Source: TPA_inf: Saccharomyces (Eukaryota). Taken from it: a DNA stretch of 64,000 nucleotides. This document shows, piece by piece, positions 1 to 64,000 of this stretch (position 1 is its first letter; each line of letters opens with the position of its first letter). The stretch is taken from positions 256,001-320,000 of the forward strand of contig BK006948.2 in the NCBI GenBank assembly GCA_000146045.2, written 5' to 3'. A model generated the notes under the pieces. That model was not told the DNA's origin, searched no databases, and saw only the letters and a list, made by a program, of their open reading frames with translations. The translations under genes were made by a program, and so were the position numbers.

Positions 1-101
1 TTGCGTTGAGCAGTGAGGAAATTAACCAGTACGTCACCCAAATCGAACAAGAAAAGCAAGAGCAGCAAGAGCAGGACAAAAAGAAAAAATCTAACCATTA
101 A
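1..101 (+). CDS. PRE6: 3' end (last 33 codons and stop) of an upstream gene, probably proteasome alpha subunit PRE6
   Basis: Frame 3 is open from nt 3 to TAA at 99-101 and reads ALSSEEINQYVTQIEQEKQEQQEQDKKKKSNH*. It sits 644 bp upstream of YOL036W, as in the chrXV gene order. The identity rests on recalling the PRE6 C-terminal tail and is not verified. Confidence 0.55.
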   Translation, partial: ALSSEEINQYVTQIEQEKQEQQEQDKKKKSNH

Positions 102-744
102 AAACGGCGATATATATTGGGCATAAAACCTATATAAAATAACAGCAATAATAAAAATGCAAAATATAACATAGCACGGTATAGTTAGCTCATATATGTT
201 TTAACGAGCCTTACATTATATCATTTAATACGATCTCATGTTTTTCGGATTTCGGATCTCGCCAAGAAAACTTGCTGATATAGAATGGAATGGAATGACT
301 TCAAAAACTGCCCACTCATAAAGTTTGCTTCTTTAAATTGAATATATATTCACAGTCCGATTTGAAAAGCTTACCATCTGCCACACGCATTCTACTCCCT
401 AATTTCCACACACAGTGTTTTTGTTTCTATAAAGAAAAAGAAAACCAAAATACTGTACTTTTTCCCATAATTTTCTTTCCATACGCCTATATGCCCATAC
501 TTTGCCCGGTTTATCGAACAACGCTGTGAATTTTGCGAGTCATAAAAGACTTATCGTACCATTATACCCCATTCATTATCAAAACATTATCTTATTTATA
601 TATCCAATTTAAAATCCTGTTTTTTAAGAAATAATTTCCAATACATTATTATAACTTATTGATACCTATTTAGAATCGATATTTGGTCTTTTCTTTGAGA
701 AGAAAAAAGAAAAGAAATAAAAAAAAAGTTCACAAAAGTTTGTC

Positions 745-3030
745 ATGGAACACCAAGATAGTTCGCCACCTAGATTCAGGAACTCTGGCTCTAATAGAGT
801 CACTGTGTATAACGGTACTACCCTGCCTACGATGCCCAAGAGCGCCACACCAACATCGAGCTCAACAACAGTTACTACGCATTTGCAAAATATTAAGGAG
901 GAGGAAACAAACGATGACGAACTCACCCAAGTGGATCGTTCATCTCCTCGTGTTTTGGGGAGGATCTCCTCTACGTCCTCATCTTCATCCAATATTGATT
1001 TGCGCGATAACTTGGACATGTTACACGAAATAGAAAAATCAAATACTAATATTTCTTTATCAGCTCCTAATTTGCATGAGGAACTGGGCGTTCTCAGCGA
1101 TAAAGGTAACAGTAAAGAAGAATTGGCTTTGTTACCACCTTTACCTCACACAGGAGAAATGGAAATCACTCCACAATTTGATATCAACGAGGCTATTTTT
1201 GAACGAGATGACATCAGCCACTCTTCAAGGCTAGAACCAGATGACGTGTTAACAAAGTTAGCGAACTCTACTCGAGATGCTACGGGTGAAGATCAGGGGT
1301 TTGTTGTCATGACTCATGGCCACGATGCGTCGACAAACGACGATTCGCAATTAAGCGCTACTATTCTTGACAATCAGACGTCATTTGATCTTTCTAAAGC
1401 TCTAGAGATGACTAGCCATTCAAATATTTCTAATATTATTAATAGTTCCGGTTCTGAGGGAAGACGTTCAAGGACACCGGTAAGCAATTCCACTCTGAAA
1501 CCAAATTTATCATCTCCTGAAAGCGCAGAACGTGAAGCAAACACGACTTCGTCCTCCTCTACGTCGGATCACGGGGCAACAATGCAATATGATCCCAAGA
1601 AAATAATAACTCCAATTCCTGTTTTACCTTCCTCTGTCCGTGAACAGCAACAGAACAATGCACCTTTGAGAGAAAGAAGCAGATCTAATTCTAGTGCACT
1701 GGCATCTACACTGAGAGATACGATCATTTCAGGACTGCCTCAAAATATTAATTCTGTAGAAAGAAAGTTATCAAGGAAGAGTAACAGGAGTAGGAAGAAT
1801 ACGGTGACTTTTGAAGATCGTCTTCAGAAATTGCCACCCTTAAGCACCCAAATTTCGAACCAGTACGCCAAGGTAGCACCAGCTGAGAACAATATCGCCT
1901 TACACTTTCATAACTTACCTACACCAGTATCAAACACTCAAACGCCTGTTACGTTTCAGTCTGAATCCGGACTGACAGGGGGAGAAAAGAAAATGCCTTT
2001 TTTGAGAAGAGCATCTAGTGCCCTATTAAGAAAGACATCTGCCAAAAATTGCTCCAATTTAACCAGAACAAATACACCTACTTTATCGACATCCTCAACA
2101 TTTGAGTCAGATCTAAATGCTCGGCAGCCCATGCTAATTCGACGATCTTCCACTATTGATAATAAACTACCTAGGAGGCAGCTTTCGTGCTCGAAGCTTT
2201 ATTCGCGCCTCAATTCGGACAGCAAGTTTGCGAATAGCAGTCGAGCTTCGGAGGAGGTCTTAGTGTCCACTCCAAATGACACAGAACACGTCTACAGAAA
2301 GACATCTCTAGGTTCTAAGATAAAGAGAGGTTTTACTAGAATATTGAGCGACAGTAATAATAGTAAGGAAATTCTCACTTTATCACCCAAATCTATGGTG
2401 ACTACGGGGCCTACAGAATTGTCGTTTTCCTCTTTATCAACCGTGGGAGGACATCCGACAACGCCAGTCTCAAAAGAAAATGATCGAGTTTCAATAGATG
2501 GCGTGAGTACATTTAATCGAGCATCAACATCTCTTCCAGAATCATCAACAGACGACATCTCTCCACTACGCGAAGAAGGTAAGATTAATGTTCCTAAAAG
2601 AACGTCAAGTAGAAAGATACTGTCTAAAAATTCAAGCAAAAAAAATGTACTGCCTGAACAGCAAACAAAGCCAAGTGAAATATATCTGGATAAAGAAGCC
2701 TTACAAAGTTTTGTTCCCGTACTCTCTGTCACAGAGGGTACTCATCGCATCAATCGCTCGTCGTTACAAACGCAATCTACCATCGGATTATGCATTACCA
2801 ATTTAAGAAACAAAGAAGGCATGAAGCTCAATGCCAAGGAATACGTGGAAATCCTGGCTCAGCAGCAACGCAAGGAAGATGAAAGGTATGCTGTTTTGGA
2901 AAGAAAATTTGCATCTTGTAGATGGTGCAGTGATAAGGACCTGCAGTATTTGAAAAAGAAACGAATTTCCATGAATAAGATATGGTCTGATTATGTCCGA
3001 TTTTACCGTGGAAAGTTGAACAACCCATGA
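745..3030 (+). CDS. YOL036W: Ser/Thr-rich protein of unknown function (761 aa), YOL036W-like
   Basis: 761-aa ORF starting at an ATG. The protein is very S/T/N-rich with many SP/TP sites, and its size and neighbours match YOL036W, immediately upstream of SMC5. Confidence 0.8.
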   Translation: MEHQDSSPPRFRNSGSNRVTVYNGTTLPTMPKSATPTSSSTTVTTHLQNIKEEETNDDELTQVDRSSPRVLGRISSTSSSSSNIDLRDNLDMLHEIEKSNTNISLSAPNLHEELGVLSDKGNSKEELALLPPLPHTGEMEITPQFDINEAIFERDDISHSSRLEPDDVLTKLANSTRDATGEDQGFVVMTHGHDASTNDDSQLSATILDNQTSFDLSKALEMTSHSNISNIINSSGSEGRRSRTPVSNSTLKPNLSSPESAEREANTTSSSSTSDHGATMQYDPKKIITPIPVLPSSVREQQQNNAPLRERSRSNSSALASTLRDTIISGLPQNINSVERKLSRKSNRSRKNTVTFEDRLQKLPPLSTQISNQYAKVAPAENNIALHFHNLPTPVSNTQTPVTFQSESGLTGGEKKMPFLRRASSALLRKTSAKNCSNLTRTNTPTLSTSSTFESDLNARQPMLIRRSSTIDNKLPRRQLSCSKLYSRLNSDSKFANSSRASEEVLVSTPNDTEHVYRKTSLGSKIKRGFTRILSDSNNSKEILTLSPKSMVTTGPTELSFSSLSTVGGHPTTPVSKENDRVSIDGVSTFNRASTSLPESSTDDISPLREEGKINVPKRTSSRKILSKNSSKKNVLPEQQTKPSEIYLDKEALQSFVPVLSVTEGTHRINRSSLQTQSTIGLCITNLRNKEGMKLNAKEYVEILAQQQRKEDERYAVLERKFASCRWCSDKDLQYLKKKRISMNKIWSDYVRFYRGKLNNP

Positions 3031-3488
3031 AGGAAAAAGGTCTTGGCTATATATAACGGCAGACAAAATATAAGTATACACGTATATATGGTGGTAAACA
3101 CGCATATACTGTATGCCATGTATTTACCATTACATAGTTATTTACGCACTCTATAAAAAGTTAACATTGCATTTTAATAAATTCCTTAAATTACTCTAAT
3201 TAGGATGGTAGCCCTACCTTTTTTTTTTTTGGCACACATGGTCAACTTTTCTTCTCATGCTTTAAAAGGCGAGAAAAAATGAAAATTAGCAAAATGACCT
3301 TTCCCTCCTTCCCACATTGAATATATACACTGGAAGATATAAGCAACCAGTACTGTAGATAAAAAAGATCACTACGATATTCGTCGGACTCCAGTCGGAG
3401 TGCAGTGCCCGATTACTCTTAATTGCACGCATCGTGCCAAGTTTAATTGGTATTGCTCGAACATCTAGGAATAAGAGAAGGACTTACT

Positions 3489-3582
3489 TTAGAATGATGA
3501 AAGAGGTAGCAATTTGCAGCAGATTTTTCGTGATTGAATCAAACAAAGATTAACCTTTACAGAACCGCTACACTGATACTAA
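3489..3582 (+). ncRNA. SNR50: C/D-box snoRNA (snR50-like); guide predicts 2'-O-methylation of 25S rRNA G867
   Basis: Box C ATGATGA lies at 3494-3500 and box D CTGA at 3573-3576. A terminal stem is formed by TTAG(A) and TACTAA flanking the boxes. The 12 nt cagaaccgctac immediately 5' of box D are complementary to 25S rRNA GUAGCGGUUCUG, which I recalled from memory. The nucleotide 5 nt upstream of box D pairs with the G of UAG in that rRNA stretch. Ends are approximate. Confidence 0.6.
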
Positions 3583-3787
3583 TGTAAGAAACATTTCCTT
3601 TATTTTTTTTCTAGCCCGTAGTGTACTCTTATAGTTTTGATATTTCCTTTCTATCTTTGTAAATGTAAATAATCACATTTGTCTGACAACACACTTGTTG
3701 CCACTAATTATTTCAACAAGCTGGCATAGCTGATCTTATTAATCTTGTAGACCGTTCAGGATGACTGGGCTATATTATGGCGTTAAC

Positions 3788-3796
3788 TTTCGCGTT
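3788..3796. promoter_or_regulatory. MCB/SCB-like element (AACGCGAAA on the minus strand) about 130 bp upstream of SMC5
   Basis: tttcgcgtt at 3788-3796 is the reverse complement of AACGCGAAA. It combines the MBF core ACGCG with the SBF core CGCGAAA, which fits a DNA-repair and S-phase gene promoter. This is a motif match only. Confidence 0.3.
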
Positions 3797-3922
3797 GGAT
3801 TACCTTTTTATGCGATGACAAGATGCCGATAATAGGTATTTACTTTCACAAGTACGTGTACGCAATTCTAAAGGAAGTATATCAAATAAAAGGGCGTGGT
3901 ACATAAAAGCTATATCCCTAGC

Positions 3923-6900
3923 ATGACCAGTCTAATAGATTTGGGCAGATATGTTGAAAGAACGCATCATGGAGAAGATACAGAGCCAAGATCGAAAAGG
4001 GTAAAAATCGCAAAACCTGACTTGTCTTCCTTCCAACCAGGCAGCATTATTAAGATCCGTTTACAGGATTTTGTTACTTACACTTTAACCGAATTCAATC
4101 TTTCACCGTCTTTAAATATGATCATTGGGCCAAACGGATCTGGAAAATCTACTTTCGTATGCGCAGTGTGTTTAGGATTGGCTGGTAAACCCGAGTATAT
4201 TGGTAGGAGTAAAAAAGTGGAAGATTTCATCAAAAATGGTCAAGATGTTTCAAAAATTGAAATCACCTTGAAAAATTCACCAAATGTTACTGATATTGAA
4301 TACATAGACGCACGTGATGAAACAATAAAGATTACCAGGATTATTACGAGATCCAAGAGGAGATCGGATTATCTAATAAATGACTACCAGGTATCTGAGA
4401 GTGTAGTTAAAACTTTAGTTGCTCAGCTGAACATTCAGTTGGATAATCTTTGTCAATTTTTATCTCAAGAGCGTGTTGAGGAGTTTGCTCGCTTGAAGTC
4501 AGTTAAATTATTAGTAGAGACTATAAGGTCAATCGATGCAAGCTTATTGGATGTGTTGGATGAACTAAGGGAATTACAAGGAAATGAGCAAAGCTTGCAA
4601 AAAGATCTCGATTTTAAAAAAGCTAAAATTGTTCATTTGAGACAAGAAAGTGATAAACTACGTAAATCAGTTGAATCTTTACGAGATTTTCAAAATAAGA
4701 AGGGTGAAATCGAGTTACACTCCCAACTATTACCTTATGTGAAAGTAAAGGACCATAAAGAAAAGCTAAACATATATAAAGAAGAATACGAACGAGCGAA
4801 AGCGAACTTAAGGGCTATACTGAAGGATAAAAAACCATTTGCAAATACTAAGAAGACTTTGGAAAATCAGGTGGAAGAGTTAACAGAGAAGTGTTCCCTA
4901 AAAACTGATGAGTTCCTGAAAGCAAAAGAAAAGATCAACGAAATCTTCGAAAAATTAAATACTATTAGGGATGAGGTCATCAAAAAGAAAAACCAGAACG
5001 AATATTATAGAGGAAGAACCAAAAAACTACAGGCCACCATTATTAGTACAAAGGAAGATTTTCTAAGGAGTCAGGAAATATTAGCACAAACACATCTTCC
5101 TGAGAAAAGCGTATTTGAAGATATAGACATTAAAAGAAAGGAAATTATTAATAAAGAAGGCGAAATTAGGGATCTTATTTCCGAAATTGATGCGAAGGCG
5201 AACGCTATTAATCATGAGATGAGAAGCATACAGAGACAAGCTGAAAGCAAGACCAAATCCCTTACAACAACTGATAAAATCGGTATCTTAAATCAGGACC
5301 AGGATTTAAAGGAGGTCCGTGATGCTGTGTTGATGGTTAGAGAGCATCCAGAAATGAAAGATAAAATTCTAGAACCGCCAATAATGACCGTGTCTGCCAT
5401 TAACGCTCAATTTGCTGCATATTTAGCACAATGTGTGGATTATAATACGAGTAAAGCCTTGACTGTTGTTGATTCTGATTCTTACAAGCTATTTGCAAAT
5501 CCAATTCTTGACAAATTCAAGGTTAATTTGAGAGAACTCTCCAGTGCAGACACCACCCCTCCTGTACCAGCGGAAACGGTGAGGGACCTGGGATTTGAGG
5601 GTTATCTATCCGATTTTATTACCGGTGATAAGAGGGTTATGAAAATGCTTTGTCAAACTAGCAAAATTCATACTATACCGGTATCAAGAAGGGAATTGAC
5701 GCCTGCTCAGATAAAGAAGTTGATTACACCAAGACCGAATGGGAAAATTCTTTTTAAAAGGATTATTCATGGGAATAGGTTAGTCGATATCAAGCAATCA
5801 GCATATGGTAGTAAGCAGGTCTTTCCTACTGACGTTAGTATTAAACAAACTAATTTTTATCAGGGATCAATCATGTCAAATGAGCAGAAAATTAGAATTG
5901 AAAATGAAATTATCAACTTAAAGAATGAATACAACGATCGAAAATCTACGTTAGATGCATTGTCAAACCAGAAAAGTGGTTATAGGCACGAATTATCTGA
6001 GTTGGCGTCAAAAAACGACGATATTAATAGGGAAGCTCATCAATTAAATGAGATTCGCAAGAAGTACACTATGAGAAAAAGTACAATAGAGACTTTAAGA
6101 GAGAAATTAGATCAACTGAAACGTGAAGCTAGAAAGGACGTATCTCAAAAGATTAAAGATATTGATGATCAGATCCAACAACTATTACTCAAGCAAAGAC
6201 ATTTGCTGTCTAAAATGGCCTCTTCAATGAAGAGTTTAAAGAATTGTCAGAAGGAGTTAATAAGTACTCAAATCCTTCAATTTGAAGCCCAAAATATGGA
6301 TGTTTCTATGAATGACGTAATTGGTTTTTTCAATGAGAGGGAAGCTGATTTGAAGAGCCAATATGAAGACAAGAAAAAGTTCGTAAAAGAAATGAGAGAC
6401 ACTCCTGAATTTCAATCATGGATGAGAGAAATCAGGTCTTATGACCAAGACACTAAGGAAAAATTGAATAAAGTGGCAGAAAAATACGAGGAGGAAGGGA
6501 ATTTCAATCTGTCATTCGTTCAGGATGTTCTCGATAAATTAGAATCGGAGATAGCTATGGTAAACCACGACGAGTCAGCCGTAACAATTTTGGATCAAGT
6601 CACAGCCGAACTGAGAGAGTTGGAGCACACGGTTCCTCAGCAGTCGAAAGACTTGGAGACCATTAAAGCTAAATTAAAAGAAGATCACGCAGTTTTGGAG
6701 CCCAAATTAGATGATATTGTATCAAAAATCTCTGCAAGATTTGCGCGCTTATTCAACAATGTTGGGAGTGCTGGTGCGGTTCGTCTAGAAAAGCCGAAGG
6801 ACTATGCTGAATGGAAGATAGAAATCATGGTAAAATTCAGAGATAATGCACCTTTAAAAAAGTTAGATTCCCACACGCAATCAGGTGGTGAAAGAGCTGT

Positions 6901-7204
6901 TTCTACAGTTCTTTACATGATTGCTTTGCAAGAGTTTACCTCTGCACCATTTAGAGTGGTTGATGAAATCAATCAAGGTATGGACTCTAGAAATGAAAGG
7001 ATCGTTCATAAAGCTATGGTGGAGAACGCGTGTGCCGAAAACACTTCTCAATATTTTTTAATCACTCCAAAATTATTGACTGGCTTGCATTATCATGAAA
7101 AGATGAGAATACACTGTGTCATGGCTGGTTCTTGGATTCCAAACCCTTCTGAGGATCCGAAGATGATACATTTCGGTGAAACTTCTAACTACTCATTCGA
7201 TTAA
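3923..7204 (+). CDS. SMC5: SMC5, structural maintenance of chromosomes protein (Smc5/6 complex), 1093 aa
   Basis: Walker [10 protein letters not shown] near the N-terminus, a long coiled-coil middle, the ABC signature QSGGERAVS and Walker [13 protein letters not shown] near the C-terminus. The ORF-track start at 3896 is a GTG codon, so I trimmed to the first ATG at 3923 ([10 protein letters not shown]). Confidence 0.9.
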
Positions 7205-7474
7205 TCTTTCACTATTGCATAATTAATTATACACATATAGATGTAAACATGTTTATAACCAAGACGTTTGGTCTCATCTAGCAAAAATGTCTTCTAGTGT
7301 CAGCTGTCTTACCTCACAAATGTAAGGCTTCACCAAATAAAGAACTAATTAAATAGAACGCGCTTAAGAAAAGCTGCAATAATTAATTTCTTATATTAAA
7401 TTCGAGGCACCAAAGCAAGCAACCGCTACATGACAAAAATCTAATCTGGTACAGAAGAACTATAAAATAACAAT

Positions 7475-9085
7475 ATGATCATGTTGAGAATACCGACACG
7501 GTCTTATTGTTCACCTTCGAAGCTAATAAAGGGCGTAGGTCTCTCACCATTGAAGAAATCTCTGTTATCCAAGAAAATAAAGGAAGATATCCATCCTTCT
7601 TTACCTGTTAGAACTAGGTTTGCGCCTTCTCCAACTGGGTTTTTACACTTGGGGTCACTGAGAACAGCCCTTTACAATTACCTATTAGCAAGAAACACCA
7701 ATGGGCAGTTTTTGCTTCGTTTAGAAGATACAGACCAGAAGAGGCTAATAGAGGGAGCAGAAGAAAACATCTACGAGATTCTGAAATGGTGTAACATAAA
7801 CTACGATGAAACCCCTATAAAGCAAAGTGAAAGGAAACTAATATATGACAAATATGTAAAAATATTACTATCTTCTGGGAAGGCGTATAGATGTTTTTGT
7901 TCAAAGGAGCGATTGAACGATTTGAGACACTCTGCAATGGAATTGAAACCTCCTTCGATGGCAAGCTATGATCGATGTTGTGCACACTTAGGGGAGGAAG
8001 AAATAAAATCTAAGCTAGCGCAAGGTATACCTTTCACTGTGCGGTTTAAATCGCCAGAACGATATCCAACGTTTACTGATCTTTTACATGGACAAATAAA
8101 TCTTCAACCGCAAGTAAACTTTAACGATAAACGGTACGATGACCTTATCCTTGTTAAGTCGGATAAGTTGCCAACCTATCATCTGGCAAATGTTGTGGAT
8201 GACCATTTGATGGGAATAACCCATGTTATAAGAGGTGAGGAATGGCTGCCCTCTACTCCTAAACATATCGCCCTATATAATGCATTTGGGTGGGCTTGCC
8301 CAAAGTTCATCCACATTCCCTTATTGACGACGGTTGGTGATAAGAAATTGAGTAAAAGAAAAGGTGATATGTCTATCTCGGATTTAAAAAGACAGGGAGT
8401 TTTGCCAGAAGCTTTGATTAACTTTTGTGCGCTATTTGGCTGGTCTCCTCCAAGAGATCTGGCTTCGAAAAAGCATGAGTGTTTTTCAATGGAGGAATTG
8501 GAAACCATTTTTAATTTGAATGGTTTGACGAAGGGAAATGCCAAAGTCGATGATAAAAAATTGTGGTTCTTCAATAAGCATTTTTTGCAAAAAAGAATAC
8601 TTAATCCTTCTACATTGAGGGAGCTTGTCGACGACATTATGCCTTCTTTAGAGTCCATATATAACACATCTACCATAAGCCGTGAGAAAGTAGCTAAAAT
8701 TTTACTGAACTGTGGTGGTTCTCTATCAAGGATTAACGATTTTCATGATGAATTTTATTATTTTTTTGAAAAGCCCAAATATAATGATAATGATGCTGTC
8801 ACGAAATTTCTAAGCAAGAACGAAAGCCGCCACATTGCTCACTTATTGAAGAAGCTTGGACAGTTTCAAGAGGGCACCGATGCTCAAGAAGTCGAATCTA
8901 TGGTCGAAACGATGTATTATGAGAACGGTTTTTCTAGGAAAGTCACGTATCAGGCAATGAGATTTGCTCTTGCGGGATGTCACCCAGGTGCCAAAATAGC
9001 AGCCATGATAGATATTTTGGGCATCAAGGAAAGTAACAAAAGATTATCCGAAGGTTTACAGTTCTTGCAAAGAGAGAAAAAGTAA
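7475..9085 (+). CDS. MSE1: Mitochondrial glutamyl-tRNA synthetase, 536 aa
   Basis: Class I aaRS with a HIGH-type motif (PTGFLHLGSLRTALYNY) and a KMSKS-type motif (KLSKRKGD), on a GluRS catalytic-domain architecture. An N-terminal presequence-like region is present. Position between SMC5 and OPI10 fits. Confidence 0.88.
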   Translation: MIMLRIPTRSYCSPSKLIKGVGLSPLKKSLLSKKIKEDIHPSLPVRTRFAPSPTGFLHLGSLRTALYNYLLARNTNGQFLLRLEDTDQKRLIEGAEENIYEILKWCNINYDETPIKQSERKLIYDKYVKILLSSGKAYRCFCSKERLNDLRHSAMELKPPSMASYDRCCAHLGEEEIKSKLAQGIPFTVRFKSPERYPTFTDLLHGQINLQPQVNFNDKRYDDLILVKSDKLPTYHLANVVDDHLMGITHVIRGEEWLPSTPKHIALYNAFGWACPKFIHIPLLTTVGDKKLSKRKGDMSISDLKRQGVLPEALINFCALFGWSPPRDLASKKHECFSMEELETIFNLNGLTKGNAKVDDKKLWFFNKHFLQKRILNPSTLRELVDDIMPSLESIYNTSTISREKVAKILLNCGGSLSRINDFHDEFYYFFEKPKYNDNDAVTKFLSKNESRHIAHLLKKLGQFQEGTDAQEVESMVETMYYENGFSRKVTYQAMRFALAGCHPGAKIAAMIDILGIKESNKRLSEGLQFLQREKK

Positions 9086-9428
9086 TAATAATATTAATAA
9101 AAGGTTTCGATACAATAGGGTCATGTAAATACGTCATATACATAATGTAATTAGCCACTACTGTATACGTTTATTTTGTTATTATGATTAAGCTTGATTA
9201 AGTTTAATTAAGTTTAATTGAATTTTCTTAATGAAGCCGACCGAACGTTCTGGAAGAGTTATATAGGAATCGGGTACTAAAAGCGAAATTTGGGGATAAA
9301 AGGAGAGATCTACATTTTATTTAAAATACGTCAATTCGACTCACCCTTTAAATACGAAAATAAGTGGTCTAATAAATTTGCAAATTCGGAGATTGATAAG
9401 AAATATTTGAGTGAGAGAAAATAAAGAA

Positions 9429-10169
9429 ATGTTTGCTGCAATTGCCTCAGGAAATCCATTGCAACTATCGGTAGAAGTCCCCAATTCAAATGGGTTACAG
9501 CATACAATTGTCCTTTCTCGAACGAAACCGAAACTATACTCGCATATAACACTGTTTATATTACCTAATGTTACCTTTCCTCAGGATTATATAGCTACAG
9601 TCTATTTCAAACTTAGCCCTCAGGAAGAATTTAAACTATTTGGGTACCTAAGCAGTGAGAAACCCAGTGCCATATTCAAAGTGCAAATACCGAGCTCGAA
9701 GAAAGACGCTGGAGATACAAGTGATGGATTAGGTGAGATAGACATGGATGTAGATGATGGTTCGGGGGCCGCTGATCCGTTTACTGACACCAATGGAAGT
9801 AGCAGTAATAACATATCAGAATTGATTATTGGTATTTCCATTGAGCCTCGAGAACAAGGAATGATGAAATTAGAAGAGTGGAAGGCCAGCATGAATGCCG
9901 AAGCACAAAAGAACAACTCATTGATCTTGTCAAGACCTAACTTAGGAATAATTCGAAATATTACCACGGCAGGGCAGTTGGCACAAGTTTACCCTTCATT
10001 GACACAAGAATTGGCCGCCAAAATCGTTCAGCATGCATATAACTATTTATCAGGGTTCCTAGATGCTCAGGGAAACGTGCCCATCAAGAGGTTTGATACA
10101 TGGTGGGACAAATTTAGAAATAGACTGGCCAACGACGGGACGTTTTTGGATGAAGTAACTAAAAATTAG
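9429..10169 (+). CDS. OPI10: OPI10 (Hikeshi-like protein), 246 aa
   Basis: The ORF-track start at 9411 is GTG. The first ATG at 9429 gives the 246-aa protein MFAAIASGNPLQ. Size and position match OPI10. Confidence 0.75.
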   Translation: MFAAIASGNPLQLSVEVPNSNGLQHTIVLSRTKPKLYSHITLFILPNVTFPQDYIATVYFKLSPQEEFKLFGYLSSEKPSAIFKVQIPSSKKDAGDTSDGLGEIDMDVDDGSGAADPFTDTNGSSSNNISELIIGISIEPREQGMMKLEEWKASMNAEAQKNNSLILSRPNLGIIRNITTAGQLAQVYPSLTQELAAKIVQHAYNYLSGFLDAQGNVPIKRFDTWWDKFRNRLANDGTFLDEVTKN

Positions 10170-10263
10170 ACACGGATATATAATATATCTCTAATAAGAT
10201 TCACGAAATATTAATTGAAAAAAATATTATTAATATTAAACTATATATGCAATGACAGTGAAA

Positions 10264-11529
10264 TCAGAGTTCATCTCTGAAATTTTTTATTCTATGAGCC
10301 ATGGGGTTGCCAAAGATCAAGTGTCTGCTGTCGATAAGTTTCTTATCAAATGAGTCTTGTTCAGTATCTCTCTCTTGGAGCCCATTGTCCAAGTTAGATT
10401 GCCTGGCTTTACATTGTTGCGCTAACCAATTCAAAAACCCTTTGTTGATCGTGATGTCACTTTTGAAAATTTTCTTCAAGTTGTAAAGGGTGTCAAAAAA
10501 CGTTCTTGTATGTAGTTCATCTATACTTTTGTTCTGGACCATCTCTTGGAACTCGTTTGCCCACTCTTGCAGATTTGACGACCAATTCTCAGCATTTCTT
10601 TTGAACAAAATTAGATTTGTATCGTCATTTTCGTACATGTCGGCCTTCAAAATTTTGCTGATCAACTCCAGGACTTTTATTTGTAACTGTTTGTCCTTGT
10701 TGTTTCTTTCATATACATTTTGTAAAACAACCGTAGAGTATATAGGAAGATCTTCGGATGTGACAGGTAATTCGTTTAAAATGGACAAGTATCTTTTTAT
10801 TAGGATATTAGAGGATCTGTGGTTAGAATCATTCAAATTTGACAGAGCGGCCATGATTTTGCTTTTAAAATTTGGAAAACTTTCATTAATGAACTCGACT
10901 ACAGGAGGATTGTTTCTCAAGCAGCTGGTAATGACTCTAGTACTGAGCTCTCTCAATGTTAACGGCAAATTTTCATTGAGACTAAGGTTGGCCAAGAGGG
11001 CGAATTCATGGGTAATAATTTTGTAGCCGTGCTTGTAATCATGCGCAAATTCCATTATTCTATCAAAACTATCCTCCAATCTGGCAATGTCCTGTGAAGA
11101 TAAAGTCGGGTTAGAATCTATGATGTTTCTCATTTCTTTGAAATCACTGGAAAATTCATAGTCACCAGGCGATGCTTTCATGTCTTCTGAAGATACAATT
11201 AACTCATGGCTACCATTATCACCGACATTCTTCTCATCATTTAGTTTTGCCTCTTTTAAACCTGTGTCCATGTTTATTCTAATGTCCAAACCACCGGGGA
11301 GTTCTTGACCTGGCAGTATGGGCTGCCAATCGTGTCTTGGTTCAAATATCTTAGGATAGCAACGATTATCAACGCAGATCGAATTCCCTGAAATTTCAAG
11401 TTCTTTAAGATCTTCTGCAGATATGATTTCGCCTCCAGATGGCACTGAGTGTATGGATGAATGCAATATTGTACTCGCCACTAATTTCGAAGATAGGGCG
11501 CTCAAAATTATGGGAAGAATCCGGACCAT
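10264..11529 (-). CDS. SIL1: SIL1, ER nucleotide exchange factor for Kar2/BiP, 421 aa
   Basis: N-terminal signal peptide (MVRILPIILSALSSKLVAS) and a C-terminal RDEL ER-retention signal. Size and position match. Confidence 0.85.
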   Translation of the reverse strand: MVRILPIILSALSSKLVASTILHSSIHSVPSGGEIISAEDLKELEISGNSICVDNRCYPKIFEPRHDWQPILPGQELPGGLDIRINMDTGLKEAKLNDEKNVGDNGSHELIVSSEDMKASPGDYEFSSDFKEMRNIIDSNPTLSSQDIARLEDSFDRIMEFAHDYKHGYKIITHEFALLANLSLNENLPLTLRELSTRVITSCLRNNPPVVEFINESFPNFKSKIMAALSNLNDSNHRSSNILIKRYLSILNELPVTSEDLPIYSTVVLQNVYERNNKDKQLQIKVLELISKILKADMYENDDTNLILFKRNAENWSSNLQEWANEFQEMVQNKSIDELHTRTFFDTLYNLKKIFKSDITINKGFLNWLAQQCKARQSNLDNGLQERDTEQDSFDKKLIDSRHLIFGNPMAHRIKNFRDEL

Positions 11530-11625
11530 TCTAAGTTTGCGTTCTTGGAAGTGATATTCAATATCGAGAACTTCCAGCGATGCGAAAACTAGTCTATTAT
11601 AGTTGCTAATGTGTGCTCTATCATT

Positions 11626-11631
11626 TACGTG
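11626..11631. promoter_or_regulatory. UPRE-2-like TACGTG about 100 bp upstream of SIL1
   Basis: SIL1 is an unfolded-protein-response target, and TACGTG is the UPRE-2 core. This is a single hexamer, so it is weak evidence. Confidence 0.25.
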
Positions 11632-12186
11632 GCCTTTTCACATAGTCTGGTCTTTCTTAATTATCACAATTCCGTTACCCGAAATCTAATCTCGTGTTTA
11701 GCTTCGATCTGCGGACGTTACTTCTAACGTCCAGAACACTTCACCCGCTATTTACGTTTTGATCTAGTTGCGGCCTCCAAACCTGCAGATGAATCGTTCA
11801 TTACATTCTTGCTGCCACTAGTTGGCCGCTGCGTATACAACAAGAAATATACTATGCATTTATGTAACGCGCTTTAGTCAGTAGCCTCAGTAATGCCTTT
11901 TCTAAGGTCAGTATGTCAATATCTCTCGGGTGAACCCCAACATTGTTGTTCTTTCTTCGTTGTTTCTCTCTCTTATCATCTTCTGTGTCTTTGCTTTCTT
12001 TTGTTCACAATTTCTCGAGAAAAAAAACTCCGCAGGAAATTTTTCACTTTTATTTTGCTTATACTATAAATAGGAAGGTCCCTGAACTGATTTGTTGACA
12101 GTGTTGCATTTCGTATATAAAAGTAAACAGTGGGCTGTAACAAACATATTATATATCACTCGCTACACACACAGCTCTAAATAGCT

Positions 12187-13641
12187 ATGTTACTACGTTC
12201 TCTTACAAGTGCCTTCGTTTTAAGTGCTGGTTTGGCTCAGGCTGCTAGCAGCAGTAACAGTTCCACACCATCCATTGAAATTAAAGGCAATGCATTTTTT
12301 AATTCGGAATCAGGTGAAAGGTTTTATATCCGTGGTGTTGATTACCAGCCTGGTGGTTCTTCTAACTTGACTGATCCCTTAGCAGACGCATCTGTCTGTG
12401 ACAGAGACGTCCCCGTTCTGAAAGATCTAGGGATAAATACTGTCAGAGTTTATACTGTGGATAACTCGCAAGATCATTCCCATTGTATGAAACTATTGCA
12501 GGAGAACGGTATATACTTGATCCTGGATGTCAATACCCCCACGAGTGCTATTTCTCGTTACGATCCAGCCTGCTCCTATAACGCTGACTACTTACAAAAT
12601 GTCTTTGCCACCATTGATACCTTTGCTGATTACGACAATGTTCTAGGTTTTTTCGCTGGTAACGAGGTCATCAATAGTGTTAATACTACCAACACTGCTA
12701 CTTATGTCAAGGCAGTGGTCAGGGACATGAAGAAATACATCAAGGCTAGAAAATACAGACAAATTCCGGTAGGTTACTCGGCTGCTGATATCGTCGCTAA
12801 CAGACAATTGGCTGCTGAATACTTTAACTGTGGTGATGAAGCTGACGCTAGAATCGACATGTTTGGTGTTAATGACTATTCTTGGTGTGGTGAATCTTCA
12901 TTTGTGGTATCGGGTTATTCCACCAAGATGAAGCTATATCAAGATTACTCCGTTCCTGTCTTCTTAAGTGAATTTGGTTGTAACCAAGTCAAGAGCTCTC
13001 GTCCATTCACAGAAATTGAAGCTATCTATTCCACTCAAATGTCTTCTGTATTCTCCGGTGGGCTAGTCTACGAATATTCCAATGAAACTAACAATTACGG
13101 GCTCGTTCAAATTGATGGTGACAAGGTCACTAAATTGACAGATTTTGAAAACTTGAAAAATGAATACAGCAAAGTATCCAACCCAGAAGGCAATGGTGGT
13201 TACAGTACTTCCAACAACTATTCTACATGTCCTGATTATGAAAAGGGTGTCTGGGAAGCTAATAACACTTTGCCTGCTATGCCAAGTGCTGCTTCTGCTT
13301 ACTTCACATCTGGAGCAGGTTCTCCTATGGGAACCGGAATCGCCACCCAACAAAGTTGTGATGCTAAGGACGATGACGACGAAGAAGACGACGACACCTC
13401 CTCTTCATCCTCTTCTTCCTCTTCATCTTCATCTTCCGCTTCTTCATCTTCTGAATCATCATCCTCGACTTCAAAGGCATCTTCCTCCTCCCCTTCTGCT
13501 AGCGAAACGAGCTTGCTAAAATCTGCCGCATCTGCTACTTCGTCCAGCCAATCGTCCTCGAAATCAAAGGGTGCTGCCGGAATTATTGAGATTCCTTTGA
13601 TATTCCGTGCTTTGGCAGAACTTTATAACTTGGTTTTATGA
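12187..13641 (+). CDS. GAS5: GAS5, GPI-anchored 1,3-beta-glucanosyltransferase (GH72), 484 aa
   Basis: Signal peptide, a GH72-like catalytic body, a C-terminal acidic run followed by a long poly-Ser tract, and a hydrophobic GPI signal tail. Confidence 0.9.
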   Translation: MLLRSLTSAFVLSAGLAQAASSSNSSTPSIEIKGNAFFNSESGERFYIRGVDYQPGGSSNLTDPLADASVCDRDVPVLKDLGINTVRVYTVDNSQDHSHCMKLLQENGIYLILDVNTPTSAISRYDPACSYNADYLQNVFATIDTFADYDNVLGFFAGNEVINSVNTTNTATYVKAVVRDMKKYIKARKYRQIPVGYSAADIVANRQLAAEYFNCGDEADARIDMFGVNDYSWCGESSFVVSGYSTKMKLYQDYSVPVFLSEFGCNQVKSSRPFTEIEAIYSTQMSSVFSGGLVYEYSNETNNYGLVQIDGDKVTKLTDFENLKNEYSKVSNPEGNGGYSTSNNYSTCPDYEKGVWEANNTLPAMPSAASAYFTSGAGSPMGTGIATQQSCDAKDDDDEEDDDTSSSSSSSSSSSSSASSSSESSSSTSKASSSSPSASETSLLKSAASATSSSQSSSKSKGAAGIIEIPLIFRALAELYNLVL

Positions 13642-13814
13642 GTTTTCACCCCCGTTCTTTACCACATTGTTTCTAATTATTCCGTTAGCGCCGCTTACTT
13701 TTAATGTTCTTAAGATAAAAAAACATCATTAATATTATTATTAAAAAATTCATATATATACCTATATCTATATGCACTATTTATGCTTCCACTTTTCTTT
13801 TCTTTCTAAATACA

Positions 13815-14639
13815 TCATTCCAAGACGTTTTTGTCCATCTTATGTAATGCATCCTTGATGCTTTGCAATTCTACTTTCTGTCCACGAACGTGCAATCCAG
13901 ATGCAATGTTCTCTAACGCTGATGAGATCGAAGTTGAATCCTCAGGATTTAGTTGTTCTTGGATACTTTTATTTTTTTGCATATGTTGACGGATTTTTTG
14001 ATATGTGTAACTGATCGGCAGATACCTCTTTGCATCGGAAGCCGCATTCATTTGTGCATTCTTGCAGGAACATATTTCGGGTAGCTTGATTGAATTGTAA
14101 TTTACGTCAGTTTGTTGTTCATTTAGATCCGGTGACAACGCACTGTTGGAAGAGAAAGAGCTTGAACTACATTTATTCGAAAGTGATTGACAAAAATTCC
14201 TACTATGGGGGTCTGATCTACATTGCTTGCAGCTTCCAGGTATCCATGACCCATCCTCTTTAGTGATCGGTCTATTCTCGCTATCGTAGATTTCTTTGTC
14301 TCCACAGCATTTCGATATTGATTTCTTAGCATCGGATTCTATTTTCTTTTCTGAACAGCAAACGGGGACTAAGGATGGCATTATGTTATTCTTTTGGTTG
14401 CAACATGTTACTGGTTTCATGGCATCTTTATTCCTACAACATTTTATTTTTTTGTTGCCACTGCCTGCACATGCATTGATACTGCTGCTGCATGAAGACA
14501 GAGGTGAATTAATATGGCCATCAAGCGATGAATTCGTTGAACTAAACTGTCTGCCGCTCAGATATTGATAATCGTTGGCTATATCAATCTCAGACAAAGA
14601 CTGGTCTGTTAATACCGCGGGCACATGAGATGTTAACAA
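13815..14639 (-). pseudogene. YOL029C: Displaced C-terminal reading frame of YAP7, separated from the bZIP part by a frameshift; corresponds to the separately named YOL029C (ATG at 14420)
   Basis: This open frame begins at a TTG codon and overlaps the YAP7 stop region by 7 nt in another frame. It is Cys-rich and S/N-rich. The first ATG is at 14418-14420, giving a 201-aa product. Confidence 0.55.
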
Positions 14640-15370
14640 TGGGCCTTCAGCTTTCCTTTTTTTAAACTGACAGCGCCGATTGGTTTAAAGTTTTCTACCA
14701 TTTCTAATATCGAAATAGGATTGTCTGGCGGGTTTTCTGGCTGCTGTTGAAATGGAGTATTAACAATCAAAGGCAAGGCTTTTTGCAATTCGTTGTTTAA
14801 TGCTATTGATTTTTGCAAGTTTTCCTTTGTATCGGAAAACTCAGATTCCAGCAGTTTATATTTCCTTTGCCAATCATCGACCAAATTGTGTAGCATCTCA
14901 ACCTTCTCTTCCAGAACCTGGATTCTTGTTGTTCTGCGTTCCCTATATGCTCTTTGCGCATCTCTATTTTGCCTCCTTCGCTTTTCCACGCTATCGACAC
15001 CGTTTTCATCACCACTTCCGTTGCCTTCATCATCAGATTTCCCCTCATGACCTTTTGCGCCTTCGTTCTCATGATCTTTTGTGGTCATTTGGTCTTTCTG
15101 GTTGGAAGTTTGAACCTTCTTTATCTTGGACGATCCATCATTATTAGCTGATGCATCCCCGCGCTTGGATTTCGGTTTGCGGCCCGGTTTTAGGCGCTGT
15201 GGTAACTCCCAATTCTTGGATAACTTAATAGCTGACGGTCCTGATGTACTCACATTTCCATCTGGTGAGGATGGAGGTGGAGACGTCGTAGACATGGAAC
15301 CCTGTTTATGCCCCAATTTGAAGCCTTTGGGCTTTACGCTAACTGCTACTACAGACCTTCGTTGTCTCAT
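14633..15370 (-). CDS. YAP7: YAP7, bZIP (Yap family) transcription factor, truncated 245-aa allele
   Basis: bZIP basic region KRRRQNRDAQRAYRERRTTRIQVLEEKVEML. The ATG is at 15368-15370 and the stop TAA is at 14633-14635. The other frame stays open downstream, as described in the finding below. Confidence 0.8.
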   Translation of the reverse strand: MRQRRSVVAVSVKPKGFKLGHKQGSMSTTSPPPSSPDGNVSTSGPSAIKLSKNWELPQRLKPGRKPKSKRGDASANNDGSSKIKKVQTSNQKDQMTTKDHENEGAKGHEGKSDDEGNGSGDENGVDSVEKRRRQNRDAQRAYRERRTTRIQVLEEKVEMLHNLVDDWQRKYKLLESEFSDTKENLQKSIALNNELQKALPLIVNTPFQQQPENPPDNPISILEMVENFKPIGAVSLKKGKLKAHC

Positions 15371-16002
15371 GATCCATTGAAAGTGTGCGTAAATGACAAA
15401 ATTTTGTGCCTTTCTATATTCTTTAATTGATGATTTACTTCCTTGATAACGGCTCAACAAACGAAGAGCAATTTTCAAATTTCAAAAGAAAAAACCGTTG
15501 AAACTGTTCTTGAGCAACTTTCAAGCCTCTTATGATGATGTGCTACAGATTGAAGTACAGGTGAAAAGAGGAATAACCAATAGCCTTGTTTGCTTTCTAC
15601 GGTGGGGCAGCGGATTTTCTCTTTTATGCTTATGCTTCTTCTTCCATATATTACTAATTTTTCTCGAGCGAGCAGCTTTACTGCGTGCATTACCGATGAA
15701 AAAAATCGCCGATATATGAAAATCCAGCTCATAAGATGCTGATTAAGGAGTCATGAGTGAAAGGACCCTCGTGGCCATCACAAAAAAGACACTTTGCTCC
15801 TGTATAAAAAAAAAAATAAGGCGGTAGTTTAGATAGGGTGTCTATTATATACATGCATAATAATTTAGTTTTGAAGGGTCGCTGGTTTTGCCGTGACGTA
15901 CGCTTCTCTTTGATCTTTTGCCATTGTTGTCAGAGAAAAGAGAACCGATTGACTTTTTTTTTTTAGTTTTTTTTAGTTTTTTTCTTAGGCTTTGATCTAA
16001 TA

Positions 16003-17724
16003 TCAATCTTTCTTAATGACAAAAGTCTTCGCAGCTTGATCGGCCGGAATGGGAGGTACAGATTTTGCTTCTTCCTCTTCATCTAGGTTGATATCATCTG
16101 GCACATGCTCTCTCGAAGCTCTTTGCTTAGCTTCCTCTTCCTCCTTCTTTATTAGTTCTTCTTGCTCCTTCAAAACGTTCAATTTGAACTCGTTATCGTC
16201 GGATGTCTTCTTTTCTTCAGCTTCCGTGGCTTCCGCAGAGTCGGTAGGCTCTGCGTTCTCTTTTTCCTGAGATATTTCCTCTGTCTTCGCTGTTTCTGCC
16301 TTTTCATTAACTACGACTAGTTTAGGAGTAACCGCAGAAGCGGTGGTAGCTATAACAGACTCTTTTGCGGTGGCTTCTTCCTTCGGTATAGCAGTTTCCT
16401 CGGGTTTTTCTTCCGTCTTTATCTTCTTTTCAGCAACTTGCTTTTCAGCTTCAGTTTCAGCAGCGGATGATTTCGATTCAGATACATCTAGTTTTGCGAC
16501 GTTGTAAACGGGATCTGGAATGGAACTTAGCACTTGTAATATACCGTCGTAGTACAGATCCAAAAGGTCGTCATATTTGCTTTTTGTTTCTTTTTTTTCA
16601 GCTAGTGGCGAGAATGCCTTTGAATAGTTCTCCTTTGGAAGTCCTCCAAACGTGAACGTGGAACTCAAAACCATCAAGACGGATGGGATTTTTTGTCTCA
16701 GTCTCAATTCTAGCCAAACTTTTAGATTATCGACCAAGTCCTCCTTGGATACACCGTACGCTTTCATACCACGAGACACACAAGCTTGATACAGCTCTTC
16801 TTGCGATAAACTTTCAACGCCTTCGTAGTCAATAGTTTTATCGTCGTTCATTATATCCTTTAGTTTGGAACGAATTTGGTAACGAAGCATGTTATCGTTA
16901 CCAAATGGCCTTAGTGACATAAACTTCGACATTGCTGCCAATTGTGGTCTTGACAAGTTATCCAAAACGCTATCGTTTTTGAACATTTGCGCAATGGCGC
17001 TTATTTCATCGTGTTGGAAAGTCATAATCTTACCTTCCTTGGCAGAATAAAGCTTCCGGAAAAAATTCAAAAATTTTTGCTTCTTCTCTGCATTTTCAAT
17101 GGTGTTGTAAGTGATCAAATTGGATTCTTCCAAAGTCTCATGCAAGAATTCGGATGTCTTTTTTCTGATCTCGATGAGCTTATTTCTCTTGGCTTGCTTA
17201 TCCTTGCCGGATTCGTAAGTGGAGGGTAGTAAGTTGGGGAAGAGTTTCAAAGCGAAAGGCAAAAATAGTTCGGCGAATGGAATAATAAGGAACGCTGAAA
17301 AAGGGATCAACCTAAACACATCGCCCATTGTCCTCCTCAATTGGTTCCTCTCTCTTCTAGACAACTCGTAACCCTGAGCAAATTTAATCAAAAGCTTAGT
17401 AGAAACTTTGATTTCGTAACCCAAAAGTTTCGTCCCATTAGCATAATGTTTCAAGGCGTGCTTCACTTTGACCATAAGCGTCTCCTTGGGCTTGGCAGGA
17501 GCATCGGTGGATGTTGGAGCTACGGGCTTCGTAACACTTTTCGACTTATCAGTAGAATAAAATCTCAAAGATAAAGGATAGTTGGGCTGTACTCCTTGCG
17601 CTCTCAAAGGCCAATGACACGAGGGAATAGTGGAAGCTATTAATCTAGGGCCTTGATTTTTAACAAAATACAAGCTTGCTTGACGTCTTGTCACACATGA
17701 CGCTCTTGATGCGAAATTCAACAT
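16003..17724 (-). CDS. MDM38: MDM38, mitochondrial inner-membrane LETM1-family protein, 573 aa
   Basis: LETM1-like domain, a coiled-coil region and an acidic/Lys-rich C-terminus. Size matches. Confidence 0.88.
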
Positions 17725-18011
17725 CTTAGTATATTATCTGTAGTGATAGAGATAGCGTATATTATGCGCTGCCTGAAATGCACTGCGCTGTTCATATTCA
17801 TCACCGTGGCAATGACTGATCCATTTATTTGGAGATGATTCAACGAATAATTTTTCACCGCGGGATTATCGCCCAAGACGGGGTCGTTTGAGGGTAATAC
17901 CGTGGCTAGCTTTATGGCTTGTGAAACTATTGCCAGTTATGTGGTTACGTATAATCTACCGTATGTGTGTGTGTATTTATTTATGTAGGTTGCTAATGCT
18001 TTGGTGATCGT

Positions 18012-18353
18012 TTAAAGGAACTTGGACGCAACCCTCCCACGGGTGCCAGGGCTTGAAATCTCTTTCAATGCTGCTATTTTGCGCGACTCTGGGTACACCT
18101 TATACCCCTTGTTTCTATGGTTAAACCAATTGAATCTCCAGCAGAGCTCGTGAGCAAATAGCTCGCCGAAGCCGAGCATCATGCCGTTGAGGAAGGGCAA
18201 AAGTAGGTTGATGGAGCACGAGCCTACAAAGGATACAAGGCTCTGCACAAGTGGGCTCTCGTCGGCACTCACTGTGTTCTGCACCTCCATACAGTCTTTG
18301 TCTTCTGATTCGTCATCTGACACGCTCTCCCAGAATCCCACAACCTCTGTCAT
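18012..18353 (-). CDS. MIM1: MIM1, mitochondrial outer-membrane import protein, 113 aa
   Basis: 113-aa protein with a single central transmembrane segment (LLLPFLNGMMLGFGELFA). Size and position match. Confidence 0.8.
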   Translation of the reverse strand: MTEVVGFWESVSDDESEDKDCMEVQNTVSADESPLVQSLVSFVGSCSINLLLPFLNGMMLGFGELFAHELCWRFNWFNHRNKGYKVYPESRKIAALKEISSPGTRGRVASKFL

Positions 18354-18672
18354 ATTTCTGTCTTGTGGCAGTTTCGTAAGAAGGGGGGTGATGTTTCTAA
18401 TATTACAGTGATGTTCTATTGTTCAAGTAAAGTGTATGGCTGTTTCTTATGGCGCGGAATATACCACTTCGTTATAAGTGATTACATCTCGTAACGCATT
18501 CCTCTTGTTCAGTGGTAGGGGAGGCCGATGGTAGTGGAATAATACGCTTTTATGGGCCATTGGTATTACTATTTATCTTCGTTATAATAAATAGTACACG
18601 TTGCAGACATATTTGGAGGAGAGTTTTTAAAGTACTGTTGGGGTGCTCTTGCTGTGCATTGTAAGTAATCGT

Positions 18673-18773
18673 GTCCCAGTGGCCGAGTGGTTAAGGCGAT
18701 GCCCTGCTATTTCCTCAGAAAAGCAATTAGGCATTGGGTTTTACCTGCGCAGGTTCGAATCCTGTCTGTGACG
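18673..18773 (+). tRNA. tRNA-Ser (anticodon GCU) with a 19-nt intron
   Basis: GTCCCAGTGGCCGAGTGGTTAAGGCGATGCC ctGCTa, then the intron tttcctcagaaaagcaatt, then AGGCAT, a long variable arm and GGTTCGAATCC. A Pol III T-run (tttctttttt) follows immediately. Confidence 0.85.
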
Positions 18774-18956
18774 CATTTCTTTTTTGTGAATTCTTGCTTC
18801 TTATCCTTCTACAATCCTTTCGTGACATTTATTGAATCATCTCTACAAAATTTTTACACATAGCTAAGGTTAGCTTGTTCTACATTACACAAGTGGTAGC
18901 AAAATCGTTTACATTGCACTCAGCTATATCAACATCACGTTCTACCGCAACTAGTA

Positions 18957-20939
18957 ATGAGCTTGCACATTAGTAAACTGATTGAGCAATATCGTTCCAC
19001 TAAGGACAATGACCTTAAATATATGCTTTTAAGGCAAAACTTTAAAATTAACGACATAGAGGATGAGCTGGCTCCTCTTGTTAACGAATTGCTGCTCCCG
19101 GTATTGGTCGAAGAACAAGACATGGAAATTCTCAACCTAGTATCGTTTCAAGTGCTCCCCGATTTAGTTCTTTCTATGATCAGCGACCCTGCAGCTGCTC
19201 AGTTGGGATGGGTAATAAGCTTGATATGCGACCCTTTATTAAACCAAAGCATGATACATGCAAATCGTTCTTTTGTTCTGATTGAGACACTAAGAAATGT
19301 GTTACAAAAAATTGAAAACTCCCCTCATTTAGATTACCACCAACCAGTAAACAGTTCATTAGAGTTTATCTCCAAATTTATTGTTGAAATGAAAAGGCAT
19401 ATGTGTGATGTGGATGCTGCGCAGCTTTCACATTCACTTTCTGAAAGCAATATGCTAATTTACATAGAATCCCTTAATCTATTGCTAAAATTTAGCTTCT
19501 TTTCAGACGCGGCAAGTCCTTCAGTAATGGTCACACTGCCCTTTGATATTTTGAATGACGTTTTTACAATTGCGCAGGACTATTCTGCTACGAATACAAA
19601 TGAAAGCATTGATAGGATCACAGAAAAATTACTTTTGACTTCTACGCAATTAACTCATCCGGTGGACCTGGAAAATTTATGCCCCAAAATGAAGTACAAT
19701 ACTTTAGCAGCAGTTTCTCGAATATGGTACAAATTTGGCCCCATAGTCGATAAATTATTTACTAACCGGCTATTACCGGTTCTATTCCCCCCGCAAATGG
19801 GAGAAGAATGTAACGTCGAAGATGTTCTCGAAATAGTTCATAACTTCCATCCATATTTTTCTATTCGTAGGCTAAAGGATAATAGGCCTCTATTGTCAGA
19901 TTCGACTATTAGCCAGCTAAGAGAGGGTTTGTTTGGTATGCTCAGCATATTAAACGACTCGCTGACAAGGACGCAAAATGAAAACGACCATGGTAGCGAC
20001 AATCTGATCGACAGTGACGACGGATTTGGCTCAGACAACGATCCTGAACAACAAGCGTACCTCGATGAACTCGTATCAGAAGGTTATGACGAAAACATGT
20101 ATGACGGTGATACGGATGACGAAGACGCAGATGATATAAACGTTGAAAAAAATGATGAAGCCACCAAAGACATTACAGAAACGAACAAAATCCTTTTAAT
20201 CTTTTCTGAGTTACATTATCCTCAGGAGGAGCGCTTCTCTGAACTGTTGGTTGAGTTGCAGACTAAGATCGCTATAAACACATCCTTAATTGATAAAATT
20301 CTTTCAAAAGAGACAACAGAATTACCCACTCACAATGGGGAAATCGCAGATTTGAACGAAATTCTAAATGAAGTGAAAGGCAATAAACCAATTAGAAAAA
20401 ACGTTATTTTTTGTACGTTAGCGCATACTTTGTCGTTGCAATCCGGTTCCGAATTGTCTGTTCTACAGCTATCAATAGAGGTTATTGATCATCTGCTGGT
20501 TAAAAATCATTCAAATAACATCACTCGTGGCGAGCAATTTCAATTGATTAAGTTGATATTACCCCATCTAAAAACAAATAAATCTTTTATTGATACATTA
20601 AAAGCAGGAAATTTTACCCAAAAAATTGATGAAGGAGTGACCTTAAGAACAATGATTCTTTCTCTACTACTACAACTATTCCCACTGGATTACTCTATGC
20701 TAGGTGAGATTTTACCCACTATTGCGCGATATTCTGTAAGGGATAAGGATCTTGGGGTGAGAGATCTGTCCTTCCAATTGCTGGACCAAATTCTACGCAC
20801 ATACTATAATTACCTAATTGGTATCGATTGGGAATGGTATAAAGATGACTTCTATCAAGTTTTGCAAGAAACTTGTATTAAAAAAGACATAAATACCAAC
20901 CTCTTGCTACAATTTCCTCCTTATCTCCCTCATGACTAG
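18957..20939 (+). CDS. LAG2: LAG2, longevity-assurance protein / SCF regulator, 660 aa
   Basis: 660-aa ORF with an acidic D/E-rich central tract. Size and position between MIM1 and YOL024W match. Confidence 0.8.
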   Translation: MSLHISKLIEQYRSTKDNDLKYMLLRQNFKINDIEDELAPLVNELLLPVLVEEQDMEILNLVSFQVLPDLVLSMISDPAAAQLGWVISLICDPLLNQSMIHANRSFVLIETLRNVLQKIENSPHLDYHQPVNSSLEFISKFIVEMKRHMCDVDAAQLSHSLSESNMLIYIESLNLLLKFSFFSDAASPSVMVTLPFDILNDVFTIAQDYSATNTNESIDRITEKLLLTSTQLTHPVDLENLCPKMKYNTLAAVSRIWYKFGPIVDKLFTNRLLPVLFPPQMGEECNVEDVLEIVHNFHPYFSIRRLKDNRPLLSDSTISQLREGLFGMLSILNDSLTRTQNENDHGSDNLIDSDDGFGSDNDPEQQAYLDELVSEGYDENMYDGDTDDEDADDINVEKNDEATKDITETNKILLIFSELHYPQEERFSELLVELQTKIAINTSLIDKILSKETTELPTHNGEIADLNEILNEVKGNKPIRKNVIFCTLAHTLSLQSGSELSVLQLSIEVIDHLLVKNHSNNITRGEQFQLIKLILPHLKTNKSFIDTLKAGNFTQKIDEGVTLRTMILSLLLQLFPLDYSMLGEILPTIARYSVRDKDLGVRDLSFQLLDQILRTYYNYLIGIDWEWYKDDFYQVLQETCIKKDINTNLLLQFPPYLPHD

Positions 20940-21085
20940 ATAGTTTTATACCAAATACATCATGCATCTTTTTTTTTTCCTTATAGTTTGTGTCATCAAC
21001 ATGTTTTTGCCCGTATTAATACACAATAATCTATCCTCTCAGGCAGGGAGAAGAAAACTAAATATACATAGCACCCTCACACAGG

Positions 21086-21604
21086 ATGTCAAAACTATCG
21101 TCTTATCCTCATGCCGCCGATTTTATAAATATGGAAGAACCGCCAAAATCTAAAGAGTTTTTCGATGATCTTTGTGCCGTCCCTAATTTACTCAAAAGAC
21201 GTTTTCCAAACTCTCGAAGATCGACGCATTATTGTGAGGCTTTAAATTATTCTAGGAAAAAGCTTCCTGTTGTGTTGTCTAAAATGACACTGCAAGAGTT
21301 GAGGCACAATATGTCAACATTTTTTTTGCAGGAAAAGGATCAAATAAATATTTATGACACCTGTAAGGTGATAGACATGGGGGACCGTGTCTTGCTCGAA
21401 ACTATGCCTCCACAGCCAAGAGATTTATTTGAAAAATTGCATGCAAGTAAAACAAATTTAGTAGTTCAGACAGCAGCTTTGGATGAACCCCTACTTACAG
21501 TAAAAGCAGAGCTACAGTCATCTTCCTTTCCACAAAAATCAAGCCTATTTCTGTATGAGGATTATAAAAAATTTATTTATCAACAACTAGATATGTTTAG
21601 TTAA
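21086..21604 (+). CDS. YOL024W: Small protein of unknown function, 172 aa (YOL024W)
   Basis: 172-aa ORF starting at an ATG, in the expected position. No recognisable domain. Confidence 0.55.
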   Translation: MSKLSSYPHAADFINMEEPPKSKEFFDDLCAVPNLLKRRFPNSRRSTHYCEALNYSRKKLPVVLSKMTLQELRHNMSTFFLQEKDQINIYDTCKVIDMGDRVLLETMPPQPRDLFEKLHASKTNLVVQTAALDEPLLTVKAELQSSSFPQKSSLFLYEDYKKFIYQQLDMFS

Positions 21605-22055
21605 TTACTTACGAAAAGAGAGGCTATTGTTTATTGTTGGCCATTTTATTTATTATTATTTTTTTCCACCTTAGCATAAGGAAACACGATTTGGATTTCA
21701 AAAGTAGAGCTTTAATAACAAAAGATAAACAACCACAGTGTCAAGAACGGTTACAACGAGAAGGATAGGCTGATGATTTATCAAACATCTTCTTATTGGT
21801 TCCTAGTAATTTCCCTATTTTTGAGCAACAAAATGTCGGGATAATATTCTCATAATACTCAAACACTCTTAATATCATATATATATATATACAGTCATTT
21901 TTTGTTATTCGTTACCCGAACTTCTTTATTATTATAACCAGGGAACATCAATAACGAGCTACAATAATCATGTTCATCTCCCTCATTGTCTCTTATTTGA
22001 TGTTACACACGCTTTTCTAGCATAGGAGGAACTTCCATATGCATACTAATAGATC

Positions 22056-32897: not shown

Positions 32898-34553
32898 ATG
32901 AAGAAAAATTCTTCGGTAGTTTTCTTCCTTGTGGGTCTATCACAATTCGTCACTATGGCGTTTCTCATTATCGGATCCATTACGGCTCCAATTTTCAAAC
33001 AAATAGGCTATTCTAAATATGATGAGATCACATACGGTACATTCGGCTACTGTAAAGAGGGCTCCTGCTCAAAAGCAAGTTATAATTATCACCCCGATGA
33101 GCTATCAGACAGTGATAGCAACTGGAAACTCAATAGCAACGCTAGGTCTATATTGGGGAAAATCATCTTTATCACACCCATTGCTGCTGGTCTTAATTTT
33201 TTGGGATTTCTTTGTACCATCATGAGCGTTTTATTAATTAACGTGCTATCCAGTGATAGAGTTGGTAGTGCGTCTGCCATCATGTTTTTTGTTAATTTGA
33301 CATTTTCCACTCTAGGCTTTCTTTCTGCTTCTTTGATATGTATCGTGGTATTTTTACTGTTTTACCCACATGTAACCTGGTGTTCATGGGTCCTGATACC
33401 AGGAGCTGCTTTATCTCTACTAGTAATTCCTTTGATATTCTCAGCTTATTCAAGAAGCTCAGGCTCAAGGGATGATGACGAAACCGAGGAACTGGAAGAA
33501 AAGGGCATGCTGCTGAATGACCCATATCTAAGTTCGAAGTCCGGGAGATTCGATATCGACGCTGATAGTGAGGCCAACCTCCGTGGTGATTCAAGAACGA
33601 ATTTATTGGGTGACAATTTTAAGAACGGTACTAATATCACTGTTGTCCCAGATATTATTTCACACAATCAAGATCCGAAATTATCAAACATAACCACTTC
33701 TACCACGTCTGATATTTCTACTTTCGATAAAGAAGCAAAGGACATGGAAAATTCAAATGGTTCCGGACTTAATGAAGAAGAGGACGATGGCATGGCCTAT
33801 GACAAAAGGAGGTCAACTTCAACGTATTCTGTCATTGAAAGTGAAAGTGGCTTGAAAAATGGGAGTGTTTCTAATAATTATGTGAGAAACAATGGTAGTA
33901 ACACCAGCAACAATATAAACTATAAAGTTCCGCTAGGAAAAACGGAAATATCATCCAGTGCATCATTAGCGTCCTCAGACTACTCTCAAAGAGAGGTCAT
34001 ACCGCACAGAAATCCTTCGAGACTACTAAACGACATCATGGAGACCTCCTTCAATGAACCAAACGATAGCCACATCAACAGCATGTCCTCCTACAACGAT
34101 AAAGATTCAACGTTGACTTCAATATCACAGAGAGGTGTCAATCCGGAAGTATACAATCAAATGCCTCGAGAAACAGCCGCTGGTCCTGCAAATATAAGGC
34201 CGTACGCTGGTCAGCCACACCCGGCGCCATTAGTGTATCCCCAACAACGACTACAACCACAACAACAGCAACCACAGCAGCAATATCATCAATACAATTT
34301 ATATCAAAGAACTACTCCTGCTGGTCCAGATCCTTCTAATGTTATTTTACAAAGCAATCCTTATTTCAACGTTGCCCCAAACCAAGTGCCACAGCACAGA
34401 AATCCGGTACCAGGCGTCGGTTTTGCTCCGAATCCTTTACCAAACCAAAGCCCGATAACACAAGGATATAAGCCTGCCTATAAGAGGAGAATGCAAAACA
34501 AAAACTTGCCCCGAGCTACTACTTCACTGAACAATCCTTACGGATTTAGGTAA
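32898..34553 (+). CDS. YOL019W: Sur7/PalI-family four-TM plasma-membrane protein with a long disordered tail, 551 aa (YOL019W)
   Basis: N-terminal TM, a Cys-containing extracellular loop (GYCKEGSCSK) and three further TMs, then an S/N/Q-rich tail. Size and position match. Confidence 0.75.
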   Translation: MKKNSSVVFFLVGLSQFVTMAFLIIGSITAPIFKQIGYSKYDEITYGTFGYCKEGSCSKASYNYHPDELSDSDSNWKLNSNARSILGKIIFITPIAAGLNFLGFLCTIMSVLLINVLSSDRVGSASAIMFFVNLTFSTLGFLSASLICIVVFLLFYPHVTWCSWVLIPGAALSLLVIPLIFSAYSRSSGSRDDDETEELEEKGMLLNDPYLSSKSGRFDIDADSEANLRGDSRTNLLGDNFKNGTNITVVPDIISHNQDPKLSNITTSTTSDISTFDKEAKDMENSNGSGLNEEEDDGMAYDKRRSTSTYSVIESESGLKNGSVSNNYVRNNGSNTSNNINYKVPLGKTEISSSASLASSDYSQREVIPHRNPSRLLNDIMETSFNEPNDSHINSMSSYNDKDSTLTSISQRGVNPEVYNQMPRETAAGPANIRPYAGQPHPAPLVYPQQRLQPQQQQPQQQYHQYNLYQRTTPAGPDPSNVILQSNPYFNVAPNQVPQHRNPVPGVGFAPNPLPNQSPITQGYKPAYKRRMQNKNLPRATTSLNNPYGFR

Positions 34554-34880
34554 AAAAAGAAAAATGAAGGTTCTTTTTTTTTTTTTATATTCTACAAATC
34601 ACAATAACCACCAACTTGTATTAAACCATATTTTATCATCTTCAGGAACTACTTATGCACAATATTCGTTCGCCAGTCTTTACTTGCGGTTCAATTTTAT
34701 CCCATATAAATTTGTATTTTATTATCATACTACATACTTTATTGAAATCATATATTAACCTTTTCACTTTTCTCAAATAGAACGAGCAACAGGTCATATG
34801 AACGCTGACTAAATCTCTCAATTTTCTTCAAAGCATATTATAGTTCAAAATCGCGATGCGGTACCGTGAAAGTTTTGTCA

Positions 34881-36074
34881 TCAAAGTAGGTCATCCAAAG
34901 CATCATTCTCAGATTCTGTTACTTCAACGATACTCGGCAAGTTGCTCTCTTCGTCATTAATATGGGTATTACTGCCGTCATCATGACTGTTATTAACTGT
35001 TTTATTATCATCATTGTTGTACTTGTTGCTACCATTATTACGACCACCACTGCCACCGCCATGTGGTTTCAACATAACAAAGAAAAAGAGCGCTATTACG
35101 CACAATGTTAGTAATAAAATGACTTTACATTTTTGAGTTCTCTTCTGGTAGTGTGTTGCTTTATTCAACTCTTTATCTGCACTTTTTAGCTCTACCACTG
35201 TATTTTCCAGATTATAATCAATCCTGTCCACAATAGTCCCCTGGTCAACAACCAAATCTTGCATTTCCCTGAAAATAGTGCTCACTTCTAATACACCCCT
35301 TGCCAACTGAGTAATTTCTTCGTCACGTTCTCTCAAATATGCTTCTGCAGAAGTGTCATGAAGCTGTTGCTGTCTCTGCAACGTCCTTTTTGAATAGTCT
35401 TCAATATCGAGGCCCTCTCTCTTCTCTCTTGCTGCCTCCTCTTCCTCATCATCTAATAATAGCGTGTTCTCTGCACTGGCCTTATTGCGGATAGGTTTCA
35501 AATCATCCTTGTTCAAGAATTTCAAGTAATTATTTTGTAATACTCTGAACTTATTACTTTCAGTTTGTATCTTTTCTGCATAGATCTTCTGTAGATTATC
35601 TAGTATAATCAGCTCTTCTCGACTTAATTGCTTACCATCCACAAATTGAGAGTTGTATATGGTCTTTAATCGTTTCATAACAGCGTAACATTTCTGCAGC
35701 ATCTGAATTACTTTGAAACTTAGATCTTCAATCAGCGCCTCATCATGACTCTTGTCTTCAAAGCCAGGTAACGAATTCTTCCTATAAACCTTCGCCAACT
35801 GCTCACTTAACCGTCTCACCTCCAGAAGATAATCATCAACATCCTGCGCTATATCAATAAATATGGGTGGTAACGCATCACTGTGATTCTCATGCTTGTT
35901 TTTTCGTTCATCTGTCAATCTGGCCGATATATCGTGAGACATATTCATCATCGGGTATGTACCCATTTCAATATCTTGATCATCGCCCAAGGGTGCTTTC
36001 CCAGATGAGAAAGTTATGTTATGAGGGAAAGTCCTACGGTATGATAAAAATAAATTAGTTCTATCTCTAAACAT
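34881..36074 (-). CDS. TLG2: TLG2, syntaxin-like t-SNARE of late Golgi/endosome, 397 aa
   Basis: Syntaxin-like Habc region, a SNARE motif and a C-terminal TM anchor (KVILLLTLCVIALFFFVML). Confidence 0.85.
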   Translation of the reverse strand: MFRDRTNLFLSYRRTFPHNITFSSGKAPLGDDQDIEMGTYPMMNMSHDISARLTDERKNKHENHSDALPPIFIDIAQDVDDYLLEVRRLSEQLAKVYRKNSLPGFEDKSHDEALIEDLSFKVIQMLQKCYAVMKRLKTIYNSQFVDGKQLSREELIILDNLQKIYAEKIQTESNKFRVLQNNYLKFLNKDDLKPIRNKASAENTLLLDDEEEEAAREKREGLDIEDYSKRTLQRQQQLHDTSAEAYLRERDEEITQLARGVLEVSTIFREMQDLVVDQGTIVDRIDYNLENTVVELKSADKELNKATHYQKRTQKCKVILLLTLCVIALFFFVMLKPHGGGSGGRNNGSNKYNNDDNKTVNNSHDDGSNTHINDEESNLPSIVEVTESENDALDDLL

Positions 36075-36528
36075 GTTTGTAACGACTGCCTAGATCACAA
36101 AGCGATAAAATGTACATCAATTGGAGACTTTCCTGTCTTGCCGTACTTATAGTCTATTCTGCTATAATCTATACGCACTCACTTTACACCTTAAAAGCCC
36201 AATACAAACCGGTCCAACAATTATAATTCATCTATAGGGCATATACAAAAAAAAAAGGTAGGTGTAAAAGATAATAAAATACAACCCTATTAGCTTTGAT
36301 AAAAAATTAGTAGGGTTAGAATGTCATATGGTAGGGTGATATAAACGCGTGAACTTTACGCGTTTATATGTACTAAGTTATTTTCGGTATTAGAGAATAC
36401 CATATCAACGACTAACTCTTAAGCTTTCGATTGTATGAGCTGAAGAAACGGCCTGCTCATTACCAGGATATCTCTTTTTTTTAGACATCAAACAAGAAAA
36501 TAAGGAACAAGAAATTTGAGGTACAATA

Positions 36529-38673
36529 ATGACAGAAATTATTGATTTAGACTTGGTCGATGACTTTATCAAGAAACCTATGGTCAAACAACAGAAAAAC
36601 CAGTCTTCAAAGCCTAGGGTAAAAAGAAGGGGTCAGTTGACCTTTGATGATTTCAGAAACATCAAAATTGTAGAAGAACCTGTTGTACTTTCTCACAATA
36701 GTTCAATTGACGAATCACTGGATGCTGCTACCCAAAATACTAAAAAGCGGGAGAAATATGAAGGTACCTGTGATGAAGAAATGAAAACTAAAGAAATGGA
36801 GGCAAATATGGCAAGCAAATATTCTAATATCAAAACACATTCGAACGACACTAACAAGGTAGAGTCGATCAGTGAACACACTACTTCTAATAATAGACCA
36901 TTGAATACATTAAACTGGTCACCAAATATTCCTTTACGATATTCTGACTTTGCAAAGTTTATGAGTGATGAGACGGTAACGGAAAGCAATTGGGCGCCTC
37001 CCCTTTGCACCCCTCTCCCATATGCAGGCGATGTTATGAAGATCCTTTCTTTTATCGTCAAATTTAAATGGGTGTTCAGCGACGATCTACTGAACCTGTC
37101 ATTTCAAGATGTGGAGATAGGACTAGAATTAAAGGTGGCTGGCCATTCTGCGAAGAATATTCGAATTTGTCAGGATAAAATGAATCTACTATTTTGCAGT
37201 CTTTTGAGGTTATTATTCTGCTCCGAGAAAAGAGCAGACAACCAAACTCATAGAAATTTCACGCTAAAAAGATTTCTTAGTTTGAAAAATCCATATGGAA
37301 AACTGGTTGGCAAACTCAGAAGCTTAATCCAGGAGTGGGGCTTACCAAAAGAATGGCGTGGTAATAGTGATATTTTATCTACTCTAAATTTTAATGGAGG
37401 TGGTTTGTTGACGATGGAACCATTAGATAGAATAATATTATTGAGATGCATGATCGATTGGAATTGTAGCTACTCCGCACTTTTCCATAATGAAATTCAA
37501 AGGCTCACTCACTTGAAAGGCGATACAGGGTTCAACCATCAAACTTTTCACGCCAGCAGGTTTGCTATGTGCGGGGCCAATAACATATTAGATAGTTGTG
37601 AAGTTTTATGCTCTTTGATGAGTCAAAAGTTGGAAAATCGAAAGAAAAGGAAGCCCAGCGACAAAGGAAAACTGAGTAAGATCAATAGTCAGATGAAATT
37701 TCTAAAGGGTGTTCGGAAATCATTGAGCGAAAAAGTAACTACAGACAGATTACGAGCTGCAGTTAAAATAAATGAAGAATGGGGTGAATATTTTGCAAAC
37801 GAATTTACACACACACCAATTGATGATCCCACCGTAGACGAAATTTACAAGTTAAGGACATCAGAGTTTATGATAGCGAGAATTCCACGAGTTGGAGATT
37901 TCTACTTACCACCATTCTGGATTGGCAACGAATGCAGTTCAGTAAACACTAGTTACAGTTTCAATGACATGTCAACTTATCTTAATTACTTCGTAAAATT
38001 CAAAGAGGAGGGTACAAAAATACTGCCTGCAAAAACCGCACAAAATGAAAACAAGTGTCAACTTAAACTTATATATAGGAACACTCCTGCATGTATCCGT
38101 AATTTACAGTTCAATGATGTTCACTTTGCCGAGGTGCCGCATTGGTTTGAAGTTGCAGGAGACTCGAATTCTTTGAGCAACTTCATTGAGTATTTGGAAA
38201 GTTTATCATCACTTACTGAAAATGACACCGATGATACAAAAAAGGGTATAGACAATCTAATTGAGTTTTTGAAAATTTTCAGTATATTCATAAATGAGAC
38301 TATTCAGCGCATAACTGCTGCCCCTACAGGCAGTACTGAAGGACGTCATTTGCGAACAAGCTCTCAGAGAAGAACCACGGTGCATTACTCGAGTGATGTA
38401 AATGGTGACGTTTCCGAGGAAAGTGAAAATGAAGTTGACATTGACGTTAGCGATGACTATGATTCAGAATATCTGAGTGAGGAGAATACATTGACAAGAA
38501 AAGGTGAAGATAGGACAGATAAATCTTTTGGGAAAAGAGAATTACACAATGGCGCTAAAGATTGTGATAGGAATTGTGATGATATAGAGATCTTCTCAGA
38601 ACCCGTTAGGCAACTACAAGATAATTCTCGGGAAAAAAGAAGCTTGAGGCGTAATGCCAGAAAAGGTCTATAG
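36529..38673 (+). CDS. ESC8: ESC8, Ioc3-like silencing protein, 714 aa
   Basis: 714-aa ORF. Size and position between TLG2 and CMK2 match ESC8. Confidence 0.75.
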   Translation: MTEIIDLDLVDDFIKKPMVKQQKNQSSKPRVKRRGQLTFDDFRNIKIVEEPVVLSHNSSIDESLDAATQNTKKREKYEGTCDEEMKTKEMEANMASKYSNIKTHSNDTNKVESISEHTTSNNRPLNTLNWSPNIPLRYSDFAKFMSDETVTESNWAPPLCTPLPYAGDVMKILSFIVKFKWVFSDDLLNLSFQDVEIGLELKVAGHSAKNIRICQDKMNLLFCSLLRLLFCSEKRADNQTHRNFTLKRFLSLKNPYGKLVGKLRSLIQEWGLPKEWRGNSDILSTLNFNGGGLLTMEPLDRIILLRCMIDWNCSYSALFHNEIQRLTHLKGDTGFNHQTFHASRFAMCGANNILDSCEVLCSLMSQKLENRKKRKPSDKGKLSKINSQMKFLKGVRKSLSEKVTTDRLRAAVKINEEWGEYFANEFTHTPIDDPTVDEIYKLRTSEFMIARIPRVGDFYLPPFWIGNECSSVNTSYSFNDMSTYLNYFVKFKEEGTKILPAKTAQNENKCQLKLIYRNTPACIRNLQFNDVHFAEVPHWFEVAGDSNSLSNFIEYLESLSSLTENDTDDTKKGIDNLIEFLKIFSIFINETIQRITAAPTGSTEGRHLRTSSQRRTTVHYSSDVNGDVSEESENEVDIDVSDDYDSEYLSEENTLTRKGEDRTDKSFGKRELHNGAKDCDRNCDDIEIFSEPVRQLQDNSREKRSLRRNARKGL

Positions 38674-38776
38674 TTTGAATGCCATGAAGTGTAGCTGCTG
38701 GTTACATAAAATCGTCACTAGCTTTACACATTAAATATTATATACGAATTTATGTACACGAATTCAAGTCCGTAAT

Positions 38777-40120
38777 TTAGTCTTCTGACTTCGACTCCCG
38801 ATCATCATGCAGTGTTTTCTTGCTATCGTCTTCCTCTTCACCAGCCAAAACTTTATGTTTATTCTTTGTTGCAGCTTTGACAATTTGAACAAAGGCATCC
38901 TTTGTTAATGCAGACTTCAATTTCATTTGCTCTTCTGTTAGTTCTCCCCCTTTCTTCTGAGATTGCAGACGTAAATCATCCAACGAATGTGTGACGCCGT
39001 CCAGAAGACTTTCATTGAGGGAATTCTCTTCTATATCGTTATCGCCATCGTCCCCTAATGAATACATATTTCTTAACCTCTTAATTCTATTATTAAGCTT
39101 CACAATTTCAATAGCGTCACGTAATTTCTTACGCAAAGAAAACCCTTTCTTAACGTCTGGTAAAATATTACTAGTTTCAACTCTCTTTGAAGTAATCCAT
39201 GGATCGTCCAGCAATTCCGTAGCAGTTGGTCTGTCAGCTGGATTCAATCTCAATGCCTTCAAGATGAAACGCTTAACATCAATAGATATGTTATCCCAAT
39301 ATGGCATATGGAAGGTTACCGGGTATCTCGAAGCTGTACATTCCTCCATGAATCCTTCAACGCTTTCGGCAATAAAAGGAGAATAACCGCACAGTAAAGT
39401 ATATGTGATCACACCAATGGACCATATATCACAAGGCTTACCATGTCCATCTTGTGTGAGGACTTCTGGTGCCACATAACCCAACGATCCGGCTGCTTTG
39501 TATATCAAATCCTCCTCCCCCTTCAATTGTTTAGCTATACCGAAGTCCGCAATTACCAGAGGCGAATTTTCTGACTTATCAACATACAAAACGTTCTCAG
39601 GTTTCAAATCCCTATGAACAACATTCTTGGAATGCATATACTCCACGGCACCAAGAATCTGAACTATGATTTCAACAGCATCCACTTCTGTGAACTTCCC
39701 TCTAGACAGAATTCTATCAAATAATTCACCTCCTGTTGCCAGCTGAGTGACAATATAGAACTTATCCTTCGATTCAAACCAATCCTTGAATGACACAATG
39801 TTCGGATGACTCAATTTTTGAAGAATGGACAGCTCTTCGTACAGCATCTGTAATTGCACATTGTTTCCCTGCAATGCCTTCTTCAATAAGATCTTTATAG
39901 CAACATCTTCATTTGTGGACAACTTTCTGGCTTGTCTCACAACACCGAAGGAACCGGCACCCAGTGTTCGACCGAAAATATAATTAGTCCTGTTGACGTA
40001 AGATTCAGGTTGACCGCTTAATTTATTGATAAATTTTGCTACAGGGTGGCCGTTTAGACGCTCTGGATCTTGGACATCTACATGAAATTCAGAATTTATG
40101 ACCTCTGACTCCTTGGGCAT
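38777..40120 (-). CDS. CMK2: CMK2, Ca2+/calmodulin-dependent protein kinase II, 447 aa
   Basis: Ser/Thr kinase motifs [23 protein letters not shown] and APE, followed by a basic calmodulin-binding/autoinhibitory region. Confidence 0.9.
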
Positions 40121-40290
40121 TTTTGGTGTCTATATTTATATTGGCGATGTGATAGAAGAAAAGGTGACGAAAAGATTGATCAACGAATTGAAGTTCTGCT
40201 GATCTTGAACAATATCGTATTGTTTTATATTATTAGGATTACCAAGAGAAACAGCAATGGGTGGCTTCAAAGGGGGCAGGGTTCTAAGAT

Positions 40291-40366
40291 AAGCCTCAAT
40301 TATTCTCTTCGCGCTGCGTTAAAGCGGGCGCTTCTCCGAAAGTACAGCACGTTCTGAAAAGCCTCA
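40291..40366. promoter_or_regulatory. Two Crz1/CDRE-like cores (GAGGCT on the minus strand) in the CMK2 promoter
   Basis: aagcctca lies at about 40291-40298 and aagcctca at about 40359-40366. Each is the reverse complement of TGAGGCTT, which matches 7 of 8 positions of the CDRE consensus GNGGCKCA. CMK2 is a known calcineurin/Crz1 target. Confidence 0.35.
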
Positions 40367-41077
40367 TCAACATAGAATCCATATGATGCTCAACGACTGG
40401 AAGTAAAAACATGAAAATTGAAAAAGAATATGCCTGCAGGAGCATTGGGAAGTACATAGTGGCTTATAGACTGCCAAAAAAAATCAGTACGGAAGCAAAT
40501 GAACCTTATGTTATCCAGGGAGCGGTGAGTAACTGAGTAAAAACATTAGGCAAATTTCTTCCAAAAAATCATTGACATTGCCTGTCAATTGAGTAAATGA
40601 ATAAATAAATAAATGCAAAAAAGCCAACCTAACTCTCCTGCAATGATACAATGAGTACTGTATCAACGACCATTAGTAAGTATCATGAAGTGTTTTGTAT
40701 ATTTGGAAAAAACCAGGCTGCATTGCCCCAGTGGTGTATTTATATCTACTGCAGTATGTTCTATTCTGTGAAGTTCCTAAAAGACACCGAGGTTTCTATG
40801 GCCTAACCATATTGTTGTTCTAACGCCTTTTCTATGTAAGGGTCCTTATTGTTCAAAGCCCCACCGCTCCTTCGCGCGTTGTGCCTATCATTGTGTCAGT
40901 AAATGTTAGGATACGGGAAGTGTATATATTAATTGAGTGGACACAGAAAACGCTCTAGAAAGGAATATCTCACAAAGAACTGTAATATAAGCCTACATTA
41001 TTGATTTTTTTAGTTCTCTTGCCCTTATATTACCGTAAGTCTGCGGTATAATCACCTGGCCTAGTGCTTTTTCAATC

Positions 41078-42838
41078 ATGTTCATTGAATACTCTAGATT
41101 ACCAGGCTTCGAAAGCATCAATATATCATTTTCTAGAGGCATGCTAAGATTGGCTAAATTTACTAATTTCGCTACATACAAACAAAAATTAGAGTACTTC
41201 AGGCTGTTGGCAGGTTCAAACAAATACATCCAACGAATCAGCGTTGCTGACTTTGAGAGACATCCAGATGAAATCAATTATATTTACATTATACTAATAT
41301 CCATTCTCCAAATGGAAGAGTGTATGCCAGTCCTAGTTCTATGTCCAACTGTTTATTGGGTACGATTCCACTGGCCTGGAAAATGTTCCGTGAACAGTTT
41401 GAACTTTACGAATGAAACGTTAAAAAGCGCTTTCCATGCTGTCTTCACTCCCTATTTTGCACTAATGAAAAAAGTTCTTGGAAGGATTAAAAACAACATG
41501 TTGCTATTTGCAGAACCTCATGCAAATTTAAATAATTTGTTTGTCAAGCATTTCCACGATCTCATATATAAGAGCGTAAAGGATGAAAAAACCGGCGAGG
41601 CAATTCTGTATTTGAGAACTAACGTTAATGTTCCAAATGTTTTTATTGACGATAAAAGAGCAGTTTTTCATGGTGACGGTATGAAAATTGGAAAATTTAC
41701 CGGCAAATTTTTATGCTTTTCCTTCAAACGAACAATAAGATGGTCAAAATTAGATTCAGTGGATTCTTTTGCGGTTACGACAGTAAATTATAGAGTATCT
41801 GTAAATTGGGAAAAGACACCAAGAAAGACTTTCCTTTCTCTAGACAGTGACACCAAAAATTTACACTATATATCGAAAAAGATATTGAATAAAAAGGGAA
41901 AGAACGCCACTACATCAAAAACAACAAAAAGTTCATGCACAAGTGAGAACGTTTGCGATGATAAAACATTCTCCGTCGAATTCCCACTTACAACGTCAGC
42001 AAAAACTGAATATTTGTTGAGAAGTAATTTTTCTTTAGAAAAAATTAATGAAAGCAACAATCCTACCCTTCAAGAACTTACTTTAAACCGTACACATCGC
42101 TTATACCGATCAAATTTTCGCAATGAACAAAGCACCACACAGAGGAAGTTTGAAAAAATCGGTAGAACTGTCTCTACTGATTCAGGCAATAAACTGCTTA
42201 CGTTTCCGGAACAAAAGGCCACAAGAGATAGTAACCCCTTCTCAATCGAATTGACACATGCAACAGTAATTTCCAGCGACGAAAGTGCCTTAAAAGACAC
42301 TACTAATCAAGCGATAGCCGAAATGCAACGTATAACTCCTGCTATTGCAAAGACAATCTCGAGAAGAACAGCAAATTGGGTCTGCTCAAACCCAGCTCCT
42401 GATCCGTATGGGGAACCTTCAACGTGGTCCAGAATTTTGACCCCTAATTTGAAAATAATATCGGAATCATCACCATATTATCCAGTCCATCTAGCTTCAC
42501 CAAATTCTACCTTTAGTAGAGATCAAAGTGTAAGAAGTGTTGTCATGAGGAGAAGTTCTGTATGTGTTGAAAAACAAAATAGTTTCTTCAGAAATTACGA
42601 ACATTTCAAAAATATATTGTCGAGAAGAACTATTAAGGTTAAGACATCATGTCCTAGGCTGAGCGTTGACGTAAGTGACAACAAAAGAGAAAATTTATCA
42701 CAAGAACACCTCATTTTACCGAACAAATCTAGAGAAAAAGTCAACCGATTTAAAAATTGCCTACATAGAGTTGCAGAAGCGCTCAGAGCTGCCAAAGAAA
42801 ACTGGGATCAGCACAATCCCAGGAACTCTATTCATTAA
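41078..42838 (+). CDS. IRC10: IRC10-like protein of unknown function, 586 aa
   Basis: 586-aa ORF starting at an ATG. Size and position match YOL015W. No recognisable domain. Confidence 0.65.
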   Translation: MFIEYSRLPGFESINISFSRGMLRLAKFTNFATYKQKLEYFRLLAGSNKYIQRISVADFERHPDEINYIYIILISILQMEECMPVLVLCPTVYWVRFHWPGKCSVNSLNFTNETLKSAFHAVFTPYFALMKKVLGRIKNNMLLFAEPHANLNNLFVKHFHDLIYKSVKDEKTGEAILYLRTNVNVPNVFIDDKRAVFHGDGMKIGKFTGKFLCFSFKRTIRWSKLDSVDSFAVTTVNYRVSVNWEKTPRKTFLSLDSDTKNLHYISKKILNKKGKNATTSKTTKSSCTSENVCDDKTFSVEFPLTTSAKTEYLLRSNFSLEKINESNNPTLQELTLNRTHRLYRSNFRNEQSTTQRKFEKIGRTVSTDSGNKLLTFPEQKATRDSNPFSIELTHATVISSDESALKDTTNQAIAEMQRITPAIAKTISRRTANWVCSNPAPDPYGEPSTWSRILTPNLKIISESSPYYPVHLASPNSTFSRDQSVRSVVMRRSSVCVEKQNSFFRNYEHFKNILSRRTIKVKTSCPRLSVDVSDNKRENLSQEHLILPNKSREKVNRFKNCLHRVAEALRAAKENWDQHNPRNSIH

Positions 42839-43692
42839 GTACTGTTAGTTTTTATTTTGGGACACCCTTGACATATAGTTTAGAACTTTACCTACTTTAC
42901 CCTTGTAAAGTTTCTTTCCTTACTTAGCGAAACTGTACTGAATAAGTTGTGTAAGACAGAATCTTTGATTTTTTCCAGGAATAATCATCACTGCCTACTG
43001 CTACAACAGACTAGTTTACTCTCCCTTTTTTCCGTTTTTATTCCGACAAGGGGCATGAACATTCAATACTAAATTCTTTTGTGCTTTTTTTGGGAAGCCT
43101 TTTCTAATAAGTACCAGAAGACACATTTTTATGTGACACTACTTTAAGCCTCGAATGTTTTTTTGTGCCCTATTATTTCTAAGCAAAATATTAAACAATC
43201 TAGGCCGTAATTAAAACGCCTATCTTGGTACAGTGTTACAGCGGCTTATACAGTTTATGTTAAACTTAAAATTACATAAAGTTTCGAGAACTTCCCCTTA
43301 AGAAGGGTCCGGGCGCAGGCAACTGAGCCTACTCGGAATAAACATCGATGACCGTTTTTGGAAAAAGGGTTTGTCGCGGCATATAATGGATACTGAAGAG
43401 GTCGCCTGAAAACCTGAAAATTTTTTAGCCACCATAAATAATAAATAGTTATATATATTAAAACATCATTTGCTATTTTATCAAAATTCCGTTGTAGCGT
43501 GGTCAATTGTTCAACTATTTCAATTGTTCAGAAAAGTGAAGCTACTTAAAAGTAGAACAAAAAAGAGTTACTCGAACGTTGAACTCTTTGATTATTTAAA
43601 GATTTCAGTTTAACAAAAAAAGTAAAGTAACGTGAGAATGTCTGATTCAACAACTTCCCCCACAACCACATTTTCTACTTCATTATCACCAA

Positions 43693-44067
43693 ATGCGACC
43701 ACATCATTTTTTTTGTGGTAACATGGGAGTGATGTATACGGCCATGTCTGGATACGAAACAGAAGACGCACAAGCCTACTGGGCATGCGGTAGAGCATAT
43801 GAATCAGCTTTTGCAACGTTGACTAAAAAGGTTCCAGGAACCACATTCTCAGCTGATATGCCAACATCTACTTGGCATGGTGTCCTGGATTGCGGCTATT
43901 CCTCTTCAATTAACGTGGCAGAAAATAAAAGTTCGCCCATCGATTATTGGAATTGTGGTAGAACATATGCCAGGAATTATGCTCTGTCCGATGCGCTTTC
44001 ACTGAAGCCAACGAATATGTTACAGTACTTTCTATTAGTATTATTTTTTATCTGCATTATACTATGA
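43693..44067 (+). CDS. YOL014W: Small protein of unknown function with an internal duplicated YW.CGR.Y motif and a hydrophobic C-terminus, 124 aa (YOL014W)
   Basis: 124-aa ORF MRPHHFFCGN. Two related segments, AQAYWACGRAYESAFATL and IDYWNCGRTYARNYALS, plus a C-terminal hydrophobic tail. Confidence 0.55.
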   Translation: MRPHHFFCGNMGVMYTAMSGYETEDAQAYWACGRAYESAFATLTKKVPGTTFSADMPTSTWHGVLDCGYSSSINVAENKSSPIDYWNCGRTYARNYALSDALSLKPTNMLQYFLLVLFFICIIL

Positions 44068-44175
44068 GAAAAGCTCATTAATATTTGAGCACTTAGATAA
44101 AGTTGCATATGTGTATGAATACATTCTGAAGCAGCCATTAATTATTAATTTATTCAAGGGCATAATCAGTCCAAA

Positions 44176-44186
44176 ATTTATGTTTT
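44176..44186 (+). promoter_or_regulatory. Perfect 11/11 match to the ARS consensus sequence (ATTTATGTTTT), a candidate replication-origin core
   Basis: It matches WTTTAYRTTTW in full and lies in an AT-rich spacer next to a solo LTR and a tRNA gene, a common ARS context. About two perfect matches are expected by chance in 64 kb, so this is weak on its own. Confidence 0.25.
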
Positions 44187-57077: not shown

Positions 57078-59387
57078 TTAAAACCTCCAATTTTCATCTA
57101 CCGATTCTATGGCCCATTTGAATTTTTCTCTTAGGGTTTTTGTAAAAATCTTTTCAATCGGAACATCATACTTTTTGCAAAATACCACAGAAAGTCTAGG
57201 GTCTATATAATTGATTTTGGAAGTGCCCAGTGAAACCTGGGAGTTTTCCTCTTTATCTTTCAACTGAATGGAACTAGTTTGGATACGCTGTTCTAATTTC
57301 TCTACTTGTGCTTTTATTTTTTCGACTGAATTCCAACTTGATTTCAGTTCCACTTCACCGGTTTTCAATTCCTTTTCGAATTCTTGTTTCTTTTCGTCGA
57401 CTTTCTCCAACCATTCCTTCAATTGACTTTCCGGCAATAATTCTTCCTTTTCAAATTTCCTCTTATCGTTCTCCCTAACAAATTTTCGCTGATATTTTTC
57501 AATTTCTCTATCAATAATTCTCTTGTGAATGGTGGCTTCATCTTCTTTCGTCAAATCGTCGATTTCTTCGAAATATTTTGGCTCTTTCTTTAAAAGATCC
57601 TTATCCAATTGTAAAATGGCCCTCTTGCAACGAATCTTTTGCCATTCCAACTCTTGTATTCTATTATTGGCCTTTTCCACTGTTTGTGCATGCCCCTTCG
57701 TGACAGTCCTTTGATGGTTACATAGGATGGCTACAGTTCTATTTGCTGCGTTGTACTTCAATATTTTCTCTGCGACAGATCCTTTATTTGGAATTAGATC
57801 CAGTTGATCTTGCATTGTTTTGGAAGCATTATATGTACGGAAAACTTTAGCAGTCAATCCCGGCATGTAGTTTTGTAGATATTTGTTCAGTATAGATGGA
57901 TCTAGACGATCAAACAGTTGATGTCCTGGCTGTTTGGGCGGCCTTTTAAAAATTGTCAAATTTTTGAAAACTTGTTTGTCAACTTCTACCTCTTGATAAA
58001 ATCTAATAGAATCCTTACCTAAGAAATCAAAGATAACAGTATTCGGAGGTTTCAAAGTAACATGCTCATATCGCAATGAACAACAACCCACAGTATCGGC
58101 TTCATCTTCGGATTTTTCACCACCGGCTCTTAAAGCGAATACATCGATCAAATAAATGGCTACGGCCTTTTGGCGCTCTAGCATAACTTTGCTTTTCAAA
58201 TTTCTCGTGTAATCCCTTCTGATGGCATCGATATAGGATTTCAATTGTCTCGCCTTTTCAAACTTCTTGTAGTCACTTTGACCCTTCAATGAAGAGTTCG
58301 CTGCCAATCTGACGTATTTGAATGAGTTGAAAATATTCTCTCTCCACATGGCTAACCATTGAACGGTATTGTCGTGTCTGATTTCACCCCACTTGTGCCC
58401 TTCTGGGGCTGGCGGAACGGGTGCGTCTTTACTTAGATTTAAAACGATATCCTCAGGATTCACTCTTCTCTTCAATTTGCCTGTTTTTGGGTGAGCGCCA
58501 CGACCTCTAAATAGATCAGGAGGTTCAACCTTGAAATTCCCTACTTGTTCCCTTCTGCCATCTAATTCACAGAATTTATAATCTTCCTCGAATTTTTCTC
58601 TTTCCAAACGAATCTGTTTCTTTTCTTGGGAAGTCAGTTGCTTTTTCTGTTCTTTTTGTAACTGGAAGTAATCAAACATTTTGGTGAAATCGCAACGAGA
58701 AAATTCCTTTATCTCAATTCCATTGAGGGGACCACCACTTTCTTTCAGTACTTGCAAGAAATCATTGAAGAAGTTCTTTTGGAAAACAGGATTTTTGGCA
58801 TGATCACTCTCTAATAGGGCAGCAAAGAACCCGGCTACTTCTTCAGCTTGCGGAGGTAAATCTACTGGCTTCCCATCGTAATATAATTTGATGTGAGATG
58901 GTAAGGGCTGGTATGGTGGAGGGAATATAACACCGTTATGCTTCAGTGTGACCCATTTTATGGTGTCATCTTCGTTTTCTTTTTCCCACCATTTATATTC
59001 TTCCTCCTCCTCCTTCGCTTTCTTGTCCTCCTCTTCTTCTTCTTCTCGTTTCTTTTTTTCGTTCTCCTGTTCTTCCTTTTTAGTTGTTTTTACCTTTACA
59101 TCACCATCTTCTTTCTTGATTTTTTTAGGCTTTGATGTCGCGCTTTTCTTTGCTGGAGGCGATGGTAATGACGACGATTGCACTGGTTCGGTCTTTATTT
59201 TCTTAGTCTTTTTCTTGGAAATCTTAGAGATTGCCTCATCACTATCATAAGGTTCCGCTTCGTCTTGAAGAGAGGCAGAGTTCATGGACGCCACCTTTCT
59301 TTTTTTTAAAGTTTGAGATAATGGCACATCGTCATCGTCATCAGAAGACAACTCATGATTAACTTTGGAAGCATCAGCAATAGTCAT
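57078..59387 (-). CDS. TOP1: TOP1, DNA topoisomerase I, 769 aa
   Basis: Type IB topoisomerase with a Lys/Glu-rich N-terminus, a core domain and the active-site Tyr in SKINYIDPR near the C-terminus. The track start at 59402 is a TTG codon, so I trimmed to the ATG at 59385-59387 ([13 protein letters not shown]). Confidence 0.9.
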
Positions 59388-59621
59388 TTTTACGCGTTTC
59401 AAGTTTCGAGCTCTGCCCTCCCTTTAGATTTTTTTTATTTGCTGTTTTAATACTATAAGAATAGGACTCAGGTAATTAGAGTAACAGAGAAAACAAAAAA
59501 GAATATTGCGCTCGTGTTAGTGTTGAAACAAAAAAATACAGTTGTTCTTTACGTGCATCGATCATATAAGAAAAGGGAAAAAAGCCGTAAAGTAAAAAAA
59601 TAAAGAGCTTTCCATGGCTGG

Positions 59622-59648
59622 TTTTTTTTCTTTTTTTTTTTTTTTTTT
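59622..59648. repeat. Long poly(dT) tract, T8-C-T18
   Basis: 27 T in 28 nt, lying between the 3' end of RPB11 and the TOP1 promoter. Confidence 0.9.
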
Positions 59649-59812
59649 GAAGACTACAGCAGGTATTACCCGGAGTGAAAAAGGTTTCTCACACTAAAAT
59701 TTACGTGTTCAAGACATTGAAGTTATGTATAAATATATATGAGCGTATATTATGTGTATGTCCGTTTCCATTCTGTTTAGATTTTATGGCTATAGTATTA
59801 AACTCCTATATA

Positions 59813-60175
59813 TCAAAATGCGTCGTCGGCGGCTAGAGTTTGCAGGTTCCACTCGGTTTCGAAATTTGTCTTCAGGGCGCCAAGCTTGTTAATGATGCTG
59901 TTACAGGCGTTTTTCAAGGCATCCTTCGGGTCGTAGCCCTCGGTGGTCTGTATTCTCAGCTTGAAACGAGCGAAGAAGGGATGCTCAACCTTGTAAGCGG
60001 CAAACAGCACTTTTCTGTCGTTCAGAAGTTCTGCACGAATCAGGTTTCCCAACGTGTGGTCCTCCTTCTCAAACGTTATCACTACTGCGTTGGGGGCTTT
60101 GGTGTCGGGGTCAATCTTTAGCTTGGATTCCCCTTCACCCAGAAGGAACAGTTCGAATCTGTCTGGAGCATTCAT
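59813..60175 (-). CDS. RPB11: RPB11, RNA polymerase II subunit, 120 aa
   Basis: [51 protein letters not shown], the Rpb11/RpoL dimerisation-domain fold. Size is exact. Confidence 0.92.
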
Positions 60176-60407
60176 GATGCAGTTGTGTCCAAATGTATCT
60201 GGTTTGGTGGCTACGTAGCTATCTATTTAGGCTGCACGGCTCAGTTCTCTCGCTCTTCTTTTAACGGACCTCTTGTGTGTGCCAAAGCAGTGAACCTAGA
60301 ATTTTCGCGGACACTTCCACTTTATTAAGTCCGGGTAATGATAATATTGAGCTTGCAAGTTTTTTGAACTCGGATAGCAGCATTATCCATGACATGACAC
60401 GGATCTA

Positions 60408-60449
60408 CCGACGAGGCTTACCGACGAGGCTTACCGACGAGGCTTACCG
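60408..60449. repeat. Perfect 13-bp tandem repeat (CCGACGAGGCTTA) x3 plus a partial copy, in the RPB11-SIN3 divergent promoter
   Basis: Units lie at 60408-60420, 60421-60433 and 60434-60446, followed by CCG. Confidence 0.9.
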
Positions 60450-60937
60450 TGATCCCTCTCCAGTAGTCTGTAAATTCTGTTTATAATTTAAAAAATCTAT
60501 CTTCTACTCCAGTCTTGTAACTACTGTTGTTACGCGCTGCCCAGAGTGTGGCACACACTGCGGGGTTACCCGTGTAACGTAGAATAAACCAGTACGGGTA
60601 ATGATATCGGATTTTCTAGTGATTTTTTTCCATTCGCAAAAAAGTCGCCTTCATTTTGCAGTTCTTCAGCAAACGTGATTTGCAAAACAACGGTTACTCC
60701 CCTTCCCTATTACATTTGTCTTCCCTTTTTCGCACCAGCATTGCTAATATTCGAGGCACCGTACCTAACTAATCAGCTCATTCACGTACCACATATTCTT
60801 TGTTACTTCCCTCCCTCCACAACAGGCTACGCTATTGACCGCTTTCAGTATAGTCTCTTTACCCTTTTGTTGTGTTCGTTTGAGGTTATTTGGAAAAGGA
60901 CAAAATATCTAAGAAACAAGTTATACATTGTACAAAA

Positions 60938-63900
60938 ATGTCACAGGTTTGGCATAATTCGAATTCGCAATCAAACGATGTGGCTACTTCAAATGACGCT
61001 ACGGGTTCCAACGAAAGAAACGAAAAAGAACCGTCCCTCCAGGGAAATAAGCCCGGTTTTGTTCAACAGCAGCAACGGATTACTTTACCCTCGCTATCTG
61101 CCTTGAGTACTAAGGAGGAAGATAGAAGAGATTCCAATGGCCAACAGGCTCTAACTTCTCATGCTGCTCACATATTAGGTTATCCTCCCCCACATTCAAA
61201 TGCTATGCCCTCAATTGCAACTGATTCAGCATTGAAACAGCCCCACGAGTATCACCCTCGCCCTAAATCTTCGTCCTCTTCTCCCTCTATAAACGCTTCG
61301 CTTATGAATGCTGGTCCAGCTCCCCTCCCCACAGTGGGAGCCGCCAGTTTTTCTTTGTCGAGATTTGACAATCCATTACCGATAAAAGCTCCTGTTCATA
61401 CAGAGGAACCAAAAAGTTATAATGGTCTTCAGGAAGAAGAAAAGGCGACGCAACGGCCTCAAGATTGCAAGGAAGTTCCCGCTGGTGTGCAGCCTGCTGA
61501 TGCCCCTGACCCTAGCAGCAACCATGCAGATGCTAACGATGACAATAATAACAACGAAAATTCTCACGATGAAGATGCTGACTACAGACCTCTAAACGTG
61601 AAGGATGCCCTATCTTACCTCGAACAGGTCAAATTTCAATTTAGTTCGCGTCCGGATATCTATAATTTATTTTTAGATATTATGAAGGACTTTAAATCTC
61701 AGGCAATAGACACACCGGGCGTTATTGAAAGAGTATCCACTTTGTTCAGAGGTTATCCAATTTTGATTCAAGGGTTCAATACTTTTCTACCCCAAGGCTA
61801 TAGAATCGAATGCTCCTCTAATCCGGACGACCCCATTAGAGTTACTACACCAATGGGTACTACGACAGTAAACAATAACATCAGTCCATCTGGTAGAGGT
61901 ACAACGGATGCACAGGAACTTGGTTCTTTTCCAGAAAGCGATGGAAATGGTGTTCAACAGCCCTCCAATGTGCCAATGGTGCCTTCGAGTGTGTATCAAT
62001 CGGAACAAAACCAAGACCAACAACAATCTTTGCCTCTTTTAGCTACTTCTTCTGGTTTACCTTCAATTCAACAACCTGAAATGCCTGCACATCGCCAAAT
62101 CCCACAAAGTCAATCTTTAGTGCCTCAAGAAGATGCTAAGAAAAACGTTGATGTCGAATTTAGTCAAGCCATAAGCTACGTTAATAAAATTAAAACTAGA
62201 TTTGCCGACCAACCTGATATTTACAAGCATTTTCTGGAAATACTACAAACTTATCAGCGAGAGCAAAAGCCAATAAACGAAGTCTACGCACAAGTGACGC
62301 ATCTTTTCCAAAATGCTCCTGATTTACTAGAAGATTTCAAGAAATTCTTGCCGGACTCTTCAGCTTCTGCCAATCAGCAGGTGCAACATGCTCAGCAACA
62401 TGCTCAACAACAACATGAGGCCCAAATGCATGCACAGGCACAAGCTCAGGCTCAGGCACAGGCACAGGTGGAACAACAGAAGCAGCAACAGCAATTCTTG
62501 TATCCAGCTTCGGGCTATTACGGCCATCCTTCTAACCGAGGTATTCCACAGCAAAACTTGCCTCCTATAGGAAGCTTCTCGCCTCCAACAAACGGTTCGA
62601 CCGTACATGAAGCCTATCAGGATCAACAGCACATGCAACCACCCCACTTCATGCCCTTACCATCGATCGTTCAACACGGGCCAAATATGGTACATCAAGG
62701 GATAGCGAATGAAAATCCACCTCTATCAGATCTAAGAACGTCTCTCACTGAACAGTACGCTCCTTCTAGTATACAACATCAGCAGCAGCACCCGCAAAGT
62801 ATTAGTCCTATAGCAAATACGCAGTATGGTGATATCCCTGTTAGACCGGAAATTGATTTAGATCCTAGCATTGTGCCTGTGGTCCCTGAACCCACTGAGC
62901 CCATCGAAAACAATATATCGCTTAATGAGGAAGTCACTTTCTTCGAAAAGGCCAAGAGGTATATCGGCAATAAACATTTATACACTGAGTTTTTGAAAAT
63001 TTTAAATTTGTACTCTCAAGATATACTTGATCTTGACGATTTAGTGGAAAAGGTAGATTTCTACTTGGGTTCCAATAAAGAACTATTTACGTGGTTCAAA
63101 AACTTTGTTGGCTACCAAGAAAAAACCAAATGTATCGAGAATATTGTTCATGAAAAACATAGATTGGATTTAGATTTATGTGAGGCATTTGGCCCAAGTT
63201 ACAAGAGGCTACCAAAAAGTGACACTTTCATGCCATGCTCAGGTAGGGATGATATGTGTTGGGAAGTCTTGAACGATGAATGGGTTGGACATCCTGTATG
63301 GGCTTCCGAAGATTCGGGATTTATTGCTCATCGTAAAAACCAGTATGAGGAAACACTATTCAAGATCGAAGAGGAAAGACATGAGTATGATTTTTACATT
63401 GAATCAAATTTAAGAACTATTCAATGTTTGGAAACAATTGTAAATAAGATCGAGAACATGACTGAGAATGAAAAAGCCAATTTTAAACTGCCTCCAGGTC
63501 TTGGCCATACTTCAATGACTATTTATAAAAAAGTGATAAGGAAAGTTTATGATAAGGAAAGGGGGTTCGAGATTATTGATGCTTTGCATGAGCACCCTGC
63601 AGTGACAGCCCCAGTCGTTCTGAAAAGGTTAAAGCAAAAAGACGAAGAATGGAGAAGAGCTCAACGTGAATGGAATAAAGTTTGGAGGGAGTTAGAACAG
63701 AAGGTTTTTTTCAAGTCATTAGATCATTTAGGCTTAACATTTAAACAGGCTGACAAGAAATTATTAACTACAAAGCAGTTGATATCAGAGATTAGCAGCA
63801 TCAAAGTTGATCAAACAAACAAAAAAATTCACTGGTTAACTCCTAAACCAAAGAGCCAGTTAGATTTTGATTTCCCTGATAAAAACATTTTCTATGATAT

Positions 63901-64000
63901 CTTGTGTTTGGCTGACACTTTTATAACCCATACCACAGCCTATTCTAATCCCGATAAAGAAAGATTGAAAGATTTACTAAAATACTTCATCTCTTTGTTT
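60938..64000 (+). CDS. SIN3: SIN3, histone deacetylase complex scaffold; 5' part only (first 1021 codons), continues past the window end
   Basis: ATG at 60938 (MSQVWHNSNSQSND). Paired amphipathic helix domains are present (ALSYLEQVKFQF..., FSQAISYVNKIKTRF..., FFEKAKRYIGNKHLYTEFLKIL...), followed by an HDAC-interaction region. It is absent from the ORF track because there is no stop before the window edge. Confidence 0.88.
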   Translation, partial: MSQVWHNSNSQSNDVATSNDATGSNERNEKEPSLQGNKPGFVQQQQRITLPSLSALSTKEEDRRDSNGQQALTSHAAHILGYPPPHSNAMPSIATDSALKQPHEYHPRPKSSSSSPSINASLMNAGPAPLPTVGAASFSLSRFDNPLPIKAPVHTEEPKSYNGLQEEEKATQRPQDCKEVPAGVQPADAPDPSSNHADANDDNNNNENSHDEDADYRPLNVKDALSYLEQVKFQFSSRPDIYNLFLDIMKDFKSQAIDTPGVIERVSTLFRGYPILIQGFNTFLPQGYRIECSSNPDDPIRVTTPMGTTTVNNNISPSGRGTTDAQELGSFPESDGNGVQQPSNVPMVPSSVYQSEQNQDQQQSLPLLATSSGLPSIQQPEMPAHRQIPQSQSLVPQEDAKKNVDVEFSQAISYVNKIKTRFADQPDIYKHFLEILQTYQREQKPINEVYAQVTHLFQNAPDLLEDFKKFLPDSSASANQQVQHAQQHAQQQHEAQMHAQAQAQAQAQAQVEQQKQQQQFLYPASGYYGHPSNRGIPQQNLPPIGSFSPPTNGSTVHEAYQDQQHMQPPHFMPLPSIVQHGPNMVHQGIANENPPLSDLRTSLTEQYAPSSIQHQQQHPQSISPIANTQYGDIPVRPEIDLDPSIVPVVPEPTEPIENNISLNEEVTFFEKAKRYIGNKHLYTEFLKILNLYSQDILDLDDLVEKVDFYLGSNKELFTWFKNFVGYQEKTKCIENIVHEKHRLDLDLCEAFGPSYKRLPKSDTFMPCSGRDDMCWEVLNDEWVGHPVWASEDSGFIAHRKNQYEETLFKIEEERHEYDFYIESNLRTIQCLETIVNKIENMTENEKANFKLPPGLGHTSMTIYKKVIRKVYDKERGFEIIDALHEHPAVTAPVVLKRLKQKDEEWRRAQREWNKVWRELEQKVFFKSLDHLGLTFKQADKKLLTTKQLISEISSIKVDQTNKKIHWLTPKPKSQLDFDFPDKNIFYDILCLADTFITHTTAYSNPDKERLKDLLKYFISLF

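Follow-up and report, generated by a model that had tools for sequence, protein, structure and literature searches.

The YAP7 gene (YOL028C) in the window, the 64,000-nucleotide stretch of Saccharomyces DNA analysed here, is almost certainly the known natural loss-of-function allele of strain S288C, in which a run of eight adenines has been reduced to seven (A8 → A7). The one-base difference, its ancestral state, the conservation of the downstream reading frame and the identity of the locus with S288C were obtained in the present analysis; the loss of Tup1 binding and the loss of YHB1 repression are reported in the literature. The YAP7 frameshift in S288C is itself already known and was published in 2015, reportedly by Merhej et al. 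(Mol Microbiol 96:951). No evidence contradicting the explanation by a frameshift allele was found.

Reading frames at the YAP7 locus

Two open frames of the minus strand meet at YAP7. The bZIP-encoding frame opens with the ATG at 15370–15368 and comprises 245 codons followed by the TAA at 14635–14633, the version of the ORF caller beginning further upstream at a TTG (15478). The second frame, bounded upstream by the TAA at 14687–14685, stays open from 14684 down to the TGA at 13817–13815; as called, it starts at the TTG at 14639–14637, spans 274 codons and shares 7 nt (14633–14639) with the first ORF. Three-frame translation shows that both frames are open together over 49 nt (14636–14684), a stretch that contains a run of seven adenines on the coding strand (14663–14657; T7 on the plus strand). 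Passage from the first frame into the second requires the gain of one nucleotide, or the loss of two, in the window sequence, and the addition of one A gives a conceptual 518-aa protein that reads ...AVSLKKRKAEGPLLTSH... at the junction. The features of the locus are as follows.

14633–15370, minus strand: truncated YAP7 (YOL028C), 245 codons and the TAA; residues 1–238 are native and residues 239–245 (GKLKAHC) out of frame
14636–14684, minus strand: dual-open stretch, where a +1 or −2 indel at any position would fuse the frames
14657–14663, minus strand: A7 homopolymer, the frameshift site; A8 in intact S. cerevisiae alleles (TTA AAA AAA AGG, encoding L K K R)
13815–14657, minus strand: displaced C-terminal 280 codons (residues 239–518 of full-length Yap7) and the TGA, outside the Yap7 translation in the A7 allele
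13815–14420, minus strand: YOL029C, 201 aa from the first in-frame ATG (14420), corresponding to residues 318–518 of full-length Yap7
12187–13641, neighbouring gene: GH72 glucanosyltransferase, 484 aa (GH72 Pfam match on the orthologue)
Other neighbours: a SIL1-domain gene and, on the other side, a LETM1-domain gene and a TOM13-domain gene

The TAA of the A7 allele precedes about 820 nt of former coding sequence.

The original prediction, made from the DNA letters, had placed the ATG at 15370, the TAA at 14633–14635 and the 7-nt ORF overlap at the positions found here, and its estimates of a stop about 190 nt past the zipper and of a downstream frame of about 275 codons are close to the 183 nt measured from the end of the bZIP_1 match (residue 184) to the TAA and to the 274 codons counted from the TTG. 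Its second frame, open from at least 14690, was drawn too long, as the true limit lies at 14684. The T7 run had been located inside the overlap, which is correct for the dual-open stretch but not for the 7-nt overlap of the called ORFs. Similarly, a 1-nt change had been expected to join the frames into a protein of about 500 aa; the fusion indeed yields 518 aa, but the change must be a gain of one nucleotide (or a loss of two).

The causal base and the ancestral state

A7 alone is not rare in this gene, the YAP7 coding sequence containing three such runs (14663, 14453 and 13978), so that the slip site is proven by comparison of alleles and not by chance statistics. The contig L011, built from publicly available reads, has the YAP7 coding sequence of the window with a single extra A in the run and no other difference. 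As the sequence on either side of the gene departs from the window at 17 positions in about 5 kb, L011 is a natural haplotype of its own and no misreading of S288C. All of the readable intact S. cerevisiae alleles fetched (20/20) carry A8, including one haplotype with 1.2% divergence; the run is followed by GAAAAG in the divergent haplotype and by GGAAAG in the other intact S. cerevisiae alleles. The corresponding outgroup sequences are interrupted (CTGAAAAAGAGG in L007 and CTGAAGAAAAGG in L008), which indicates that the single frame and its length are ancestral and that the uninterrupted A8 is a feature of S. cerevisiae. An alternative position for the indel was considered and rejected: the divergent alleles L001–L006 are ambiguous in this respect (A8-G-A4 versus A7-GG-A3, compatible with a change in either A-run plus a substitution), and the placement is settled by L009–L016, which share GGAAAG and differ from the window at the run only.

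Exact protein look-ups identified the conceptual A8 fusion as ‘Yap7p [S. cerevisiae]’ (PTN18219.1), the 245-aa product of the window as ‘Yap7p [Saccharomyces cerevisiae S288C]’ and the 201-aa product from the ATG at 14420 as ‘uncharacterized protein YOL029C [S288C]’, the last being present on 105 contigs. Both S288C pieces, YAP7 (245 aa) and YOL029C (201 aa), had been named in the original prediction, as had the existence of an intact, longer YAP7 in other strains, now represented by the 518-aa PTN18219.1 and the 20 A8 alleles. The alignment of the A-run across strains and species that had been proposed as a check was carried out and revealed the expected 1-nt difference; the A7/T7 run, suspected as the slip site, counts eight adenines in every intact S. 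cerevisiae allele compared and seven here. Judged from these alignments, the mutation in the window is A8 → A7.

Homopolymers are typical places for sequencing error, and one low-quality assembly (FostersO, L027) does contain Ns and extra bases in a different A-run. An origin of A7 in a sequencing or assembly error nevertheless has a practically negligible probability, as the run is also A7 in independent assemblies, namely those of the vineyard strain RM11-1a (GCA_000149365.1) and the wine strain EC1118 (GCA_000218975.1), three ScRAP-type assemblies and one ENA contig, the exact 245-aa product occurs on 91 contigs of many sources, and passages of PMC6545440 and PMC4860858 show that the frameshift has been studied experimentally. 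A second homopolymer frameshift suggested by FostersO at 14453–14447 was discarded; the gene in that assembly holds Ns and several extra bases, and the locus does not match the deposited protein.

The events at the run are best explained as follows. One A was lost from A8 in TTA AAA AAA AGG (L236-K-K-R239), most likely by replication slippage, so that the frame shifts past Lys238 and adds seven foreign codons (GKLKAHC) before the stop at 14635–14633. YOL029C is no independent gene; what carries this name is the 3′ half of YAP7 that the shift displaced, read from the first ATG in that frame.

Orthologues provide evidence on the state of the downstream frame before the mutation. A protein search with the fused sequence returned a 518-aa S. 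cerevisiae match at 98% identity, whose 90%-identity cluster comprises 343 member sequences and includes full-length as well as truncated S. cerevisiae forms. Single-frame orthologues of 515–522 aa are present in S. mikatae, S. kudriavzevii, S. uvarum, S. eubayanus and two further relatives, one of them a Saccharomyces with 83% identity to the fused sequence; more distant homologues occur in Maudiozyma (where the protein is named Yap7) and Zygosaccharomyces, and the flanking genes agree across all fetched loci. The junction residues L236-K-K-R-K240 are invariant in the Saccharomyces alignment and lie inside a motif, NFKPMKAVxLKKRK, conserved across genera in 24 homologues. Comparison of the repaired window sequence with L007 and with S. 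mikatae gives a dN/dS of 0.17 and 0.12, respectively, over residues 239–518, and of 0.17 and 0.22 over the N-terminal part. For the 79 codons that separate the frameshift from the ATG of YOL029C (residues 239–317), which fall outside every annotated S288C ORF, the two values are 0.16 and 0.14. These ratios indicate that the downstream frame evolves under purifying selection.

The same data bear on the possibility that YOL028C and YOL029C are two real, separate genes, the downstream ORF having a function of its own in this lineage. The reference annotation does list two ORFs, and the downstream frame is fully open in every A7 allele examined. In all relatives, however, what is conserved is one protein with this frame as its C-terminal half, the 79 codons that precede the YOL029C ATG are constrained to a similar extent (dN/dS 0.14–0.16), and A7 and A8 alleles are as little as one base apart, a proximity that marks the mutation as recent and accounts for the intact downstream frame. 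Two genuine genes are thus extremely improbable. A stop shared by other strains and species together with an unconserved downstream frame, the finding that was to speak against a split gene, was looked for and the opposite was observed; the two frames are parts of one split gene, as had been proposed, given the 515–522-aa single-frame orthologues in other strains and Saccharomyces species.

A different possibility is that the split is bridged during expression by programmed −1 ribosomal frameshifting or transcriptional slippage, in which case YAP7 would be regulated and not broken. The bZIP frame reads TTA AAA AAA G, so that A_AAA_AAA at 14663–14657 fits the slippery pattern X_XXY_YYZ perfectly; slippage by −1 at this site would recreate exactly the ancestral ...SLKKRKAEG.... 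However, the 97 nt downstream (14656–14560) show no stimulatory RNA structure, their minimum free energy of −17.9 kcal/mol being indistinguishable from the shuffle mean of −17.8 kcal/mol (z = −0.02 against 200 shuffles), and the two-frame arrangement is not conserved, a single frame with A8 or an interrupted run being found in every other species and in many strains of S. cerevisiae. Moreover, passages of PMC6545440 report the laboratory allele as truncated and unable to repress. Programmed frameshifting or slippage was consequently rejected as the main explanation in favour of the frameshift allele, and a regulated YAP7 appears very improbable, even though slippage of the polymerase or the ribosome on A7 may produce traces of full-length Yap7.

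Domains retained and lost by the truncation

Annotation of the truncated and full-length proteins by Pfam and by alignment distinguishes four conserved regions.

15173–15223, minus strand: Hap4-like CCAAT-binding-complex interaction motif, residues 50–66 (Pfam PF10297 Hap4_Hap_bind, E = 3.3e-7)
14819–14986, minus strand: bZIP basic region and leucine zipper, residues 129–184 (Pfam PF00170 bZIP_1, E = 3.6e-7)
14190–14240, minus strand: conserved cysteine motif PGSCKQCRSDPHSRNFC, residues 378–394 of the full-length protein (alignment of 24 homologues from several genera)
13818–14024, minus strand: conserved C-terminal domain, residues 450–518 (YLPISYTYQKIRQHM...IASGLHVRGQKVELQSIKDALHKMDKNVLE; Saccharomyces and 24-homologue alignments)

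The Hap4_Hap_bind match scores 30.6 bits against a cutoff of 21.1 and includes SKNWELPQRLKPGRKPK, which is invariant within Saccharomyces; the bZIP_1 match also scores 30.6 bits, against a cutoff of 27.6, and QNRDAQRAYRER is invariant in all 24 homologues (24/24). Downstream of the frameshift, the cysteine motif PGSCxxCxxDPxxxxFC contains an invariant C384 among the 24 homologues, with P378, G379, S380, C381, D387, F393 and C394 each conserved in at least 90% of them, and the final 22 residues of Yap7 are nearly invariant within Saccharomyces. Precomputed Pfam assignments place PF28364 ‘YOL029C_N’ on full-length proteins and on the 201-aa fragment alike. Among the residues of the downstream half are 16 Cys, 46 Ser and 22 Asn, and the N-terminal half has no Cys.

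The truncated product accordingly keeps the Hap4-like motif and the DNA-binding and dimerization parts of the bZIP, and loses the C-terminal 280 residues (54% of the protein), which comprise the cysteine-rich region together with the conserved C-terminal domain. The truncation of S288C Yap7 before a C-terminal Cys-rich region, as originally predicted, agrees with the 16 Cys of the lost half and with statements in PMC6545440 and PMC4860858. The nature assigned to this region has to be revised: it had been likened to the redox/NES regulatory domain of Yap proteins, and the proposed domain search of the fused 518-aa protein for a Yap-type Cys-rich domain gave no match to a PAP1-type domain (Pfam scan, E ≤ 1), the conserved motifs being instead of the HapX/Yap5/Yap7 type. 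The idea that the downstream frame encodes a redox/NES domain of the Yap1 type was rejected on the basis of this Pfam result and of the alignment, which places the region in the HapX/Yap5 lineage. The motif CGFCX5CXC of the region known as CRR-B is absent at the aligned position from all Saccharomyces Yap7 sequences of the 24-homologue alignment and is present in Zygosaccharomyces-type and other non-Saccharomyces homologues. Its absence is a lineage-specific loss inside the family and no argument against orthology, and the conserved motifs assign the lost C-terminal half to the HapX/Yap5/Yap7 lineage.

Functional data for the lost half come from the literature. Passages of the review PMC6545440 place a Tup1-interaction domain needed for repression in the C-terminal part that the frameshift removes; citing Merhej et al. 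2015, they also state that the role of Yap7 as a YHB1 repressor was found in ‘wild’ strains with the full-length protein, and that the YAP7 allele of laboratory strains gives a truncated, repression-incapable protein. According to passages of PMC4860858, a later paper by this group, earlier genome-wide studies were done in the frameshifted background. Taken from these sources, truncated Yap7 would still bind DNA and yet be unable to repress YHB1, which encodes a nitric oxide oxidoreductase.

Distribution of truncated alleles and comparison with known systems

Strains other than laboratory ones carry the A7 allele too. The window had been assigned to an S288C-like background, and its products are indeed identical to those of S288C, but the frameshift alone is no marker of that background, as RM11-1a and EC1118 carry it as well. 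A7 and A8 are each present on three closely related haplotype backgrounds in the small, non-random sample compared here, and the run shows all four gametes with the SNP at 14972 and with the SNP at 14070, which show only three with one another. In this small sample, the four-gamete pattern points to recurrent slippage at the run, gene conversion being an alternative source of the same pattern.

Other truncations are found in the species. On 23 contigs the frame is cut short by a separate nonsense mutation, Q440*, a C>T change at the equivalent of 14054 that leaves 439 aa, and another gene model, of 450 aa, ends early near residue 449. Models of ‘Yap7p’ of 481 aa (P0043, P0046) were considered as an isoform and rejected; they skip from ...ILEM to IDIAN... 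across the frameshift by means of an invented intron and are an annotation artefact. It is conceivable, though unlikely, that the A8 run is a recurrent mutation hotspot and that loss of the C terminus is repeatedly favoured in S. cerevisiae. Loss of repression would raise YHB1 expression, and deletion of YAP7 is reported to give resistance to nitric oxide. Multiple null alleles would be accounted for equally well by relaxed constraint.

As is recognised in the field, what has been learnt about Yap7 from derivatives of S288C, be it genome-wide binding maps, deletion phenotypes or the ‘uncharacterised ORF’ YOL029C, concerns a truncated protein defective in repression. The exact base, the wine and vineyard carriers and the other truncations may aid allele swaps or QTL studies in crosses of RM11-1a, EC1118 and S288C; these additions leave the known picture unchanged.

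Three known systems resemble parts of the locus. Programmed −1 frameshift sites such as that of dnaX (A_AAA_AAG) share with YAP7 an in-frame slippery heptamer at which, in YAP7, a −1 shift would restore the ancestral protein; unlike such sites, YAP7 has no downstream structure, its split is not conserved and the allele is described in passages of PMC6545440 as non-functional. Yap1 and Yap2 carry a C-terminal domain (PAP1, with a nuclear export signal) that is likewise a Cys-containing regulatory C terminus of an AP-1-like bZIP protein; Yap7 differs from them in giving no PAP1-type match and in having conserved motifs of the HapX/Yap5/Yap7 type. The HapX/Yap5/Yap7 lineage shares with Yap7 the N-terminal Hap4-like CBC motif, the bZIP, the cysteine-rich middle and the conserved C terminus, and passages of PMC4232046 describe the C terminus of HapX as conserved and functionally essential, and CRR-B (CGFCX5CXC) as a [2Fe-2S]-sensing region essential in HapX and Yap5. 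HapX and Yap5 have CRR-B whereas Saccharomyces Yap7 does not, a difference that fits the shift of Yap7 to constitutive Tup1-dependent repression reported in passages of PMC6545440.

Compared with the frameshift allele of S288C itself (YOL028C and YOL029C), the locus in the window shows no material difference, the gene, the background and the consequence all being the same. To the published allele the present analysis may add the exact base (A8 → A7 at 14663–14657), the non-laboratory carriers and the three haplotype backgrounds.

Origin and length polymorphism of the A-run

The leucine-lysine-lysine-arginine codons that contain the A-run in YAP7 (window 14654-14665) are spelled CTGAAAAAGAGG and CTGAAGAAAAGG at the YAP7 loci of two outgroups, L007 and L008 respectively (positions 2194-2223 in each). 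Compared with these outgroups, S. cerevisiae alone has eight adenines without interruption. The different spelling of the same codons shows that the slippage-prone run arose through synonymous changes.

Length polymorphism of the run was compared between the window and YAP7 loci L009-L012, L017-L020 and L025-L027. Three near-identical haplotype backgrounds each carry both the seven- and the eight-adenine form at 14657-14663. The run fails the four-gamete test against SNPs on either side, at 14972 and 14070, whereas these SNPs pass it against each other. This pattern points to slippage that has recurred in the A-run, or to reversion there.

Other truncating alleles and assembly differences

A second truncating allele is present at four loci (L021-L024), where a C>T change at the equivalent of window 14054, on the minus strand, converts Gln440 from CAA to TAA. 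It sits on the in-frame, eight-adenine haplotype, is independent of the seven-adenine frameshift and occurs on 23 contigs, including one metagenome scaffold. Its product of 439 residues is without the conserved C-terminal 79 residues. The S. cerevisiae YAP7 model P0037 (strain code CCN, 450 residues), whose sequence stops prematurely with ...SDAKRK at about residue 449, may represent a further truncating allele.

The EC1118 locus (L020) contains an additional 1-nt gap at the equivalent of window ~14823, within the bZIP part, which may be a real second lesion or an assembly error; no 245-residue gene is called at the YAP7 locus of this assembly. The deposited FostersO Yap7p (L027, GCA_000326005.1) has 312 residues and terminates in ...GNKKNKML, implying an extra A in a second run of seven adenines (equivalent of window 14447-14453). 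Given the Ns and other extra bases within YAP7 in this assembly, and a translation of the locus from which the deposited 312-residue protein was not recovered, this extra A is probably an assembly error.

Gene models and tRNA genes

Two deposited Yap7p models of 481 residues (P0043 and P0046), both the output of automatic annotation, bridge the frameshift by a 37-residue skip (...ISILEM|IDIANDY...). This skip is an invented intron, and the models are annotation artefacts rather than an isoform. Elsewhere in the window, ARAGORN reports two tRNA genes:

26164-26234, plus strand, tRNA-Gly(GCC)
32191-32281, plus strand, tRNA-Tyr(GTA), 91 nt

The length of the latter leaves room enough for an intron.

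Sequence differences among Yap7 homologues

Codon 2 of YAP7 (window 15365) is AGA, encoding Arg2, in the window and AGT, encoding Ser, at loci L001-L006; in the other Saccharomyces species residue 2 is either Ser or Gly. In an alignment of 24 homologues across genera (A2, columns ~465-480), the CRR-B cysteine motif of HapX and Yap5, CGFCX5CXC, is found in Zygosaccharomyces-type and other homologues. Every Saccharomyces Yap7 sequence in the alignment has SLSEIDIANDYQY in its place (window ~14560-14600).
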